This document shows positions 1-64,000 of a stretch of 64,000 nucleotides of DNA, one piece after another. The stretch's first letter is position 1; each line of letters starts with the position of its first letter. The notes under the pieces are model-generated. The model had not been told where the DNA came from, searched no databases, and was given only the letters and a program-made list of their open reading frames with translations. The stretch is from the IMG/VR virus record IMGVR_UViG_3300040801_001224, positions 248,001-312,000 of that record; one strand, written 5' to 3'. The translations under genes were made by a program, and so were the position numbers.

Positions 1-2
1 TG

Positions 3-155
3 GCCACAGGTTTCAATGTTGGCATGAATTATGGCGAATCTGCTGGCCAGACTGTTCCATATCCACATATACACTTAATTCCACGTAGAGATGGTGATAC
101 TGAAAACCCACGTGGTGGGATCCGTAACTGTATTCCAGGCAAGGGAGATTATTAA
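3..155 (+). CDS. HIT family hydrolase, C-terminal part (runs off window start)
   Basis: Hand translation ...GQTVPYPHIHLIPRRDGD...*, HIT HxHxHxx-type motif. Confidence 0.85.
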   Translation, partial: ATGFNVGMNYGESAGQTVPYPHIHLIPRRDGDTENPRGGIRNCIPGKGDY

Positions 156-334
156 TGTCAGAACCCAGGACATTTGACCATGAAGGTGGCACTGGTATTA
201 GTGCTTCTCCCATGTTAGCAAAGAAAGTTGCCGTATCTATTACGGAAGAACAAGCAAGGGAGTTGCTTGGGTTAGTTGATAGGGTAGCCGAATTAGAAAG
301 ACGAGTTAAGGAGCTATCTGATGAAAAGAGTTGA
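155..334 (+). CDS. hypothetical protein, 59 aa
   Basis: ATG overlaps HIT stop; open frame MSEPRTF...DEKS*; below ORF-track cutoff. Confidence 0.65.
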   Translation: MSEPRTFDHEGGTGISASPMLAKKVAVSITEEQARELLGLVDRVAELERRVKELSDEKS

Positions 335-560
335 GCGTTGGGCACCGGTATTTCTAATACTGCCTAAGAAAATATTAGGAGAATGGTATTGGCTCAGACG
401 TGTGATGCGTAAGGGTAATGTTTATATGACTGAAAAAGACTATTTGGGTATGGTTGAATCTCAAGAGCCAACTAAAGAGGATATATCAAAATTGTATCCG
501 TACACTGCGGATGACATATTAGAAATGGAGGACGATGATGAGTGTGAACAAAGACAATAG
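321..560 (+). CDS. hypothetical protein
   Basis: ORF track; coupled overlaps with neighbours. Confidence 0.6.
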   Translation: MKRVERWAPVFLILPKKILGEWYWLRRVMRKGNVYMTEKDYLGMVESQEPTKEDISKLYPYTADDILEMEDDDECEQRQ

Positions 561-945
561 TCTTGAAGCTATCAGAAAGAAAATCAAAGATTTCAATAAG
601 AAGTATAGTGAAGAACGTACAACTTGGGCATCAAGCGGAACAAATACTGATCCATTTGGCCTAGGATCTGGCGGTAACGCTGGTTGGCCATATGGTAATG
701 ATCCTTATATAGGATATCCACAGTATCCAGGGAACAGTGGATGGGATAGTTCAGGAACCGGAACTGTTGATATGACTGCCCTTCAACTCACACAGATCAT
801 GGCACGCCTAGACGCTATTGAAAAACGTTTGAGGATTATGGAAGATGCTGATCCAGATCTAGTGGAAGCACTCAAGGAAGCTTATGACCATTATAAATTC
901 ATTGAAAAACTTTGTGAAGATTCCCTGGCGGGGAGGGAAGACTAA
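535..945 (+). CDS. hypothetical protein with Gly/Pro-rich linker and C-terminal coiled coil
   Basis: ORF track; operon context. Confidence 0.65.
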   Translation: MMSVNKDNSLEAIRKKIKDFNKKYSEERTTWASSGTNTDPFGLGSGGNAGWPYGNDPYIGYPQYPGNSGWDSSGTGTVDMTALQLTQIMARLDAIEKRLRIMEDADPDLVEALKEAYDHYKFIEKLCEDSLAGRED

Positions 946-946
946 C

Positions 947-1393
947 ATGTCAGCCAAGCAATCTAGATATACTGTATTGGGACAAAATACTTGGAATAGT
1001 AGCAATAGCGGCACTGTAACAATAAATACAGGAACAACTACACCAGCCGGAACTGTATCTATCGGCACTACTAGTCAAAGACATCTGGCGATAGAGCCAA
1101 AAGATGATGAAGATAAGTTTTTTGAAAAACTGGGTGGCGGAGAATTAGCCTTAGAGATTTTGTCCTTTGATTTTGATCTAGTTAATAAAACAGCTAGGAT
1201 GGTATGTAGCTCAGCTAATAATATCGATATTGAATTATTTGTTGAAAGACTGGAAGGTTACAATGTTATTATGGGTGGGAATGTGATGGGTATTGATAAA
1301 GTGACAAGCGCATCGGCTAGGACAACAACATCAATATACGATGAAATAGAATGGACAATTGAATTTAAATATAACATTGACAAGCCACGTTAA
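947..1393 (+). CDS. hypothetical protein
   Basis: ORF 884..1393; ATG 947 follows upstream stop and GGGAGG. Confidence 0.65.
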   Translation: MSAKQSRYTVLGQNTWNSSNSGTVTINTGTTTPAGTVSIGTTSQRHLAIEPKDDEDKFFEKLGGGELALEILSFDFDLVNKTARMVCSSANNIDIELFVERLEGYNVIMGGNVMGIDKVTSASARTTTSIYDEIEWTIEFKYNIDKPR

Positions 1394-1426
1394 CATATGT
1401 TATAATACGCTATTAATGGAGAAAGT

Positions 1427-2344
1427 ATGAACAAGCATTATTATTCAGAAATATTTAGAAGTCTACAAGGCGAAGGCACATACACTGGTGCTAACAGCTT
1501 GTGGATTCGTTGGTTTCATTGTAACCTACAGTGTGACGGATTTGGACAAGATGATCCCACTAATCCAGACAGTTATGAACTACCCTACAAAGACTATGAT
1601 TTGATCAACACAAAGACAGTTGAAGATTTGCCAGTATTTGACAAAGGCTGTGATAGCTCATACACATGGAGTAAAAAGTACAAGCACTTAATGGCACACG
1701 AAGATGCGGTAACTATTGTTGACAAGCTAGAAGACACACTACGTGGCCCAGGTAATCCAAATGGCACGTTCCTACATCCAGTCAGTCATCAGGAAACCCA
1801 TATGTGTTTTACCGGTGGTGAGCCCATGCTTAAAAAGAATCAATTAGCTATTGTGGAAACAATGGAAGAGTTTGCTAAAAGACGCAATGCTCCACGTTTT
1901 GTGACTGTTGAAACTAATGGTACACAGAAACTTACAGATGATATGCTCAAACTTATAGGCGGGCATAACAGTTTATTTCCTTCAGGCACTACTAGTGAAT
2001 GGTTCTGGAGTGTTAGTCCTAAGTTATTTACAACATCGGGTGAAGAACGGAAGAAAGCAATTAAGCCAGAAGTTTTAGCTCAATATGCGGAGATAAGTAA
2101 TAGAGGACACTTAAAGTACGTTGTTAATGGTAGCAATGCTACGTGGCGTGAAGTGGATGAAGTAACGGCAATGTTTCGTGAAGTTGGCGTAACGTGGCCG
2201 GTATTCATTATGCCTGTTGGCGCAACTAAAGAATCGCAGGAAGGCAAGCATATTGCTGAGATATGTGATGAAGCACTGGCACGTGGGTTTAACGTTAGTG
2301 GTCGTCTCCACGCTTACATATACGGGAACGTTATCGGCACGTAA
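1427..2344 (+). CDS. queE: 7-carboxy-7-deazaguanine synthase-like radical SAM protein
   Basis: YSEIFRSLQGEG, CNLQC..GCDS, FTGGEPML, VETNGTQ, SVSPKL, RLHAYIYGN. Confidence 0.9.
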   Translation: MNKHYYSEIFRSLQGEGTYTGANSLWIRWFHCNLQCDGFGQDDPTNPDSYELPYKDYDLINTKTVEDLPVFDKGCDSSYTWSKKYKHLMAHEDAVTIVDKLEDTLRGPGNPNGTFLHPVSHQETHMCFTGGEPMLKKNQLAIVETMEEFAKRRNAPRFVTVETNGTQKLTDDMLKLIGGHNSLFPSGTTSEWFWSVSPKLFTTSGEERKKAIKPEVLAQYAEISNRGHLKYVVNGSNATWREVDEVTAMFREVGVTWPVFIMPVGATKESQEGKHIAEICDEALARGFNVSGRLHAYIYGNVIGT

Positions 2345-2355
2345 AATAAGGGAAT

Positions 2356-2604
2356 ATGATGGACGTACAAAAAATAAATATAGAGCTAGACGGTAGATTA
2401 GAAACAGGACCAATTAAGATTGGTGATGACTGGACTGGCATACATATACGTGGCGATGACGCTCTAGCAACGGCCATGTATTTACGTGAAGGATTACGTA
2501 ACAGTGAAGTAAGTGACCCAATACTTGAAAATATGATATTATCTCACATCAAGTTATTGGAGTCATGCGTAGAGGGAGAAAATTTTTATGAAGATTCCAT
2601 TTAA
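2356..2604 (+). CDS. hypothetical protein
   Basis: ORF track; AAGGGA SD. Confidence 0.65.
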   Translation: MMDVQKINIELDGRLETGPIKIGDDWTGIHIRGDDALATAMYLREGLRNSEVSDPILENMILSHIKLLESCVEGENFYEDSI

Positions 2605-3199
2605 ATTATTACCTGCGGCATGGGGGCTTAAAGGTAAGTCACGTGAAATAGCAGAAGCAGAATATTACTATACTGGTGAAGAACTGGATCGCAAGTTAGC
2701 TGATATCAATAACAGCGAAGGACAACAACGTGATCTAGCACACCTAGCACTAGACCTAAAGTACGGGAAAATTGATCTATTGGATCATGATGAAAAGTAC
2801 ATTGAACTAACAGCAAGTCCAGAAAGCAAGGCTTATAAGTTGGAAATGGCACGTATAGCTCATGCTCGTGGTAAAACCACTGATAATGAATATGAAAAAG
2901 AAGTAGCGACAATCAATGAAAAAGGCTGGGTCAACACTAAAGTTGATTCTGAAAACTATGCGTTTGAATTCGATTGGAATGAATATTTTATCGCAGAGCT
3001 AGAAGAAGCTGGTTTTGGTCCTGCTCCTAAAGAAGAGCAGATTGTAGAAGAATGGTTTAACGCCCTATGTAAAGATATTGCGCTAGACGCATTCCAGGGT
3101 GACGGTTCTATTGAAGATTTAGAAGATCAAGAAAAGGACCGCAAAGCAAATTTAGTCAACGTCGATGACTTAGGCGACGGAAGGAAGTCAGTAAGTTGA
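2588..3199 (+). CDS. hypothetical acidic phage protein
   Basis: ORF track, 203 aa. Confidence 0.7.
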   Translation: MKIPFKLLPAAWGLKGKSREIAEAEYYYTGEELDRKLADINNSEGQQRDLAHLALDLKYGKIDLLDHDEKYIELTASPESKAYKLEMARIAHARGKTTDNEYEKEVATINEKGWVNTKVDSENYAFEFDWNEYFIAELEEAGFGPAPKEEQIVEEWFNALCKDIALDAFQGDGSIEDLEDQEKDRKANLVNVDDLGDGRKSVS

Positions 3200-3340
3200 G
3201 TTTAAGTTTAATCGCACTTAAGGTCGTTATAGTGGCCTTATGTTGGTATAAATCTAGTAAACTTTTTAGAGAAAACGATTCACGCTGGTCTTGGTTTGCC
3301 TTGGCTGGCTTAGCGACATTAATCATATAAAGGAAAACTA

Positions 3341-4369
3341 ATGAGTAACACATATTTAATAGTAGACGTCCATAATTTGTTTCACAGATCCAAGCATTCG
3401 ACACGTGGTGATGTTGATACTAAAATTGGCATGGCATTTCATATCATGTTCATGTCATTACGTAAGATGTGGAAAAAGTTTGACGCGACACACATTATTT
3501 TCGCTAACGAAGGCAAGAGTTGGCGTTACACTGAAAGTCCAGAGTACAAACTAAATCGTAAGGTGGATCGTGCCGCAAAGACTGAGTTAGAGCAAGAAGA
3601 AGACACAATTATGTTTGAAGCTCTAGACGATTTAATTAATTTCCTGGACACAAAGACAAACGCATCTGTAGTACGTTGCCCTACAGCAGAAGCAGATGAT
3701 GTTATCGCGGTATGGACACAAGCACACCCGGATGACAACCACGTTATCATTAGTAGTGACTCAGACTTTGTCCAATTACTTGCTGATAACGTTAGTATTT
3801 ATGATGGTGTTAACGGACGTCTACTAAAGAAAGATGGCGTTTACAATGACAAGGACAGCAAACTAGAATTTACAATTAAGAGTGATAGCAAGATTAAAGT
3901 TGGTAAAACTAATCCAAATTTTGTCCCTGAACGTCCTGATTGGTATGAGTTCTCACTGTTCATTAAGTGTATACGTGGTGATAAGTCAGATAACGTATTT
4001 CCAGCATATCCAGGCGCAAGACTAAAAGGTACAAAGAATAAAATTGGTATAACAGAAGCATATGAAGACCGCAAAGAGAAAGGCTGGAACTTTAATAATT
4101 TCATGCTACAGAAATGGGTCGATCACAACGGTAATGAAATTCGTGTTAAAGACAAGTTTGAGCAGAACCGAAAGCTAATTGACTTAACGCTACAGCCAGA
4201 CAACGTTAAAGTAGATATTGCTGAAAGTATTGTAGAAAGCACTACAAAGCCGGTAGTGGGCCAAGTGGGTATTCACTTCTTAAAGTTTTGTTCACGTTGG
4301 AATCTAGTGAAGCTTTCCGAGTATCCGGATGACTTTGCTAATATGCTTAATGCCAAGTATGTCGATTAA
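3341..4369 (+). CDS. rnh: T4 RNase H-like 5'-3' exonuclease (FEN-like PIN fold)
   Basis: LIVDVHNLFHR, YKLNR, EADDVIA, ISSDSDFVQL, GDKSDNV motifs. Confidence 0.9.
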   Translation: MSNTYLIVDVHNLFHRSKHSTRGDVDTKIGMAFHIMFMSLRKMWKKFDATHIIFANEGKSWRYTESPEYKLNRKVDRAAKTELEQEEDTIMFEALDDLINFLDTKTNASVVRCPTAEADDVIAVWTQAHPDDNHVIISSDSDFVQLLADNVSIYDGVNGRLLKKDGVYNDKDSKLEFTIKSDSKIKVGKTNPNFVPERPDWYEFSLFIKCIRGDKSDNVFPAYPGARLKGTKNKIGITEAYEDRKEKGWNFNNFMLQKWVDHNGNEIRVKDKFEQNRKLIDLTLQPDNVKVDIAESIVESTTKPVVGQVGIHFLKFCSRWNLVKLSEYPDDFANMLNAKYVD

Positions 4370-4616
4370 GCTCAATACTTTCTACGATGACTTAACCGAA
4401 CAAGATGTAGCTTATCTGTTATTAAGATATGATACGTGTAAATACACAATTGATTATCACGACAGACTGGAAACGCTACTAATAAATTTTGATGAACCTA
4501 AGTCGTGGCCCGCACTATTTAGGTTTGATGATAACGGGCGCATCAGGTATGGTGTGTTTGAATCTAAAAAAGATATACAAATGGGATTTATCGAACGCAA
4601 TACAAGGAGAGATTAA
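4359..4616 (+). CDS. hypothetical protein
   Basis: ORF 4329..4616; ATG 4359 overlaps rnh end. Confidence 0.55.
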   Translation: MSIKLNTFYDDLTEQDVAYLLLRYDTCKYTIDYHDRLETLLINFDEPKSWPALFRFDDNGRIRYGVFESKKDIQMGFIERNTRRD

Positions 4617-5101
4617 TGTTTCGATTGAAGGAAGTAACTGACAATTCATGGTTGGTACAGGGTGACGATAGCAGTTACCTAGGTTTATTGTCTGAGTACA
4701 ACGACCAGTTAACGCTAATCATCCAGGATGCTGATCGCAATAGAGCTACGTTTGCTAGTCGCGAAGAAGCAGAACAGATGTTAGGTGAAGGTATTTTTGA
4801 TAATACCATCACAGTTCAAGAGCGCAACAAGGAAAGTTATGTGAACGGTTATCCGGTAAATTATGGCGAACCTCACCAGATTGATTCCGGTGATACAGAC
4901 TTGCCACTATACACTAAGACACCAACAAGTAAGGTGCCTTATTGTGCTGGACATTACATTATACATTTCCCTAAGAGCCCACTCACAGCATATTGCCCTA
5001 AACTAGCAACATTAGAAGAGCATGGTTTTGACGGCCCTTTTAAGACTGAGATGGAAATGAAGACATTCTTACGCCAATTAAAAATGAACTATCCAAATTA
5101 A
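4616..5101 (+). CDS. hypothetical protein
   Basis: ORF track; AGGAG SD. Confidence 0.7.
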   Translation: MFRLKEVTDNSWLVQGDDSSYLGLLSEYNDQLTLIIQDADRNRATFASREEAEQMLGEGIFDNTITVQERNKESYVNGYPVNYGEPHQIDSGDTDLPLYTKTPTSKVPYCAGHYIIHFPKSPLTAYCPKLATLEEHGFDGPFKTEMEMKTFLRQLKMNYPN

Positions 5102-5163
5102 CGTGTGTTTTAATTTATTTATGATAAATAAATAATATACGTTGTTAATAAAGGCAGACACAC

Positions 5164-5466
5164 ATGGCAAGACCAAAACCGAATATTTTGCTTGAGAATC
5201 TTGATAAGAAGACTTATAAAGCAGAACAAATACTTGAAGCAGATGCTGTATATGCGGTATTCTATCAGGGTAAGGCAATTAACTTGCGATCGCTAAACAA
5301 GTTAGTGAGCTACCCTGGCCCTAAGTATAAGAAGGTAAGTTTTGCCAATAAAGGATCTGCCTTCAACCTTGCTGACAAATTAAACGCAATGTTTCAAACA
5401 GATGAGTTCGAAGTGTTTATGTTAGTCAAGGGGGATAAAATCGTAGAACATGAACAAGATTCGTGA
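5164..5466 (+). CDS. hypothetical basic protein
   Basis: ORF track; GATAAATA upstream. Confidence 0.7.
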   Translation: MARPKPNILLENLDKKTYKAEQILEADAVYAVFYQGKAINLRSLNKLVSYPGPKYKKVSFANKGSAFNLADKLNAMFQTDEFEVFMLVKGDKIVEHEQDS

Positions 5467-5797
5467 AAAAATAGTTGACACTATATACGAGAACAACAAA
5501 GGTAAGTTTGATAGAAAGGACGTAGAAAACTTAGTATTCCTTAGACCGGACACAATACGTTTAAGGTATCATGGATTTATGTTACTGAAACGTTTGTTTG
5601 ATACATACACATTTCCTATAGATCCAGAACATCCAAAGCCGGCATTATATGCTAGAGACCTATTACACTTACACAGAGAGATGAAGTTTCCATATTACAT
5701 TTCTAAAACTGACATCCATTTGTTCAGTGAACAGGATGCTTTCATTATTAAAATATATGGGAACATAAGGACCTGGCTCGATAGTTTCGATAAATAG
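5450..5797 (+). CDS. hypothetical protein
   Basis: ORF track; overlap coupling. Confidence 0.7.
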   Translation: MNKIREKIVDTIYENNKGKFDRKDVENLVFLRPDTIRLRYHGFMLLKRLFDTYTFPIDPEHPKPALYARDLLHLHREMKFPYYISKTDIHLFSEQDAFIIKIYGNIRTWLDSFDK

Positions 5798-5816
5798 GTT
5801 TATGAGGGAGTAACTA

Positions 5817-7694
5817 ATGATTAAAACAGACATAAATGAGGCAGTTAACCTGCACTGTTTATTGAGTGTTACAGATGAGAATGGCATTATTATTGACGCC
5901 AATCGGAAGTTCTGCGAAACCACAGGTTACTCTCTCGAAGAAATCAAAGGCCAGAAGCATTCGATGTTTAAATCGAACCAGCATCCCAAAGCGTTTTACG
6001 AGGATTTATGGAAAACAATATCCACCGGCAACATATGGCAATCTGAGATATGTGACCTAAATAAAGCTGGTGAAGAATGGTGGGCTGAGACTACAATCCT
6101 CCCTCAAATGGATGAGCATGGCAAAATATATCAATATGTGTCAGTTAAAACTCATATAAGAAAACCAACCGCAGAATCTCCTCATCTGCCCAGAAATATC
6201 ATTCGTGATGTTTCAAATGAAATAGTATTATTCAATGAAGATACACTTAGAATCGTTGACGTTAATGCTAAGGTTTGCTGTAACACTGGTTACGTTGAAG
6301 ATGGTGAATTTGAAAAGTTAACACTCCTGGATATCCTTAGCGAGTATGACAACGATGGCATACAAGAAATAGTTTCAAAAGCAAAGTATAGAAATGAAAC
6401 AGTGGAATTTGAGACTGTCGTAGAAAGGAAAGACGGTACATATTATGATGCTCTTGTGAGAGTTCAAAACTACCAAAAAGAAGATAACAATACGTTTGTC
6501 GCTTCTATTAAAGACCTAACACAACAAAAAAAGCATGAAATGGAAATAAGCCAAGCTAAGAAGATGGAAGTACTCAGTGAGGTAACAAGCAACATTGCTC
6601 ATGACTTCAACAATCTTCTTGCCACTATACTTGGTTTTAATAAGCTAATTGAGATGCAGAGTATCAGTGGTGAGTTTGACCGCAATAAAATATTAAATTA
6701 TTCAAAGAATATTGTTGACGCAGGAAATAAATCAAAAGAACTAGTTGCTAGTATGGTTGAGTTCTCTAAGAAAGCTGACAGAGACATGACCAAATACAAA
6801 CTATACGAACTGTCTGGACTAGTTGAAGAATCACTTGATCTGTTGAGTGCTGTACTGCCTAGCGATATCACGCTATCAAAGAAACTTGATTCTAACTTAC
6901 ACGTAAAAACCAATAACATCAAATTACACCAGATTATCATGAATCTATGCTTGAACGCCAAAGACGCTATTGATCAAACTGATGGCACAATTGAAGTTGG
7001 CGTTAGAATATATACTGATGAAATAGACAAATGTACCTCATGTAGAGAAAACTTACAGGGATCTTACATTGAGTTATATGTCAAAGACAACGGCAAGGGG
7101 ATAAGTCAAGAAAAACTAAAAGATATATTCAAGCCATATTATACAACAAAGTCTGATTTGAATGGTACTGGGACAGGCCTTTCTACTGTACATAAAATTA
7201 TGCACGAACATGAAGGACACATAGTAGTTAAGTCTATTCCTCAGGTAGGAAGTGTGTTCAGCATGTTATTCCCGTTTGTCGAACAGCCAGCACATGAAAA
7301 TGATGAAGAGACTGAATATAAACCAATGCCAGGCGGTGGTCGACAACTTCTCATTGTTGATGATCAACCAGCATTAGGACTATTCCTGCAAGATCTCACA
7401 AAGGAACATGGTTATGAGCCAATATATTTTCAGGACGGCAACCAAGCCTATGATTACTATGTTGGCCACCATAACGAAATTTCAGCAGTTATTACTGACA
7501 TGGGTATGCCAGGTATGAATGGCGTCGAGCTCGTAAAGAAAATATTTGAAATTACATCAGACCCGAAGGTTATTGTATGTTCAGGCAATGTTGCTCAGAT
7601 TGACTTCAATGAATTGCCTAAAACCTGTGCTGTGCTACCAAAGCCCATTAACATCAGTGACTTCTTCCAGGAACTTGACAGTTTAATCTATTGA
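5817..7694 (+). CDS. cytoplasmic hybrid sensor histidine kinase (PAS-PAS-HisKA-HATPase-REC)
   Basis: PAS NRKFCETTGYSLEEIKG; H-box AHDFNNLL; N-box QIIMNLCLNAKDA; DNGKGI; YTTK..GTGTGL; receiver IVDDQ, TDMGMPGMNG, PKP. Confidence 0.95.
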   Translation: MIKTDINEAVNLHCLLSVTDENGIIIDANRKFCETTGYSLEEIKGQKHSMFKSNQHPKAFYEDLWKTISTGNIWQSEICDLNKAGEEWWAETTILPQMDEHGKIYQYVSVKTHIRKPTAESPHLPRNIIRDVSNEIVLFNEDTLRIVDVNAKVCCNTGYVEDGEFEKLTLLDILSEYDNDGIQEIVSKAKYRNETVEFETVVERKDGTYYDALVRVQNYQKEDNNTFVASIKDLTQQKKHEMEISQAKKMEVLSEVTSNIAHDFNNLLATILGFNKLIEMQSISGEFDRNKILNYSKNIVDAGNKSKELVASMVEFSKKADRDMTKYKLYELSGLVEESLDLLSAVLPSDITLSKKLDSNLHVKTNNIKLHQIIMNLCLNAKDAIDQTDGTIEVGVRIYTDEIDKCTSCRENLQGSYIELYVKDNGKGISQEKLKDIFKPYYTTKSDLNGTGTGLSTVHKIMHEHEGHIVVKSIPQVGSVFSMLFPFVEQPAHENDEETEYKPMPGGGRQLLIVDDQPALGLFLQDLTKEHGYEPIYFQDGNQAYDYYVGHHNEISAVITDMGMPGMNGVELVKKIFEITSDPKVIVCSGNVAQIDFNELPKTCAVLPKPINISDFFQELDSLIY

Positions 7695-7719
7695 CACCAC
7701 CACTTTTCTTTGTTATAAT
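7691..7719 (+). promoter_or_regulatory. sigma70-type early promoter with CCAC box
   Basis: TTGACA-17-TATAAT. Confidence 0.85.
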
Positions 7720-7725
7720 GTACGT

Positions 7726-7950
7726 ATGAATTATGATACGTTTGTAACAGAAGTTAAGAAGCTTGGTGTTAAAAAACTCCTAAAAGAGGTCACTGAGTAT
7801 GTCGGTATATCCCCCACACAACAACGCTACGCCGAGTACAAAGGACAGCTCGTGGGCGCATACAGTCCAGCACAAGGCGGGGTCATATTTAAAAAGCCAC
7901 CTAACCGTTGGTCAAAGAGTGGCCGCAAATTTGAGGATGTTGATATCTAA
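7726..7950 (+). CDS. hypothetical protein
   Basis: ORF track; directly after promoter. Confidence 0.7.
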   Translation: MNYDTFVTEVKKLGVKKLLKEVTEYVGISPTQQRYAEYKGQLVGAYSPAQGGVIFKKPPNRWSKSGRKFEDVDI

Positions 7951-8300
7951 TGCTAGTCTCTAAAAAAGATACAATGAAAAAAATCACTGCTCGGTGGCCT
8001 AAAGAACCAACCAATAAAATTCGAGCCATCAAAGCCGTGCGGTCTATAGCCGATGTTAACTTAAAGGACGCAAAGAATTGGATTGAAAACAATCGTGTCG
8101 ACTCAGTATCAGGTTGGGTTGAATCACATCGAGTAGAAGACATTAAAAATTTAGTGTTAAGTAGTGGCGGTGATTGCGTATCAAACTCACAATTTGACAA
8201 ATATCGGGACGACATCAAAGAAATAGCTATGGCCGCCATGCTTGCCGACGATACTGAAGTAGCTGAAGAAATACTTAATTTTATAAATAAGTTCAGTTAA
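7950..8300 (+). CDS. protein with ribosomal bL12 C-terminal-domain-like segment
   Basis: NKIRAIKAVRSIADVNLKDAKNWIE resembles the bL12 CTD signature. Confidence 0.6.
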   Translation: MLVSKKDTMKKITARWPKEPTNKIRAIKAVRSIADVNLKDAKNWIENNRVDSVSGWVESHRVEDIKNLVLSSGGDCVSNSQFDKYRDDIKEIAMAAMLADDTEVAEEILNFINKFS

Positions 8301-8759
8301 CTATTGCTTGATAATAGTCTTTACCACGCCTTGGTTAATCTCTGTATTACCTTTGGACTGTACGAAATGTTGCGCTCTAACACGATAGAACTCGCAGTTT
8401 AAAACACCAGCACTAAAACCTTCAATGCTACGTGGACACTGGGTTGCCGGAGAAGTTATTGTAATGTCTATATCAACTGACTCAGCACCATCACGCAATG
8501 ATGCCAATGGATTGGGTTCATCGTCAGGTAATAGATCAAAAGGTTCAGCAACATTCTTTCCGGTGAACGCTTCGTCAATAGTTAGTACTGCGGCCACACC
8601 AGCTTCGGCAGAGTTAAAGCTGATAAAATCATCCTGCATATTACCCGCCATCTTTAATTCTAATGTCGCATTAGTTGCCGCAAATACGCTAATGATTGTT
8701 AAAATAAGTAAGAATAATAGAGCAACTACTAGAGTCGCCCCTTGTTGATTTTGTTTCAT
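8301..8759 (-). CDS. pilX: type IV pilus minor pilin PilX-like protein
   Basis: Prepilin leader QQG|ATLVVALLFLLILTII, LELKMAGNMQD..F..AEAG; GATAAATA box at 8765-8772 on minus strand. Confidence 0.9.
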   Translation of the reverse strand: MKQNQQGATLVVALLFLLILTIISVFAATNATLELKMAGNMQDDFISFNSAEAGVAAVLTIDEAFTGKNVAEPFDLLPDDEPNPLASLRDGAESVDIDITITSPATQCPRSIEGFSAGVLNCEFYRVRAQHFVQSKGNTEINQGVVKTIIKQ

Positions 8760-8780
8760 AGTAGTATTTATCACGCATAC

Positions 8781-8809
8781 TTGACAAGGCCATACTTTTT
8801 TGCTATAAT
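8781..8809 (+). promoter_or_regulatory. sigma70-type early promoter
   Basis: TTGACA-17-TATAAT. Confidence 0.85.
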
Positions 8810-8842
8810 ATATGCTAACAAAAATAAGTGAGTGATTAGTTT

Positions 8843-9469
8843 ATGGATAGAACAGTTATAGGACTCCACGGTTGGGGTAGTACTGGTGAGGGGTCAGCTA
8901 CCCTACAACGTGCGAGAAAATATTTCGATAAAATCGGAGTTGAATTTATCACTCCCACCTACGATTGTACCGATCCAGATGGTACAGCAAAATTACTCTT
9001 GGAAACATTGAAAGACTGTAAGACTATTGATCCATTTATAATGGGTATTAGCTATGGTGGTTTCTGGGCTCGTTGGTTGGCTAACCAAGCCGAAGCGGCT
9101 TCCCTGTTCATGTTGAATCCTGCCCTTGATGCTTATGCTCAAACTAAAAAATATTTAGGCGAGAATAAACATTACGTCACTGGGCTCTCATACTGGTTCA
9201 TCCAGGCACGTAGATTCCAATTAAGAAAATATCAGATAACCGTAGACAAACCATGTATTCCAATGACAGCTATTATTGCGATGGATGATGACATTGTGCC
9301 ACCATTTGTCACAGAAAATATGATAGGTCCGGATCGATGTAACATAGAATACGTTACCGGCGGTCACCGATTAGAAAAACCAGAACTGTGGCTTCCAAAG
9401 TTAGCAGAAGCATTTAACGGATCTAATCCAACAATGAAAAAGTCAGGTGTTTGTCGGAATACAGCTTGA
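8843..9469 (+). CDS. YqiA/YcfP-like alpha/beta hydrolase
   Basis: LHGWGS, GISYGGFWA nucleophile elbow, LNPAL, DDIVP, GGH. Confidence 0.85.
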   Translation: MDRTVIGLHGWGSTGEGSATLQRARKYFDKIGVEFITPTYDCTDPDGTAKLLLETLKDCKTIDPFIMGISYGGFWARWLANQAEAASLFMLNPALDAYAQTKKYLGENKHYVTGLSYWFIQARRFQLRKYQITVDKPCIPMTAIIAMDDDIVPPFVTENMIGPDRCNIEYVTGGHRLEKPELWLPKLAEAFNGSNPTMKKSGVCRNTA

Positions 9470-9494
9470 CAAGACCACATTTTCTTGCTATAAT
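9466..9494 (+). promoter_or_regulatory. sigma70-type early promoter with CCAC box
   Basis: TTGACA-17-TATAAT. Confidence 0.85.
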
Positions 9495-9526
9495 ATGGTT
9501 TTACAACACACTATTGGGAGATAGTT

Positions 9527-9736
9527 ATGGAAGAGTTTAAAACTCTAGTTTTACGTATATTCAGAACTGGCAGTTTAAGTCGTGTATTTAGTGTCACACG
9601 TTTCTTATTCTTGTTAGTTGGTTTTTCAATTGCGGCCGTTTGGTTTGCCTTTGAGAACGTATTCATTTCAATTTTATTCGTATTGGTTGCGTTCGTATTC
9701 TACCGTTATGGACAAATCAAAGGTTACATTAAGTAA
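9527..9736 (+). CDS. small membrane protein
   Basis: two hydrophobic helices; GGGAG SD. Confidence 0.7.
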   Translation: MEEFKTLVLRIFRTGSLSRVFSVTRFLFLLVGFSIAAVWFAFENVFISILFVLVAFVFYRYGQIKGYIK

Positions 9737-9915
9737 TGACCAATTGGAATGGCGTAAGAGTGTATTCAAGAAAAAACCCTGATCAATATTTAGTAAACGC
9801 ACACGATCGCTGGTACTACTATGATTGGGGTTATAAATTGAACGGACCTTACGAATCACAAGAAGAAGCTATTGAAGCACTTCGCAAAGAGTGGGAGTGT
9901 CACAAGGGTGAGTAA
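9736..9915 (+). CDS. hypothetical protein, 59 aa
   Basis: hand translation MTNWNGVR...HKGE*; TAATG coupling. Confidence 0.6.
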   Translation: MTNWNGVRVYSRKNPDQYLVNAHDRWYYYDWGYKLNGPYESQEEAIEALRKEWECHKGE

Positions 9916-10165
9916 GGTTGTACATCACGACATCTTTGGTTATGAAATACCATTGAATGAAACTGTGTTAGTATCAGCACCTAGAATTGCCTTCAGAGAA
10001 ATCACAATATCCTACTTCACAGAAAAGTCTTGTGTTCAAGTTAAAAAGTACAAGACCCGCAAAGACAAAAAGATTTACCACAATCCAGACAGCATCATTG
10101 TTATGAACGATGAGCAACGAGAACGATATCAACAGAAAAAGTTCTGGTCACGTCTGAGTAAATAG
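9908..10165 (+). CDS. hypothetical protein
   Basis: ORF 9872..10165; GTG 9908 after GGGAG. Confidence 0.55.
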   Translation: MSKVVHHDIFGYEIPLNETVLVSAPRIAFREITISYFTEKSCVQVKKYKTRKDKKIYHNPDSIIVMNDEQRERYQQKKFWSRLSK

Positions 10166-10245
10166 CTCAAATTAACAGCCCAGTTATCAAAAATGTCTAA
10201 AACAGATAAATACATACAATAATGTAATAGTTGGGAGACTTTTAA

Positions 10246-11709
10246 ATGATTCGAGCAAATAATTGGTACGTGCCTCAAGGCCAGGTAATAATACGCAATG
10301 TTAGCGATTTTATTACGACATCAGGCGGCACTCTTGGCACTGACGTGAGAACGACACTGTGGACAGATCCAATCACACACGGGATGAACATATCATTTGG
10401 GGGATTGGTTAATGCTCAGGCTTTCTTTACTAACGGTGGGCAGATTCGCTTTAGCGCGGATCGTGTTGGCGGTAGCACCAATGACCAGAATACGTCAATC
10501 ACTAACATGCTTGCTAACATCGGCACAGTTATTCTTGATGCCAACGAAACGACTAAGACCGGTGTCCTGGGTTCCGGAACTACGATTGGCTATAACGACC
10601 TAACTAATACATACCAAACAATTTTTACCGCTAATAGCACAACGTCAAACTACACTCTTGATGAGTACAAAATTGAAGCAAAAATTTTCCCAGCATCAGG
10701 TGTTCTTGACGTACTGATTACGATTACTGATGACAGTGACAATGTTGTAGATGAGTCAGTAGATGGCACACTTACTTCCTACATTGACTATCGACGTAGC
10801 GTAAATGATGCTAATCCATCGTATGCTGTGACTGATCCGTTAGAAGGCCAGGAAGGCGGCGAAGGTGGTGAAGGCGGCCCAACTAGTTTCGACGAGGCAA
10901 TGGTTGCCGCAAGTCCTATTAACTGGTGGAGATTAGACGAAACTACAGGCACAGTGGCAGTTGATAGTCAGGGCAACTCCAACTTATCAACAGTTAATAC
11001 TGATTTCACAGATAGTTTCGACGGTTTCGTTGTTTCAACTTCGAGTACTAGAGCAGATGGTGTGGGTAAATCATTTACTCTTGCTAATGCTGATAATGTT
11101 GACAACGCAAGATTCGATATTGTAGGCACTCAAGTTCCGGTGACTGCGACCACAACATTACAAGATGGTGACTTCACGTTTACGTTAGCGGCAGAGAAAC
11201 ATAACTCTGCTGATTCGGGAGTATCTAACGCATCGCTAATCTCTCTTGTTAATACAACGATAAATGACTACCAATTTAGAATTTACTATCATGGCGGTAC
11301 GGATCAGTTACGAATTGAATCAAGAGCTGATAGTGTTTTAAGAACTGGTGTTCTAGTGTCAAACTGTAGCACGTGGCAGTCTCCAGTTAATTATGATGGC
11401 GATGTAGCAAAATTCATAACTATTGAATGTGATACTACAAATAACCAAATTCAAACATGGTTTGATTCAACACTTGCAGGCACACTAGATATCACTGGTT
11501 GGAGTTCTAATTGGAGATCGGACGATACAAATGAAATTGTGGTAACCGGCTTAAATATAGGTAATGATGACATACTGGGGTCAACCTGGTGGGGAGCAGT
11601 TGACGAAATTGCTTACTTCAACAAGACAATGACAGGCGGTATTGGAACTGGCACTGGCGGTGAATGGGAGTATATATATTCGTACTGGGCATCTAATACA
11701 GCGCCATAG
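10246..11709 (+). CDS. virion structural protein, N-terminal attachment domain plus LamG/concanavalin-like domain
   Basis: PINWWRLDET..A.D..G and GAVDEIAYFN LamG motifs; Thr/Gly/Asn-rich; GATAAATA upstream. Confidence 0.7.
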   Translation: MIRANNWYVPQGQVIIRNVSDFITTSGGTLGTDVRTTLWTDPITHGMNISFGGLVNAQAFFTNGGQIRFSADRVGGSTNDQNTSITNMLANIGTVILDANETTKTGVLGSGTTIGYNDLTNTYQTIFTANSTTSNYTLDEYKIEAKIFPASGVLDVLITITDDSDNVVDESVDGTLTSYIDYRRSVNDANPSYAVTDPLEGQEGGEGGEGGPTSFDEAMVAASPINWWRLDETTGTVAVDSQGNSNLSTVNTDFTDSFDGFVVSTSSTRADGVGKSFTLANADNVDNARFDIVGTQVPVTATTTLQDGDFTFTLAAEKHNSADSGVSNASLISLVNTTINDYQFRIYYHGGTDQLRIESRADSVLRTGVLVSNCSTWQSPVNYDGDVAKFITIECDTTNNQIQTWFDSTLAGTLDITGWSSNWRSDDTNEIVVTGLNIGNDDILGSTWWGAVDEIAYFNKTMTGGIGTGTGGEWEYIYSYWASNTAP

Positions 11710-11731
11710 CTGTTACTACACAGTGTAAGAT

Positions 11732-11759
11732 AAAGAGCCGGCTATAAGTCGGCTTTTTT
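11732..11759 (+). terminator. intrinsic terminator
   Basis: AGCCGGC-tataa-GTCGGCT followed by T6. Confidence 0.85.
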
Positions 11760-11771
11760 ATTGATGAAAGG

Positions 11772-11800
11772 TTGACAGGACCACTTTTTTAGCATATAAT
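11772..11800 (+). promoter_or_regulatory. sigma70-type early promoter with CCAC box
   Basis: TTGACA-17-TATAAT. Confidence 0.8.
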
Positions 11801-11864
11801 ACACGAAATTAACGTTTTTACCGTTATTAGATAGAAAAAAATTCGATAAAGGTAAATAAAAGTG

Positions 11865-11893
11865 TTGACAAGCACTATTTGTGGTGCTATAAT
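11865..11893 (+). promoter_or_regulatory. sigma70-type early promoter (tandem with 11772)
   Basis: TTGACA-17-TATAAT. Confidence 0.8.
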
Positions 11894-11930
11894 ACAACAC
11901 ATAAACTTAATGAAGGAATTGGTAAATTCA

Positions 11931-12089
11931 ATGAAAACTACAGCGATACAACATAACTTATTTAGACATTCGAATCAGGGATGGGCTATCGCTACGGTAC
12001 AACTTCGCGGCTCAGAGTGTGAGATGATTAGTCCGAAGTATGATGATACCAGAGCTTCTTTAATATGTGTGAGGGACATTAGAAAATAA
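11931..12089 (+). CDS. possible small protein
   Basis: part of ORF 11862..12089 downstream of promoters, AAGGA SD, terminator after. Confidence 0.4.
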   Translation: MKTTAIQHNLFRHSNQGWAIATVQLRGSECEMISPKYDDTRASLICVRDIRK

Positions 12090-12122
12090 ACCTCAAAGTC
12101 AACAAGAGAACATATATTAAAG

Positions 12123-12147
12123 AAGCAACCAGAAGGTTGCTTTTTTT
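12123..12147 (+). terminator. intrinsic terminator
   Basis: AAGCAACC-agaa-GGTTGCTT plus T-run. Confidence 0.85.
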
Positions 12148-12372
12148 ATGTCTACAGAAAAGTAGTAAAAATCCAGAGACCTAGGTCTGTAAGCTAGGGA
12201 GCATTAGAAGAGACATCTTCTATTCGGGGAGGGCAACAAGACTCTTGTGTCGGACACCAATCCTGCTATATTTTACATATTATTCTAAAATAGTGATAAA
12301 TAGGAATAAGCGTAAGATAAGGTGCTACCAACACCTTACCCTACTAAACATAACAATAATTGGAGTATTATT

Positions 12373-13242
12373 ATGCCTACTACTATTTATCAAGACTGGA
12401 ATCCACGTCACTATTATATTATAAGAAATAAAACCTCTGGAAAACTATACATTGGCCAAACTATAAGAATAATTTTAGAAGAATATTTAGGATCTGGAGA
12501 ATATTGGAAATCACACTGTGAACGCAATGGTGGCTATAATAAAGAAAATATTGAGGTATTATACAACAAATACTACGAAGATAAAAATAAAGCACAGCAG
12601 TTTTTAGACGAAGTATATGAGAAAGAAGGAAGATATTGGGATAAAGGAAACACTAAATGGGCAAATTTGATGCCTGAAACTACATCTGCATATGACCCAT
12701 TGGTTATGTCTGAGATACAAAAAAGAAGAATTGAAAATGGAACACATCATTTATTGAAAGAAAATCGCAAGGTTCTACATACTTCGACTGAATTAACTCC
12801 CGAGCAAGCAAGAAGTATGGCGTCAAAAAGAATTGAAGGCGGAACACATAACATTGGATGCGGGAAAGTATATTGTGTGACCAGAACTGGAGAAATTGTC
12901 AATATTGATGTAGATGTATACGAAGCACAGCAAGGAGAAATGTGCGATTGGGATTATGTTAGGCCTAACTCTAATGAGGGTAGAAACCGTACTGGAAAGG
13001 TAAAACCAGAAATATCTGATGAAACAAAGAACAAATTAAGGCACGTTCAAATGAAACAAATTGAGTCAGGTAACCACAACTTAAAAGGTAGTGTCACTTG
13101 CCGCAATAAAAAGGGAAAAGTAGTCCAGGTTCCAAAAGAAATATATTATGCCCAAGTTGGGACATATTGTGATAGAGAATATGTCACAATAGGATCTATT
13201 GAGGGTAGAAGAAGAGCAGGAAAACCTCCGCGCTATCAATAA
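12373..13242 (+). mobile_element. free-standing GIY-YIG (Seg-like) homing endonuclease gene
   Basis: YYIIRNKTSGKLYIGQT, YLGSG, WANL; repeated C-terminal G.HN/HL modules. Confidence 0.85.
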
Positions 13243-13343
13243 AAACTCGTGTAGTGATCCTGAAGAGTTGAATGCTGCCTGGTTAGTCAGCCAGGAATAA
13301 GGAGTAGTTGTAAAACTAAATTTAACTTTTTTATTTTATAAAG

Positions 13344-13536
13344 AGTTTATTTAAATATACTAAGTAGCAAACATCGTTTATATTAAAACCTTGGGTAAGA
13401 TGTTGGACATTAGTTTAATTGGCAGAACGCTTGCTGGCTGGATAAGACCTTAGGAGTCATGACCTATCGTTGCTCCGATAGCTGGCTTGAAGTGGGGTTC
13501 GAGTCCCCGTGCCCACTTAGTATATTTAAATAAACT
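13344..13536 (+). ncRNA. tRNA-like RNA with central insertion, enclosed by a 22-bp perfect inverted repeat
   Basis: 13344-13365 is the exact reverse complement of 13515-13536; D arm GTTTAATTGGCAGAAC and T arm GGGGTTCGAGTCCCC inside. Confidence 0.65.
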
Positions 13537-13542
13537 TTTAAT

Positions 13543-13621
13543 GGCGGCTATAGCTTAACAGGTTTAAAGCCCCTCTCTGTGAAAGAGGAAGATGTCGGGT
13601 CGGATCCGACTAGTCGCCCCA
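13543..13621 (+). tRNA. tRNA-His(GTG)
   Basis: G-1, C73, CCTCT-CTGTGAA-AGAGG, CCA; atypical T loop GTCGGAT. Confidence 0.9.
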
Positions 13622-13627
13622 AACAAC

Positions 13628-13703
13628 GGTAATGTAGCTCAGTGGTAGTAGCACATGATTCATACTCATGCGGTCGTTGGTTCAAATCCAACCATTACCA
13701 CCA
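13628..13703 (+). tRNA. tRNA with CAT anticodon (probably elongator Met)
   Basis: cloverleaf, CATGA-TTCATAC-TCATG, CCA. Confidence 0.9.
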
Positions 13704-13710
13704 AATTTAT

Positions 13711-13783
13711 ACTCTGTTGGAGAAACCGGTTATCTCGTCAGACTTTCAATCTGGAATTACGGGTTCGAGCCCCGTACAGAGTG
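13711..13783 (+). tRNA. tRNA-Glu(TTC), no encoded CCA
   Basis: ACTCTGT/ACAGAGT, TCAGA-CTTTCAA-TCTGG. Confidence 0.9.
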
Positions 13784-13794
13784 CAAACTATTAC

Positions 13795-13823
13795 TTGACA
13801 TTACCACTTTTTAATAGTATAAT
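13795..13823 (+). promoter_or_regulatory. sigma70-type early promoter with CCAC box
   Basis: TTGACA-17-TATAAT. Confidence 0.85.
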
Positions 13824-13842
13824 GTCAATATTAAGAAGTAAG

Positions 13843-14003
13843 TGTGTTTACAGGGTGTGAAGGCATGGGAAACGACATGCCGACAAATTCTCGAATGTCA
13901 GAGATAGGCACTGGTGTTTGAGAATGGATAAAGCCTCACCGCCTAAGAGCCATGAGCTCTATTGAGGTTGCTGGTTAGATTCCAGCCGCACCCTGTAAAC
14001 ACA
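13843..14003 (+). ncRNA. structured RNA with 15-bp closing stem and T-arm-like hairpin
   Basis: 13843-13857 pairs perfectly with 13989-14003; GGCATG/CATGCC; GCTGG-TTAGATT-CCAGC; own promoter. Confidence 0.7.
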
Positions 14004-14216
14004 TTAAGATAATGGTCTAAGCTGACCGTCGCGACAACCGATATGCTAAGTAACTGATTTAGCGGTTAGTGAAACACATAGAGGACAATGCTTCAAGGAG
14101 GATTTCCACTGCCTTGTAAAACAAAACGGTGGAGCCAAATTCAATGGGACCTCCCTGGTGATATATTACGCAAACGTCATAGTTTGTTAGCGCAACCATA
14201 GGCCCGCCAAATTTAA

Positions 14217-14293
14217 GGGGATGTAGCATAGTTGGTTAATGCGCCGGCCTGTCACGTCGGAGACCGCGAGTTCAAGTCTCGTCATTCCCGCCA
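14217..14293 (+). tRNA. tRNA-Asp(GTC)
   Basis: cloverleaf, CCGGC-CTGTCAC-GTCGG, CCA. Confidence 0.95.
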
Positions 14294-14300
14294 ATTTTAA

Positions 14301-14391
14301 GGAAGGTACCGCTAAGTGGCTGGCAACCTGGTTTGAACCCAGGGGCGTTGATTGAGAGTCGGCGGGGGTTCGATTCCTCTACCTTCCTCCA
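14301..14391 (+). tRNA. tRNA-Ser(TGA)
   Basis: CCTGG-TTTGAAC-CCAGG, long variable arm, CCA. Confidence 0.92.
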
Positions 14392-14559
14392 AACCGGTAA
14401 CCGTTAGTATCTAGACTATGTGAGGCACCACAGACGTGGCGAACGGTTAGCATAGTTGACCAATAGGTGGTGGAGAATGCCACTGGGACGGTTTAATGCT
14501 GTCGCAAGACCGCTATAGGGGAGCAACGATACTGAGAGTGCGAACCCCACCAATTTTAT

Positions 14560-14650
14560 AGTAGGTTGCCAGAGTTGGTCTATTGGCGCGGACTGCTAAT
14601 CCGTTGGGTTCTAACGAGCCACGTGGGTTCGAATCCCACACCTACTGCCA
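14560..14650 (+). tRNA. tRNA-Ser(GCT)
   Basis: GCGGA-CTGCTAA-TCCGT, long variable arm, GCCA. Confidence 0.92.
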
Positions 14651-14656
14651 AATAAT

Positions 14657-14743
14657 GTATGTGCGTCAGAGTTGGAGAGCTGAAGCGGACTGTAAACCCG
14701 TTGCCAAAGTGCTGAATAGGTTCGATTCCTATCACATACACCA
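14657..14743 (+). tRNA. tRNA-Tyr(GTA)
   Basis: GCGGA-CTGTAAA-CCCGT, long variable arm, CCA. Confidence 0.92.
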
Positions 14744-14820
14744 AATTTCGTTTACGTAGGCTTTCGATATAAGCCCGGGGGGAAGCATGAAACCCCCTCA
14801 AGAACATGCTTATCTTTAAT

Positions 14821-14898
14821 GCGTCTATAGTGTTCAACGGCTCAGCACGTTAGGCTTCCACCCTGAAAGTTTCGGTTCGAATCCGAATAGACGCTCCA
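14821..14898 (+). tRNA. tRNA-Gly(TCC)
   Basis: GCGTCTA/TAGACGC, CTTCCAC loop, TCCA. Confidence 0.92.
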
Positions 14899-14983
14899 AT
14901 TTTTCTTGCCGATGTGGTGTACAACACATCATTAAATAATGCCATACACGTAAAGTCACTGTGGGGGCAAGAACATTTTATAT

Positions 14984-15058
14984 GGGTCACGGTCTGGGTA
15001 ACCGGGTTGGTCTCCAAAACCGACTGTCTGCCAATTTCGATTATTGGGTGGCCCGCCA
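14984..15058 (+). tRNA. tRNA-Trp(CCA), degenerate D and T arms
   Basis: GGGTCAC/GTGGCCC, TTGGT-CTCCAAA-ACCGA, GCCA. Confidence 0.7.
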
Positions 15059-15143
15059 ATTTTAATGAGAGGAAACAAAGGATGAAACCTGGTAAGATCT
15101 AGGCGGACAACATACAGTCCGCCATATAAATTAAATATATGAC

Positions 15144-15220
15144 GGACTCATAGCTCAATTTGGTAGAGCCCCGGTCTTTTAAATCGGTTGTTCCAGGTTC
15201 GAGGCCTGGTGGGTCCACCA
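15144..15220 (+). tRNA. tRNA-Lys(TTT)
   Basis: CCGGT-CTTTTAA-ATCGG, CCA. Confidence 0.93.
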
Positions 15221-15336
15221 ATTTTTATCTTCGCAGACCTGTAACCATATTCTGCCTCCGCCGTCGACGAAAACAGGATGGGCTGTCGGCGCAAGGTTTG
15301 TAGTTATCCTGACCCAAAACTACATCCATTTTCTGT

Positions 15337-15419
15337 CGCAGGCGAGTGGAACGGATATATAAACCATACCGGGCTCATAACCCGTGTGATACTGGGTTCG
15401 ACTCCCAGGTCTGCTACCA
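15337..15419 (+). tRNA. initiator tRNA-fMet(CAT)
   Basis: unpaired C1, GGG/CCC anticodon stem, enlarged D loop. Confidence 0.85.
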
Positions 15420-15421
15420 AT

Positions 15422-15497
15422 GGAGAGTTAGCTTTGTAGGTCAAAGCGTCCGGTTGAAGCCCGGAAGAACCTGGTTCGAATCCTGGACTCTCCACCA
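15422..15497 (+). tRNA. tRNA-Phe(GAA)
   Basis: TCCGG-TTGAAGC-CCGGA, CCA. Confidence 0.9.
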
Positions 15498-15516
15498 AAT
15501 TTAGATAAATAGTGTT

Positions 15517-15993
15517 ATGCGATTAGATGAGATACTAAAAGAAGAAACACAGATACAATTCGGATCAGCATTTATGAATCCAGTGACTAAAGATAAGACG
15601 AAATTATTTTTAGACAGCGAATTGTATATAGACCAGGAAGGCAAAGAATTCAAAAGTTGGTGGAGCAATCCAGAACAACATTTTAAGAATGGCGGTGTTT
15701 TTGCTGTGGCATATGCAGATGGAGAACCAGTAGGCGTTGGTGTCATAAAACTACCTGACGAAGTGCTTAGTGGTGAAGTAGATGGCAAGGAAATCGCGTA
15801 TATAGGAGTAGTCGGATTCTTAGTAAAAGAAGAATTTAGAAACTATGGGTTAGCAACACGGTTGGCTTATCTACTCGAAAACAAAATACTTAGTGTATAC
15901 AATCTTCCAGACAATACTACGCCAATTGTAGTTTGTACTGGCAAAGCCTGTGAAGTAGCACAGAATTTCAAAAGAATACAAATCGAAAAATAA
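15517..15993 (+). CDS. GNAT-family acetyltransferase-like protein with short MRLDEILKE leader
   Basis: FLVKEEFRNYGLATRL resembles GNAT motif A; GATAAATA at 15504. Confidence 0.7.
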   Translation: MRLDEILKEETQIQFGSAFMNPVTKDKTKLFLDSELYIDQEGKEFKSWWSNPEQHFKNGGVFAVAYADGEPVGVGVIKLPDEVLSGEVDGKEIAYIGVVGFLVKEEFRNYGLATRLAYLLENKILSVYNLPDNTTPIVVCTGKACEVAQNFKRIQIEK

Positions 15994-16051
15994 CAATATA
16001 TTGACAACGCCACTTACTTGTGTTATTATAATAATATAAGGAGAAGATGTT

Positions 16052-16249
16052 ATGATATATGAAAGCTCAAAAGACTACGGTACCGGTGAAGTCACCCTAC
16101 TGTTTGATAATCGAACACCATCCTATACGGAAATATCAGAGCATGTTGAGGAGAACTATTCAATGACGTCCTTCTCATACATGATTGAGGAACCTACCGA
16201 ATATAATGGTCTGGTAAATCCTGGTATAGTGAGGGTAATTCAACAATGA
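16052..16249 (+). CDS. hypothetical protein
   Basis: ORF track; promoter TTGACA at 16001; AAGGAG SD. Confidence 0.65.
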   Translation: MIYESSKDYGTGEVTLLFDNRTPSYTEISEHVEENYSMTSFSYMIEEPTEYNGLVNPGIVRVIQQ

Positions 16250-16428
16250 AATTCCAAGTTACTGTAATAGAAAGCGAACGTGGCTGGGGTCAAAAGATTG
16301 ACGAAGTCCGTGAGTTCAACAGTGCTGACAAAGCATGGAAATTTTACGATGAAGTAAACAGCAGAAATACAGAACGTACTGCTCCAGACATATACTGGCA
16401 AGCACAGCCGCCAGTAAGAATAGAATAA
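16246..16428 (+). CDS. hypothetical protein
   Basis: ORF track; ATGA coupling. Confidence 0.65.
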   Translation: MKFQVTVIESERGWGQKIDEVREFNSADKAWKFYDEVNSRNTERTAPDIYWQAQPPVRIE

Positions 16429-16429
16429 T

Positions 16430-16505
16430 AGTCCCGTAGCTCAGTCAGGAGAGCGCAGAGCTGATAACTCTGAGGTCGCAGGAGCAAAGCCTGCCGGGAC
16501 TACCA
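16430..16505 (+). tRNA. tRNA-Ile(GAT), atypical T loop AGCAAAG
   Basis: CAGAG-CTGATAA-CTCTG, CCA. Confidence 0.85.
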
Positions 16506-16512
16506 ATTTAAC

Positions 16513-16587
16513 GCCGAGTGGTCTGGATGTTTAGGTGCTGGTCTGCAAAACCATGTTAACAGGGTTAGATTCCCTGACTCGGCTCCA
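16513..16587 (+). tRNA. tRNA-Cys(GCA)
   Basis: GCCGAGT/ACTCGGC, CTGCAAA loop, TCCA. Confidence 0.88.
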
Positions 16588-16588
16588 A

Positions 16589-16665
16589 GCCCCTATAGCT
16601 TAACTGGTTAAAGCGTCGAGCTCATAACTCGGGGAGTCCTTGTTCGAATCAAGGTGGGGGCACCA
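16589..16665 (+). tRNA. tRNA with CAT anticodon (probably Ile2)
   Basis: GCCCCTA acceptor resembles Ile2; CTCATAA loop. Confidence 0.88.
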
Positions 16666-16672
16666 ATTTTTT

Positions 16673-16830
16673 TAACTTGTGCCGGAACTGGTATACGGGG
16701 GTGTGGTCTCAGTCAATATGAATAGGGTTGTGAATAAAGAATAGCAACTCTTGTACCCAGGGCGAAAACCACCAGGCGGTAAGCAGTACAACGCAAAACG
16801 CCATTGTAGGTTCAAATCCTACCAAGTTAA
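16673..16830 (+). tRNA. class II (Leu/Ser-type) tRNA gene with about 53-nt insertion in the anticodon loop
   Basis: TAACTTG/CAAGTTA acceptor, Leu-type D arm, GTAGG-TTCAAAT-CCTAC, GTGGT/ACCAC stem enclosing 60 nt. Confidence 0.65.
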
Positions 16831-16902
16831 TTATGCGCGGTCCACGTTCCTCGCTGTAACTTTTGTTACATAGGTTGTGATTATGGCGGCGCACCATTTT
16901 AT

Positions 16903-16976
16903 AGGGTCATAGTGTAATGGTAACACCCGAGATTTTGATTCTCGTATTCCAGATTCGAGTTCTGGTGACCCTGCCA
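16903..16976 (+). tRNA. tRNA-Gln(TTG)
   Basis: CGAGA-TTTTGAT-TCTCG, GCCA. Confidence 0.93.
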
Positions 16977-17005
16977 ATTTTACGCAGTTCGTGGTAAATA
17001 CAGTT

Positions 17006-17392
17006 ATGTGTACCCTGACGAACTTTTGTGTATTAGATGACATCGACGGCATCACAATCATATGTTTAACAGACGATATGAGTCAACAAGATGCCATGCT
17101 TCTTATCGATCACTTGAGGGAACACGAACTGTACCATTATCGTCTGTTGGATTTTAATCAGTATCCATGTCAGATGTCTTCAAAAGACATTGAAGCACTT
17201 GCTGAATACGACAAGAAGTTTCCAGAAAAAAACTATGGTGCTCTGATTGCTAAAGACAACCTAACATATGGTTTAATGAGAAAATATGCGGCCCATCGTG
17301 AAATGGATGATCTAGCAACTATACGTGTATTTAGGACCATGCGTGAAGGCATAGCGTGGTTAAAAAAGAAAAGACACGATCAAGATAAATAA
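17006..17392 (+). CDS. STAS/SpoIIAA-like protein, copy 1
   Basis: LLDF...A(L/I)IA....YG..R...RVF....G..WL pattern; paralog of next gene. Confidence 0.65.
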   Translation: MCTLTNFCVLDDIDGITIICLTDDMSQQDAMLLIDHLREHELYHYRLLDFNQYPCQMSSKDIEALAEYDKKFPEKNYGALIAKDNLTYGLMRKYAAHREMDDLATIRVFRTMREGIAWLKKKRHDQDK

Positions 17393-17396
17393 TACT

Positions 17397-17780
17397 ATGC
17401 TAATACATGACTTATACGACTTTAACTATGTCGATGGTATTCTTATGACTACCCTTAAACATAGCCCGACACTTGAGACAATCAGACAATTGGTTGATTA
17501 TCAGATCAAGACAGACCGTTATCGTTATCGTTTATTTGATTTTAATGGTTTTACTCCTGCTGAAATGAGGGCAAGTGAAGTCAGAAGATTAGCAGACTAT
17601 GATCGAGCATATCCAGAAGAAAGTTACTCAGCTATCATAGCTGATGACGCACTATTGTTTGGCATTGAACGCATGTTTGAAACCTACAGAGACCGCAGTG
17701 GTTATTCTCGAGTAAGAGTATTCAACGATAAAGAAAATGGTCTAACCTGGCTTAAATTACTACAAGCCAATAATTCTTAA
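17397..17780 (+). CDS. STAS/SpoIIAA-like protein, copy 2
   Basis: YRYRLFDFN, AIIADDALLFGIERMF, RVFNDKENGLTWL. Confidence 0.65.
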   Translation: MLIHDLYDFNYVDGILMTTLKHSPTLETIRQLVDYQIKTDRYRYRLFDFNGFTPAEMRASEVRRLADYDRAYPEESYSAIIADDALLFGIERMFETYRDRSGYSRVRVFNDKENGLTWLKLLQANNS

Positions 17781-17798
17781 AATCTTTTGAAAAAAAGG

Positions 17799-17827
17799 TT
17801 GACAAACCCATTATACTCTAGTATAAT
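17799..17827 (+). promoter_or_regulatory. sigma70-type promoter of the giant ncRNA
   Basis: TTGACA-17-TATAAT. Confidence 0.85.
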
Positions 17828-17833
17828 ACAATT

Positions 17834-18697
17834 CAAAGTTAAGCAATGTCGCATATCGACGATAAGGCACTGAAAGGTGTCGAAGGATGGGAATCCAACA
17901 GCCCATCACCAGCAATGGTAGAGGTATGCAAGCCGAGACTCCAATAAGATATCAGTCATGCTGGTATTAGGAGACAAAGGCTCTCTTAGGGAAGTACCCC
18001 CAGGCCAACGGTGAGGGGCGAAAGTAACAGGTGAAGCTGACTACCTAGGGTTCAAAGAGCTAAGTTGACAGAGTCAAAGGGTAGTGTTACTTGTACAAGA
18101 CTTAGCGGTCGAGTGCTGTGACGCAGTCTTATAGGTAGTGTCCACAACCAGGGCATAATATCTAGAAAGACAACTGAAAAGTAACCTTAGCGGGTGAAAC
18201 AGTATTCGGTGTAGCGTATTCTGTACTCCAAAAGAGTATGGACCGTTTTAGAGGCGCACATCGAGGTTGGTTTAAGTTAGCTCAATTGGTTAGAGCAACG
18301 GCATTTTGGAGCCGTGGGTTCTTGGTTCAATTCCAAGACTTACATACAAAAACGCAAAGACGCCTCTACGTAGTAGTAACGATTAAATGACTTAATTGTC
18401 CGTACACTCCGGTGAATACGGAATAGGTTGAACTCGCAAGGTGACGCCTAGTTTGTTTGAAGTCGCACATTGGATTTAGCGATCCTTAACTGCTCGCAAG
18501 GCAGATGGAACACTGACAGCAGAAACGACTACTATAAAAGTGTAAACGCCAGCACTATAAAATGGGCAGTCATGCTTGATACCGAAAGACGAGACCACGG
18601 TCTGTCCAAGGGGAGTAGGGCTTAACTAGCAAGGTCGCACTTGTTAGGTACGAGTTCCGAATGATCAAGTGTAATACGTCCTAACTCTCAGACGTAT
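17834..18697 (+). ncRNA. probable GOLLD giant ncRNA with embedded tRNA-like domain
   Basis: about 860 nt with no ORF over 60 aa, GC-richer, many hairpins, two CTCGCAAGG motifs, 3' GTGTAAT..CTAACTCTCAG hairpin, tRNA-cluster context; family assignment from memory. Confidence 0.7.
18271..18344 (+). tRNA. tRNA-like domain (Gln TTG-like, 8-nt loop, no CCA) inside the giant RNA
   Basis: GCTCAATTGGTTAGAGC D arm, ACGGC/GCCGT, CTTGG-TTCAATT-CCAAG. Confidence 0.7.
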
Positions 18698-18783
18698 CTA
18701 ATTTATCATTTAGGCAAAAGTATTCATAAAGTTTTCAGTGTTAAATTTAAGATAGATAAATAACACTGTACTTAATAAGTAAT

Positions 18784-18870
18784 GCCGAGGTGGAGGAACT
18801 GGTAGACTCGCGGTCTTTAGGTGTCCGTTCCATATTTGGAGTGTGGGTTCGACTCCCACCCTCGGCACCA
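18784..18870 (+). tRNA. tRNA-Leu(TAG)
   Basis: GCCGAGG/CCTCGGC, TTTAGGT loop, long variable arm. Confidence 0.9.
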
Positions 18871-18886
18871 ATTGAAAAGTTTTAAT

Positions 18887-18962
18887 GCCACTATAGCTCA
18901 GCTGGTAGAGCGCCACACTTGTAATGTGGATGTCCCGTGTTCGATTCATGGTGGTGGCACCA
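18887..18962 (+). tRNA. tRNA-Thr(TGT)
   Basis: CCACA-CTTGTAA-TGTGG, CCA. Confidence 0.95.
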
Positions 18963-19090
18963 AACATAATGGTCCTGTTCCTATAATAGCAGGTATTGGT
19001 GGTAGAAATGTGTAAACGGTTTAAGGGCACCACCCTTCCTTAAACTCCGGACGATACGTAACCGGCCATAAATTTAAGGAGAATATTAAG

Positions 19091-19167
19091 GGGGCGGTAG
19101 CTCAATTTGGGAGAGCACCTGTTTTGCAGGCAGGCGGTTGCGGATTCAAGTTCCGCCCGCTCCACCA
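19091..19167 (+). tRNA. tRNA-Ala(TGC)
   Basis: G3:U70, CCTGT-TTTGCAG-GCAGG, CCA. Confidence 0.93.
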
Positions 19168-19217
19168 GTCCGACTCAATAAAACTCCACCAAAATTCCTA
19201 TATAGATAAATACTAAT

Positions 19218-20048
19218 ATGATAGGAAAATGCTCATGTGTTATATGTAAAAAACAGTACTCTGGAAAGGGGATACACACCCATGCCGACAGAACTCATGG
19301 TGACGAAGAGACAAAAGCCAAATATAGTTCAGGATATAATGGCAGATACAATGATCCAGAACATATGAAAAACTTAAAAAAGTCATTAAAAAAGTTTTAC
19401 GACAAAGAGTTAGGCCCTAAAAAAACATATAATGTTTCTTGCCATAAGTGTGGTAAAGATTTCGATGTAACCGAAAGAGAAAATCAATTTCCGTCTAAAG
19501 AAAAATATTTCTGTTCTGCAACTTGTAGAAATACTAGGTCGCATACAGAAGCCACAAAACAGAAAATAAAAAAATCACTCAGAAAATATAATGGGCCTGA
19601 AAAAATATATGAAAAGACATGCCCTTGGTGTAGTAAAATTCACACTACTAAGGAAAAAAATAAAAAATTCTGCTCGCGAGATTGTGCCACAAAACATAAA
19701 TCGGCAGAAGCCAGGAAACATCGTTCGGCATATAAGAACTACAGGGCAGATTGCGAATTTAGGTTTAATCTAAAAGATTATCCAGAAGAATTTAATTTCG
19801 CACTTATTGAAGAGCATGGATGGTATAGTGCGGCCAATAGAGGAAATAATCTATATGGTGTGAGCCGAGATCACATAGTAAGTGTGAAATACGGCTTTGA
19901 GAATAATATAGATCCAGCTATTATATCTCATCCAGCAAATTGCCAGTTAATGATACATTCGGACAATGTATCAAAATATACGAATAACGATTTAACAATC
20001 GACCAGCTTTTAGAGAAGATCGAAATCTGGAATAATAAATACATTTAA
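19218..20048 (+). mobile_element. HNH-type homing endonuclease gene with Zn-finger modules
   Basis: CxxC repeats, FCSxxC, SRDHIVSV..HPANCQLMIHSDNVSK. Confidence 0.85.
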
Positions 20049-20163
20049 CAACACCTTCTAAGCCTCTGTTTACATGCTCACCCCGGGAGGTTACTTAAAC
20101 GGCTCTCCAAGCCGCTCACGCTGAACAATTAGAGTTCATATGTCATGCTGTGGAGAGTTATTT

Positions 20164-20237
20164 GCGTCCATAGTTTAGTGGTAAAACGATAGCTTGCCAT
20201 GCTGTAGTCCCGAGTTCGACTCTCGGTGGACGCTCCA
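20164..20237 (+). tRNA. tRNA-Gly(GCC)
   Basis: GCGTCCA/TGGACGC, TTGCCAT loop, TCCA. Confidence 0.93.
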
Positions 20238-20371
20238 AACACGATGGTGGTCCGGGCTGATAAACTGGACGCCACCCAGTGTATTGTGGTGGATAGGCTG
20301 GAACCCTTTTGGAGCATGGTCCCAAAACTCTGAATAGAACGATCCTCTGCTCACATCACATAGTTTATATT

Positions 20372-21397
20372 ATGATAAAATACATTCTATTACTCTTATT
20401 ATTGGTTGGTTGCTCAGGTGATGATAACCCTGAGCCTGTTACTGAATTCGGCTTTACTATGCTTCAGCCCAATTCATACCAATTACAGTGGCCTGAAGAT
20501 CCAGATGCCACATATTACGTCATAGAAACAAACACAACGTCCAATATACTTAACATTGACTTATCAACTGTTGAATTGACTGATAACAAATATGTGTTTG
20601 AGTGGGATGTATTATTCAACGGCTCAGTACATCATAGGATAACGGCATGTACGATGAGTGGCTGTAAGGAGCCTGGAGAATGGTTATTAATATTTGAAGT
20701 GCCCCAATTTCCGGATACGCCATATCAGATAGACGTTCTAGCTGTATATGACAATAGAGCGTTTGATATAGACAACGGTATCGCAACTAAAATAAACAGG
20801 GACTTTGCTAAAATCAACGACATACTGCTCAATAACAATTTAGAGAGCTATGTAAAGTTTAACTTGGTGACAATGCGTCTGGACAGAACGTTTGATTGGC
20901 CACGTGACAACACAAGTGCTAATGAAGCGTTAATAAACGATCCTGAAATACAGGCATTGCGTGATGATGCTGGTGCAGATATAGTTATAGGTATAAACAC
21001 TGATCCGGGTTTCCCTGGTGGTGGTACCGGCAAAATGTATATGGATTCGGATAGAAAACAATTCTTCACGTTTTACACATACACCGAAATAGAACAACAG
21101 GCATACGCCACAGTAGCACAATATACGTTAGGTTCGGAAGATCACGTACTCTTACATGAGATGCTACACACATTTGGGTTACAGCATGACCTACAGACAG
21201 CGTTCATAGACTTCAATGTCAGTGCTGAATATTCTTATGCTCATGGTTTGCAGAGTGAACGGGAATGTACTATTATGGCAAGGGCGTGTCCACGTAATCT
21301 AATACTAGCAGATGAACCCACTAATACCGGTGGTTTTTCATCAAGTAACAAATTGCGTTTTATGGAAACAATTCCTGTTATAGCAGATTTTAGATAA
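20372..21397 (+). CDS. lipoprotein metzincin (reprolysin-like) zinc metallopeptidase
   Basis: lipobox LVG|C; HEMLHTFGLQHD; Met-turn CTIMA. Confidence 0.85.
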   Translation: MIKYILLLLLLVGCSGDDNPEPVTEFGFTMLQPNSYQLQWPEDPDATYYVIETNTTSNILNIDLSTVELTDNKYVFEWDVLFNGSVHHRITACTMSGCKEPGEWLLIFEVPQFPDTPYQIDVLAVYDNRAFDIDNGIATKINRDFAKINDILLNNNLESYVKFNLVTMRLDRTFDWPRDNTSANEALINDPEIQALRDDAGADIVIGINTDPGFPGGGTGKMYMDSDRKQFFTFYTYTEIEQQAYATVAQYTLGSEDHVLLHEMLHTFGLQHDLQTAFIDFNVSAEYSYAHGLQSERECTIMARACPRNLILADEPTNTGGFSSSNKLRFMETIPVIADFR

Positions 21398-21402
21398 AAC
21401 TA

Positions 21403-21431
21403 TTGACAATCCCACTATCCTGTAGTATAAT
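21403..21431 (+). promoter_or_regulatory. sigma70-type early promoter with CCAC box
   Basis: TTGACA-17-TATAAT. Confidence 0.85.
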
Positions 21432-21437
21432 ACCTAT

Positions 21438-21773
21438 ATGAAAGTTACAGGAACGCAAACTAAAGAAGTTAAGATTGAAATTAGTGATTATCAGATTGAA
21501 AAGATCATTAGAAAATCCAACTTACCCATTAAAGAATACGCAAATATATTAGAATCTAAATATATTAGAGAAGTATTCAAGGAAGATGGTTACAGCGAAT
21601 CCAACTACCCAGTATATGATTATGAACGTAAAAAATGGGAAATATGGGTTGAAGCATATCATGGTAGTGATTGGACTAATCCTGTTCGTGATGCAACAGA
21701 GAATGAAATTGCTGTAATGAATGCTATTCAAGAAATTAGAAATGTGTTCCTCGCAGAAGAGTTAATTAAATAA
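21438..21773 (+). CDS. hypothetical protein
   Basis: ORF track, after promoter. Confidence 0.7.
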   Translation: MKVTGTQTKEVKIEISDYQIEKIIRKSNLPIKEYANILESKYIREVFKEDGYSESNYPVYDYERKKWEIWVEAYHGSDWTNPVRDATENEIAVMNAIQEIRNVFLAEELIK

Positions 21774-21976
21774 TGGATAGAATACCAACCATAAATCATA
21801 CGGACCGTCCGGTTGGCCATGATAAATATGATGACATGCTATTCCGTACTCTAGATGAATTTATGGAAATGCATGATCAAGACTATCTCACAATATCTAG
21901 ATTTGATGGTGAGCTAGTTGCTCGTGTAGGTATTGAAGATTTATTTAAGTACATGAAAGAGTACATGGATCGGTAA
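21773..21976 (+). CDS. hypothetical protein
   Basis: TAATG coupling. Confidence 0.65.
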   Translation: MDRIPTINHTDRPVGHDKYDDMLFRTLDEFMEMHDQDYLTISRFDGELVARVGIEDLFKYMKEYMDR

Positions 21977-22161
21977 TGTTCTTTTTAGAGTTACCTAGAC
22001 CATGGTACACCTATACAGTCAAAGATCTAGGAGTGGTTGAAAGTACTGTTAAAAGGAATAGAAAGATTGTTTTTACGGCCATGATGGAGAGTGATAATCC
22101 TGAATGGTTGAGAAAGTTAAAGCAACAGGAAAGGTTGCTTGAAAGATTAAAGGGTGCGTAA
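21976..22161 (+). CDS. hypothetical protein
   Basis: TAATG coupling; stop lies inside tRNA-Asn. Confidence 0.6.
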   Translation: MFFLELPRPWYTYTVKDLGVVESTVKRNRKIVFTAMMESDNPEWLRKLKQQERLLERLKGA

Positions 22162-22226
22162 CTCAGTGGTAGAGTAGTCGGCTGTTAACCGATAGGTCGG
22201 ATGTTCGAATCATCCCGTGCCCGCCA
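22152..22226 (+). tRNA. tRNA-Asn(GTT)
   Basis: GTCGG-CTGTTAA-CCGAT, GCCA. Confidence 0.93.
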
Positions 22227-22230
22227 AATT

Positions 22231-22309
22231 TTGAAGTACCCTAGAAGCAAGGGAAACCAAGTCGGAGACATTTTATATGTTGGTCAGGCGACAGGCGAGG
22301 GTACTTCAA
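22231..22309 (+). ncRNA. small RNA cassette with 12-bp perfect closing stem
   Basis: TTGAAGTACCCT/AGGGTACTTCAA. Confidence 0.55.
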
Positions 22310-22328
22310 TTTTATATTAAGGTAGAAC

Positions 22329-22751
22329 ATGCAGATATTAACATTCATAGAAGACAGGGAAGCGTATGCCATTGACATAATGCAGGTCAAAGAAATTATA
22401 CGTTTAGATGAAAGTGCTGTGCGTCCTGTGCCTGGTGAAGGACCAGAGCATTATGGTTTAATGTATTTGCGTGAGACACCAATCAGTGTATTTAATGCCA
22501 ACATTGTGTTAGGATTAGCCGACACTGAAATAACAGATGAAACCCGTATTATTATATTGGAAGACGACGGACAGTTATATGGATTTTCATGTGACTCAAT
22601 ACGTGAAATATATCGGGTAGATGAAGGGGATATACAGAACCCTGTGGAACGTAGTAGATTTATACGTGGGGTTATATACTGTAAGGAACGTGATGAAACA
22701 GTCGTAATACTGGATCACGAAAACTTATTTGAATCCTTTTCAGAAAGATAA
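22329..22751 (+). CDS. cheW: chemotaxis coupling protein CheW
   Basis: YAIDIMQVKEII, GLMYLRETPISVF, RIIILE, GFSCDSIREI, FIRGVI, VVILDHENL. Confidence 0.9.
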   Translation: MQILTFIEDREAYAIDIMQVKEIIRLDESAVRPVPGEGPEHYGLMYLRETPISVFNANIVLGLADTEITDETRIIILEDDGQLYGFSCDSIREIYRVDEGDIQNPVERSRFIRGVIYCKERDETVVILDHENLFESFSER

Positions 22752-22752
22752 T

Positions 22753-22809
22753 CGGGGTGTAGCTCAGTCTGGTAGTGTTCACTATTTGAGCAAATTTTTA
22801 CTCCGACCA
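22753..22809 (+). pseudogene. internally deleted tRNA-Pro relic
   Basis: CGGGGTG-TAGCTCAGTCTGGTAG 5' part and TACTCCG-ACCA 3' end; anticodon and T arms absent. Confidence 0.7.
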
Positions 22810-22822
22810 GATAAATATATGT

Positions 22823-23422
22823 ATGGATTATAACGAATACATAAATGAAGATGGCACGTATACCTCTCCGAAAAACGGAAAAGTATATAAGTCAAAAAAA
22901 GCGTTAATATCGCATTTAAACTTTAAGAAATCTAAAACTACTGGATTCGCGGTAGTGAATAACACTAAAGTAAAATGTCAATATTGTGAGAAAGAAACTA
23001 CGCCACCGAATATTAAGAAGCATGAAGAATCATGTTATATGAATCCAAAAAATATTCGAGAATGTGTAGTTTGTGGGACGATCATTAAGAACAAGGAAAG
23101 TAAAGGAACTTGTTCACATGCTTGTTCAAACACGTATTACCGCCATGGTAAAGAAGGTGGAACGCAATATAAAACAGATGAAGAGCTTATATCAAGGAAT
23201 AGATATCAAGACCTTTGTTTTAGGCACCATGGTAAAGAATGTATCGTGTGTGGTGAAAAAAAGATTGTAGCGGCACACCATATAAACCACGACCACAATG
23301 ATAATCGTGTAGAAAATTTAGTTCCTCTATGTCCGACGCATCATCAGTACATACACAGTAGGTACGCAGATGAAGTACAACCATACATAGATGAATTTTT
23401 AGAAAAGTTAAACTCTCTGTAG
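22823..23422 (+). mobile_element. HNH homing endonuclease gene
   Basis: CIVCG..VAAHHINHDHNDNRVENLVPLCPTHH. Confidence 0.92.
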
Positions 23423-23488
23423 TGTAGTCTGGTAACACCCATGCTTTGGGAGCATGTATCTCAAGTTCGAATCTTGACAGAGAGACCA
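23413..23488 (+). tRNA. tRNA-Pro(TGG)
   Basis: CTCTCTG/CAGAGAG, CATGC-TTTGGGA-GCATG; overlaps HNH stop. Confidence 0.93.
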
Positions 23489-23495
23489 AAATTTA

Positions 23496-23572
23496 GGAAC
23501 GGTAGTTCAGTTGGTTAGAATACCGGCCTGTCACGCCGGGGGTCGCGGGTTCGAATCCCGTCCGTTCCGCCA
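23496..23572 (+). tRNA. tRNA-Asp(GTC), second copy
   Basis: canonical cloverleaf, GCCA. Confidence 0.96.
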
Positions 23573-23599
23573 AATTTAACAACATAAGGAAATGAAACA

Positions 23600-23932
23600 A
23601 TGAAATAGACTAAACCAACATTACGTTTGTGGAAATGGGGAGAAGATAGATTTTCCCATCTTGGATACAAAATATTCACAGTGTTTTACTGTAAGTACTT
23701 TGACTTTTATATATTTAAATATCAACCAGGTGCCTATATACCAAAACACAAAGATCCAGGAAAATGGCATTACAGATTAAATTTTATATTTGGTGGTGAT
23801 GGCAAGTTTATATGTAAAGGTGCGTTAATAAACACCAAGTACATAACACTGTTTAGAGCGGACAAGTATTACCATAAGACAACACCAACTTCCACGACAC
23901 GTTATGTTGTAAGTTTTGGTCTAAAGTTTTGA
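23600..23932 (+). CDS. 2OG-Fe(II) oxygenase-like protein with in-frame TAG at codon 3 from the best start (or TTG start at 23627)
   Basis: IPKHKDPG (HxD), HYRLNF, distal H and RYVVSFG; AAGGA-9nt-ATG AAA TAG in frame. Confidence 0.65.
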
Positions 23933-23999
23933 GCCATTGAGGCCAGCCTAAGGATTCTAAACCCAGAAGGCGCCGGTTCAAGTCCGGCATGGCTCACCA
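23931..23999 (+). tRNA. aberrant 69-nt tRNA-like gene, possible CTA anticodon
   Basis: GAGCCAT/ATGGCTC-ACCA and GCCGG-TTCAAGT-CCGGC perfect; tiny D arm; weak anticodon stem around TTCTAAA. Confidence 0.5.
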
Positions 24000-24012
24000 A
24001 ATTGTATAAGGA

Positions 24013-24288
24013 ATGATAATGGATAAATCATACGATATTTTAATTTATGGGCGACCGGGTTGTCCTTTTTGTACCCGAGCAGTTCAATTTGCAGAAGGTA
24101 CATCAGAGTCAAATCCAAAGTTTAACTTTGAATACACTGATATCTGGAAAGAAGGCATCACAATGGAACACTTGAGTGAATGTGCAGGCAAAGATGTTAG
24201 AACAGTGCCACAGATATTTGCTAATGAAAAGCATGTTGGTGGCTGTGATGATTTTGAACGTTTCCTTATACAGGAAGATTTAATATAG
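24013..24288 (+). CDS. grxA: glutaredoxin (GrxA-like)
   Basis: YGRPGCPFC, TVPQIF, GGCDDF. Confidence 0.92.
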   Translation: MIMDKSYDILIYGRPGCPFCTRAVQFAEGTSESNPKFNFEYTDIWKEGITMEHLSECAGKDVRTVPQIFANEKHVGGCDDFERFLIQEDLI

Positions 24289-24291
24289 AAT

Positions 24292-24626
24292 ATTTGCTCC
24301 TCGTTAAACACTAAGGTACCTGATGCGAGGCGAAGGGTTCAATTCCCGGGTGAGGACGTTGCACAACTATCCTTGCCTAGTACCAGAGCAAATTTTTTGA
24401 TACTGAGATGTAAAAACATGCGTGACGAGAATCGCCCCTTAAATGGGCTTGGAGAGAGCGATTTCCCTTTCAGTATTAACTTTTTAATGCGTACAGACCT
24501 CAAAGGTGTACCGCTGAAGCTTGGTCCAAGTAGACACGTAGAGCTTCATGTTGACTGGGTGAGAGGCCCTTTGCGTTGTAGGTAGGGATGCGGCCACCGG
24601 CTTTGAGGAAACCTTCTACGCATTAA
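24292..24626 (+). ncRNA. three tandem stem-enclosed RNA cassettes
   Basis: 24292-24393 (8 bp, internal GGGTTCAATTCCC), 24397-24479 (10 bp), 24484-24626 (10 bp plus CCTCAAAG/CTTTGAGG). Confidence 0.65.
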
Positions 24627-24637
24627 TTTATTTTATT

Positions 24638-24901
24638 ATGAAAGAAATATACTTAGTTATAGCAGGCGTTGACCATGGACACTCATTCCTCATGGGTGCC
24701 TTCCCGGACCGGGATGAAGCACAGCGTTTACTCAATGAATTGGAATTTCACCAGAAAGTGGGCGTGGCACCTTCTGACATGCCTTACAGAGCTAAGTATT
24801 TCGATTATGTCTATATACACGAAACAACGTTATATGACAATCGCAAGCAATTGGAAGATTCGGCACAAGAGTTCGAACCAATTCCACCTTTTAGAAAATA
24901 A
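24638..24901 (+). CDS. hypothetical protein
   Basis: ORF track. Confidence 0.65.
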   Translation: MKEIYLVIAGVDHGHSFLMGAFPDRDEAQRLLNELEFHQKVGVAPSDMPYRAKYFDYVYIHETTLYDNRKQLEDSAQEFEPIPPFRK

Positions 24902-24906
24902 TTATT

Positions 24907-24984
24907 ACCCCTGTAGCTCAGTGGAATTAGAGCAAGCGGCTTCTACCCGCTCGGTCGGGAGTTCGAATCTCTCCGGGGGTGCCA
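24907..24984 (+). tRNA. tRNA-Arg(TCT)
   Basis: AGCGG-CTTCTAC-CCGCT, GCCA. Confidence 0.94.
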
Positions 24985-25022
24985 AACATTCAGATAAATA
25001 TTAAAAACACAAGGAGAACGGC

Positions 25023-25928
25023 ATGAAACTAATCGTAATTTTATTCCTATCCTTATTCGTTGTATCCTGTGGGGGTGGAGGGAATAAGAGAGATGATACC
25101 AGACAGCCTCCAGTAATACCACCGCAGAAACCCTTTGTGGAAATATTTCCTGAATACAGGACTTATTTAAAAATGTATGGAACCCAGGATCAAATAAACA
25201 AAAACTCATGGGTATTCACAAGTCATAAAATCGACTATGAAGAATGTGAACGAAACGACACATCTCCCTGTCGGAAGACCAAAAAGCTATATTACTATGA
25301 CGCAAACCATGTTCCTGGTCGTGAAACAAAATGGACTTTTAACTTAACTGTTAATAAGTATAACATAATTGATCCACCTTACTGGATTATCATATTCCAA
25401 GATTGGTTCGATTATGATCCGAATGATTTTACTCCATCAGGCGCACAAGGCGGTAATCCACCATTTCAGACATTGAAGCTAAAAGAGTTTAGGGGTGCCT
25501 TACATTTAGGTGTGTTCAACAACAGGTGGCAATGGAACTATGACTATAACAATCCATATAATCCAACCGACCCAAGTGCCAATGACATTGACAAGCGACC
25601 AGTAAATGAACTAACAGGTTCCATACCGTTAGTCGTTGGAAGAACGTATCCAGTTGAAATAATCATTAGAGATGGCATAACACTTGAGCGTGGCAGTGTA
25701 CAGGTCAAGGTAAACGGTCGTCAGGTGAGCAACCAGTTTTACCGAACAAAGCCAGACAGATCTCCCCGCCCTGGTGCTGTTCAATTTGGACAATACTGGG
25801 ATAGAGAATACAATGGAAGAATTAATGGTTGTGTTGAAGCAACAGGCGAGTTAGAAAAGGACTGTAAGAGCAACACAGTAACTATAGAAAACTTCAGAGT
25901 ATTTGAGCGGAACGCTTTAACACAATAA
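25023..25928 (+). CDS. lipoprotein, possible polysaccharide-lyase-like beta-jelly roll
   Basis: lipobox VVS|CGGGG; WIIIFQDW and QFGQYW resemble lyase-fold strands; function tentative. Confidence 0.5.
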   Translation: MKLIVILFLSLFVVSCGGGGNKRDDTRQPPVIPPQKPFVEIFPEYRTYLKMYGTQDQINKNSWVFTSHKIDYEECERNDTSPCRKTKKLYYYDANHVPGRETKWTFNLTVNKYNIIDPPYWIIIFQDWFDYDPNDFTPSGAQGGNPPFQTLKLKEFRGALHLGVFNNRWQWNYDYNNPYNPTDPSANDIDKRPVNELTGSIPLVVGRTYPVEIIIRDGITLERGSVQVKVNGRQVSNQFYRTKPDRSPRPGAVQFGQYWDREYNGRINGCVEATGELEKDCKSNTVTIENFRVFERNALTQ

Positions 25929-25945
25929 AAAAACATAAGGAGAAC

Positions 25946-26398
25946 GTGATGTTCGACGAAAGCAAATTAGCCGAACTTAAAGAAGCTATTCAAAACTCAA
26001 GTAAGACTACAAAAGTTTATGTCGGTTCAGACAGCAAAAGAAACAAAGCAGGTAGAGTACGTTTCGCAACAATCGCAATTTTACATATAGATGGCAATAA
26101 GGGTGGACAAGTGTTTAGCTTTATTGATCATGAAATGGATTATTCTCCAAATAAAAATCCACGCTTACGTCTTGTTATGGAAGCTTACAGAGCGGCTGAT
26201 TTAGCGGCGGCTATCCTTCCTGAAGTTGGAGATCGTGACTTCGAAATACATCTTGACCTTAACTCTAATCCAGACTATAAGTCAAATACGGCTATACGTG
26301 AAGCGGCTGGTTATGTATTAGGTATGACTGGCATCAAACCAAAAATGAAGCCCCAGGCTTGGGCAGCCAGCCATTGTGCTGACGTATACACCAAATAA
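25946..26398 (+). CDS. YkuK-like ribonuclease H-fold protein
   Basis: VYVGSDS, RLVMEAYR, EIHLDLN, KP.AWAASHCAD. Confidence 0.85.
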   Translation: MMFDESKLAELKEAIQNSSKTTKVYVGSDSKRNKAGRVRFATIAILHIDGNKGGQVFSFIDHEMDYSPNKNPRLRLVMEAYRAADLAAAILPEVGDRDFEIHLDLNSNPDYKSNTAIREAAGYVLGMTGIKPKMKPQAWAASHCADVYTK

Positions 26399-26433
26399 TT
26401 GTTTGTATTGAAGTCTAAGTGATAAATAAAAGT

Positions 26434-27186
26434 ATGGACAAACCATATCACTACGTTTATCGCATCACAAATCTCCTGGAGTCAAAACATTATTATGGCT
26501 CCAGGAGTTCGATAAATAAACCACATGAAGATCTTGGAGTTGTGTATTTTTCGTCAAGTAGTGACGAGCAGTTCAAGAAGCTTCAGGTGTCACAGCCAGA
26601 AATATTTAAATATAAGGTAATAAAATCATTTAGTAGCAGAGAGGATGCGATTTTATTTGAAATAAAGTTACATAAAAGATTCAATGTCAGTAGTGAAGAC
26701 AAGTTCTATAACAAAGCAATTCAGTTGACTTCTGGTTTCAGTAACTACGGAAATAAAGAGATAGGAGACAAAATTTCCGACAAAGCCATCGGCCGTTTTA
26801 AGGGGCAAACTTATGAAGAAATTTACGGTGAAAACAAAGCAACAGAACTAAGGAAATTGCGTTCTGAAAACATGAAAAGTCATTTGAAACAAAATCCAGG
26901 AATCAGAGACGGTGAAAAAAATCCAAATTATGGAAAAAAATGGAATGATGAAAAACGAAAAAAAATGTCTAAAAGACAACAGGGTGAAAACCACACTCAA
27001 TATGGTTACTTTTGGGTTACAGATGGCAAAATAAATAAAAAATTACCGCCGAACTCTGAAATACCCAACGGCTTCACAAAGGGAAGAACTTGGCCTATTA
27101 CACAATGTCCTCACTGTGGTTACGAAGGCCGTGGACCAAATATGAAAAGAATACACTTTGATAGATGTGAAGACAAAAATAAATAA
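26434..27186 (+). mobile_element. GIY-YIG-type homing endonuclease gene with NUMOD3-like repeats
   Basis: YHYVYRITN..KHYYGSR, YFSSS, FYNKA, GEKNPNYGKK. Confidence 0.85.
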
Positions 27187-27196
27187 TTGCCCAATT

Positions 27197-27274
27197 AAGG
27201 GCGGGGGTCGTTTACACCAAACACCTTGAATGGTGACGGCCGGGGCATTGAAGGGGTGTCTGTACAAAGCCCTT
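27197..27274 (+). ncRNA. structured element sharing segments with tRNA-Val
   Basis: AAGGGC/GCCCTT ends; TCGTTTACACC identical to 27312-27322. Confidence 0.4.
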
Positions 27275-27284
27275 CGCACTTTCT

Positions 27285-27359
27285 AGTCCGGTAGCTCAGA
27301 GGCAGAGCACCTCGTTTACACCGAGGGGGTCGGGATCTCGGAATTCCCCCGGACTACCA
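27285..27359 (+). tRNA. tRNA-Val(TAC), atypical T loop
   Basis: CCTCG-TTTACAC-CGAGG, CCA; T loop CTCGGAA. Confidence 0.88.
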
Positions 27360-27374
27360 ATTTTTACGATAAAT

Positions 27375-27977
27375 ATGAGCATGAATACTCCTAACACCAT
27401 ACTGTGTATGTTTTCCGGTGGATTAGATTCCACTGGCATGCTCTACCGTCTATTAACAGATCCAGAGTATGGTGAGTATAATATACATGTTCACCACGTC
27501 AAGATGTGTAATAGAGAAAACCGCCAACAAGCAGAGTCGATTGCTGTTGAAAACATTATTGGATGGTTTCACAATAACGGCATGTCTAATTTTAGATATA
27601 CTGAAAACACCATTGATTTTGAATTCCTTAAACATGGAAACTTTCCCTGGGATTCGGATGTTACTAATTTTGTTGCCGGTAATATCGTTAAGAATAAGAA
27701 AAATACTTATAAGTATATCGCTTTTGGTAGAACTAAAAACGATACAAACAGGACTATTACGTCATTATCAAATGACATATTAGAAGGCGTCCTGAGAGGC
27801 CGTCCTGTTGAAAAAATATATCCTATAACTGACCTAACAAAGGAAGAGTTATGGGATTACCTTCCTGAGGAATTGCGGGAATACACGTGGTCATGCCGAC
27901 GCCCCAAATATATTGACGGTGTCCCTACAGCATGTGGTCGCTGTGTTCCCTGCAAAGATCTAAAACATATCAAATAA
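27375..27977 (+). CDS. queC: QueC-like PP-loop ATPase
   Basis: MFSGGLDST, WSC.......CGRCVPC zinc site. Confidence 0.8.
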   Translation: MSMNTPNTILCMFSGGLDSTGMLYRLLTDPEYGEYNIHVHHVKMCNRENRQQAESIAVENIIGWFHNNGMSNFRYTENTIDFEFLKHGNFPWDSDVTNFVAGNIVKNKKNTYKYIAFGRTKNDTNRTITSLSNDILEGVLRGRPVEKIYPITDLTKEELWDYLPEELREYTWSCRRPKYIDGVPTACGRCVPCKDLKHIK

Positions 27978-27982
27978 ATTAT

Positions 27983-28056
27983 CCCCCGGCCAACTGGATG
28001 GAGCTCTGGCTACGAACTAGATGTGCGTGTAGGTTCGAATCCTACCTGGGGGGCCA
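27983..28056 (+). tRNA. tRNA-Arg(ACG), truncated D arm
   Basis: TCTGG-CTACGAA-CTAGA, GTAGG-TTCGAAT-CCTAC, GCCA. Confidence 0.78.
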
Positions 28057-28062
28057 AACAAT

Positions 28063-28139
28063 GCTGTCGTAGCCCAATTGGCAGAGGCGTGGGATTCAAA
28101 ATCCCAATGTTGTGAGTTCGACTCTCACCGACAGTACCA
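28063..28139 (+). tRNA. tRNA with CAA (Leu) anticodon but short variable loop
   Basis: TGGGA-TTCAAAA-TCCCA, 5-nt variable loop, ACCA. Confidence 0.88.
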
Positions 28140-28145
28140 AACAAT

Positions 28146-28235
28146 GCCTAGGTGGTGGAATTCTGGTATACACATCGGGTTTAAATTTCGACGGCTGTAA
28201 TGGCCATGAGGGTTCGAGTCCCTCCCTAGGCACCA
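28146..28235 (+). tRNA. tRNA-Leu(TAA)
   Basis: GCCTAGG/CCTAGGC, TTTAAAT loop, long variable arm. Confidence 0.9.
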
Positions 28236-28296
28236 ATCTTGACACAACCACTCTTTTCCTGTACAATATAAACACAGTAAAAATATAGGTGAAACT

Positions 28297-28584
28297 ATGA
28301 AACTTAATATCCCACATTGTGGGCAAAAATTAGAATTAATAAACGGGAGGGATGTATTAATGGAAATAATAGAAAAGTCCTGGTTCAAGAGGCGTAAACC
28401 AACACAGGAGCCCAGGCCAGTAGACATAAGATTAGATGAATTTGAACAGGTACACAACCACTTGTGTATGATGTATGTTAAATTTGATAACGGTGCTGAA
28501 GCAGAATTTGTAGCACGAGTCATATACAATGACATGCAGGATGAGTGGATTGTGGATGCTGGGCATGTGGCAGTGAGATTATGA
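28297..28584 (+). CDS. hypothetical protein
   Basis: ORF track; promoter TTGACA..TACAAT at 28239-28267. Confidence 0.7.
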   Translation: MKLNIPHCGQKLELINGRDVLMEIIEKSWFKRRKPTQEPRPVDIRLDEFEQVHNHLCMMYVKFDNGAEAEFVARVIYNDMQDEWIVDAGHVAVRL

Positions 28585-28657
28585 GGACACAAATGAATGA
28601 GACACAAGGAATATGTATTAGGTGCCCTAACCCACGCATTATTAGATAAATAGTATT

Positions 28658-29065
28658 ATGAAAGTCAACGATATAATTAAAGAAGGTACTGAAATATTCA
28701 TCAACGGTGAAGACAATGCGTTTGCCAAGCGTATGTATGGTGGTCCGGAAAAAGGCGCCATTGTTAAAATGTTTGTCACACAGGATGAATGGGAAGATAT
28801 CCGAAAGAAACAAGCCAATGATGAAATTGGTTCTTATGATATTGCCAGTGCTGAAACGATTATATCTGATTTAGAGAATCAGGGCTATGGCATCGAGTGG
28901 CCAACATCAGCAAGCCTAAACCAATCAGCCCGAGACCTAGAACGTCTATCACAGGATCCACGTTACAAAGGCAACCAATATGGCCTTGGCATGGAAGACG
29001 AAGTAGCACAGCTACGTGATAGAGCCCGCAAGTTAGCCCGCCAGTCAATTAAACCGGTTGACTAA
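28658..29065 (+). CDS. late hypothetical protein with MKVNDIIKE leader
   Basis: GATAAATA at 28645. Confidence 0.7.
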   Translation: MKVNDIIKEGTEIFINGEDNAFAKRMYGGPEKGAIVKMFVTQDEWEDIRKKQANDEIGSYDIASAETIISDLENQGYGIEWPTSASLNQSARDLERLSQDPRYKGNQYGLGMEDEVAQLRDRARKLARQSIKPVD

Positions 29066-29117
29066 ACCACCTTTCTTTGTTATAATATACTTAACTTAAA
29101 TTAACTGTGAGTTGAAA

Positions 29118-29345
29118 ATGAAAGTATTTGATGACATGATTCGCAATAAGGTAAACTACCATATCGTTGATCCCTGGGTTAACGGGCAAGATGCTTACTT
29201 TGAAGAATTGGAAAAAAGTGATGTAAGCGGCAAGCTGGAATACGGTGGTGAAGTTTTCCATGTAGAATATCAATCTGGCGGTGGCCGTGGGATGGGAGAA
29301 TACCCAGCCACATACACTATCGCAATGTTACGCAAATTTTACTAA
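29118..29345 (+). CDS. hypothetical protein
   Basis: ORF 29112..29345; promoter 29058-29086. Confidence 0.65.
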   Translation: MKVFDDMIRNKVNYHIVDPWVNGQDAYFEELEKSDVSGKLEYGGEVFHVEYQSGGGRGMGEYPATYTIAMLRKFY

Positions 29346-29378
29346 ATAAGTTTTATTCGCATTTAGGTAAATAATAGC

Positions 29379-29561
29379 ATGATAGTCTGTGTTTGCGCTA
29401 ATAAACGTGAAAGAGAAATAATTGATTTTATTAGAGATGGCTCTACGTTTGAAGATCTACAGAAAGAACTGGGCGTATGCTGTAATTGTTGTTGCTGTAA
29501 AGAAGTACTAACTGAGATGATTGAAAAACATGGAAATATCGTCAACGGGCTACGAAGTTAA
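29379..29561 (+). CDS. bfd: Bfd-like (2Fe-2S)-binding protein
   Basis: MIVCVC...LGV..NC..CK. Confidence 0.85.
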   Translation: MIVCVCANKREREIIDFIRDGSTFEDLQKELGVCCNCCCCKEVLTEMIEKHGNIVNGLRS

Positions 29562-29718
29562 ATTCAACACTGATTGGGGCATTGACAAAGATCAGGCATT
29601 CATCCTCCTTGAAGACTATCAGGATGACATTAAAAGCATAAGAGAATGCTCTGGTAATCTATATGTTAGGTTCAAGGATAACGAAACCAAATTGGCATTC
29701 CTATTAGCACACCTCTAA
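29521..29718 (+). CDS. small protein of the FxxxxDxxxFxL family
   Basis: VRFKDNETKLAFLL. Confidence 0.65.
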   Translation: MKNMEISSTGYEVKFNTDWGIDKDQAFILLEDYQDDIKSIRECSGNLYVRFKDNETKLAFLLAHL

Positions 29719-29760
29719 AATTATCTTGACAGAATTCACAAAATAGCGTATAATAGACAT

Positions 29761-30561
29761 ATGAAAGTAGCAATTGTGGGCTATGGCTTTGTCGGGAGAG
29801 CTGTGGATGCCGCGTACATAAATACCGACGTTGAAATGCTTATTGTGGATCCCCACAGTTCTGACGCCACCCACACATTAGAACAAGCTTGTGCTGAAGC
29901 AGATGTGTTCTTTGTTTGTGTTCCTACCCCACCTAAAGAAGATGGTAGTTGTGATGCTAGTATAGTTGACGGAGTTTTACGCAAATTGAGCGCATGTAAG
30001 TGCCAGAAAAAACTGGTTATCCTAAAAAGCACATTAACGCCTGACTACCTGGAAGTAATGAAAGAGTACAAGCTTAAGCTCGTATATAATCCAGAGTTCT
30101 TGCGTGAAAGCCATTATGTTGAAGATTATTTGAATACAGAAGTACACATAATGGGTGGTCTCAAAGAACATGTTGACGAAGCAAAACAAATACTGGCACT
30201 GTCTAACTGTAGGAGCAACCGGGTATTCTGGTGCCACCAGGGAAACGCAAGTTTAGCAAAGTATGCGATAAACAGTTTTTTAGCTATGAAAACTGTGTTT
30301 ATGAATGAGATGTACGAACTACAAAAAAATATTGAAACAAAAGGTTCTTATGAAGAGTTCATACAACTCATGAGCCTAGATTCCAGAATCGGAGACAGTC
30401 ACATGAATGTGCCGGGACCAGATGGTTATTATGGCTTTGGGGGCAAGTGTTTCCCAAAAGACACGAAGGCATTGATTGAATATGCCAAGAAGTTAGGCTG
30501 TGAAGTACAGACCATTGAGCAAGCATGTATTAAAAACGAAAAAATTAGAAAGAAAGCGTGA
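29761..30561 (+). CDS. ugd: UDP-glucose/GDP-mannose dehydrogenase family protein, lacking C-terminal domain
   Basis: GYGFVG, FVCVPTP, KST, YNPEFLRE, KYAINSFLA, GFGGKCFPKD. Confidence 0.9.
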   Translation: MKVAIVGYGFVGRAVDAAYINTDVEMLIVDPHSSDATHTLEQACAEADVFFVCVPTPPKEDGSCDASIVDGVLRKLSACKCQKKLVILKSTLTPDYLEVMKEYKLKLVYNPEFLRESHYVEDYLNTEVHIMGGLKEHVDEAKQILALSNCRSNRVFWCHQGNASLAKYAINSFLAMKTVFMNEMYELQKNIETKGSYEEFIQLMSLDSRIGDSHMNVPGPDGYYGFGGKCFPKDTKALIEYAKKLGCEVQTIEQACIKNEKIRKKA

Positions 30562-30626
30562 CATAGTTCACATTAAATTACACGGTATTATGGATAAATA
30601 CGGGAAAGGTAACCAGGGAATTGGCA

Positions 30627-33600
30627 ATGAACAAGTTAAAACTACTGTTATTAACAGCATTTCTTACACTATCATTGGGTGCTGATGATACAGAAATATA
30701 TCAATCAAATGTAAATAATAATTCTGGCGAGAAACCAAAGGTCTTAATTATATTTGATAATTCATCAAGTATGGTGACTAACAACGTAACACAGCAAGCA
30801 GTTGCGTATAATCCAAGCATAGATTACAATGGCAGTTTTCGTGATGACCGAATATATTGGTCCACAACAGGGACACCATCTGGCAATAACTATTTTAATG
30901 CTGGCCGTAACCGTTGTGCTGAATCATACGGACCATTAGCGGCTGAAGGCTTCTTTCAGACCAGGGCGCAACGTTGGCGTAGTAGTGGGCGTTTTGGTGG
31001 GTCATGGCGAAACCTAAGTCGCCGGGTAACAACACCGGTTCACGTTGATTGTGAAGCAGATGTGATCGCTGGCAATGTTGGCAATGGCAGTGGACAGAGT
31101 GATGGTCTTCCCTCACCAACTGGTCCTTACGGCGGCACTGGTAACGTCAACTGGGGTGGCAACTCTTATACATTCTATACAGGCAACTACCTAAACTGGT
31201 TCTTTAACGCCAGCACAGTTGAATCGACACGTTTAGCAGTAGCACAAGACGTAATACGTGACCTGGTATCTGCTAATACTGGCATTGATTTTGGCCTGAT
31301 GATATTCAACAATAACTCTGACTCACGTTGGGACGGTGGTCGAATCGTTAACTCCATTGTAGAAGGTGACGACGGAACACAGAGACAGTCCATATTAAAC
31401 AACATTGGACTGATAAATCCAAAAACCGGATCGCCATCTACCTTCACCCCACTATGTGAAACAACGTATGAAGCGTATCGTTATATGAGTGGACAGAGTG
31501 TTGTATTTGCCAATGAGATAAGATTAGGTGAAGACACTATACCCAAGGACCCTAAGGCTGAAAGCCCACTAGGTGTATACGATTCACCTGCTACGGACTG
31601 TGCTTTTACGTATATCATTCTAATGACAGACGGACAGCCAACTCGCGATGAGTCAGCAAATCAGTTCATACGTGATCTGACAGGCAAGGATTGTCTAACA
31701 TATGGTAATACCACAAGTTGTCTACCAATAATCGCAGAATACATGGCTAATACTGATCTAGACAATGACACAACTAATGGTAACCAGTATGCTATTACGT
31801 ATACCATTGGATTTACTACTGACCAGGAACTTTTACAGGATACAGCACGTTTGGGCAAGGGACAATACTTTACTGCTAATGATACAGCAAGTCTAACGGC
31901 GGCTTTCCAGGGTGCTATTACAGCCATCCTATCCACTAATTCAGCATTCACTTCACCAGCAGTAGCAGTGGACACGTTCAGCCGAACAGAGTCACGTGAC
32001 GATATATTCTTTGCTATGTTTGAGCCAAGTGACACAACTAACTGGCCAGGCAACATCAAACGTCTACGATTAGCAGATAGTTCTGGTGATAAAATACTAG
32101 TGGATGTCAATGGAGATCCTGCCCTCGATCCTTCTACCGGACGTATCAGAGACACGGCACAGACGTACTGGTCACCAAACATAGATGGCAATCAGGTAAC
32201 TGAGGGTGGTGTGGGTGAGCTATTAGCTAGGCGTGATCCTGATACTCGTGAGATTTACACTAACACTGGAACCGGTGGTTCATTAGAAGACTTTGATGAT
32301 GTTGCGTTCGATGTTGGTGCGTTTGGTGTCACAGATATAAATCAAGTGTATGATGAATTTAACGTAACTAACGCCATACAACTAACAGATTTGATCCTTT
32401 GGTCAGCTGGTTATGATGTTGATGACGAAAATAACAATGGTGACCGAACTGATGCGAGACCCTGGATACTTGCCGACATGCTACACTCAAAGCCTCTAGC
32501 TATCAACTATGGCGCAACAGGCGGTGTGTACGATAAAGACAACCCAAATATCAAGCTAGTAGTAGGCACTAATGGCGGTTTCTTCCACATGTTCAGCACT
32601 GACACCGGTGTAGAAGATTGGGCATTCTTCCCTAAAGAACTCAGCAGTATGTTGTTGGAAAGACGTGCTGAACGTGTGACTGCTGATAACGTATATGGCA
32701 TTGATGCTTCACCAGTTGTTTATATACTGGACAAAGAGCTTGACGGCACTATTGACGCCAGTGACGGTGACCGAGTTTATGTGTACTTTGGGTTACGTAG
32801 AGGAGGTAGCATACTATACGCTTTAGATATCACTGACCCAGGTAGCCCAGAGTTCTTATTTAAAATCGACAGGAACACAACTGGTTTTAGTCTATTAGGA
32901 CAAACTTGGAGTGAGCCATTGGTGACTACAATATCAGGACACGATGGTCCAGTGCTAATCTTTGGTGCTGGCTACGACACAAATAAGGACGCAACTGGCG
33001 TTGGTACGCCAGACAGTGTGGGCTTGGGTGTCTATGTCGTTGACGCAATCACCGGTCAACTGTTACGCAGTGTGACGCCAGCCGCTACAACTAACACCAA
33101 CCTACAAGCACCTATACAGCACAGTGTACCAAGTAATATTGCTGGCATAGATTCAAATGGTGGTGGTAATACCGACAGACTATACTTTGGTGACACTGGC
33201 GGTAACTTATGGCGTGTGGATATGCTTGGTGACCTTGACGAACAGAAATGGCGTGTCACTAAACTGGCTGATGTTAATGACGGAACGACGGCTGGTGATA
33301 GACGTTTCTTCAACGAACCGGATGTTGTTAGAACTAAGAGTACGCTATGTTTAGACGACGAGTGTACCCAAGTCGCTAATGTAAACTATGATGCGGTATT
33401 GATCGGTAGTGGTGACAGGACAAATCCTAACGCCACTGATGTAGCCAACGAGTTCTATATGTTCCGTGACTTCCAAACTGGAGCTTACAGTACTGACATA
33501 GCGGATTGCGATGATGACACAATCGTTGAATACAGATGCGACCTACCAATCACACCTGATGATTTGTATGACGCAACCACTGACATTGTTGGCACTGACG

Positions 33601-34013
33601 AAATAGCAGAAAAGAAACTACGTAAGTCTATGGGATGGCGTATTGGATTGAATGCTGTTGGTGAAAAAGCATTGTCCGAAAGTATAACGTTAGGCGGCAC
33701 AGTGTTCTTCACAACGTTCTCACCAGACCCACAGTTAGTGAGTGTTTGTGTGCCATTGCCAGGACAGGGTCGCTTATATGCTGTTCGGGTTTCCGATGCA
33801 TCTGCAACCAAAGACTTCAACAATGACGGTAACTTGGATAGAGAGTCATTACTGGGTAGCTTAATACCAGATGCACCCAGCTTACACTTTGGTGATGATG
33901 GGTTTATCCGTTTATTATTCCCGAGTGGCGGTGGTTTATCAGACACCAACCCTGTTAACAGTGGGGAGAGTTTGCCTGGCTTATATAGCATATACTGGTG
34001 GAGAGCTGAATGA
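30627..34013 (+). CDS. pilY1: type IV pilus adhesin PilY1/PilC (vWA-like plus beta-propeller)
   Basis: signal peptide then DDTEIY; IIFDNSSSM; MTDGQP; LADMLHSKP; GTNGGFFH; GQTWSEP; DRLYFGDTGGNLWRVD; GSGDRTNP; FTTFSP. Confidence 0.93.
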   Translation: MNKLKLLLLTAFLTLSLGADDTEIYQSNVNNNSGEKPKVLIIFDNSSSMVTNNVTQQAVAYNPSIDYNGSFRDDRIYWSTTGTPSGNNYFNAGRNRCAESYGPLAAEGFFQTRAQRWRSSGRFGGSWRNLSRRVTTPVHVDCEADVIAGNVGNGSGQSDGLPSPTGPYGGTGNVNWGGNSYTFYTGNYLNWFFNASTVESTRLAVAQDVIRDLVSANTGIDFGLMIFNNNSDSRWDGGRIVNSIVEGDDGTQRQSILNNIGLINPKTGSPSTFTPLCETTYEAYRYMSGQSVVFANEIRLGEDTIPKDPKAESPLGVYDSPATDCAFTYIILMTDGQPTRDESANQFIRDLTGKDCLTYGNTTSCLPIIAEYMANTDLDNDTTNGNQYAITYTIGFTTDQELLQDTARLGKGQYFTANDTASLTAAFQGAITAILSTNSAFTSPAVAVDTFSRTESRDDIFFAMFEPSDTTNWPGNIKRLRLADSSGDKILVDVNGDPALDPSTGRIRDTAQTYWSPNIDGNQVTEGGVGELLARRDPDTREIYTNTGTGGSLEDFDDVAFDVGAFGVTDINQVYDEFNVTNAIQLTDLILWSAGYDVDDENNNGDRTDARPWILADMLHSKPLAINYGATGGVYDKDNPNIKLVVGTNGGFFHMFSTDTGVEDWAFFPKELSSMLLERRAERVTADNVYGIDASPVVYILDKELDGTIDASDGDRVYVYFGLRRGGSILYALDITDPGSPEFLFKIDRNTTGFSLLGQTWSEPLVTTISGHDGPVLIFGAGYDTNKDATGVGTPDSVGLGVYVVDAITGQLLRSVTPAATTNTNLQAPIQHSVPSNIAGIDSNGGGNTDRLYFGDTGGNLWRVDMLGDLDEQKWRVTKLADVNDGTTAGDRRFFNEPDVVRTKSTLCLDDECTQVANVNYDAVLIGSGDRTNPNATDVANEFYMFRDFQTGAYSTDIADCDDDTIVEYRCDLPITPDDLYDATTDIVGTDEIAEKKLRKSMGWRIGLNAVGEKALSESITLGGTVFFTTFSPDPQLVSVCVPLPGQGRLYAVRVSDASATKDFNNDGNLDRESLLGSLIPDAPSLHFGDDGFIRLLFPSGGGLSDTNPVNSGESLPGLYSIYWWRAE

Positions 34014-34210
34014 TAACACTTAAATTCTGTAAAAATGTAGATATGTGTTTTTCTGAATATACTGCTTTTGTCAAACATTACAATATAGATGAGACATGTG
34101 GCATTGACGAGGATGACCAGTATATACTCGTCACTGTTGATAAAGAATTCGCAGACGAAGATCTACTGGCTATGGCTCTAGTTCATGGAGTCATAGCTAC
34201 AAGGGATTGA
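34010..34210 (+). CDS. hypothetical protein
   Basis: ATGA coupling to pilY1. Confidence 0.6.
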   Translation: MITLKFCKNVDMCFSEYTAFVKHYNIDETCGIDEDDQYILVTVDKEFADEDLLAMALVHGVIATRD

Positions 34211-34235
34211 CACAACCACTATAATGCTGTATAAT
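34207..34235 (+). promoter_or_regulatory. sigma70-type early promoter with CCAC box
   Basis: TTGACA-17-TATAAT. Confidence 0.85.
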
Positions 34236-34264
34236 GTACTTATTGTATATTATGGAGTATTATA

Positions 34265-35299
34265 TTGACAACTAAACGTATCGGCTTTGCTTGTAAGTAT
34301 ATGGTTGAAGACCAGACGCAAACAAAGAAACTATTAGAAGAACAGCAACGTCCACTCAACACTCGCTCTACGACCAACACGTGGTTACAGAAGCAATCAT
34401 ATGGTGATGCTATAGAACGTTTATACAGCATTGTTAACCATAACTTAGACAGTGTTAAACGCCAGTTAGAATACGTTGATTCTCTGGGCAACGATAACCT
34501 ACGCATGATGCGTATTAGCAGTGACTTACTGCCATTCTATACACACGCTGATTGGCGTGATTTGTACAAGAATCGCACTTTTTTAGACGTTATTGAGCGC
34601 AAATTTGCCGACATTGGTAAATATTCACGTGACAAAGACATACGCCTCAGTTTCCACCCAGGACAATTCACATGCCTTGCCAGTGACAGACCCGAAGTTG
34701 TTGAACGCTCTATTGAAGAGTTTGAATACCATGTTGACATGGTGCGCTGGATGGGTTATGGTCAACGATTCCAAGACTTTAAGTGTAACGTACATATCGG
34801 CGGCCGTTTAGGTCCTGACGGTATTCGTGCCGTTTACCCACGTTTGAGTACAGAGGCTAAGAATGTCATCACGCTCGAGAATGACGAGATGTCATGGGGC
34901 TTAAACAGTGTCCTGTCACTGAGCGATATTATACCGGTGGTTATGGATCTACATCATCATTGGGTACGCAATGGTGAATATATACAGCCAGACGATGACC
35001 GGGTAAAGCAGGTTATAGATTCGTGGCGTGGTGTACGTCCTACGATGCACTATAGTTATAGTAGAGACGAAGCATTGCCCGAAGGTTTTGACCATACCAC
35101 ACTACCGGACATGGCCCAGTTACTTGAGCAAGGACATAAGAAGCAGAAGCTTAGAGCTCACAGTGATTTTTATCCGAACGAGTTGGCTAACCGGTGGGCG
35201 TTGAGCTTCTGGCCTTACTTTGACATTATGTGTGAGTCAAAGTGTAAGAACTTAGCAAGCATTAAATTGTATGAGTTCTGGGAAAATAACATAAAATAA
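34265..35299 (+). CDS. uvsE: UV damage endonuclease (UVDE)
   Basis: RIGFACK, RISSD, RLSFHPGQF, LENDE, DLHHHW, MHYS, HSDF, MCESKCKNLA. Confidence 0.95.
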   Translation: MTTKRIGFACKYMVEDQTQTKKLLEEQQRPLNTRSTTNTWLQKQSYGDAIERLYSIVNHNLDSVKRQLEYVDSLGNDNLRMMRISSDLLPFYTHADWRDLYKNRTFLDVIERKFADIGKYSRDKDIRLSFHPGQFTCLASDRPEVVERSIEEFEYHVDMVRWMGYGQRFQDFKCNVHIGGRLGPDGIRAVYPRLSTEAKNVITLENDEMSWGLNSVLSLSDIIPVVMDLHHHWVRNGEYIQPDDDRVKQVIDSWRGVRPTMHYSYSRDEALPEGFDHTTLPDMAQLLEQGHKKQKLRAHSDFYPNELANRWALSFWPYFDIMCESKCKNLASIKLYEFWENNIK

Positions 35300-35356
35300 G
35301 TATTGACAAAACGTTATACTTGTAGTATAATAGAATATAGAATTAAGGAGTGATAA

Positions 35357-35914
35357 ATGAAGATATCATTACGTAAGGCGAATGCCCTTCAGCATTCAAT
35401 TAACGAGGTCATCCGTGACCTAGATTTTAACGCTGGTGTCAGCATTAACGAGTTCGAAGATTTTCGTACTCAAATTAACACTGCTAATGAGCAGTATTCC
35501 ACGAACTTTGATCGTCGTGAATCACTGTTAAATGTTTTATTTGGCATTCGCAAGCTGGTTGCGAGAGCAAACGTTGAAGCTGGAATTTCAGACAAGCTGG
35601 CGGATGTCGCTCTATTGGAGAAGCGCATCCAGAACAGCAATGAAGTCGCTACAAAGAACGCACGTTTAAGTGATGCTGTAATCGAGGGTAAAGTTGAAAA
35701 ACTAAAGGCCAGTGAAGATCGTTACAGCTTCCGTGAAGGGGTTGACACCACTGTCTTTACAGACATTAACATATCGGATGCTCGTGACCGTGTGCGTAAG
35801 TTCAAGCGTCAGAAGCAACGATTACAGGACGAGCTATTAGAGCTCAATGTCCGAACTGAGATCGTTTTAGACGATGATTCAGTCAAAGTTTTAGAAGGCG
35901 AAAGCTTAATCTAA
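35357..35914 (+). CDS. coiled-coil phage protein (MKISLRKANALQ...)
   Basis: ORF track; promoter 35303-35331; AAGGAG. Confidence 0.8.
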   Translation: MKISLRKANALQHSINEVIRDLDFNAGVSINEFEDFRTQINTANEQYSTNFDRRESLLNVLFGIRKLVARANVEAGISDKLADVALLEKRIQNSNEVATKNARLSDAVIEGKVEKLKASEDRYSFREGVDTTVFTDINISDARDRVRKFKRQKQRLQDELLELNVRTEIVLDDDSVKVLEGESLI

Positions 35915-35936
35915 AAACGGCTCTGCGGAGCCACCC

Positions 35937-36189
35937 GAGTCAGGCAAGAAACGAGGATAGACAACCGTGTAGTTACGGAGAGTGTTTACACTCTATTAAC
36001 TAATACATATGATGAGATCGAGCCTGTATGTATGTGTGCTTAGATGAATGAAGACTTGCACATTGCTACACACGAATAGGCAGGCCCCTGCACATTGCGT
36101 TTTGTGTATTGCGCGAACAGTTTTTGAAGCCGAGTGCCTTAAACTGCCGATTGCACCTTGCTTTGTCTATTACTCACTTGCCTTGACTC
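35937..36189 (+). ncRNA. structured 3' RNA with three TGCAC(A/C)TTGC repeats
   Basis: GAGTCAGGCAAG/CTTGCCTTGACTC and ATAGACAA/TTGTCTAT long-range stems; repeats at 36056, 36088, 36151. Confidence 0.7.
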
Positions 36190-36207
36190 TTTTTATTATG
36201 GTGTTGT

Positions 36208-36477
36208 ATGTTATACGTTTATGAATGGCAGTTTATTTTTGATGATCCCTTACATCTATTTAAACCAGGATATATCGAAGAACTAAGCAAAACTGCCAGC
36301 AAATATCATGGTCAGTTAGTTCTCGCAAGAGACGAAGACTATGCCCTTGTGGAATTTGAGACTAAACAAGATGTTATGGCATTTATAATGTCTACTGACG
36401 CAAAAGGGACGGCTGAACGTAATCCACATTACGACACAATACTTGAATATCAGAAAACACATAGGGTAGTTAAATGA
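36208..36477 (+). CDS. small protein of the FxxxxDxxxFxL family
   Basis: VEFETKQDVMAFIM. Confidence 0.65.
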   Translation: MLYVYEWQFIFDDPLHLFKPGYIEELSKTASKYHGQLVLARDEDYALVEFETKQDVMAFIMSTDAKGTAERNPHYDTILEYQKTHRVVK

Positions 36478-36800
36478 GTGATTGGACACCAGATAGTTGG
36501 GTAGTAGTCAAACTACCAGATAGTATTGCGCCAGGAGCTTTCAAAGTAATAGGCGGTTGGTCTGGTGGCTATTTATATGGTGATAGTTGGCGTGTAAACA
36601 GTGGCATCAGCAAAGTTAAGCATGAAGGTGATTACTGGCTGTTTGAAGGATTTAGCGGTTCCACATATCGTTGCCACAAAGGCGCTTGCCGGGTGACAAT
36701 GGCAATGGGTGAACCAATTGCTACCTTTGAAAAACATGGTTCAGAAATAATGGAAGACCGGGATAATTGGTTAAGCCTTAATAAAGAAATTATAGCATGA
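36474..36800 (+). CDS. hypothetical phage protein
   Basis: PDSWVVV..GGWSGGYL.GDSWR.NSGI. Confidence 0.75.
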   Translation: MSDWTPDSWVVVKLPDSIAPGAFKVIGGWSGGYLYGDSWRVNSGISKVKHEGDYWLFEGFSGSTYRCHKGACRVTMAMGEPIATFEKHGSEIMEDRDNWLSLNKEIIA

Positions 36801-36885
36801 GCAAACATGGCACAGAATTTTATAAACTTGCGACTAAGATATTAGTTGTGTTTATTGTCTGTGTCGTTATTATGGAGAGCTTGTT

Positions 36886-37086
36886 TTGAACGTAAAAGAC
36901 GCCATTAAAATACTTGAAAAGTTAGATCCAGAATCCCAGTTACGCATAAAGACAAACGAGCCATCACTTGGTAGGCTATCTTCAACAGAAGTGTGTGGGA
37001 TTGTCAATGGCATAGATTGGGATGCTGGCAAAGTTTTCTTTTATCCTGCCACACCATTGTATAAGGAGAAACCAGAATGCGAGTAA
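36886..37086 (+). CDS. hypothetical protein
   Basis: ORF track. Confidence 0.55.
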   Translation: MNVKDAIKILEKLDPESQLRIKTNEPSLGRLSSTEVCGIVNGIDWDAGKVFFYPATPLYKEKPECE

Positions 37087-37289
37087 GGAGCTCAATTGGA
37101 GAGGCTGAGAACCCCACAGTTACAAAATACAAGAAGATGTTAGAAGCGATGCATTCTGAAAATAAGTTACTGAAAGCTAAACTTGCTATTGCTGAGGATT
37201 TATGTCGTGGTGAAGGTGGCGATCTACATAAGAGATTCCGCTCACGCACTAGCAATAAACATTTCATTAAAAAACACCTTAAGGGATGA
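37077..37289 (+). CDS. hypothetical protein
   Basis: ORF track; AAGGAG. Confidence 0.6.
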   Translation: MRVRSSIGEAENPTVTKYKKMLEAMHSENKLLKAKLAIAEDLCRGEGGDLHKRFRSRTSNKHFIKKHLKG

Positions 37290-37759
37290 TTATGAGAGTA
37301 ATAGACGAGGATGCCCGAACATTAGAAGATATTTTCACAAACTACACATCAGTGCCACTGCCCAATCAGATGACGCTTGGTGACATGATTAGAAAGTGTT
37401 ACTATATTGGCGAAAAGCTAATGGAGAAAAAGTTGTCTGGTGAACCTTTCTGGGATAAGGTCAGCTTTGATTTCGGAAACTATTCTCCTTCCGGTCTATG
37501 TAGTTGGCGAGGTTCTTACGAAGAACTGTCAATTGAACATTCAAATGATAGAATCACTTTTATTGAATTTCAGAAGATGATTGAAAACGCCAAGGGGCAA
37601 TCGTTCGAAGGATGGAAGGGCGGTGAGTATACAATGGATGAAAATACTCCGGTCTGGGTCGCTGAAGCAGGAACAATGGGACATACTGTGGTACATGATA
37701 TCATTCTAACTGAAAACAATGGTGTTATCATTGAGACTCGGTTTGGAGAATACTCATAG
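37286..37759 (+). CDS. hypothetical protein
   Basis: ORF track. Confidence 0.7.
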   Translation: MIMRVIDEDARTLEDIFTNYTSVPLPNQMTLGDMIRKCYYIGEKLMEKKLSGEPFWDKVSFDFGNYSPSGLCSWRGSYEELSIEHSNDRITFIEFQKMIENAKGQSFEGWKGGEYTMDENTPVWVAEAGTMGHTVVHDIILTENNGVIIETRFGEYS

Positions 37760-37874
37760 GTTTTGCCTATAGTCGCAATAGGAACAAACAGTTAAAAAAC
37801 CCCTTTTAATAGGTTTTATTTATTATAAATATGTGTTATAATACACACATAATTTATTAAAGGAGAAACTTATT

Positions 37875-38135
37875 ATGATCAGCCATAATTTAGACTTTAA
37901 CCGAGGAACATATGTGATAGGACACTACAAGTATCCTAAATGCCCGAGCTGTGATGACGCTAAACAATTATTATTGGATAACGATATCCAATACACTTTT
38001 GTTCAAGCAGACAAGCAATTGTTTGGTAAAGTGATAGGCGCAACAAAGTCACAAACAGTTCCGCAAATCTTCATGGACGGCGAGTTCATTGGAGGGTATG
38101 AAAACTTACAAGCTAAAATAGGAGAAAAGCAATGA
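37875..38135 (+). CDS. glutaredoxin
   Basis: CPSC, TVPQIFMDGEFIGGY. Confidence 0.9.
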   Translation: MISHNLDFNRGTYVIGHYKYPKCPSCDDAKQLLLDNDIQYTFVQADKQLFGKVIGATKSQTVPQIFMDGEFIGGYENLQAKIGEKQ

Positions 38136-38644
38136 AACAAGTACCATCAGTAACATTTAAAACTCGTGTTCGTGACGAGTCAATTGGGGGTGATAACCCA
38201 TTCCGTTGGCAGGACGTAACTTCAGAAGACTACTTCGCAGGTAAGCGTTCTATTGTATTCGCACTACCAGGTGCTTATACTCCGACGTGTAGCAATTTTC
38301 AATTGCCTAACTTTGAAAAGCTATATGAAGACTTTAAGGCTAAGGGCATTGACGAGATCTACTGCCTATCAGTCAATGACGCTTTCGTCATGTATCAGTG
38401 GGGTAAACAGCAGGGTGTTGAAAACATTAAACTAATCCCGGACGGCAACGGTGAATTCACTCGCAAGATGGGCATGTTAGTAGACAAGTCTAACCTAGGC
38501 TTTGGTATGCGCTCATGGCGTTATGCTATGGTTGTTAACGATATGGAAATTGAAAAGATCTTCTGTGAAGAAGGCTTTTGTGATCTAGCGCAAGACGATC
38601 CATATGAGTTAAGCTCACCGGAAAATATCTTAGAAAACTTATAA
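38132..38644 (+). CDS. peroxiredoxin (Prx5-like)
   Basis: LPGAYTPTCS, SVNDAFVM, DGNGEFT, GMRSWRYAM. Confidence 0.95.
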   Translation: MKQVPSVTFKTRVRDESIGGDNPFRWQDVTSEDYFAGKRSIVFALPGAYTPTCSNFQLPNFEKLYEDFKAKGIDEIYCLSVNDAFVMYQWGKQQGVENIKLIPDGNGEFTRKMGMLVDKSNLGFGMRSWRYAMVVNDMEIEKIFCEEGFCDLAQDDPYELSSPENILENL

Positions 38645-38730
38645 AAAAGTGGTCTAAAAGGTTGACATAGTGGTCAACATTGTGTATAATGTATTTATAA
38701 ATTAATAAAACAGTACACGAAGGAACCACT

Positions 38731-39474
38731 ATGTCACTTAACTGGTATAACGAAGACGACAAAGACATCTTCATGTCCCTCAAGGGCCTTGTTAATAACA
38801 ACAACGGCTTCTGGAAATCTATTAAGCAACGTTCCTTCCTCATCGAAAAGAAAATGGGTGGCAAAATCCGAGAGCCACACTCATTCATCAAAGAAAACTT
38901 TGGCATGGATTATCGTGATGGTCACCGTTATGTGATTGTTGACGCCATTGCTCAATGGTCCACGTATGGTTCACGTGGTCAAGTGCCAGTGTACTGGGGT
39001 TTCGAACTTGACGACTATGGTATCACTCGTCATTATAAGATTGGCAACAAGGGTAACCTACGTCAGGGGGCTCGTCCAGATGCTGGCAAAACAAAATTGT
39101 TATGGGAACGTCCTGAAGAAGCCGTTTCAGAACTTAAAACTGAAATCGACGAAGCTGTTGAAGAGGCTCGTCTAGCAGAATTCAATCACCTAATGGGCAT
39201 TCGTTATGGTGATCACATTGGTAACATTGGTGATAAGAAATACGAGTTCGGAACAGTAACACTTGTTGCTAAAAGCCAGACAACTAACTTCCGCGGTGAA
39301 TACGTTACTTGGCAACGTTTCAAGGATTCTGACGGCAACCTTATCGACTACACAGGCAAAAGTCTGGGTCTTGAACGTGGTGACCAGGCCAACCTCATTG
39401 GTAACATCAAAGCACATTTCGAATCAAAGAAAGACGAGTGTATCACACGCATTATCTATCCTAAAGTAGCGTAA
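38731..39474 (+). CDS. hypothetical protein, possible C-terminal OB fold
   Basis: ORF track; promoter 38662-38690. Confidence 0.7.
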   Translation: MSLNWYNEDDKDIFMSLKGLVNNNNGFWKSIKQRSFLIEKKMGGKIREPHSFIKENFGMDYRDGHRYVIVDAIAQWSTYGSRGQVPVYWGFELDDYGITRHYKIGNKGNLRQGARPDAGKTKLLWERPEEAVSELKTEIDEAVEEARLAEFNHLMGIRYGDHIGNIGDKKYEFGTVTLVAKSQTTNFRGEYVTWQRFKDSDGNLIDYTGKSLGLERGDQANLIGNIKAHFESKKDECITRIIYPKVA

Positions 39475-39526
39475 CTTTCGCAGTAACATAGATAAATACA
39501 ACTATAATAACTATAGGGTATTTACT

Positions 39527-39784
39527 ATGAATGACATGAGAAAATTAATGGAAGCAGTAGAATTAGACGAAGTCTATCACAAATCTATTGGCTACGAACA
39601 AGTTGAAAATTCAATCTACAAATTAAGAAAGGCTCTACGTCCCGACAGTGTTCTGTGTAGAAAAATTTCAGAAAATGCTGATAACGTTGAAGCTGAATTT
39701 GCCGAAATGAGTCAAGCGATTGAACGAATCGCTGAGATATGGGATGAAGTAGATTATATCATTGGCATAAATGGAGAAGAGTGA
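39527..39784 (+). CDS. late acidic protein with MNDMRKLMEAVEL leader
   Basis: GATAAATA at 39491. Confidence 0.75.
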   Translation: MNDMRKLMEAVELDEVYHKSIGYEQVENSIYKLRKALRPDSVLCRKISENADNVEAEFAEMSQAIERIAEIWDEVDYIIGINGEE

Positions 39785-39785
39785 T

Positions 39786-40091
39786 ATGTCTGACATGAGA
39801 AAACTAATGGAAGCAGTTGAACTTAATGAGTTCGATATGGAAGCTTCAGAAGCCGTACATGAGCTTGAAGACATCAAGCAACAAATCGCAAATCTACTAG
39901 ACGAAGCAAAGCAGGTTCTACGCAGTGTGGGTAACGAAGGTGTTTCAGAACGTGCGAGACGTACCTGGTTAGCGCATATGACTACCGCATTATCTAATGA
40001 TCATGAATGGATGGGTAGGGATATGAACACAATGCAGGATACTATCGAAGAACTCTACCAGATGAACGATGAGTCAGGTGAGGAATACTAG
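39786..40091 (+). CDS. late acidic protein with MSDMRKLMEAVEL leader
   Basis: N-terminus near-identical to previous gene. Confidence 0.75.
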   Translation: MSDMRKLMEAVELNEFDMEASEAVHELEDIKQQIANLLDEAKQVLRSVGNEGVSERARRTWLAHMTTALSNDHEWMGRDMNTMQDTIEELYQMNDESGEEY

Positions 40092-40523
40092 ATGCGTATA
40101 TTTGAAATGACAGACTATGAGTTGGTTGAGGTAACACTAACTGAGTCAGCAGTTGTAGAAGACATCCCGGAGCCAGATGACCCGAATGCTATGGGCAAAC
40201 ATGAATTCTTCATTAAGCGTCCAAGTGGTGAGTCATCATATTACACAACAAAGGGTGACATGCCCTTCGCCAAAGCCAAAGAACTTGCCAAAAAATTATC
40301 ACAGGGTGGCGAAGTACAATACAGCTCAATGAATGCTGGCGGCTATGCTGATCCAATGGCTGATCAGTTCAGCATGAACCCACGTGATATAGAACCAGAA
40401 TTTGAGAATCCAAAACCATCTGGCATGTTAGACCGAACTGGCATAAAGACTAAGAAAGTCCCAGCATCAACTAAAGCAGGACTGTTAGATCGTTTACGTG
40501 CCGCAAAAAAGGAGATTGAATGA
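40092..40523 (+). CDS. hypothetical protein
   Basis: ORF track; GAGGA SD. Confidence 0.7.
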   Translation: MRIFEMTDYELVEVTLTESAVVEDIPEPDDPNAMGKHEFFIKRPSGESSYYTTKGDMPFAKAKELAKKLSQGGEVQYSSMNAGGYADPMADQFSMNPRDIEPEFENPKPSGMLDRTGIKTKKVPASTKAGLLDRLRAAKKEIE

Positions 40524-40756
40524 TGAGTGAACTACCAGGAAAAGATTTATCCGAAAAAGAATATAGCATTTGGAAAAAACTACAATCAAGACGATTCACA
40601 ATGGCAATGCTTGTTATCATCGTTTCATCTCTAATGCTATACAAGGGACTTATACAGCCAGAAAACTATGAAACACTAATGATATGGATTAGTGGCATCT
40701 ACATTATTGGCAAACCATTCGGTGATATGATTGGTGAAATATTAGCAAAGAAATAA
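40520..40756 (+). CDS. small two-helix membrane protein
   Basis: SRRF..hydrophobic helices, possible holin-like. Confidence 0.65.
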   Translation: MMSELPGKDLSEKEYSIWKKLQSRRFTMAMLVIIVSSLMLYKGLIQPENYETLMIWISGIYIIGKPFGDMIGEILAKK

Positions 40757-40757
40757 C

Positions 40758-42788
40758 ATGCGCCTAAACGACATCCTATTAGAACTAAACTTTAACAAGA
40801 GTGATGTTCGCCAACTAGCACTTAACAGTAAAGTTGATTGCGGCTTTGAAGCTGAGTTAGTCTGGCCTATAGACGATGGCGGCATGGATTCATCAACTAT
40901 TCAAGATATGGACTGGGATGATCTGCAAAACGCCATATATAACCAGGAAGGGCAACGGGGTGTTGATTCAGTCAGACAAGTGTATGACCAATGGGTCATG
41001 GACTATGCGTATGATGAAGTATACTCTAGTCACCTTGAATCTATAATAGAGAATAATACCGAAAGCTGGCACTGGACCGAGTTCGTAGAAGAAGACGAGG
41101 ACAAGTTCAGGGACTGGTGCGAAGATAACGATAAAGAGTTTGACGTACAGGATCAGGCAACTATCGAAGAGTGGATAGAAGATGATGTCGTAGCAAATGA
41201 TGAATGGCGTGAATGGATTCGTGAAAAGCTAGACTATGATGGCACGTTATCGGATGCCATATTTGAAATCGTAAATGAAGAATACGATATAGACTACTGG
41301 CTATCAAGAAATAATGTATATGATATTTTAAGCGATGCTGAAGTTTATGTGGACGAGTTTGATGAAGATGTTTATATAGAACAAATAGCAGAAGAAATAG
41401 GCCCTATACTAGAACGCTATAGTCAGTTTGACAGTTACGTGTATGGTGGTTACCACAGCAACACGGGCTCAACAGCTATGTGGCGTATTGAAACTGATAG
41501 CTCAATTGAATCGAACACGTATAGTGACGGTGAATTTGTCGGTGTAGAAATAATTAGTCCTGTATTTGAAACGCCTGGCGACATGTTGGAGGAAATGGAA
41601 ATGCTATTCAACAATCTGCCAGCCACAGTTGGAACAAATTCAAGCACAGGTTTACACGTTACAATGAGTATGCCACGTAAGACAGACTCTAAACCAAATA
41701 AACTAAAGATGGCCTTACTGTTGGGTGAGAAGTTTATCCTAGATATATTCAGCCGTCGTGGCAATTCATACACACTACCACATGGTGACAAAATCTTACA
41801 AAAACTACTACAAATGGATCCAGCTGAAATTAATGACTTGCGCTTTGAAAAGCTAGAAAAATTAGTTACAAGCCAAATGGAACAAGCCAAGTATAGCACT
41901 ATTAACTTCAAGAGTGAAGAGAACGAATATGGCAATCAGCTTATTGAATTCCGTGTTGCGGGCGGAACAGACTACGAAGTATACATGGATAAAATTGAAA
42001 AGACTGTGGTGCGTTATGCGACTGTTATGCGAGCTGGCTATTCGGACTTTTACAAAGAAGATTACGCAAAGGCACTCACACGTTTTGTACACAAGATATC
42101 AAAAGTTACCAAACAAGCTACTGGTGACGATCCTATCCTAAAGGCATTCGTTGCCATGGGCAGTCCAAATAATGCTAAATCTATTGACCAACAGTATAAA
42201 GATGCTAAGGCAAACGAAATGGAAGGCTTCATGACTGAAGCTGAAGAAAGGCTGTATAACATGGTACGTGTGGCCCTGGAAAATGTTGATGTGCAGAAGT
42301 TTAAAAAGGACGTTAACCCTAGTGTGTCACGTGGTGTGAAAATGGCGTTTAAGCGTTTCAACGGCCATCCAAAGAGATTTTTAGAAAGGCACCCCAGAGC
42401 TCTAAAAGAATACTATGCCCTACAACGTGTATTCAGACAGCCAGATCAGATAGAAGCTTTCGTTGATAAGCCCTGGGAAAAAGTATTCATACTAACTAAC
42501 AATGCCCTGGAAAACTTAAAGCAGGGCAAGCCTGTTGGTTATGATCAGATCCATGTGGGACACAAGTCACTCATGTATTCCTGGGATGATGCCGTTAAGT
42601 TTAGACAGCACAATTCAGAAGACAAGGTAGAAAAATCTAAAAAAGAACTCACAGATAAATTCAATGTAGACTATGATTGGGATTTAACCGGTGAACCGAA
42701 CAAATGGGTAGTCATTGACGGTGGCCGTATAGACTCGAAGTTCATGCAGGCACTATTCATGATGAAAATATTAGTACTGAGTACTTGA
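40758..42788 (+). CDS. putative amidoligase (COOH-NH2 ligase fold) with acidic insertion
   Basis: GFEAE, WRIETDSSI, EIISP, STGLHVTMS, KYSTINF, IEFRVAGG. Confidence 0.85.
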   Translation: MRLNDILLELNFNKSDVRQLALNSKVDCGFEAELVWPIDDGGMDSSTIQDMDWDDLQNAIYNQEGQRGVDSVRQVYDQWVMDYAYDEVYSSHLESIIENNTESWHWTEFVEEDEDKFRDWCEDNDKEFDVQDQATIEEWIEDDVVANDEWREWIREKLDYDGTLSDAIFEIVNEEYDIDYWLSRNNVYDILSDAEVYVDEFDEDVYIEQIAEEIGPILERYSQFDSYVYGGYHSNTGSTAMWRIETDSSIESNTYSDGEFVGVEIISPVFETPGDMLEEMEMLFNNLPATVGTNSSTGLHVTMSMPRKTDSKPNKLKMALLLGEKFILDIFSRRGNSYTLPHGDKILQKLLQMDPAEINDLRFEKLEKLVTSQMEQAKYSTINFKSEENEYGNQLIEFRVAGGTDYEVYMDKIEKTVVRYATVMRAGYSDFYKEDYAKALTRFVHKISKVTKQATGDDPILKAFVAMGSPNNAKSIDQQYKDAKANEMEGFMTEAEERLYNMVRVALENVDVQKFKKDVNPSVSRGVKMAFKRFNGHPKRFLERHPRALKEYYALQRVFRQPDQIEAFVDKPWEKVFILTNNALENLKQGKPVGYDQIHVGHKSLMYSWDDAVKFRQHNSEDKVEKSKKELTDKFNVDYDWDLTGEPNKWVVIDGGRIDSKFMQALFMMKILVLST

Positions 42789-42813
42789 CAAACCACTTCT
42801 ACTATAGTATAAT
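42785..42813 (+). promoter_or_regulatory. sigma70-type early promoter with CCAC box
   Basis: TTGACA-17-TATAAT. Confidence 0.85.
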
Positions 42814-42838
42814 ACTTCTATTAAATAAATAAACGTAT

Positions 42839-42925
42839 GCCGTCATGGAGAAATTGGTAGACTCAGGAGACTTAAAATCTCCCGCTGTTAAAGGCGTCCT
42901 GGTTCGAGTCCAGGTGGCGGCACCA
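42839..42925 (+). tRNA. tRNA-Leu(TAA), second copy
   Basis: GGAGA-CTTAAAA-TCTCC, long variable arm, ACCA. Confidence 0.95.
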
Positions 42926-42929
42926 AGAA

Positions 42930-43692
42930 TTTAACAATGCGTCACAATTAGGACCAGGTAAGACTGGCGAGGAGCCGAACCCTTAATCTAGTAATAGGCA
43001 AGGCACACAAATCATAGGAACTTGACAGGTTCCCGTTGTTAAACAATTTAGCAGGGTTACATCAGTCGACGGGTGGCCTTTCGGTGGAGGAGATTTACCT
43101 TTATGGGGAAAAACCGAACCTGCTAAAACTTATTTAAGTCCACATCCTTTAAATAGGACACGTCCGGCTGGTAGCGTTGAGAGTGGCATAAGTCTGTAAG
43201 GACAAGCCCGGTCGCTTTTTATTTTTGCTTATGTTGAGGTAGTTTAAGTGCGTAGTAACTGACTACGTATGTCGACTACAAAGTAGGTAAGGCAGGGAGG
43301 ACCGTATCCTATATGTATCCAAAGGCCACGGAATACGCTAGGACTAATCTTGCTCATCAGAGTCGAAAAGTGAGCCAGAAGTAACATAGCAGTATGTTGC
43401 GAATATAAGCAAATATTTTTTTATTGAGTAGTAGTCGTGCTATGATCCGCCGGTCTTAAAGACGTGTAGATGGGGAGTATGTTAAATGGTTCATGGTAGC
43501 CAACGAGTTGACTTAGAGTCACCAGAAGCTAACCTATTAGTGGTTTAGAAGGTTACACGCCCGCTGAACATACTATTCAATAACTTATACTACAATGGCG
43601 GTAGACCGCTGGGTTCACCAGAGCCGACTACAATGCTGGTACCGAAAGGGAAGATGCCATGATCAAATAAAATCGCCGGACTAGTTCCGGCG
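42930..43692 (+). ncRNA. array of about six stem-enclosed structured RNA cassettes
   Basis: closing stems 42930/43043, 43047/43127, 43224/43413 (12 bp), 43421/43583 (13 bp), 43595/43660; no ORF of 60 aa or more. Confidence 0.7.
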
Positions 43693-43714
43693 TCATCTTT
43701 CGATAAATATAGCT

Positions 43715-43975
43715 ATGGCTATGAGAAACAATCACTGGTTAAATAAAATAAGCATGGAGCTGATGCACAAGCTTGATGAGATCCCGTATTCAGAGGATAT
43801 GGATCAAATTAAGTCCGAGCTTATTAAAGAATATATGACTAAGGTTCCAGAATATATATTAGGCGGAGCATACGAGAATATTAAATTTCCGGAACCCGAG
43901 CCTGAACCAGAAAAACCCAAACCTTTTGATATATCCAAATTAAGTAGCAGTATCCTACGTCCAGTCAAAGATTGA
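43715..43975 (+). CDS. hypothetical protein
   Basis: ORF track; GATAAATA upstream. Confidence 0.65.
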   Translation: MAMRNNHWLNKISMELMHKLDEIPYSEDMDQIKSELIKEYMTKVPEYILGGAYENIKFPEPEPEPEKPKPFDISKLSSSILRPVKD

Positions 43976-44006
43976 CTCAACCACTTATTCATAGTATAAT
44001 GTCACT

Positions 44007-44342
44007 ATGATTTTAAAAATACACAAAGACGAAAACACTTTGCTGATAGACCAGGAAAGACGTATTCTGATTACTAAGAACGACCGTCCGCCGCCTTACA
44101 ATGGGCGTGGCTTACTTTCTTTTCATTCTAAGTCAGTTGCTAACATTATACTTGAATATAAGACGGGTGATTTGGCAAACTATTTTCAAGTACTCAAGAA
44201 CAGAGACGAATACCCGCAGTACTTAATTGATTCCATATTTAATGCTTTTGGTTTTAAATTAAAGTGTAGTGCTGGTCCAAGTGAGAAATACTTTTTTGAA
44301 TCCAAAGAAGATGAATTACTATTTAATTTAATGAAAGGTTGA
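44007..44342 (+). CDS. protein with C-terminal FxxxxDxxxFxL motif
   Basis: FFESKEDELLFNL; promoter 43972-44000. Confidence 0.65.
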   Translation: MILKIHKDENTLLIDQERRILITKNDRPPPYNGRGLLSFHSKSVANIILEYKTGDLANYFQVLKNRDEYPQYLIDSIFNAFGFKLKCSAGPSEKYFFESKEDELLFNLMKG

Positions 44343-44414
44343 CAGGACCACTTTTTTATAATATAATACATACACTAACTAAACAAACAGACATTAACAA
44401 AGAGGACAAAAACT

Positions 44415-45575
44415 ATGTCAGAACGAGAACGTTTCGTAAGACCTTCAGTAGCAAAGACACTTATATCTGTTGCTATGCGAGCCCGCCGCCCAGTTTTCCT
44501 ATGGGGACCTCCTGGTATCGGTAAGTCAGACCTAATCGAACAGATTGGTCGTTCATTCCAACGCTTCAACGAGAATGGTGATGAGATTTCTAAGCCACGT
44601 CCAATCGTTGACATGCGCTTACTCCTAATGGATCCTACAGACATCAAGGGTATTCCTTATTACAACCCTGAGTCTAAGACTATGATCTGGGCACAGCCTG
44701 GTGAACTTCCTACTGAGGAAAATGGCTTAGAGAACGCTATCTTGTTCCTGGACGAGATGAATGCGGCTCCACCAAGTGTACAGGCCGCGGCTTACCAGCT
44801 GATCCTGAACCGTCGTGTTGGTGAGTACGTTCTGCCAGAAGGCGTTGACATTGTTGCCGCTGGTAACCGTGAGTCGGATCGTGGTGTTACTTACCGTATG
44901 CCTAGCCCACTGGCTAACCGTTTTGTTCACTTAGATATGGAATCTAACTTTGAAGATTGGCAGTTATGGGCAATTGAAAACGGTGTTCATGAGGACGTTG
45001 TTGGTTTCTTGAGTAAGCATACACAGAAACTGTTTACGTTTGACGCCAAGTCACCTGACAAGGCATTTGCTACTCCACGTTCATGGGTATTCGCAAGTGA
45101 ACTGTTATTCGAAGCTATTGAAAGTGGCTTAGGTAATCAGGAGCAGACTACCCTGGTAGCCGGTACTGTTGGTGAAGGCTTAGCTATTGAGTTTAACCAA
45201 CACCGTAAGTTTGCGGCGCAACTGCCTGACCCAATCGACGTATTGGAAGGCAAGGTTAAGAACCTTAACGTTGAGGAAGTATCTGCACACTACTCACTGG
45301 TTATTAGCTTATGCTACCGTTTGAAAGAGCTGGCTGGTATTGCTGGTGAGACTGAGGAAAACCGTCCGGAGAACCGTAAGGACCTGGATATGGACAAGTG
45401 GCATGAACTGGTTGACAACTTCCTGAAGTATATGTTGGACAACCTACAGCCAGAAATGGTTATCCTGGGTGCTCGTACAGCACTGAAAGACTTCAAACTT
45501 CCGGTCAAGCACCGTAAGCTGAAGCACTTCACAACCCTGTTTAAAGAATATGGTGACATGGTCCTCGGTCACTAG
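44415..45575 (+). CDS. MoxR-like AAA+ ATPase
   Basis: WGPPGIGKS Walker A, LFLDEMNAA Walker B, VAAGNR, PLANRFVH; promoter 44339-44367. Confidence 0.93.
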   Translation: MSERERFVRPSVAKTLISVAMRARRPVFLWGPPGIGKSDLIEQIGRSFQRFNENGDEISKPRPIVDMRLLLMDPTDIKGIPYYNPESKTMIWAQPGELPTEENGLENAILFLDEMNAAPPSVQAAAYQLILNRRVGEYVLPEGVDIVAAGNRESDRGVTYRMPSPLANRFVHLDMESNFEDWQLWAIENGVHEDVVGFLSKHTQKLFTFDAKSPDKAFATPRSWVFASELLFEAIESGLGNQEQTTLVAGTVGEGLAIEFNQHRKFAAQLPDPIDVLEGKVKNLNVEEVSAHYSLVISLCYRLKELAGIAGETEENRPENRKDLDMDKWHELVDNFLKYMLDNLQPEMVILGARTALKDFKLPVKHRKLKHFTTLFKEYGDMVLGH

Positions 45576-45589
45576 TAGGGGGAGACAGA

Positions 45590-45614
45590 AAAGCCCGGGC
45601 AACCGGGCTTTTTT
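45590..45614. terminator. bidirectional intrinsic terminator
   Basis: AAAGCCCGG-gcaa-CCGGGCTTT between convergent genes. Confidence 0.9.
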
Positions 45615-45630
45615 GTGGTTATCGGAAAGA

Positions 45631-46023
45631 TTAGTCTTTATCAATCATGTACCAGGGTTCACCGGACTCATAACCTGAAACAGCTACGAACTCATAACCC
45701 TCATCTGTAAGCCAATCGTTACTAACAACTTGCTCATATCTATTATCTAATATCCAGCCTTCCACTTCTAATACAGCGTGGCCTTCACCTTCTTCTGTAT
45801 AACAAAATACTAGGCGTGAATCCAAACCGGCGTCACGTACTAATTTACGACAAGCTAGAGCAAAGTCTTCGCAGTCACCAACAATACGTGATGATCCGTC
45901 ATAATCAGCGTCTGGCATTACCCAATACTCATCCATGCCATATTGCTTCTCATCAAGCTTGTATGTAAATCTACGAAATACTTTGCGGTGTATTTTATCC
46001 AGGGTGTCCAATAAGTCGCTCAT
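45631..46023 (-). CDS. transglutaminase-like cysteine proteinase (BTLCP/LapG-like) catalytic domain
   Basis: GDCEDFAL, HAVL, ILDNR Cys-His-Asp triad. Confidence 0.88.
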   Translation of the reverse strand: MSDLLDTLDKIHRKVFRRFTYKLDEKQYGMDEYWVMPDADYDGSSRIVGDCEDFALACRKLVRDAGLDSRLVFCYTEEGEGHAVLEVEGWILDNRYEQVVSNDWLTDEGYEFVAVSGYESGEPWYMIDKD

Positions 46024-46032
46024 ATGATTCCC

Positions 46033-46560
46033 TTATAAAGTAACAACTACGTCTTCAAAGGCACTGGCTGGAGTTAATGGACCGATGTCAGTCCAGGATA
46101 CTCCGTCATCTGAGTATTGTACTTGCCAACCTGATCCAGCAGGTTTGTCTGCCGGCCAACCTGGTGGTCTCCAACCATTAATTAAGTTCACACGTTTAAT
46201 GTTTTTCTCATTACCAGCACCAAAATCTTGACCAACCCAACCTTGACCATCATTTCTTAATGAACTCCAGCGATTGCCACTTGCAACGACATTGCTTTTA
46301 TCGATTACATCATTAAACGCATTTTCTTTTAAGAATCTACTATCTAATTCACTGTCAGCAATAGCAAATGAAGTGCCAGTTACATCTGAGCCACCCGTAG
46401 TCTGTTCAAACATCTCAATCTCAATGATATCTAAGTCATTACTGCCTGCGTCAGGTATCCCATTAATTCTCCAATAACGGTGAGCACCACCTGATGATCC
46501 CTCTGCTATTGACTTTGTTTGGCCGCTCTGTTTAATCTGCCCTGCTATTTTTATACTCAT
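46033..46560 (-). CDS. discoidin/F5-8-like carbohydrate-binding virion protein
   Basis: HRYWRI, GWVGQDFG, WQVQYSDDGVSWTD. Confidence 0.7.
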   Translation of the reverse strand: MSIKIAGQIKQSGQTKSIAEGSSGGAHRYWRINGIPDAGSNDLDIIEIEMFEQTTGGSDVTGTSFAIADSELDSRFLKENAFNDVIDKSNVVASGNRWSSLRNDGQGWVGQDFGAGNEKNIKRVNLINGWRPPGWPADKPAGSGWQVQYSDDGVSWTDIGPLTPASAFEDVVVTL

Positions 46561-46573
46561 ATTTTATTTTTCC

Positions 46574-46774
46574 TTAGCAATCAGCTACCTTTGGTTTCTT
46601 ATCTGGATTCTTTTCATTCCATTCTTTTACACGTTTCTTTAGATCTTCACAACCCTGAAGCTTAATTGTTTCTTCTGTAGTCTGAAATTGTGTGGGTGTG
46701 GTTCGCTTCTTGCTCGGGTTAGTACCACAAGCTACGAGCGTGAATATTAATAATAGTGTAACCAGTATTTTCAT
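46574..46774 (-). CDS. small lipoprotein with a Cys pair
   Basis: lipobox LVA|C; GCEDLKKR...ADC*. Confidence 0.75.
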   Translation of the reverse strand: MKILVTLLLIFTLVACGTNPSKKRTTPTQFQTTEETIKLQGCEDLKKRVKEWNEKNPDKKPKVADC

Positions 46775-46787
46775 TATTTATTTTGTT

Positions 46788-47462
46788 CTAACTTGCAGGC
46801 CAACCCGCTGTAAAGCCTGATGGCACAGTATAAACAAAAGGCGAATCCCCAAAGTTTATAGTCTGTGTAAAACCGAGTGAGTTTGACGAAGTGTCTGACA
46901 GAGCAATATGATATGGAACATCCGCTACTGGGTTTGTCGTTGTTGTTTTGTTGGCAGTATTACCTGCTTCAATTTCAGATATAGTTGCGCCTTCCAAATA
47001 AACACCATTGCGTGATAGCCATATAGCATTATTGTCTAAGTCGATCGCCAATCCGAATACATCTCCTGCAACTGCCTGCAAGATAGAGTCGATATCTCTA
47101 CCCACGCCAGTGCCTAGGTCATGTATGCCAAAGGATGCCCAATTACTCTGTGTGCCTGAATACAGATACCCTGTGGTACGTACAAGACCAAACCACAGAC
47201 TGTTATCTGGGTTAGTGTCCAGCGTGAGCTCCACATAGTATTTGCCAGTTTCGTAAGTTGACACTGACCGAACTCCGCCGCGGCCGCCACCCACTTTGCT
47301 TGCCTGTAATCCTGACACAGACCAGTAGTCTGTTGGGCTGGGGAATGCTCCGGCTGGAGCTGGATAATCCCATGAATCTCCTGATGGTGGTGGTGGTGGC
47401 TGATCACCTGCTTTAAAGCTTCCCGATGGTACCTTGAAGCTTCCTGATAATTTTAAAGTCAT
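46788..47462 (-). CDS. SPRY/B30.2-like domain protein
   Basis: GKYYVELT, GDVFGLAIDLD..IW..RNG, INFG.SPF...PSGF. Confidence 0.8.
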   Translation of the reverse strand: MTLKLSGSFKVPSGSFKAGDQPPPPPSGDSWDYPAPAGAFPSPTDYWSVSGLQASKVGGGRGGVRSVSTYETGKYYVELTLDTNPDNSLWFGLVRTTGYLYSGTQSNWASFGIHDLGTGVGRDIDSILQAVAGDVFGLAIDLDNNAIWLSRNGVYLEGATISEIEAGNTANKTTTTNPVADVPYHIALSDTSSNSLGFTQTINFGDSPFVYTVPSGFTAGWPAS

Positions 47463-47578
47463 AGTTTGTTCCTCTTGGTTATGTTACACTTATTTATCAT
47501 AAAAACGCATAACCCATCAGGAAAGCTATATTACAAGACTTTAGATAAATACTACTATTATTAACGGGTTTTATTTAT

Positions 47579-48181
47579 ATGTTTAGATTTACTGGCCGTA
47601 ACAATGTTACAGGCGGACAAGTATTTGTCAAGTCACAACAATTTATAACTACATTCGATGGTGAGGTGCTGACATTCTCAACACCCAGCAACTGGACTGA
47701 ACCGGACGTGGTTGAATTTACTGTGTCATTTCCTGACGCAGTGGCCAGATCAGACTTCTATTCACTAGGCGGTCAAACTCGTGTCAGCTTATCGCAGACT
47801 GACGCCACGCCTAACCAACAAAACGCATCTATCGAATCGATGCTGGACTCAATTGGCCTAATTATATTTGGTGATGATGATACCATCAACTCTGGCGTAA
47901 ACGGTGTGAGTGCCGGGTTAGGGTTCATTGACTTAACGACAGCTTACCAGACTATCTTTAGCGCAACATCAATTGTTGGTGGTAACTATGTGAACGACAG
48001 CATCACAATTGACGCAAGACTCGACAATGACAACTTTGCTGTCGTATTCAGAATCACAATCGTTGATGGCTTTGATGGTGTTATTGACGAGCCAGTTGAC
48101 GGCACCTTAAACGTATTTGTTGATGAGCGTAGATTCTACGCACAGCCAAGCCCAACATATACTATTGGTCTACTCCCATAG
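47579..48181 (+). CDS. virion protein, paralog of the 10246 N-terminal domain
   Basis: shared GGQ.R, QN.SI..ML..IG, YQTIF, DE.VDGTL motifs. Confidence 0.75.
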   Translation: MFRFTGRNNVTGGQVFVKSQQFITTFDGEVLTFSTPSNWTEPDVVEFTVSFPDAVARSDFYSLGGQTRVSLSQTDATPNQQNASIESMLDSIGLIIFGDDDTINSGVNGVSAGLGFIDLTTAYQTIFSATSIVGGNYVNDSITIDARLDNDNFAVVFRITIVDGFDGVIDEPVDGTLNVFVDERRFYAQPSPTYTIGLLP

Positions 48182-48228
48182 ACACTCCTTGATTCCTATT
48201 TGACATAACCACTTTATCGTGCTATAAT

Positions 48229-48630
48229 ATGGCTATGAGTATGATACATGGTGACAATAAATATCGTCCTAGGCGCAAGTCTAAAAAGATGAAAGCTAAA
48301 GAGCAAGAGCTTAAGGCCATACAGCGTCAACGAGCTCGTGAGCGTAAGGACGATATCAAGAATATGAAAACATGGACGCCATCTGCCGGCAACTATCGCC
48401 GTGATGCTGGAGTACATATCCCCTCGCACCAGAGGCGTGAAACAGCACAGCAGGATAAGCTAAAAACGGCACAACACAATACACTGGAAATGAGTCCGGA
48501 AATGATTGAACGTGAAGAAGCCGCGCAGGCTGAGATAGAACGTAAAAAGAAATGTGTTGCTCCGCTATATAACAAAGGAACATACCAACCTGTATGGACT
48601 GAAGATCAAGCTAAGGACGTAGGCCGGTGA
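48229..48630 (+). CDS. basic hypothetical protein
   Basis: ORF track; promoter 48200-48228. Confidence 0.7.
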   Translation: MAMSMIHGDNKYRPRRKSKKMKAKEQELKAIQRQRARERKDDIKNMKTWTPSAGNYRRDAGVHIPSHQRRETAQQDKLKTAQHNTLEMSPEMIEREEAAQAEIERKKKCVAPLYNKGTYQPVWTEDQAKDVGR

Positions 48631-48836
48631 TTGACGATTACACAATATACTACAAGCCAGCACCAATAGGCTCGTCAACACATACGATACGAGACGGCTA
48701 CCTGGGTATGTTGGATTGGAGAGATGACAACAAGGTTGATATGAAAATATTCGCTCCAAACAAGCGCAAGGGTTATAGGTTAGTATTTAAGAATAAAGAA
48801 GACCTACTAGCATTCAAATTGACATTTAGTGTGTGA
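48627..48836 (+). CDS. small protein of the FxxxxDxxxFxL family
   Basis: LVFKNKEDLLAFKLTF. Confidence 0.65.
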   Translation: MIDDYTIYYKPAPIGSSTHTIRDGYLGMLDWRDDNKVDMKIFAPNKRKGYRLVFKNKEDLLAFKLTFSV

Positions 48837-48856
48837 AATAAATTAAAAGGTGAATA

Positions 48857-49939
48857 ATGGAAACTATATTACTGTTAGTATTTATACCAATCACTATTGC
48901 CATCATAGCAAAGGTGTGGCTTAAAGCTACTATTACATGGCAAGAGTTTGCTATACAAGCAGTGGCTTGTTTTGTGATTATTGCTGTCGTGTACGGCTTA
49001 GGACGTTTCGGACAAACGATGGACACACAATTAATTACAGGTGAAGTAGTGGATAAAGTGAGGCATCACGACTCCTATGTCCGATCTTATCGATGTAATT
49101 GTTATACGACATGCTCTGGCAGTGGTAATAACAGGACTTGTACTGAGACATGTAGCACTTGCTATGAAGACCGGTACACGGTGGACTGGTATTTGAAGAC
49201 TACCATTGGACGTATTAATATTGACTCACTTGATAGATCCAGCAGAAGCGTTTATAATAGGCCAGACCCATCAGCGTATACCAATGCTGTCATTGGTGAA
49301 GCGTGTTCAAAGACTGATATGTATACAAACTATATTAAGGCAGTGCCTGAAAGCTTGTTTAGTAAGGAATCTGCTATCGATGACTCACAGTTTTCACTAC
49401 CGGAATACCCACGGGTGCATTCAATCTATAAGGTAAATCGTGTTATTGGAGCTGGTTCAACTAAAGAGTTACGTGATCGCTTGGATGAACATATGAAAAC
49501 CATTGGCCCTAACAAGCAGGCCAACATAATTTTTGTGGGTACCAATAGTCCCGACCCAAGTTACCGATATGCTCTAGAGCGCAAGTGGGTTGGTGGTAAG
49601 AAAAATGACCTCATTGTTGTCGTTGGCTTAGATGATAAAAAAATAACCTGGGCAGATGTCATTACACTAGGCGGCAACGCGGGTAACGAATTAACCACTG
49701 TTAAAATACGTGATATCCTAACAGGCACAAACTATAGCACAAAATCTATTGACGATGTCGCTGATATCGTCACAAAGCATTTCGATAGGAAGCCAATGGC
49801 TGACTACGAATACCTAAAGGATGAGATTGAACCACCAACATGGGTATTGGTCTTAGCCTTTATATTAGGAACAATTGTTAGCATAGGCCTAACATATGTT
49901 TTCCATGTAAATGATATCAGAAACTACAGGAGATACTGA
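48857..49939 (+). CDS. membrane protein with Cys-rich periplasmic region, possibly TPM-like
   Basis: two N-terminal TM helices, CNCYTTC..CTETCSTC, GGKKNDLIVVVG, C-terminal TM. Confidence 0.75.
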   Translation: METILLLVFIPITIAIIAKVWLKATITWQEFAIQAVACFVIIAVVYGLGRFGQTMDTQLITGEVVDKVRHHDSYVRSYRCNCYTTCSGSGNNRTCTETCSTCYEDRYTVDWYLKTTIGRINIDSLDRSSRSVYNRPDPSAYTNAVIGEACSKTDMYTNYIKAVPESLFSKESAIDDSQFSLPEYPRVHSIYKVNRVIGAGSTKELRDRLDEHMKTIGPNKQANIIFVGTNSPDPSYRYALERKWVGGKKNDLIVVVGLDDKKITWADVITLGGNAGNELTTVKIRDILTGTNYSTKSIDDVADIVTKHFDRKPMADYEYLKDEIEPPTWVLVLAFILGTIVSIGLTYVFHVNDIRNYRRY

Positions 49940-50496
49940 TGAAAACCGCACTATTTGGAGTTATTGGATTTATTGTATTACTTATTGGCGTTGTTGTGAC
50001 AAGCTACATTAGCAACTATAACTATGGTAATCGAATTGAAAAGCAAATTGAAGCTGAGTACGAGAATACACAGAACATCTTGTCACAGTATTCAAACAAA
50101 ATTGCTGAGATTGCCCAGGTACCAGGCATGGCACGTGACGACCTTAAAGAAGTTTACACTGAGGTAATGGGTGGACGTTATGGCGACAATGGTTCTAAGG
50201 CTATGATGCAATGGATCACTGAGCAGAACCCACAACTAGATGCGTCACTGTACACAAACATCCAGCAAGCTATGGAAGCTGGACGTACCAAATTTGAGAA
50301 CGCACAGACTAAATTGATTGATCACAAACGACAGTATGAAACTAACCTGGGTTACTTGTGGAAAGGTACTTGGTTACGTATTGCCGGTTATCCTAAACTT
50401 GATTTAGATGAGATTAAGATCATTAAGAGTGATTACTCAAACGAAGCATACGAGTCTGGTGTTGAAAACGGCATCCAGTTACGCAAGGAGCAGTAA
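49939..50496 (+). CDS. LemA-like membrane-anchored protein
   Basis: N-terminal TM, YN....., helical body, LRIAGYP tail. Confidence 0.6.
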   Translation: MKTALFGVIGFIVLLIGVVVTSYISNYNYGNRIEKQIEAEYENTQNILSQYSNKIAEIAQVPGMARDDLKEVYTEVMGGRYGDNGSKAMMQWITEQNPQLDASLYTNIQQAMEAGRTKFENAQTKLIDHKRQYETNLGYLWKGTWLRIAGYPKLDLDEIKIIKSDYSNEAYESGVENGIQLRKEQ

Positions 50497-50861
50497 TGGA
50501 CTTTGAGTCTGTCGGCGATGATATGCTGGACACCATATTAATTTTTATTGTGTATGGGTATCATCCTGGCAGTTGCGCTGAAGCTCTATTGCGTGAAGAT
50601 TTAGAAGGCGCCATGGCCAAGGCACATCCCTGGCTTAAGCATAGAGCAGACAAACACGATACTTATGTAGAATACTACCTTGATATTGTGAAAAGTTGTG
50701 TTCCAGACTATTGTAAGAAGGAAAACTTTGATACATGGCGTGGTTTTGATGGAAACAAATCTAAGGCGTTAGAAGAAGAAGTATTCGTTGAAATGTTAAA
50801 TGGTATGAGTAAATCAGAAGCAGTATTACACGTATTAATTGAAGAGGGTAGAATAGAATGA
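50496..50861 (+). CDS. hypothetical protein
   Basis: ORF track; coupling. Confidence 0.65.
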   Translation: MDFESVGDDMLDTILIFIVYGYHPGSCAEALLREDLEGAMAKAHPWLKHRADKHDTYVEYYLDIVKSCVPDYCKKENFDTWRGFDGNKSKALEEEVFVEMLNGMSKSEAVLHVLIEEGRIE

Positions 50862-51307
50862 GATGTTATCATTTTGGTAATATGTATATGTCAAGTATAC
50901 AACAGGGCATACAAGCGGCCCACGCACAAATGGAGTTATTTGTGAAGTATAATCCTTGTGGTCAGTCTGAAGATCCGCATTTTGACCAGGCACTAAGTTC
51001 ATTGTATGATTGGGCTGAGAGCTACAAGACAATGATCTGTCTGAATGGTGGCATGGATTTGAATCTAAAGGAGATTAAGGAATATTTTGAACTTCCGGAA
51101 AATCCTTATCCTTGGGCATACTTTAATGAAAGCCACGACGCAATGGATGGCATGCTAACAAATGTTGCCATTGTTTTGCCTGAAGAGATTTATGAAGCCG
51201 CAAAAGAAGCCAAAAAGAATGGTGACGGTACGTTACTGTATAAGGGATTGAAATCTTATGATCTGGGGATCATAAGATTACTCAATGGTTGTGGGCTGGC
51301 TCGATAA
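50858..51307 (+). CDS. peptidyl-tRNA hydrolase 2-like protein
   Basis: IQQGIQAAHA, KTMICLNG, F.E..D....TNVAIV resemble Pth2 fold. Confidence 0.55.
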   Translation: MRCYHFGNMYMSSIQQGIQAAHAQMELFVKYNPCGQSEDPHFDQALSSLYDWAESYKTMICLNGGMDLNLKEIKEYFELPENPYPWAYFNESHDAMDGMLTNVAIVLPEEIYEAAKEAKKNGDGTLLYKGLKSYDLGIIRLLNGCGLAR

Positions 51308-51319
51308 GCTTGGCTTTAA

Positions 51320-51970
51320 GTGAATATAGGAGATATCATGAGACGTTTTAGAATAGATGGCGGGAAATATGGTGGCGAGATAGTGTTAGGCACTGTGTCT
51401 GCTGAGTTTGTGGAGTATTGGCAAGGTCGTGACCCAGAAGAATTAGTTGAGTACATCCAAACTGAGGGTGAATCAGATCCTGACAGCCCTGAACTAGATG
51501 GCTACATCTGGGACTGTGACGATTACGAGCATGTCAGCACAGTGTACGCAGATGGTGAATTGTTCGTCACTGAGGTTCCAGCAGATGGTTCAGACGATTG
51601 GGATTACGGTGAAGTACTAACCCGCTCAAATATGTTTGAATCACACTACTCACGTGAAGCATACCATTATGAAGAACCAGTGAACGACAGCGATGATCCA
51701 ATCGTGGCTTATCATAGTTCAGAAAAAGGTGACCACGTATCCTGGTTCCTAGACGCCGAGGATTTCGATCCAGAGTTGATCACGTTAGGTGTTGTCGAAA
51801 CTGAGTTTGGTGAATTCATCGAAGCATTATATTATGATGGCATAGAACTTGACATGAACTTGGATAATGCGGGAACTCACACCAACTATGTTGTTGCAGG
51901 TGTTGGTTACATGAATCGCGAAGATCATGAGTCACAAGAAGATGCGCTGGAGTGGTTGGAAGATGAGTGA
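51320..51970 (+). CDS. very acidic hypothetical protein
   Basis: ORF track. Confidence 0.7.
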   Translation: MNIGDIMRRFRIDGGKYGGEIVLGTVSAEFVEYWQGRDPEELVEYIQTEGESDPDSPELDGYIWDCDDYEHVSTVYADGELFVTEVPADGSDDWDYGEVLTRSNMFESHYSREAYHYEEPVNDSDDPIVAYHSSEKGDHVSWFLDAEDFDPELITLGVVETEFGEFIEALYYDGIELDMNLDNAGTHTNYVVAGVGYMNREDHESQEDALEWLEDE

Positions 51971-52199
51971 AACATTAATGAAGGCCAAGTTAGAAGGCGT
52001 CCGGCTCTGCGAAATTGTTATTGATGGCGACCTCATGACTATTGAAGAATATGATGACTGTTTGCGAGATGGGTGCATCATACCAAGTGATGGTGTCGGC
52101 ACTTATGTAATTGATAATATGGAATCCGATGTCTGGGCTTCATTTACTGTAGGTGACCATCCTGACTGGGCAACACATGTGTTATGGTTTAACACATAA
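51963..52199 (+). CDS. hypothetical protein
   Basis: ORF 51927..52199; DGVGTY, W.FN. Confidence 0.6.
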   Translation: MSETLMKAKLEGVRLCEIVIDGDLMTIEEYDDCLRDGCIIPSDGVGTYVIDNMESDVWASFTVGDHPDWATHVLWFNT

Positions 52200-52519
52200 T
52201 GGTAGCATCTGATTGTAATCCAGCAGTTATTGAAACGATAACTCAGAACGTAGAAAAGCTCAAAAGGTTTCAGGTATATGAGCAGACCTTTGAATTTGAA
52301 AGATCAGATACCCTGGAAAAATATGTAACACTTGTGACACCGGGGTTGTATTGTGTAACAACTCACATGGATATCCTTCCACTTGTAACATTTTTACATG
52401 AATCGGCCATAAGCTTGTGGGCAGTAGGTGCTTATAAGGACTCAGATCCCTTGACGGCTGTATTCACTAATCCGGAAGATACGTTCTTATTTAAGATACT
52501 GGGGGGTGGCATTAAATGA
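52199..52519 (+). CDS. protein of the FxxxxDxxxFxL family
   Basis: VFTNPEDTFLFKI. Confidence 0.6.
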   Translation: MVASDCNPAVIETITQNVEKLKRFQVYEQTFEFERSDTLEKYVTLVTPGLYCVTTHMDILPLVTFLHESAISLWAVGAYKDSDPLTAVFTNPEDTFLFKILGGGIK

Positions 52520-52719
52520 AACGCATTGTGTTTAACAGTAAATCACAAAAAGAATGTATGGGAGTAATAGAACATCTTGAAGAAGCAGGAATAGACTTTG
52601 CCCCCTACAACATGGATTATGTCGCAACGGGCAAGTGGGCATTAAAGCTTACATTTAGAACTAAAGAAGATGAATTCTTATTTAAGATGATGTATAAGTC
52701 TAAGTCACTCTTACCTTGA
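52516..52719 (+). CDS. small protein of the FxxxxDxxxFxL family
   Basis: LTFRTKEDEFLFKM. Confidence 0.65.
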   Translation: MKRIVFNSKSQKECMGVIEHLEEAGIDFAPYNMDYVATGKWALKLTFRTKEDEFLFKMMYKSKSLLP

Positions 52720-52744
52720 CAAGATCACTTTTCTATTGTATAAT
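52716..52744 (+). promoter_or_regulatory. sigma70-type early promoter of NAD operon
   Basis: TTGACA-17-TATAAT. Confidence 0.85.
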
Positions 52745-52820
52745 GTATACATTAGATAAATAATATTAGTAAAGGGATAGACCCATTACTAATCAAAACA
52801 TTAATTATAGGGAGTCTATA

Positions 52821-53867
52821 ATGTCTAAACAATACGATCTAATCGTCTTTATAGGGCGATGTGAGCCTAACCATATAGGTCACAATAAAATTATCCGCAA
52901 AGCTACAGAAATGTCCAACAGTGTTCTAGTACTGTTGGGAAGCGCAAATCGACCACGTTCAATTAAAAACCCATTTACTTTTGAAGAAAGAAAGAAGTTC
53001 ATCCAAAGAATATTTGGTTCTGCTAAAGTTGAAGGTATCATTGATTACGACTACCAGGATACACTGTGGACTGAGCAAGTCTACCAAGCAGTAGACAACA
53101 ACCTTAAGGACCGTGGGTTAAATCCACGTGATGCTAAAATTGCTGTCCTTGGTCATGAGAAAGATGAATCATCATACTACTTACAATTATTTCCTACCTG
53201 GAAGTTCTTAGACTTTGGAAAGTTTACTGGAGATGGTAATCAATTAATCGACGCCACCAAAATACGTGAACTTTACTTTGAAGGTCATTTAGAATATTTG
53301 CGTGGTGTACTTGATCGCACTACTTATAACGAAATGTCTGCTTTTATGATTACCAAAGAGTATAAGCAGTTGGTTAAAGAGTATGAGTTCATTAAAAAGT
53401 ATAAAGAGCAATGGGCCGATAGTCCTTATCCACCAACATTTATGACTGTGGATGCCATTGTTATTCAAGGCAGTCACGTACTACTCATCAAGCGTAAGTC
53501 AGAACCAGGCAAAGGGCTGTGGGCCATGCCAGGTGGTTTCATACAGCCTTATGAAGTATGTAAGGATGCTATGTTGCGTGAGCTTAAGGAAGAAACAAAG
53601 CTAAAAGTACCTACTCCAATATTAGAAAAGAGCATTGTACACCAGCAATTGTTTGATGATCCAGGCCGTTCAACGCGGGGGAGAACATTCACACAGGCGT
53701 TCTTAATTCATCTAACAGGCGGTAACGGTGAGTTACCAAAAGTCAAAGGTGCTGACGATGCTGAAGAAGCACGTTGGGTTCCACTACACGAATTTGAGAA
53801 CATGAGTGCAGAAATGTATGAGGATCATTACTCAATTGTACACTTAATGAAAGGTTTTATAAACTAA
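52821..53867 (+). CDS. nadM: bifunctional NMN adenylyltransferase / ADP-ribose pyrophosphatase
   Basis: FIGRCEPNHIGH, LGSAN, KNPFTFEER, DAT.IR; Nudix GG......A..REL.EET. Confidence 0.95.
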   Translation: MSKQYDLIVFIGRCEPNHIGHNKIIRKATEMSNSVLVLLGSANRPRSIKNPFTFEERKKFIQRIFGSAKVEGIIDYDYQDTLWTEQVYQAVDNNLKDRGLNPRDAKIAVLGHEKDESSYYLQLFPTWKFLDFGKFTGDGNQLIDATKIRELYFEGHLEYLRGVLDRTTYNEMSAFMITKEYKQLVKEYEFIKKYKEQWADSPYPPTFMTVDAIVIQGSHVLLIKRKSEPGKGLWAMPGGFIQPYEVCKDAMLRELKEETKLKVPTPILEKSIVHQQLFDDPGRSTRGRTFTQAFLIHLTGGNGELPKVKGADDAEEARWVPLHEFENMSAEMYEDHYSIVHLMKGFIN

Positions 53868-53916
53868 AGTCCTAAGAATAGACTTGGGCAATCAACCAAT
53901 AAAGGGAGACTTTATT

Positions 53917-55413
53917 ATGAAAAACTTCGAAAACGGCCTACTGAGCCAAATCAGAAACACATATGGTATCGCAAGCGATACTGACTCTTACAAACTATCT
54001 CACCACGTCCAATACAAGTTGGGTGCTGACATGATGATTTCATATATTGAATCACGTGGCGGTGAGTTTGATGAAACTGTATGGTTTGGCCTACAGTTAA
54101 TCATTAAAGAATACTTGATGCAACCTATTACCAGCGAACAAGTTGATAACATGATTGCGTTTGAAAAAACACACCTTGGCGGTAACGTTACTGGTGACTT
54201 GGAAATTGCTCTACGCACTGTAGTCGAAGATTATGATGGCATGTTGCCAATTCGCATACGTGCTGTGGAAGAAGGTTCAATCATCCCAGTTAAAAATGTG
54301 CTGGCAACCATTGAAACCAGTGTTCCAGACCCACGCATCTTTAGCTTAGTTTCTTACTTTGAGACTAAGATCCTACGTGTTTGGGCACCAACTACTGTAG
54401 CCACTATGAGCTACAATATCCGCAAGCATATCCTTGCTGGCTTAGAACTAACGAGTGAAGATCCACAAGGACAAATTCCATTCAAGTTACACGACTTCGG
54501 TGCTCGAGGTGTGAGCTCATTGGAGACTGCGGCATTTGCTGGTGCTGGACACTTAGTTTCATTCCTGGGTAGTGATACAACCATTGCTATCATGGCCGCT
54601 AACTTGGGGTACAATGAAGAAATGAGTGCTTTTAGCATCCCAGCTTCAGAACACAGCACAACCACAATGTGGGGTCCTGATGGTGAGCAAGCGTTCGTAG
54701 ACAACATGTTTAAGAACTACGCTAAAGAAGGAGCTATCTTTGCTACAGTAGCAGACAGCTTTGATATTCTTAACTTCGTAGATCGGATTGCGCCTAAGAT
54801 GAAAGACCGTTTGATTGAGTCTGGTGCTACATGGGTTATACGCCCTGACAGTGGTGATCCAGTACTCACTCCGATTAACGTTGTTGAAAAGCTCGCCGAA
54901 CACTTTGGTTACGAAGTCAATGCTAAGGGCTTTAAAGTTCTTAACAATGTACGTGTTATCCAGGGTGACGGCATCAATATTGATGATGTACGTGACATTG
55001 TTGATATCATGATCCAGAAGGGTTGGAGTATTGACAACATTGCGTTTGGTATGGGCGGTGGCCTGTTACAAAAGAACAACCGTGATACACAGAAGTTCGC
55101 AATGAAATGCTGTGCCGCACGTATTGATGGCGAATGGGTTGATGTGTACAAAGACCCTAAGATCTACGATCCAAACACTTGGGGCGTAATCAACAAGCAG
55201 GGTGACAACGGCTTTAAAACATCCAAGAAAGGACGCTTAGAGCTTATGTACAACTCACAGACTGACACTTGGGAGACTATGCCTAAGAGTATTGCCAACG
55301 ATTACAATGGCAAGTTTGGGTGGACTAAGAAGCTGGAAACAGTATATGAAAACGGCAGATTAGTCAAAGACCTAACCCTGGCGCAGGTCCGTGCCAACGC
55401 CGGAACATTCTAA
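53917..55413 (+). CDS. nadV: nicotinamide phosphoribosyltransferase
   Basis: DTDSYK.SH, LHDFGARG, PASEHS, VADSFD, IRPDSGDP, IQGDG, GMGGGLLQ. Confidence 0.95.
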   Translation: MKNFENGLLSQIRNTYGIASDTDSYKLSHHVQYKLGADMMISYIESRGGEFDETVWFGLQLIIKEYLMQPITSEQVDNMIAFEKTHLGGNVTGDLEIALRTVVEDYDGMLPIRIRAVEEGSIIPVKNVLATIETSVPDPRIFSLVSYFETKILRVWAPTTVATMSYNIRKHILAGLELTSEDPQGQIPFKLHDFGARGVSSLETAAFAGAGHLVSFLGSDTTIAIMAANLGYNEEMSAFSIPASEHSTTTMWGPDGEQAFVDNMFKNYAKEGAIFATVADSFDILNFVDRIAPKMKDRLIESGATWVIRPDSGDPVLTPINVVEKLAEHFGYEVNAKGFKVLNNVRVIQGDGINIDDVRDIVDIMIQKGWSIDNIAFGMGGGLLQKNNRDTQKFAMKCCAARIDGEWVDVYKDPKIYDPNTWGVINKQGDNGFKTSKKGRLELMYNSQTDTWETMPKSIANDYNGKFGWTKKLETVYENGRLVKDLTLAQVRANAGTF

Positions 55414-55462
55414 ATCTCCGGTAACCACTCGAAATGGGAGGGTAATTTATCCTCCCATTCCC

Positions 55463-55491
55463 TTGACATAACCACTTTTCTGTAGTATAAT
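55463..55491 (+). promoter_or_regulatory. sigma70-type early promoter with CCAC box
   Basis: TTGACA-17-TATAAT. Confidence 0.85.
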
Positions 55492-55524
55492 ATGTATAAA
55501 TAATATTAAAGAGGACTTTATTAT

Positions 55525-56754
55525 ATGGCAACTTACGGCAAATCAGGACTATCACCAGAGATGGAACGTACCATCATATCAGCTCGTGTACGTATGCTGA
55601 TTAGTGCTCCTTTCTTTGGTACCCTTGCCACACGCCTAATCATCAAGAAAGCTGGTGATTGGTGCCCTACATTTGCTACTGATGGCAAATATCTGTATGT
55701 TAATCCAGAGTTTATGAAAGAGCTCGACAAGCATGAATTAGAGTTTGTTGTTGGTCATGAGGTGATGCACTGTGTTTATGACCACATGGGCCGACGTGGT
55801 GGACGTGATCCCAAGCTATGGAATGCGGCCGCAGACTTTGTTATTAACCTTGAGCTTGTAGATCAGAACGTTGGCAAAATGCCCAAGATGGGTCTGCTGG
55901 ACGAGAAGTATCGTGGCTTAAGTTCAGACGAGGTTTACGAACTGCTTGAAGAAGAGCAAGACAAGAACGGCGACCAGGGTTATGAAACACTGGACGTTCA
56001 CATGGAGCCTAACAGTGGTGGTGGTGATGGTGATGGTGATGGTGATGCTACCAACGGTCCTATCTCAATCTCAGAAGAAGAGCGTAAAGCTTTAAGCGAT
56101 GAAATTAAACAGGCTGTGATGGAAGCCGCTAAGGCCGCCGGTGCTGGCAATGTTCCAGGTGGTGTCAAGCGTATGATTAAAGATTTGGTTGAGCCTGAAA
56201 TGGACTGGCGTGAGCTATTACAAGCTGAACTGCCAAGCATGTTTAAAGATGACTTTACTTTCTCACGTCCTTCACGTAAGAATAGTTCTTTAGGTGGTAT
56301 CTACTTGCCTGGACAGGACCAAGCTAATCGTGTAGAATGTGCTATTGCTATTGACACATCAGGTTCCATTGGTGAGTCAATGCTACGTGACTTTATTTCA
56401 GAAATTAAAGGCATCATGGACCAGTTCGATGACTTTGTTATCACCATGTGGTTCTTTGATACGCAGACATACACCGTACACAAGTTCAATCCAGATAACT
56501 TACATGACATTCTGGAAGTTGAAATTGAAGGTGGCGGTGGTACTGACTTCGTCTGTAACTTTGACTTAATGAAAGAAATGGATTTAGTTCCTGAGAAGTA
56601 TATTTGCTTTACAGATGGATTTCCGTGGGACAGTTGGGGTGATCCGGATTATTGCTCCACAATCTTTGTAGTACATGGGAGTCCAGATATCACTGCTCCT
56701 TTCGGACAGACCGTTTACTACGATCACAAGAAAGAAGGAACAACTAAGGGTTAA
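55525..56754 (+). CDS. metallopeptidase-like plus vWA domain protein (DUF2201-type MoxR partner)
   Basis: ATDG, HEVMH, WN.A.DFVIN, DTSGS MIDAS, GGGGTDF, FTDG. Confidence 0.92.
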   Translation: MATYGKSGLSPEMERTIISARVRMLISAPFFGTLATRLIIKKAGDWCPTFATDGKYLYVNPEFMKELDKHELEFVVGHEVMHCVYDHMGRRGGRDPKLWNAAADFVINLELVDQNVGKMPKMGLLDEKYRGLSSDEVYELLEEEQDKNGDQGYETLDVHMEPNSGGGDGDGDGDATNGPISISEEERKALSDEIKQAVMEAAKAAGAGNVPGGVKRMIKDLVEPEMDWRELLQAELPSMFKDDFTFSRPSRKNSSLGGIYLPGQDQANRVECAIAIDTSGSIGESMLRDFISEIKGIMDQFDDFVITMWFFDTQTYTVHKFNPDNLHDILEVEIEGGGGTDFVCNFDLMKEMDLVPEKYICFTDGFPWDSWGDPDYCSTIFVVHGSPDITAPFGQTVYYDHKKEGTTKG

Positions 56755-56767
56755 AACCAAAGGGCCG

Positions 56768-57763
56768 TCAGGCCCTTTTCCATCCTTTGTAATATTCTTG
56801 TTTTCCATTCCACACCAAACCTAATCCATTTGGTTTTAACTCGGGAAACTCACGTACTATATCTTTAATCATTCTGCCATATATCATATCGCCGTCATCA
56901 TTTATAAACTTGTATTTACTGTAACTACATTCTTCATAAGGGATACCGATCAACCTTTCGTCATATTTTCTCCAGCCTTTATATTCTAATCGGGCACCGG
57001 TATTAATTGAACTCAAAACGCTGAGACTCATAGGAAGTTTATTGGACAACTCAGTTAGATTGGCCACCACAACTACATTGCCTTCAGGATCAATGAACTT
57101 ATACTCATTGGTTTCTATACGACCAGGAACACATTTAGGTGGGCATGAAAATTCAATATAGTTCCTTTCGCCATCATTATACCATTTCTTGCCACTGTTT
57201 AGATCTCCTCCCGACCCATTTTCTTTGGATCGTATGCTACAGGCCTTTCTAAATTCTTCTGATCGCTTCAAATCCTTGTTTGCTTTGGAAATCTTTTGTT
57301 TGGTTTCTTCGGTGTGAGACCTTTTTGGATTTGATTCATTGTGTTTTTTAACTTTTTCAGATATCAAAGTCCTTGTTTCCTGACTATGTGACTTGCCATA
57401 CATTGGATTTCCTTTCCCTGAGAGTGTCTTAGAGCATTGCTCCCTAATGTAATCATATGTTCTACTGTTGGGAACATAACGGTTACCATTGTGTGTAATA
57501 CTACTTGATAGCATTTTAGAGATAGCCAATACCATTTTACTTCGGGCTTTTCCTTTTGTCATTTTAGTTAAAAGTCTATGACATATAAAATGTTCCCTGG
57601 CCGTTAGCAGGATCATGTTATCTTTAACATCCTCACCACCCAGTGATTTAGGTATAATATGGTGTCCCTCATAGTATCTTTCACCACGGGTACGGTTTTC
57701 TTGTTGAGCTTTTTGAATAATCGAATAATATGTTCGAGTGTATTTGTTTTGTATAAATAACAT
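56768..57763 (-). mobile_element. HNH homing endonuclease gene with NUMOD3-like repeats
   Basis: EGHHIIPKSLGG.D...LTAREHFICHRLL; SGKGNPMYGKSHS, HTEETKQKIS. Confidence 0.92.
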
Positions 57764-57898
57764 TGCTGATACTCCTGTTTAGTATTAGAGTAGTCGGAAC
57801 TGCCATTCGCGGACTACACTTCTATTTACCACTTCTACTTGACATAACCACTATTTCCTGCTATAATATACATAATATAAATTAACAGTGAGTATTCA

Positions 57899-58192
57899 AT
57901 GAGAACTCAATTCCAAATACAGAAAGACATTAATGCCGTTTCAAGACAGATCGGAGAGCTTGAAGCTGAACTTGAATCCCTAATGGATGAAATGAATCAG
58001 GTAAAATTAGCACAGCCATCGGCACCATTGAATGAATCAGAACAGCATTTATTCGATTGGCTTGAAGTAGAAGATAGTGAATTACTATTAGCATGTATGG
58101 CGATGCGAAAGCAACGAGATGGCTGGGATCTAATGGACTGCTGTGACGATCTTGACTCCCGAACTTATCATGAATACTGCGAGGGATGGTAG
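57899..58192 (+). CDS. hypothetical protein
   Basis: ORF track; promoter 57839-57867. Confidence 0.7.
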   Translation: MRTQFQIQKDINAVSRQIGELEAELESLMDEMNQVKLAQPSAPLNESEQHLFDWLEVEDSELLLACMAMRKQRDGWDLMDCCDDLDSRTYHEYCEGW

Positions 58193-58710
58193 AGACCATG
58201 GATTATCTTAGGAACCATTGCTGGTGCAGTAGTTCACACTGGGATAACAAAATGTTTGATTGCCAGATTATGGTCTCACTTTTTTCTTACAAACACGGGT
58301 ATAAAGAAGATTGGAATAACCTAACACGTGAAGTTGAGGCGTTTAGTCAGGATAGAGCAGACCTACATGCCCGAGCAGTAGAAGCTATGAGGGAACAAGG
58401 GTTTGATTGTCCAGATGATCCTAAAGCAGGATACGTTAGAATAAGAAAGCTCAAGCCTGAAGTGATCGAATGGTTAGAGAACAATGTTGAAGACTACGAG
58501 GGTGGCAAGGGTTGGTGTGTTGGTAGTGATGAATATATCGTAGGTGATTCCAGTACAAGCTTGTCAGTGTTCCTACAACGCAGGAAAGATGCTATGAACT
58601 TCATTAAAACGTGGAGCAAGTATAAGAAGCCTATTAACTACTGTCAGTATTTCACAGACGTTCGTAAGCGACTTAACTTGGAAACTCTAAAGTATGAGAT
58701 AATACAATGA
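58186..58710 (+). CDS. hypothetical protein
   Basis: ORF track. Confidence 0.7.
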   Translation: MVETMDYLRNHCWCSSSHWDNKMFDCQIMVSLFSYKHGYKEDWNNLTREVEAFSQDRADLHARAVEAMREQGFDCPDDPKAGYVRIRKLKPEVIEWLENNVEDYEGGKGWCVGSDEYIVGDSSTSLSVFLQRRKDAMNFIKTWSKYKKPINYCQYFTDVRKRLNLETLKYEIIQ

Positions 58711-58916
58711 CCGAATTGGATATTGATAAAGTTAAAGACTACATGGATAAGCAACCTACCATTGATGAAATGGCGGCTGACTTTGCTGATGAGAGCAAGT
58801 GTTCTAATTGTGGTAGAGAGATTAAAGATCCAAGACAAGCACATAAGATTATGGGTGGTTTAGTTGTTATATGTAATCACCGTAAAGGTGCATTCAACAG
58901 AATGACAGGAGTTTAA
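58707..58916 (+). CDS. small Cys-containing protein
   Basis: CSNC...C.H. Confidence 0.6.
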   Translation: MTELDIDKVKDYMDKQPTIDEMAADFADESKCSNCGREIKDPRQAHKIMGGLVVICNHRKGAFNRMTGV

Positions 58917-58918
58917 CA

Positions 58919-59089
58919 ATGAAAGAACTTATTGAAAGAATTAATACTCTCAAAGAAAATAGAGAGAATGGTGAACGAGGTTTGGATCCAGCGATTGAAT
59001 TTTATGAGCGTATCGCTACAGAGATTGCTGGTTTAGAATCTGAAATTGAAAGACTTAGAAATACATGCGAGGGTAGAGACAAAGAATGA
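58919..59089 (+). CDS. hypothetical protein, 56 aa
   Basis: hand translation; AGGAG SD; ATGA coupling to next gene. Confidence 0.6.
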   Translation: MKELIERINTLKENRENGERGLDPAIEFYERIATEIAGLESEIERLRNTCEGRDKE

Positions 59090-59301
59090 TTACTATTACG
59101 CTATTTGAAGGCATTAAGCAATTTGAATGTGACCTTCCTGAATTGCCGGAAGCCGGTATTCCTATTCGGGTAAAAGCATATAGGCCTGGTGACGACGACA
59201 ATCCTGTGGTTATTGATGCGATAATCGAAACCTACCTTGGTGTAGACTATGTTGAAAACACAGCTATGGCCAAGTGTGGATTAATTAAAGCAGTGGGATA
59301 A
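59086..59301 (+). CDS. hypothetical protein
   Basis: ORF track. Confidence 0.6.
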   Translation: MITITLFEGIKQFECDLPELPEAGIPIRVKAYRPGDDDNPVVIDAIIETYLGVDYVENTAMAKCGLIKAVG

Positions 59302-59310
59302 TAACTTACA

Positions 59311-59487
59311 ATGAATGAATATCAAAAAATTGCTGGCAAGGTCGCCACTGTAAACAAGCCTGGAGCTGTTACTCACGGAAAGCAATGTGTTGTTGAAGCA
59401 TATGACAAAGAAGCAAAGAAATACAGGGTGGGATTTGATGAGTCGTGGCAGGGCTGGTACAAGAGAAGTGAGTTGGAGATAGAGTAA
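59311..59487 (+). CDS. hypothetical protein, 58 aa, SH3-like size
   Basis: hand translation MNEYQK...LEIE*; TAATG coupling. Confidence 0.6.
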   Translation: MNEYQKIAGKVATVNKPGAVTHGKQCVVEAYDKEAKKYRVGFDESWQGWYKRSELEIE

Positions 59488-59759
59488 TGAGTTTTCAACC
59501 TGTAGGCTATACGCCTGAAGTTAAAGAAGCCATTAAAAAGGCTCACGACCGTATCGCATCACTCAGAGGCGAGAGAAATACATTTCGTGGTCAGTGTAAG
59601 TCACTTGAAGCACAGCTTAAAGAAGCTAATGATCGCATTCAAATATTAAACTTAGCACTGGGTGAAGCAGTTAAAGATATGCCTTATGAAAGTGATACTT
59701 ATTGTGTATCACTTGATTGCAAGTATAGTGATATATTAATTAATGATGAAGACAAATGA
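59487..59759 (+). CDS. coiled-coil hypothetical protein
   Basis: ORF track. Confidence 0.65.
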   Translation: MSFQPVGYTPEVKEAIKKAHDRIASLRGERNTFRGQCKSLEAQLKEANDRIQILNLALGEAVKDMPYESDTYCVSLDCKYSDILINDEDK

Positions 59760-59956
59760 ACGAACCTCTAAAAATTGTTATTAGTGTAGACGAATATGAA
59801 CATTTCAAAAATCTTTTGAATGGGCACGGTATTGAGTTCAAAGCATACCAGGGTCCTAAGATTTCATTGATGGTGATAGAGATTGAAGATGAGCAGGATG
59901 CCGCATTTGTTAAACTTAAATATTTTGGAAAGAGTGACGGATTTTATGGTGGATGA
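59756..59956 (+). CDS. small protein of the FxxxxDxxxFxL family
   Basis: IEDEQDAAFVKLKYFG. Confidence 0.65.
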   Translation: MNEPLKIVISVDEYEHFKNLLNGHGIEFKAYQGPKISLMVIEIEDEQDAAFVKLKYFGKSDGFYGG

Positions 59957-60176
59957 AGAATTATTATATAAAACGTTGGCTGGGTTCACAGCCATCGAAG
60001 ACGACGGTTACTTACTTGACAACGGTTATTTAAAACATATATCAAGTGATAACTTTTTTAGTGCCGGCAATTTCATAGAATACAAAGCCCTTAAAGACTT
60101 TACGTTTAATGGCATAACTGTATTGGAAGGTAACCGGGTCAACATATATTCAGATGGATCAATATTAGTAAAATGA
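59883..60176 (+). CDS. hypothetical protein (true start probably internal)
   Basis: ORF track. Confidence 0.5.
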   Translation: MKMSRMPHLLNLNILERVTDFMVDEELLYKTLAGFTAIEDDGYLLDNGYLKHISSDNFFSAGNFIEYKALKDFTFNGITVLEGNRVNIYSDGSILVK

Positions 60177-60400
60177 GAATGACAATAACAGTTGACGGAC
60201 ATAGAGTCCCAGCAATCTTAGACCAAATGCCATGTGGCGGGACACCAATATTTGACCATGAGTCAGGTACATATTCCTACAGATGTGATTCATGCTTTGC
60301 GGTGATCGGTAGCATAGGCCAGCCACAGTCCTGTAAAGACATAAATGAGTTTGCAGAGAAAATGGGTTTTGAAAATGCTAACAGTACCGCATGTGATTAG
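60173..60400 (+). CDS. small Cys-rich protein
   Basis: PCGG...YRCDSCFAVIGSIGQP..C. Confidence 0.65.
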   Translation: MRMTITVDGHRVPAILDQMPCGGTPIFDHESGTYSYRCDSCFAVIGSIGQPQSCKDINEFAEKMGFENANSTACD

Positions 60401-60460
60401 ATACCACATACACTTTGGTGATCAGTTGCCACTGTTTAGTATTTATGATTGGGAGTTTGA

Positions 60461-60682
60461 TTGATGGCAGTGATAATGGCCACAATACCAAGTGACCGAA
60501 GTCCCGGTTGCTGGGCTAGAGTTAAAGAAGCTCTTAAGGAGCAAGGGTATAATGTAGATCGATACTTCATTAACCACAGAAACATGATGGTATTCGATAC
60601 AGATCCTGAATCAGCACTGGCGTTTAAATTAACATACGGCAGTAACAGCACAGTTAACGCCGATGATATACTAGATAAATAG
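60461..60682 (+). CDS. small protein of the FxxxxDxxxFxL family
   Basis: VFDTDPESALAFKLTYG. Confidence 0.6.
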   Translation: MMAVIMATIPSDRSPGCWARVKEALKEQGYNVDRYFINHRNMMVFDTDPESALAFKLTYGSNSTVNADDILDK

Positions 60683-60686
60683 AGTT

Positions 60687-60866
60687 ATGGAAGTACAACA
60701 AACTAATTCAACAGCTAATACTCCACCGCCAACAGCGTCGACTGACAATGTCCAGAAAGAAGCTGAGATTGCGGTCGATGTTCAGCGCAAGCGTGAACAG
60801 GTAGAAGAAGTGACTGAAGCCAGTTCTGACAGCCAACTCGGCACAAACATTGACGTATACGCCTAA
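60687..60866 (+). CDS. 59-aa protein with YjfB-like (putative motility) C-terminus
   Basis: hand translation ending QLGTNIDVYA*; GATAAATA at 60674. Confidence 0.6.
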   Translation: MEVQQTNSTANTPPPTASTDNVQKEAEIAVDVQRKREQVEEVTEASSDSQLGTNIDVYA

Positions 60867-60908
60867 TAATCTTCTTGACAATCCGTCCTTTGTATAGTAT
60901 AATAACGT

Positions 60909-61589
60909 ATGACTTATTGGAATCATAGAGAACTGACAACCGAACAGCCCTGGGCCAACAATAGACGGGCATGGGTTCAGGCCATTTATGATGGTAACAC
61001 AACAATACTTGACTTGCTCCCAGAAGCTCTCCCAAAAATGAAAGTTTCATATTTAAACTTCATTATGGAATATGGGATTAATCGTAGACAATGGGCTCAA
61101 AGGAAACAGGAAATCTGCGATAAAGTCAAAATATTAATCTTTGACGAATATAAAAGACGTGACCATAGAGTGCCAGTTGTCTCTCAGGACCAAGCAGAAC
61201 TTATCATAACTCGAGGACTCAAGTGGGATCATTTCACAAACGTCAGTGGCATTGTTAATCTCTATTATAAGTTTAAGCAACTAGGGTTCAAGGACCAGGC
61301 TGATGAAGCGTTTAATATGATTATGAACTTTAAGCCTGGGCAGGTTAAGAAACTATTGAAAACGTGGCCAGACTTTGTACAGTATGCTGAAGAAGGCAAG
61401 TTCCATGAGAAGATGGATAACATTAAAATACTCAGCGTATACTATAGAAACCCAGAGTTACGCAAACATCTAAACAAAGAATACTACGAGCTACTCAAAT
61501 CAGGCACATTTGCTGAGGCTTTAACTGCTGATAAGAAACGAACATATAGAGAAATAAAGTTCTTTGATAAGGAGTTTGGTTGTGAGTGA
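60909..61589 (+). CDS. helical hypothetical protein
   Basis: ORF track; promoter 60875-60903. Confidence 0.7.
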   Translation: MTYWNHRELTTEQPWANNRRAWVQAIYDGNTTILDLLPEALPKMKVSYLNFIMEYGINRRQWAQRKQEICDKVKILIFDEYKRRDHRVPVVSQDQAELIITRGLKWDHFTNVSGIVNLYYKFKQLGFKDQADEAFNMIMNFKPGQVKKLLKTWPDFVQYAEEGKFHEKMDNIKILSVYYRNPELRKHLNKEYYELLKSGTFAEALTADKKRTYREIKFFDKEFGCE

Positions 61590-61842
61590 TAACTTTATTA
61601 AAATTACGAAGCGTAACGCAATACACAGAAGCGACTTCCTGGGGCTCATAGAAGACCCGGCCACCCACGTCAGGTTCCTACGCTTCAGGATACTGATTGA
61701 GACTAACACTGATATACAGGACGTCTTAGAAGAGATTGAAGAGCTTTCAACAGATATATATTATGTAGACATGGTTAACGCAAACACTACTGCCTACGTT
61801 TATTTTTACAGCGAAAAAGACTTCGCACAATTCAGGAGATAA
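61564..61842 (+). CDS. hypothetical protein
   Basis: ORF track; YFYSEKDFAQF. Confidence 0.6.
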   Translation: MIRSLVVSDNFIKITKRNAIHRSDFLGLIEDPATHVRFLRFRILIETNTDIQDVLEEIEELSTDIYYVDMVNANTTAYVYFYSEKDFAQFRR

Positions 61843-61843
61843 T

Positions 61844-62197
61844 ATGGATACCCTACAGAAATATGAGTTCTTTGCTATTATGGCCTTCACCAATGGCGTC
61901 ATGGGAATGCTTAACTTACTAGGCCAAGGCTTTAACGCTGAAGGGCTCATGGTCATATGTATTGCTATTGCGTGTCAGTTAGTGGCAGGCACAATGAAAG
62001 ACAAAGCCATGTTAATCCGTATCATCAAACGTGCTGGCAAAGTAGCAGAAAAATCCTGTGAACCAGGATTTACTAAAGCACAATACAGACAAGCATATCA
62101 AAATGAACTGGAAATTCTCCTAGAAGAGAAAGGTTATGAGAATCCCCGCCAATTGGCTAGGGAGTTAGTTCAAGGATCCAGCGAATCATCCGAATAA
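61844..62197 (+). CDS. membrane protein
   Basis: two hydrophobic helices; AGGAG. Confidence 0.65.
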   Translation: MDTLQKYEFFAIMAFTNGVMGMLNLLGQGFNAEGLMVICIAIACQLVAGTMKDKAMLIRIIKRAGKVAEKSCEPGFTKAQYRQAYQNELEILLEEKGYENPRQLARELVQGSSESSE

Positions 62198-62299
62198 TTT
62201 ACTCAGTTTTATCAGGCTTTCGTACAGGTATCTGGTAAATAATATTGAATCGGAGCAGAAATGCTCTGGAATGCCAACATACTACACAAGGAGAAGGAA

Positions 62300-62614
62300 A
62301 TGGCAAAGGAAAAAGCAAAAGTTGAAGAAACAGAAGTTGACGCAACTGAAACGGTAGAAGTAACTGACGCACCAGAAGTTGGCGCAGATGCTACTCTAGA
62401 GCCAGTTCAATTACAGATCGCAGACCTACAGGGTCTTGGTCAGATTATTGATCTAGCATTTAAGCGTGGCGCATTCGCGGCTAATGAAGCGGCAGTGATC
62501 GGTACAGCTTACAATAAACTAAATGCTTTCTTAGGCTACGTTGCGTCTCAGCAGTCACTTGCTAAAGGTGAAGAGAACGCTGACGGTGAAGAAGCAACTA
62601 CAGAGTCTGAGTAA
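62300..62614 (+). CDS. hypothetical phage protein
   Basis: LQIADL....IID.A..RGAF.A.E...IG..YNKL; AAGGA SD. Confidence 0.75.
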   Translation: MAKEKAKVEETEVDATETVEVTDAPEVGADATLEPVQLQIADLQGLGQIIDLAFKRGAFAANEAAVIGTAYNKLNAFLGYVASQQSLAKGEENADGEEATTESE

Positions 62615-62639
62615 GGGAAAATTCATAAGGAGGTGACTT

Positions 62640-63413
62640 ATGGCTAAGTTAACCAGACATGTAGGAAGATTAAGTAATAGTGGTGTACGCTGTGCGGTTG
62701 TATTTCGTTCACTACCTGACGAGCCAGATAACTGTTTAGTTATTGAGACTGACGCATTATCAGATATGCTACAGGACGATTTAATGAAGATAGTTGAAGG
62801 CAAAGTATCACAAGAAGAAGTTGATTTATATAAGGCTTTAGAGCGTTCACAATTAACAGGTGGCGCAAATGCTCTAACTTATATGCACCAGGCTGGACAC
62901 ATTAAGAAAGTGCCAATCTCTAACGTTGAGATGATACCTTTCCCAAATCGTCCAGTACCTTTAGCGGACATCAACGCACAGATTGATGGCACTACGCCAG
63001 TAGAAGAAGTGGTAACTGCTTCTACTCAAACTGAAGCTGATGTAACTGCCCAGGAAGCTCCGGCTAACGCTGGAACTGACGAAGGCAAGGCCCAAGCGGC
63101 AAGTCTTATTAGACAAGCTGAAATGATGGAAGATGATGCGGCTAAGAAGCGTGAAGCGGCTTACCAATTGGATCCTTCATTGAAGCCTACTAAGACTAAG
63201 ACTAAAGCTAAGACTAAAGCAGAAACTAAGACAACTCAAAAAAAAGATAAGCGTGTAAAAAGCGAAGCTGAAAAGCAAGCCACACGTGAAGCTCGTAATG
63301 AGCGTAGACGTCAAGCATATGCGGCTAAGAAAGCCTCAGAAACAGATGCTAAGATTGAAGCGCAAATTGCTGAAAAAGTTGTTCGTGATGCAGAGAGAGT
63401 AGACGCGGAATAA
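62640..63413 (+). CDS. hypothetical phage protein with Lys/Thr-rich tail
   Basis: ORF track; AAGGAGG SD. Confidence 0.8.
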   Translation: MAKLTRHVGRLSNSGVRCAVVFRSLPDEPDNCLVIETDALSDMLQDDLMKIVEGKVSQEEVDLYKALERSQLTGGANALTYMHQAGHIKKVPISNVEMIPFPNRPVPLADINAQIDGTTPVEEVVTASTQTEADVTAQEAPANAGTDEGKAQAASLIRQAEMMEDDAAKKREAAYQLDPSLKPTKTKTKAKTKAETKTTQKKDKRVKSEAEKQATREARNERRRQAYAAKKASETDAKIEAQIAEKVVRDAERVDAE

Positions 63414-63434
63414 CATCCGTTTACTATTATATTG

Positions 63435-63462
63435 AAAAAACCCACTTCATGTGGGTTTTTTT
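63435..63462 (+). terminator. intrinsic terminator
   Basis: AAAAAACCCAC-ttcat-GTGGGTTTTTT. Confidence 0.85.
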
Positions 63463-63495
63463 ATGATAAATATTAATAGCAGTTAGGAGGAATGT

Positions 63496-63825
63496 ATGTC
63501 CGAAAAAGGTCGCGTTGATCGTATGATGAAAAACATTGGCAAGCCTAACATATACAATGAGCTTATAAAGCAGATAACACCCACACAAATACCAGCAGAG
63601 CTTGTCCAATCCGTCATTATTTTTTATAAGAATGGCACAACATTTGAATTGAGTGGCACAGACTTAACGGAGCCTGTACCAGTTAAACACAAGCAGTCGC
63701 CTGAAGAAAGGGGACAGACACGTGAAAACATAGATGATATTAAAATATACGTTAATACAGAAATGTTAGCAGAAAAAATTGATCCTGTAATTAATGAATT
63801 ATTTGATGAATTAAATCTTCTTTAA
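63496..63825 (+). CDS. hypothetical phage protein
   Basis: ORF track; GATAAATA and AGGAGG upstream. Confidence 0.75.
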   Translation: MSEKGRVDRMMKNIGKPNIYNELIKQITPTQIPAELVQSVIIFYKNGTTFELSGTDLTEPVPVKHKQSPEERGQTRENIDDIKIYVNTEMLAEKIDPVINELFDELNLL

Positions 63826-64000
63826 AACATAGACATTCTGCCCAAAGGTATCCCTATACCAATCACTGACTATTTCAAATCCAAACTTTAGATAGGCATA
63901 GTGTGAACCTTTACGTGGGTAAGACCATATTCTATCACAGCCTTCTTCTCGAGCTTGCTCCTCTAATGCTTTGAATAATAGTTGAGCAATGCCTTGCTTG
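63811..64000 (-). CDS. GNAT acetyltransferase, C-terminal part (runs off window end)
   Basis: hand translation KQGIAQLLFKALEEQA..GC..IW......Y.KFGFE. Confidence 0.75.
   Translation of the reverse strand, partial: KQGIAQLLFKALEEQAREEGCDRIWSYPRKGSHYAYLKFGFEIVSDWYRDTFGQNVYVLKKI

What the first reader, a model, noticed from the sequence alone, without database searches (positions are those of the whole stretch)
22753..23488. tRNA-Pro replacement cassette: relic, HNH gene, then a recoded tRNA-Pro overlapping the HNH stop
A canonical CGGGGTG-type tRNA-Pro survives only as acceptor plus D arm plus ACCA, while a divergent CTCTCTG-type tRNA-Pro begins inside the last codons of the HNH gene. Inference: the nuclease targets the ancestral tRNA-Pro gene and carries a resistant substitute that it cannot lose.
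Basis: partly seen in the sequence, partly recalled or inferred. Interest (0 to 1): 0.6.

Follow-up and report, generated by a model that had tools for sequence, protein, structure and literature searches.

The report
Homing nuclease cassette replacing tRNA-Pro
A selfish nuclease gene in a giant phage lies between the wreck of an ordinary proline tRNA gene and a divergent working copy, and its relatives in dozens of other phages show the same layout, which points to a mobile element that disrupts a tRNA gene and supplies its own replacement.

Summary
A 57-nt remnant of a canonical tRNA-Pro lies at 22753-22809. It is followed by an intact 199-aa HNH nuclease gene (22823-23422). That gene runs 10 nt into a cloverleaf tRNA-Pro(UGG) at 23413-23488, the only tRNA-Pro in this 328-kb jumbo phage.

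Comparison with other phages adds the following:
- The nuclease belongs to a family with 34 distinct lineages in viral metagenomes. 28 of them abut an intact tRNA-Pro (adjacent tRNAs 32/50 Pro against 7/252 elsewhere, p 1e-23).
- About ten lineages carry a 5' tRNA-Pro fragment upstream of the nuclease gene.
- In one lineage the fragments flanking [HNH + tRNA-Pro] rejoin into a tRNA-Pro. In a second, their acceptor strands are complementary. Both indicate insertion inside a resident gene.
- Near-identical cultured phages differ by presence or absence of the homologue.
- Other nuclease families occupy the same slot.

The best reading is a free-standing homing-endonuclease cassette specialised on tRNA-Pro that displaced the resident gene.

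Cleavage specificity and resistance of the resident copy are inferred only. The "cannot lose" argument is weak, because ORF-tRNA overlaps are routine in this genome.

This is a new variant of a known kind.

The parts
22329..22751 (+). Upstream neighbour gene, a CheW-like domain protein. It marks the left limit of the cassette region and ends 1 nt before the relic.
   Evidence: Pfam PF01584 CheW, 8.7e-25. No homologue in cultured phages by tblastn.
22753..22775 (+). Relic, 5' part: intact acceptor 5' strand (CGGGGTG), U8-A9 and D arm of a canonical tRNA-Pro.
   Evidence: Unique 0-mismatch hit to the tRNA-Pro 5' pattern, 0 expected by chance. BLAST hits genes mostly annotated tRNA-Pro in 83 phage records. 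20/21 identity to XbC2 tRNA-Pro no. 2.
22776..22798 (+). Relic, middle part: degenerate remains of the D-stem 3' strand and anticodon arm. The variable loop and T arm are deleted.
   Evidence: Gapped alignment to XbC2 and BF tRNA-Pro genes (A3). ARAGORN and Rfam do not call a tRNA here.
22799..22809 (+). Relic, 3' part: TACTCCGACCA, i.e. acceptor 3' strand, A73 and CCA.
   Evidence: Pairs 7/7 with 22753-22759 (fold -15.8 kcal/mol, z -2.07). Identical to the last 11 nt of a 28-nt tRNA-Pro 3' half found beside the cassette in 9 viral contigs.
22811..22825 (+). Gene-start motif ATAAATA-N3-GTATG, ending in the HNH start codon. It is probably this phage's promoter or initiation signal.
   Evidence: 13 matches with at most 1 mismatch in the window against 0.75 expected; at least five other matches also end on the start codon of a listed ORF. 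The same box precedes the HNH gene in L006, L008, L011, L013 and L016.
22823..23422 (+). HNH endonuclease gene, 199 aa: three small beta-beta-alpha or zinc modules followed by the nuclease core.
   Evidence: ORF. phrog_1271, 3.6e-13. 45-51% identity over the full length to L006-L013. AlphaFold2 model with pLDDT 89.
23234..23356 (+). Catalytic HNH core (residues 138-178): C140, C143, H152, H153, N161, N165, C170, H173, H174, H178.
   Evidence: All these residues except N161 are invariant, and N161 is at least 90% conserved, in the 28-sequence alignment A2. This part aligns to the IscB HNH domain in PDB. The Foldseek hits to HNH nucleases McrA, Cap5 and IscB are attributed to it.
23413..23488 (+). 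Functional-looking tRNA-Pro(UGG) with acceptor CTCTCTG/CAGAGAG and a non-canonical D-arm sequence. It is the only tRNA-Pro in the genome.
   Evidence: ARAGORN. Rfam tRNA 60.3 bits. Cloverleaf fold. C1-G72, A73, G35-G36 and CCA read directly from the sequence.
23413..23422 (+). 10-nt overlap between the HNH gene and the tRNA. The HNH stop TAG is tRNA positions 8-10, so the RNase P site lies inside codon 197.
   Evidence: Sequence. The same kind of junction occurs in 21 of 28 family lineages.
23496..23572 (+). tRNA-Asp(GUC), the right-hand neighbour, 7 nt after the tRNA-Pro. It is a second and divergent Asp gene in this genome.
   Evidence: ARAGORN. 54/77 identical to the other tRNA-Asp at 14217. 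94.5% identical to the tRNA-Asp of an Acinetobacter phage.

Best explanation
The region is a free-standing HNH homing-endonuclease cassette from a family that specialises on phage tRNA-Pro genes.

Shown:
- An intact nuclease gene lies between the decayed remains of a canonical tRNA-Pro and a divergent but structurally sound tRNA-Pro(UGG), which is the genome's only proline tRNA.
- The same order (5' tRNA-Pro fragment or whole gene, then HNH, then intact tRNA-Pro whose first bases hold the HNH stop codon) recurs in the nuclease's closest relatives and in many more distant ones.
- In one lineage (L043/L044) the two halves of a resident tRNA-Pro flank [HNH + tRNA-Pro] and rejoin into a recognisable gene. 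In a second (L008) the flanking fragments have 7/7 complementary acceptor strands.

Inferred:
- The enzyme nicks or cuts tRNA-Pro genes of phages that lack it, probably near the anticodon-stem/variable-loop region, where the resident fragments end.
- Repair copies in the nuclease gene together with the adjacent tRNA-Pro allele, which is not a substrate.
- The resident gene, now redundant or broken, decays to the relic.

Also inferred: RNase P maturation of the tRNA cuts the HNH message upstream of its stop codon and so limits nuclease expression. The same was proposed for T4 SegB.
For: Window anatomy.

Nuclease: phrog_1271 at 3.6e-13; catalytic and zinc residues conserved (all but N161 invariant) in 28 homologues; confident model of zinc-finger-like modules plus HNH core.

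Association with tRNA-Pro:
- 28 of 34 lineages (80% identity clusters) have an intact tRNA-Pro beside the ORF. Adjacent tRNAs are Pro in 32/50 cases against 7/252 for the other tRNAs of the same loci (odds ratio 62, p 1e-23).
- An independent collection repeats this: all 7 best hits in MAG contigs have an adjacent tRNA-Pro.
- Cultured relatives BF, pEa_SNUABM_12 and XbC2 show the same.

Relics:
- 5' fragments lie upstream of the HNH gene in about ten lineages, and 3' fragments lie after the intact tRNA-Pro in about five.
- The L043 halves rejoin into an ARAGORN tRNA-Pro. The L008 halves have 7/7 complementary acceptor strands.

Phylogeny: the window's HNH falls in a 99/95-supported clade whose other five members (L006, L008, L009, L011, L013) all have HNH followed by Pro. 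Their flanking genes differ.

Mobility:
- The homologue is present in BF, SNUABM_12 and SNUABM_49 but absent from 94-99% identical SNUABM_19, 44, 50 and 47. In SNUABM_19, the one inspected, the block between conserved flanks reads Pro-Pro-Pro-Val; the other three are annotated likewise.
- An HNH+NUMOD1 gene and an Endonuclease VII gene occupy the same slot 5' of tRNA-Pro in other contigs.

Not a local duplicate: the relic scores below the shuffle mean against the neighbouring intact gene.

D-arm contrast: fragments keep the canonical TAGCKCAG D-arm in 8 of 10 cases; intact tRNA-Pro genes in HNH-bearing loci do so in 2 of 39.
Against: - There is no cleavage or inheritance experiment, and no HNH-less relative of this phage. 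Single-protein scans found nothing close. Metagenome contigs show no alternative allele, at a depth of only 2-5.
- In the window the relic keeps its own 3' acceptor end upstream of the HNH gene. The resident gene was therefore not simply split here. It may have been a whole upstream copy that later lost its middle, as in the Pro-HNH-Pro loci L013 and L014.
- BF, XbC2 and L028 keep a canonical-type tRNA-Pro beside the nuclease gene.
- HNH-less relatives also carry two or three different tRNA-Pro genes at this site. tRNA-Pro multiplicity therefore does not need this nuclease.
- The lineages are not phylogenetically independent, and most fragments were called by eye with partial nhmmer support.
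Confidence: 0.68

Rival explanations
1. Coincidental neighbours. The phage once had two tRNA-Pro genes, as many jumbo phages do. One decayed because it was redundant, and an unrelated selfish HNH gene happened to land in the spacer between them. The nuclease has no particular relation to tRNA-Pro.
For: HNH-less relatives hold two or three divergent tRNA-Pro genes at one site (SNUABM_19, CBB). tRNA pseudogenes are common in phage tRNA arrays. tRNA arrays attract many nuclease genes (PMC13096335, PMC6409571).
Against: The isotype bias is extreme (32/50 against 7/252) and is repeated in a second collection. Fragment-HNH-Pro recurs across lineages with only 35-50% protein identity and different flanks. 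The two halves of one tRNA-Pro flank the cassette in L043, and fragments with complementary acceptor strands flank it in L008.
Confidence: 0.12
2. Nuclease-driven segmental amplification. As shown for T4/T6 SegB, breaks made by the nuclease duplicated the adjacent tRNA gene. The copies then diverged, perhaps under pressure from a host tRNA-directed defence, and one copy died.
For: SegB amplifies a tRNA-containing segment to escape Septu (PMC13096335). Tandem Pro-Pro and [Pro-His]-HNH-[Pro-His] arrangements occur in some loci (L016, L033, L035).
Against: The relic and the intact gene are unrelated beyond generic tRNA features (score 18.5, below the shuffle mean). Where both copies are intact (L013, L014) they differ in the acceptor, D and anticodon stems. 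No tandem repeat includes the HNH gene in the window.
Confidence: 0.08
3. The 'relic' is a working tRNA-like element, not debris. It would be an acceptor-stem mini-structure with an ACCA tail, kept as a processing site that frees the 5' end of the HNH message, or as a homology arm that the mobile element needs for homing. This can be true together with the main explanation.
For: The acceptor stem still pairs 7/7 and ACCA is intact although the middle is wrecked; fold z is -2.07. A 28-nt tRNA-Pro 3' half next to the cassette is letter-perfect in 9 contigs whose adjacent intact tRNA-Pro genes and flanks differ. The relic's last 11 nt equal the end of that 28-mer.
Against: The T arm that RNase P and CCA enzymes use is missing. 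Fragments in other loci end at very different positions, from tRNA position 10 to 45. The linker that would pair with the 28-mer is not conserved for pairing. 7 of 200 shuffles fold as well.
Confidence: 0.1
4. A tRNA-Pro gene interrupted by a self-splicing intron that encodes the HNH nuclease, in the manner of I-HmuI or cyanobacterial tRNA introns.
For: HNH genes often live in group I introns, and bacterial tRNA genes host such introns in the anticodon loop. The fragments end near the anticodon or variable region.
Against: No intron family matched in the window region at E up to 10, nor in four related loci at E up to 0.1. The sequence after the HNH gene is a complete tRNA with its own 5' half, not a 3' exon. 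In the window the relic already carries its own 3' end.
Confidence: 0.02

Closest known systems
T4 SegB, a free-standing homing endonuclease inside the T4 tRNA gene cluster (PMC2330249; PMC13096335)
   Same: It is a selfish nuclease gene embedded in a phage tRNA array. Its targets are tRNA genes of related phages. It drives inheritance of the adjacent tRNA region. tRNA maturation was proposed to sever its ORF from its stop codon and so limit expression.
   Different: SegB is GIY-YIG, not HNH. It recognises the universal T-psi-C motif and shows no isotype preference, whereas this family is tied to tRNA-Pro. No displaced target-gene fragments or replacement copy were described for SegB.
[quoted passage not shown] 2004, as cited in PMC2330249 and PMC5714182)
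   Same: They belong to the HNH superfamily and lie between tRNA genes. Control of their expression by tRNA processing has been suggested.
   Different: tblastn of the window protein against 50,697 phage records gave only five hits, none from T5 or its relatives. I could not read the original paper, so their targets are not compared.
Mitochondrial mobile endonuclease ORFs that create 'hybrid genes' (Allomyces atp6, Paquin et al. 1994; Glomus atp6, atp9, cox2 and nad3, PMC3630166)
   Same: The logic is the same. An endonuclease element inserts into a needed gene and brings a foreign replacement for the part it displaces. The native part is left next to it as a dead relic.
   Different: Those are protein-coding genes in organelles. 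Only the C-terminal portion is replaced, in frame, and the endonucleases are described there only as mobile-ORF endonucleases. Here a whole tRNA gene is supplied, in a phage, by an HNH enzyme.
Free-standing T-even endonucleases whose target lies in the neighbouring conserved gene (SegF, SegG, MobE; review PMC2988022, not opened here; stated from general knowledge)
   Same: The nuclease gene sits beside its target gene. The allele in the nuclease-bearing genome is immune through sequence differences and is co-converted into recipients.
   Different: In those cases the recipient allele is replaced cleanly through long flanking homology. Here fragments of the old gene remain, which suggests invasion across phages that share little beyond the tRNA itself.

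Membership tests
HNH (His-Me finger) endonuclease superfamily | Beta-beta-alpha-metal core with a catalytic His, conserved Asn residues and Cys/His zinc ligands | tested here: met
   C140, C143, H152, H153, N165, C170, H173, H174 and H178 are invariant and N161 is at least 90% conserved in 28 homologues. phrog_1271 at 3.6e-13. Pfam HNH_3 is below its cut-off (17.6 bits against 24.8). Model strands 150-153 and 166-169 and helix 171-177. Foldseek hits HNH nucleases, including McrA 6ghc_B at rmsd 2.8 over 82 columns.
Free-standing homing endonuclease gene | The nuclease ORF is not inside an intron or intein | tested here: met
   No intron family matched in the window region or in four related loci. 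The ORF stands alone between RNA genes.
Free-standing homing endonuclease gene | Sporadic presence or absence among otherwise near-identical genomes | tested here: inconclusive
   Met for the homologue in Eneladusvirus BF strains: present in 3, absent in 4, at 94-99% identity. No close relative of the window's own phage was available.
Free-standing homing endonuclease gene | Site-specific cleavage of the allele that lacks the gene, and immunity of the carrier allele | not testable with these tools
   Only indirect: tRNA-Pro adjacency, broken canonical genes and the D-arm contrast, which has three exceptions.
Free-standing homing endonuclease gene | Nuclease-dependent biased inheritance with co-conversion of flanks in mixed infection | not testable with these tools
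   This needs crosses. BF x pEa_SNUABM_19 would be a natural pair.
SegB-type tRNA-cluster endonuclease | GIY-YIG catalytic domain | tested here: not met
   Pfam and PHROGs give HNH only.
SegB-type tRNA-cluster endonuclease | Association with tRNA genes of any isotype | tested here: not met
   The association here is with tRNA-Pro. SegB shows no isotype preference (PMC13096335).
Intron-encoded HNH endonuclease in a tRNA gene | Ribozyme core, with 5' and 3' exons that splice into one tRNA | tested here: not met
   No group I or II match. The downstream element is a complete tRNA.
Functional bacterial-type tRNA-Pro (23413-23488) | Cloverleaf, anticodon UGG with G35-G36, C1-G72 and A73. Identity elements for bacterial ProRS are taken from general knowledge. 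| tested here: met
   ARAGORN. Rfam 60.3 bits. Fold. Bases read. Charging and use are not testable here.
Functional tRNA (relic 22753-22809) | A complete cloverleaf recognised by tRNA models | tested here: not met
   Not called by ARAGORN, nor by Rfam at E up to 10. T arm and variable loop are absent and the anticodon loop is mutated.

The most novel reading that the evidence does not exclude
This HNH family practises 'replacement homing'. Instead of hiding in an intron or a spacer, the element breaks a tRNA-Pro gene and carries a complete, nuclease-proof tRNA-Pro as payload. The only homology it needs is the tRNA itself, so it can jump between unrelated phages. Repeated invasions, joined by other nuclease families at the same slot, would then drive the turnover and the odd acceptor and D-arm sequences of phage tRNA-Pro genes. 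The letter-perfect tRNA halves kept beside the cassette would serve as its portable homology arms.
Probability: 0.35. Interest if true: 0.75.

Novelty: new variant of a known kind. Interest (0 to 1): 0.62.

Why it matters
Homing endonucleases are thought to avoid harming their host in one of two ways: by sitting in self-splicing introns or inteins, or in spacers next to an immune allele. A phage element that disrupts a tRNA gene and supplies a whole substitute would be a third solution. So far that solution is documented only for parts of protein genes in fungal mitochondria.

It would also give a concrete, testable cause for two puzzles of phage tRNA arrays. One is why they carry several divergent copies of one isoacceptor. 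The other is why they are littered with tRNA fragments.

An isotype-specific nuclease built from small zinc-finger-like modules and an HNH core is also a compact natural example of modular DNA targeting.

A cultured test system exists: Eneladusvirus BF strains with and without the gene.

Tried and rejected
- Single-protein scans of viral contigs with the HNH and CheW-like proteins found no close relative of this phage. tblastn of the CheW-like protein against cultured phages found nothing. The empty site of this phage could therefore not be examined.
- An exact 36-mer search for an uninterrupted version of the split L043 tRNA-Pro returned only the two contigs that carry the cassette.
- Sequencing runs: three DNA runs of one microbial-mat sample hold the phage at depth 2-5. 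Contigs confirm the CheW/relic/HNH junction but show no joints or alternative allele, and there is no RNA run.
- PDB sequence search gave only a marginal IscB HNH hit (E 0.058). Foldseek on the whole model was weak (best E 0.012), presumably because the small modules are flexibly linked.
- Intron hypothesis: no ribozyme family matched.
- Second paralogue: ORF 19218-20048 has a faint phrog_1271 hit but no significant similarity to the HNH protein.
- The sigma-70 promoter and terminator scan of the region was at background level.
- I considered a Mantel test of HNH against tRNA-Pro distances and dropped it, because vertical co-inheritance would give the same signal as co-transfer.
- I first read the D arm as the resistance determinant. 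This was downgraded after BF, XbC2 and L028 were seen to keep canonical D arms next to the nuclease gene.
- The costly whole-database protein searches were not used, because the family scans and locus scans had already placed the protein.
Full report
WHAT IS IN THE WINDOW

The window is bases 248001-312000 of a 328,096-bp viral contig with direct terminal repeats. The contig comes from a microbial-mat metagenome. ARAGORN finds 26 tRNA genes in the window and none in the rest of the genome. Exactly one of them is a tRNA-Pro.

The finding's coordinates are exact.
- From 22753 to 22809 lies a 57-nt remnant of a tRNA-Pro.
- Thirteen bases later an ORF of 199 codons starts (22823-23422).
- A cloverleaf tRNA-Pro(UGG) occupies 23413-23488 (Rfam 60.3 bits). 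The ORF's stop codon TAG is tRNA positions 8-10, so the two genes share 10 nt.
- A tRNA-Asp follows 7 nt later.

THE RELIC

- Its first 23 nt (acceptor strand CGGGGTG, U8-A9, D arm) are the only place in 64 kb that matches a degenerate tRNA-Pro 5' pattern within three mismatches. They match it perfectly, and none is expected by chance.
- BLAST of the stretch finds genes mostly annotated tRNA-Pro in 83 phage records.
- A gapped alignment to the tRNA-Pro immediately upstream of the homologous nuclease gene in Xanthomonas phage XbC2 scores 53, against 22.9 +/- 3.4 for shuffles.
- The alignment shows a 2-nt loss in the D stem, a mutated anticodon arm, loss of the variable loop and T arm, and a preserved 3' end, TACTCCGACCA.
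- That end still pairs 7/7 with the 5' strand.
- Against the intact tRNA-Pro 600 nt downstream the relic scores 18.5, below the shuffle mean. It is therefore not a decayed copy of its neighbour.
- Neither ARAGORN nor Rfam calls it a tRNA.

THE NUCLEASE

- Pfam gives only sub-threshold HNH_3 and treble-clef hits. PHROGs gives phrog_1271 'HNH endonuclease' at 3.6e-13.
- In an alignment of 28 homologues the zinc ligands and catalytic residues are conserved: C81, C84, C97, C101, C140, C143, H152, H153, N165, C170, H173, H174 and H178 are invariant and N161 is at least 90% conserved.
- An AlphaFold2 model (pLDDT 89) shows three small beta-beta-alpha or zinc modules followed by the HNH core.
- Foldseek weakly likens the whole model to C2H2 zinc-finger arrays on DNA. 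It also hits HNH nucleases: McrA (rmsd 2.8 over 82 columns), Cap5 and IscB.
- The gene looks intact and of normal length for its clade (about 180-197 aa).

THE FAMILY IS TIED TO tRNA-Pro

- tblastn against cultured phages finds the C-terminal 115 residues in Serratia phage BF, Erwinia phages pEa_SNUABM_12 and 49, and Xanthomonas phage XbC2. In each case the match lies directly downstream of two tRNA-Pro(TGG) genes.
- A profile scan of IMG/VR returned 49 loci. Together with the window they fall into 34 clusters at 80% identity.
- 28 of the 34 have an intact tRNA-Pro beside the ORF.
- Of the tRNAs flanking the ORF, 32 of 50 are Pro, against 7 of 252 for all other tRNAs in the same loci (odds ratio 62, Fisher p 1e-23).
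- A separate scan of prokaryote genome bins repeats this. All seven best hits have an adjacent tRNA-Pro.
- These lineages are not independent in the phylogenetic sense. However, they span 35-50% protein identity and have different flanking genes.

BROKEN RESIDENT GENES AROUND THE CASSETTE

In the window's own clade (99/95 support with L006, L008, L009, L011 and L013) the order is always HNH followed by tRNA-Pro, while the upstream neighbour varies: Ala, Gln, Ser, Pro, or here a CheW-like gene.

- In about ten lineages a 5' piece of a tRNA-Pro lies just upstream of the HNH gene (window, L006/7, L008, L016, L032, L035/36, L040, L041, L043/44, L046; partial nhmmer support).
- In about five lineages a 3' piece follows the intact tRNA-Pro (L006/7, L008, L011, L017, L043/44).
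- In L043 the two pieces rejoin into a tRNA-Pro that ARAGORN recognises.
- In L008 their acceptor strands are 7/7 complementary.
- The longest 5' pieces end at tRNA positions 37-45 and the 3' pieces begin near 47-49. The insertion point is therefore around the 3' side of the anticodon stem and the variable loop.
- L013 and L014 carry whole, mutually dissimilar tRNA-Pro genes on both sides.

The window resembles that last state after the upstream copy lost its middle, because its relic keeps its own 3' end. I cannot tell whether the relic's two ends come from one gene or from a recombinant.

MOBILITY

- Within the species Eneladusvirus BF, three genomes carry the HNH gene. Four others lack it at 94-99% identity over the matching flanks. 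In pEa_SNUABM_19, the one inspected, the block between the conserved flanking ORFs reads Pro-Pro-Pro-Val; the other three are annotated likewise.
- Related Yersinia and Pectobacterium phages hold yet other combinations of tRNA-Pro genes. In one of them a NUMOD3/HTH protein lies at the site.
- A 28-nt tRNA-Pro 3' half, the L006 fragment, occurs letter-perfect in nine viral contigs. It always lies 10 nt after an intact tRNA-Pro.
- Upstream of that tRNA-Pro sits this HNH family (four contigs), an unrelated HNH+NUMOD1 gene (two), an Endonuclease VII gene (PF02945, 6.5e-18; one), or no nuclease (two).
- The slot 5' of tRNA-Pro is thus a landing pad for several nuclease families.
- The window relic's last 11 nt equal the end of this 28-mer.

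THE OVERLAP

- In 21 of 28 lineages the HNH ORF ends inside the downstream tRNA, most often 10 or 15 nt in, and often at the conserved U8-A9-G10 read as TAG.
- The downstream tRNA may be Lys, Ile, Thr or Asn instead of Pro.
- In this window 3 of the 6 ORF-to-tRNA junctions overlap. One is a 61-codon non-nuclease ORF that runs 10 nt into tRNA-Asn.
- The overlap is therefore a general consequence of tight packing in these arrays. It is not a device that chains this nuclease to this tRNA.
- Its likely effect is that RNase P cleavage at 23412/23413 removes the last codons and the stop of the HNH message. This is an inference. It parallels what was proposed for T4 SegB and the T5 enzymes (PMC2330249).
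- The HNH start codon is preceded by ATAAATA-N3-GTATG. This motif is enriched 13 to 0.75 in the window, at least five other matches end on the start codon of a listed ORF, and it is shared with the closest HNH loci. It is probably the phage's own promoter or initiation signal.

WHAT MIGHT MAKE THE INTACT COPY RESISTANT

- Fragments keep the common D-arm sequence TAGCKCAG in 8 of 10 cases. Intact tRNA-Pro genes in HNH-bearing loci have it in 2 of 39, and the partners of the fragments in 0 of 10.
- In the window's clade and the neighbouring L015-L017 group many intact copies share an unusual C-U-C start of the acceptor stem while keeping C1-G72 and A73.
- This fits a nuclease that reads the canonical gene and an escape allele that travels with it.
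- However, BF, XbC2 and L028 (BF and L028 forming one HNH clade) keep a canonical-type tRNA-Pro beside the gene.
- The contrast is therefore suggestive only.

MECHANISM AND RIVALS

My best account is a free-standing homing endonuclease that attacks tRNA-Pro genes and is inherited together with an immune tRNA-Pro, which replaces the resident gene (confidence about 0.68 for the cassette reading). I put the specific claim about cleavage and resistance at about 0.5.

- Coincidental neighbours (0.12) is contradicted by the isotype bias and by the split genes.
- SegB-like tandem amplification (0.08) is contradicted by the dissimilarity of the copies.
- A functional tRNA-like role for the relic (0.10) is possible and not exclusive.
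- An intron (0.02) is excluded.

COMPARISON WITH WHAT IS KNOWN

- Nuclease genes inside phage tRNA arrays are established. T4 SegB cuts the T-psi-C motif of tRNA genes, and its family is associated with tRNAs of all isotypes (PMC2330249, PMC13096335). T5 encodes HNH enzymes in its tRNA region. An HNH gene in mycobacteriophage arrays has been linked to tRNA repertoire diversity (PMC6409571).
- Elements that break a gene and bring a replacement for the displaced part, leaving a native relic, are known from fungal mitochondria (PMC3630166 and Paquin et al. 1994, cited there).
- In six full-text searches I found no description of an HNH family specific for one tRNA isotype, or of a phage element that supplies a whole substitute tRNA. 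Absence from that library is not proof.
- I therefore class this as a new variant of a known kind.

LIMITS

- No experiment was possible, and there is no close relative of this phage.
- Most fragment calls were made by inspection.
- The motif test is a simple regular expression.
- The metagenomic contigs are of unknown relatedness.

Noticed in passing
window 23931-23996 (+): A tRNA-like sequence with a perfect 7-bp acceptor stem, a good T arm and an encoded CCA, but a reduced D arm. Rfam tRNA scores 29.5 bits (threshold 29) and ARAGORN does not call it. The anticodon loop appears to read CUA, which would make it an amber-suppressor-type tRNA. It begins 2 nt before the end of ORF 23627-23932. 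TAG is used as a stop codon nearby, including by the HNH gene.
   Followed up: partly
window 18270-18347 (+): ARAGORN reports a tRNA with an 8-nt anticodon loop and a four-base 'anticodon' tttg, isotype undetermined. It could be a frameshift-suppressor-like tRNA or a damaged Gln or Lys gene.
   Followed up: no
window 22329-22751 (+): A full-length CheW-like domain protein (PF01584, 8.7e-25) encoded in a phage tRNA region. It has no homologue in 50,697 cultured phage records. A chemotaxis-coupling domain is unusual in a virus.
   Followed up: partly
window 26419-27186 and 27375-27977 (+): A second homing-endonuclease-like gene (phrog_314, 1.1e-21). Its N-terminal 110 residues also resemble a PP-loop enzyme (phrog_447). 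It lies directly before a QueC-like gene (phrog_1550, 1e-23), which ends 4 nt before tRNA-Arg(ACG). This may be a nuclease inserted into or fused with a PP-loop gene.
   Followed up: no
window-wide, e.g. 15505, 17385, 19206, 22811, 26422, 28646: The motif ATAAATA-N3-GTATG (at most 1 mismatch) occurs 13 times against 0.75 expected. Six matches, including the one at the HNH gene, end exactly on the start codon of a listed ORF, with no Shine-Dalgarno sequence in between. It looks like a phage-specific promoter or start signal. The strict T4 late box TATAAATA is not enriched (8 against 6).
   Followed up: partly
window 21976-22161 / tRNA-Asn 22152; 15278-15439 / tRNA-Phe 15422: Other ORFs also end 10 and 18 nt inside the next tRNA gene. 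Stop codons lying inside the 5' part of tRNAs are a habit of this genome.
   Followed up: yes
window 14217-14293 and 23496-23572: Two tRNA-Asp(GUC) genes that are only 54/77 identical. The one beside the cassette is 94.5% identical to the tRNA-Asp of Acinetobacter phage MD-2021a. It might have arrived with neighbouring DNA.
   Followed up: partly
G000:C1:124149-124495 (outside the window): ARAGORN calls a permuted tmRNA-like gene with the tag peptide ENDEIFALAA in the phage genome. It was not verified with Rfam. It would be relevant if tRNA processing really creates stop-less messages.
   Followed up: no
L060-L068 (IMG/VR contigs), e.g. L062:11417-11444: A 28-nt tRNA-Pro 3' half (T arm, acceptor strand, ACCA) is letter-perfect in nine contigs. 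It always lies 10 nt after an intact tRNA-Pro, although those tRNA genes and the outer flanks differ. It is more conserved than the functional gene beside it. Why is unexplained.
   Followed up: partly
L057:1191-1505 (Erwinia phage pEa_SNUABM_19) compared with L002:2590-2750 (Serratia phage BF): Near-identical phages carry different sets of two or three tRNA-Pro(UGG) genes. Some genes share an acceptor stem but have different bodies (mosaic tRNAs). This suggests recombination inside tRNA genes at this hot spot.
   Followed up: partly

Follow-up and report, generated by a model that had tools for sequence, protein, structure and literature searches.

NAD homeostasis is known to be controlled at the RNA level by two riboswitches, NAD+-I (the nadA motif) and NAD+-II (the pnuC motif), which are cis-acting leaders of NAD-pathway genes. 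NAD+-I is found in Acidobacteria, whereas NAD+-II is described in Streptococcus and masks the ribosome-binding site (PMC8632094). Both have conserved internal loops and a pseudoknot. At the DNA level, NrtR is the ADP-ribose-responsive repressor of nadM-nadV, prs-nadV and related operons; it regulates nadM-nadV in Synechocystis, binding a 21-bp palindrome with a GT-N7-AC core and acting on transcription (PMC2330246). Other short RNA hairpins are read by proteins. In the MS2/R17 coat protein-replicase hairpin and the T4 gp32, gp43 and RegA operators, a short hairpin at the ribosome-binding site has a variable stem and a specific loop, each regulated cistron carries its own copy, and control is exerted on 30S loading. 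In pyr operon leaders (Rfam RF00515), a hairpin with a purine-rich loop of the A-N-A-G-A type is bound by PyrR, a type I phosphoribosyltransferase (PRTase) that doubles as an RNA-binding regulator and works by transcription attenuation. Finally, the guanidine-II (mini-ykkC) riboswitch and the two-site targets of CsrA both consist of two small tandem hairpins separated by a variable linker, with the second at the Shine-Dalgarno (SD) sequence.

In phages, NadM and NadV form NARP2 (NAD+ reconstitution pathway 2: Nampt plus Nmnat), a counter-defense that rebuilds NAD+ after depletion of the Thoeris, DSR, SIR2 or TIR type, and which is thought to be metabolically costly because it consumes PRPP (bioRxiv 10.1101/2024.02.11.579819). 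Its regulation has not been described in the papers searched. Here, both NAD-salvage genes of a 328-kb phage were found to be preceded by a small two-hairpin RNA leader that recurs, with compensating stem changes, before the same two genes in other phages and in many Proteobacteria, and that is probably a new gene-specific switch on NAD+ rebuilding.

The nadM-nadV locus and its two leaders

The DNA analyzed, referred to below as the window, is a stretch of 64,000 nucleotides corresponding to bases 248001-312000 of a 328,096-bp IMG/VR phage record (IMGVR_UViG_3300040801_001224) with direct terminal repeats and 40% G+C. The ORF at 52821-53867 (+) encodes a protein of 348 aa with cytidylyltransferase-like (PF01467) and NUDIX (PF00293) domains, identifying it as NadM-Nudix, a predicted bifunctional NMN adenylyltransferase and Nudix ADP-ribose pyrophosphatase whose homologues are annotated NadM in many phages. 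The ORF at 53917-55413 (+) encodes a protein of 498 aa with NAMPT_N (PF18127) and NAPRTase (PF04095) domains, identifying it as NadV, a predicted nicotinamide phosphoribosyltransferase (NAMPT) that is 45-50% identical to proteobacterial NadV. The two adjacent genes fit the definition of NARP2, as inferred from domain content. No near relative of the locus was found by megablast against INPHARED, and the closest NadM homologues are 31-47% identical. A perfect sigma-70 promoter (TTGACA, 17-nt spacer, TATAAT; 12 of 12 hexamer matches) lies at 52716-52744 (+) and is one of 109 sites within one mismatch of the consensus in the genome, 101 of them on the + strand. The transcript start predicted from it lies near 52751-52753, so that the first hairpin would begin about 12-14 nt into the mRNA. 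A GC-rich hairpin at 55434-55458 (+), lacking a U-tract and directly abutting the next consensus promoter, closes the nadM-nadV unit.

The original prediction, made from the sequence alone, described matching ATAGA-loop hairpins before the two genes, and each of its sequence statements proved correct. The complete nadM copy of the leader spans 52765-52823 (+). Its hairpin 1 (52765-52793) has an 8-bp outer stem, an A.A mismatch, a 3-bp GGG/CCC inner stem and the loop AUAGA at 52777-52781, closed by G52776-C52782; it folds at -10.1 kcal/mol (z = -3.8; 0 of 200 shuffles fold as well). The GTCTAT at 52814-52819 is an exact complement of ATAGAC. Hairpin 2 (52804-52822), which begins after a linker of 10 nt, has a 7-bp A/U-rich stem, holds the SD (GGGAG, 52810-52814) mostly in its loop, pairs the A and U of the start codon and folds at -4.2 kcal/mol. 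The nadV copy spans 53866-53919 (+) and starts inside the nadM stop codon (TAA, 53865-53867). Its hairpin 1 (53871-53888; -6.2 kcal/mol) has 6 bp including one G.U and a 6-nt loop, AAUAGA (53877-53882), which is closed by G-C and is a one-base-longer variant of AnAGA also carried by L018 (L numbers denote loci of the comparison set). Hairpin 2 (53898-53916; -4.3 kcal/mol) follows after 9 nt, with a 7-bp stem (AAUAAAG with CUUUAUU) and the loop GGAGA, and ends directly before the ATG at 53917. AAAGTC (53866-71) and GACTTT (53908-13) are complementary, and the minimum free energy fold of the nadV leader uses that pairing.

Taken alone, the resemblance of the two hairpins is weak evidence, because a bare ATAGA or AATAGA loop closed by at least 3 bp occurs 71 times on the two strands of the 328-kb genome. 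The case is carried by comparison with other genomes, conservation of the leaders having been named beforehand as a test.

Conservation in phages and bacteria

The 160 nt upstream of 58 IMG/VR nadM homologues and of their nadV genes were examined, and the same architecture was found repeatedly, in phages that share only 31-47% NadM identity. Hairpin 1 has a stem that differs from genome to genome but a loop that reads G-AUAGA-C, with the variants AAAGA, AACGA and GUAGA; a G-poor linker of 8-20 nt follows; and a second short hairpin holds the SD in its loop, with its 3' arm ending at or inside the AUG. In several phages the first copy precedes a small unrelated ORF, X, that heads an X-nadM operon. 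In total, the element precedes nadM (or such an ORF) and nadV in about 27 phage genomes or contigs. The 5' flank AAGUCC of the nadV hairpin 1 is shared with other phage nadV leaders, the AAGUCC...GGCA flanks appearing in L003, L008, L010, L018, L019 and L057.

Both helices covary. On a MAFFT alignment of 37 leaders, 78% of cells in the two helices pair, against about 39% when the partners are slid, 14 of 16 pairs change on both sides, and the covariation score is 0.556 against 0.167 for shuffles. RNAalifold on this unfitted alignment recovers hairpin 1 but not hairpin 2, so that hairpin 2 rests on explicit pair counts and on enrichment against control genes (below). A first covariance model (R1), whose seed included the window copies, hits only the coding strand, and only before nadM, nadV or X, in 407 kb of phage loci, and in the phage's own genome it hits only the two leaders (46.7 bits for nadM and 31.4 bits for nadV). 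R1 also finds unseeded copies before both genes in three cultured phages, Roseobacter phage DSS3P8, Xanthomonas phage LucasX and Synechococcus phage BUCT-ZZ01. However, about half of the phage nadM loci lack a model hit, and none was found in KVP40-like phi-pp2, Caulobacter RBC57, phiN3, Xoo-sp13, Staph1N, ICP1, adrianh, phiKp_19, BcepSauron and RSL1, although RSL1 and BcepSauron have a look-alike by eye, with C-(A/U)AGA-G loops.

In bacteria, a search for related loci with the single NadV protein gave only 2 loci, whereas an alignment query yielded 80 nadV loci. On these, R1 gave 57 hits, all on the gene strand and at two fixed positions: the nadM leader, where in X. translucens the motif starts a few bases after a TAGCAT -10 element, and the nadM-nadV intercistronic space. 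The carriers are Xanthomonadales, Burkholderiales, Caulobacter and Chromatiales. Their stems are GC-rich and quite different from the phage stems, but the loops are the same (AUAGA, ACAGA or AAAGA), and their hairpin 2 is stable (-8 to -10 kcal/mol) and buries the AUG. The cyanobacterial loci sampled and Jeongeupia lack the motif, and Variovorax has GUUGA loops before both genes.

A second model (R2) was built from 75 leaders, none from the window, although these had been gathered with R1. On this alignment, 82.6% of cells pair against about 40% for slid partners, and the covariation score is 0.614 against 0.169 for shuffles, reached by 0 of 500 shuffles. R2 finds exactly two sites in the window and in the whole 328-kb genome, 52765-52823 (45.8 bits, E 1.4e-9) and 53866-53917 (27.1 bits, E 7.3e-5), with nothing else up to E = 10. 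In whole-genome scans, three of five bacterial genomes gave both leader sites, one gave a single site and one gave none, the only other hit being weak (E 0.34), and five complete phage records gave exactly two significant hits each. In a class-level sample of 151 genomes, the true hits were again at nadM-nadV loci, while the false positives were palindromic terminators in one genome (G152) and one intragenic site in another (G151). The independent-model E-values and the exclusive gene association exclude a chance resemblance, which could otherwise have been argued from the frequency of bare mini-hairpins.

The same data bear on the possibility of a DNA-level operator of the NrtR, NadR or NiaR type, or of a transcription terminator or attenuator, readings that are considered very unlikely together with chance. 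The position of the bacterial nadM copy just downstream of the -10 element, where repressors often bind, would be compatible with an operator. However, the arms vary freely and covary while the asymmetric center is conserved, the opposite of a palindromic operator; the NrtR core and its 21-bp palindrome are absent; intercistronic copies have no promoter; and all significant hits in the phage and bacterial nadV loci lie on the coding strand. No terminator-like site was called at either leader of the phage, where hairpin 1 is followed by CAAAACAUU or CAAUCAACC and not by a U-tract.

Rfam 15 gave no match at E <= 10 at positions 52600-54000 of the window, nor at the leaders of five bacterial loci at E <= 1, and this covers NAD+-I, NAD+-II, PyrR and mini-ykkC. 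In the literature searched, no paper combined nadV or nadM with a riboswitch or RNA motif, and no such element is mentioned in the NARP2 paper (bioRxiv 10.1101/2024.02.11.579819), a survey of NAD in viruses or three Breaker/Weinberg motif catalogs.

Masking of the ribosome-binding site

The original prediction proposed that the SD is occluded by pairing of the loop ATAGAC with GTCTAT in the nadM leader, and that in the nadV leader an AAAGTC/GACTTT clamp touches the SD. These pairings are not supported as conserved features. The ATAGAC/GTCTAT pairing is the only 6-nt case among 72 distinct homologous leaders, with complements of 5 nt in L010, L012 and L074, and mean loop-to-downstream complementarity equals the shuffled expectation (3.08 vs 3.11 nt). 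The AAGUCC of the clamp is conserved in a nadV subclass, but its partner is not kept in related nadV leaders. Likewise, no conserved site complementary to the loop was found in the nadM or nadV coding regions of 16 genomes. Pairing of the loop with another RNA, whether in cis, with a distant mRNA segment or with a trans-acting small RNA, is therefore held to be very unlikely, a small RNA common to such diverse hosts and phages being, by inference, implausible.

What is conserved instead is the local hairpin 2. SD-in-loop hairpins of at least 5 bp precede 67% of nadM and nadV starts, against 22% of neighboring genes (Fisher p = 6e-17). In a scan of this phage that allows G.U pairs, the nadM hairpin scores 8 bp and the nadV hairpin 7 bp, and only 15 of 335 genes score 7 bp or more, nadM and nadV among them. 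SD hairpins nevertheless occur at some unrelated genes (29 of 335 at 6 bp or more), one being the neighboring DUF2201 gene, which has no hairpin 1, and the phage copies of hairpin 2 are weak.

The interpretation offered with the original prediction, a shared SD-occluding leader that is riboswitch-like or autoregulatory and belongs to no assignable family, is thus partly supported: the two leaders share one element, which is specific to the NadM/NadV pair, involves the ribosome-binding site and matches no known RNA family.

A proposed trans-acting partner for the hairpin 1 loop

The conserved part of hairpin 1 is restricted to its loop and closing pair. The G-C closing pair is kept in 73 of 74 distinct leaders, and loop positions 1, 4 and 5 are the same in every row of the alignment as read, whereas stem length (3-9 bp), internal loops and linker length all vary. 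Only this loop, its closing pair and the SD are conserved, and no conserved junction, internal loop or pseudoknot that could form a ligand pocket was found. The loop also falls into lineage-specific classes, shared by both leaders within a genome: AnAGA in most carriers, AACGA in L034, L044, L055 and L056, GAUGUA or GUUGUA in RaK2-like phages, C-(A/U)AGA-G in RSL1 and BcepSauron, and GUUGA in Variovorax, the variant classes having been identified by eye. This means repeated concerted change, as expected for a co-evolving macromolecule, and favors a protein partner over a metabolite, although concerted changes could also reflect altered ligand specificity or simple common descent of each clade's operon. 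Since the element travels with the genes across Alpha-, Beta- and Gammaproteobacteria, their phages and a cyanophage, the partner must be universal or encoded in the cassette.

Our preferred explanation, judged about as likely as not, is that each cistron carries its own copy of a leader RNA that gates translation initiation. In this view, hairpin 2 would allow the 30S subunit to load only when it opens, and the loop of hairpin 1 would act as the sequence-specific recognition element for a trans-acting partner that sets how often hairpin 2 is open. We take the partner to be a protein encoded with the cassette, most simply NadM or NadV acting as an autogenous translational repressor of both cistrons, although neither has a recognized RNA-binding domain. 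The existence of the element, its structure, conservation, strand-specific placement, occurrence as one copy per cistron, restriction to nadM and nadV and enclosure of the ribosome-binding site in hairpin 2 are established by the present comparison, whereas the translational effect, the direction of control, the reading of the loop by a partner, the identity of that partner and any protein or ligand binding are inferred.

A riboswitch is possible but less likely. The two hairpins and the linker would then fold around NAD+, NMN, nicotinamide, ADP-ribose or PRPP, binding would shift the SD/AUG hairpin, and NadM and NadV would be made only when NAD+ is low or its breakdown products rise. In support, the element is strictly associated with two enzymes of one cofactor pathway, lies in the 5' leader with the SD inside the structure, is portable between distant hosts, as expected for a protein-independent sensor, and occupies the regulatory niche that NrtR fills for nadM-nadV in Synechocystis (PMC2330246). 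Very small two-hairpin riboswitches such as guanidine-II exist. Against this, the conserved core is only a 5-nt loop plus its closing pair, a poor fit for a ligand pocket and the signature of protein-recognized hairpins, and the loop differs between lineages although the metabolite would be the same everywhere. If this tentative reading were true, the leader would be a new, very small riboswitch class shared by Proteobacteria and their phages, for a metabolite such as NAD+, NMN, nicotinamide or ADP-ribose, letting a phage sense defense-triggered NAD+ depletion directly in the mRNA and switch on NAD+ reconstitution only then.

A constitutive structural leader with no sensing role is also considered unlikely. 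Hairpin 1 would protect the 5' end from RNase E or stop upstream ribosomes, the linker would be a 30S standby site, and hairpin 2 would simply tune translation of two costly enzymes to a fixed low level. Such a role is suggested by the position of hairpin 1 within a few nucleotides of the predicted transcript start in bacterial nadM leaders and several phage nadV leaders, by the unstructured, G-poor linker, by the SD hairpins at other genes of this phage and by the presumed cost of NARP2. However, a purely structural hairpin does not need a near-invariant loop, would not need the same loop in two leaders of one genome and would not be restricted to exactly two genes per genome.

Comparison with known regulatory systems

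Translational operators such as those of MS2/R17 and T4 resemble the present element in the short hairpin at the ribosome-binding site, the variable stem with a specific loop and the copy carried by each cistron. Here, however, the specific loop sits on a separate upstream hairpin and not on the SD/AUG hairpin, the element is shared by bacteria and many unrelated phages, and the binding protein is only postulated. PyrR provides a precedent for a PRTase acting on its pathway's mRNA through a similar loop, but the Rfam model does not match and PyrR is unrelated to NAMPT. Unlike mini-ykkC, in which both loops are ACGR and kiss, and unlike CsrA targets, which need GGA in the upstream loop as well as at the SD, hairpin 1 reads AGA (CGA in the AACGA loop class) in the 75 aligned leaders, and only hairpin 2 carries GGA. 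The motif moreover occurs in a cyanophage and in Caulobacter, and CsrA is not known to be common in those hosts.

A dedicated, portable RNA control element on each of the two cistrons implies that expression of this counter-defense is gated rather than constitutive. The element defines a regulon of exactly two genes, provides a testable handle of 50-60 nt with clear mutants in the loop, stem 1 and stem 2, and is a useful annotation marker for NARP2 cassettes and their horizontal transfer. NAD+-I and NAD+-II regulate different genes (nadA and pnuC) in different taxa and show no sequence or structure match to it, having conserved internal loops and a pseudoknot where this element has only a conserved hairpin loop. 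NrtR regulates the same target genes, but the element described here behaves as RNA, with covarying stems, strand specificity and intercistronic copies. Altogether, this previously uncatalogued leader would add a third RNA-level solution for NAD homeostasis beside the NAD+-I and NAD+-II riboswitches, and an RNA counterpart to the protein repressor NrtR.

Promoters and additional hairpins around the NAD-salvage genes

Across the whole phage genome, about 100 near-consensus sigma-70 promoters were found, almost all of them on the + strand, including, in the window, those at 52716-52744, 55463-55491 and 57839-57867. Many share a conserved spacer (TTGACA..ACCACTTT..), and in genome region 6.6-22 kb the -35 element is flanked by an AAGTGG...CCACTT inverted repeat, which looks like a binding site for a phage or host regulator. 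Downstream of nadV, a GC-rich hairpin (GGGAGG with CCTCCC) is located at window 55434-55458, 20 nt after the nadV stop. It has no U-tract and abuts the next promoter. It may be a 3' stabilizer or a non-canonical terminator.

The ribosome-binding site of the next gene (window 55505-55527) is almost identical to hairpin 2 of the nadV leader (AAAG-AGGA-CUUUAUUAU), but it has no hairpin 1 and lies directly behind a consensus promoter. This gene, at 55525-56754, encodes a DUF2201 / VWA-like putative metallopeptidase. SD hairpins alone are therefore not exclusive to the NAD genes in this phage. A third AATAGA mini-hairpin (AGG-AATAGA-CTT) was also observed at window 52587-52598, inside the small ORF 52516-52719 and upstream of the nadM promoter. 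It was detected by neither of the two covariance models of the leader motif (R1 and R2), and its occurrence is probably due to chance.

Sequence context of the motif in other phages and bacteria

In eight other phage loci (L008, L009, L011, L014, L017, L019, L043 and L057), an ORF starts at the ATG of the leader motif. On present evidence, at least three unrelated families of such small ORFs (67-125 aa) sit between the motif and nadM, and they appear to be translationally coupled to nadM. Weak false positives of the model were traced to repeated bidirectional palindromic terminators containing GGGGACAGACCCC, found in loci L174 and L176 (contig C1 of the sampled genome G152, G152:C1:360864-361771), which scored on both strands. 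In a bacterial MAG (locus L128), a cobalamin riboswitch (93 bits, L128:3915-4146) lies directly downstream of the nadV gene, but it is unrelated to the leader motif.
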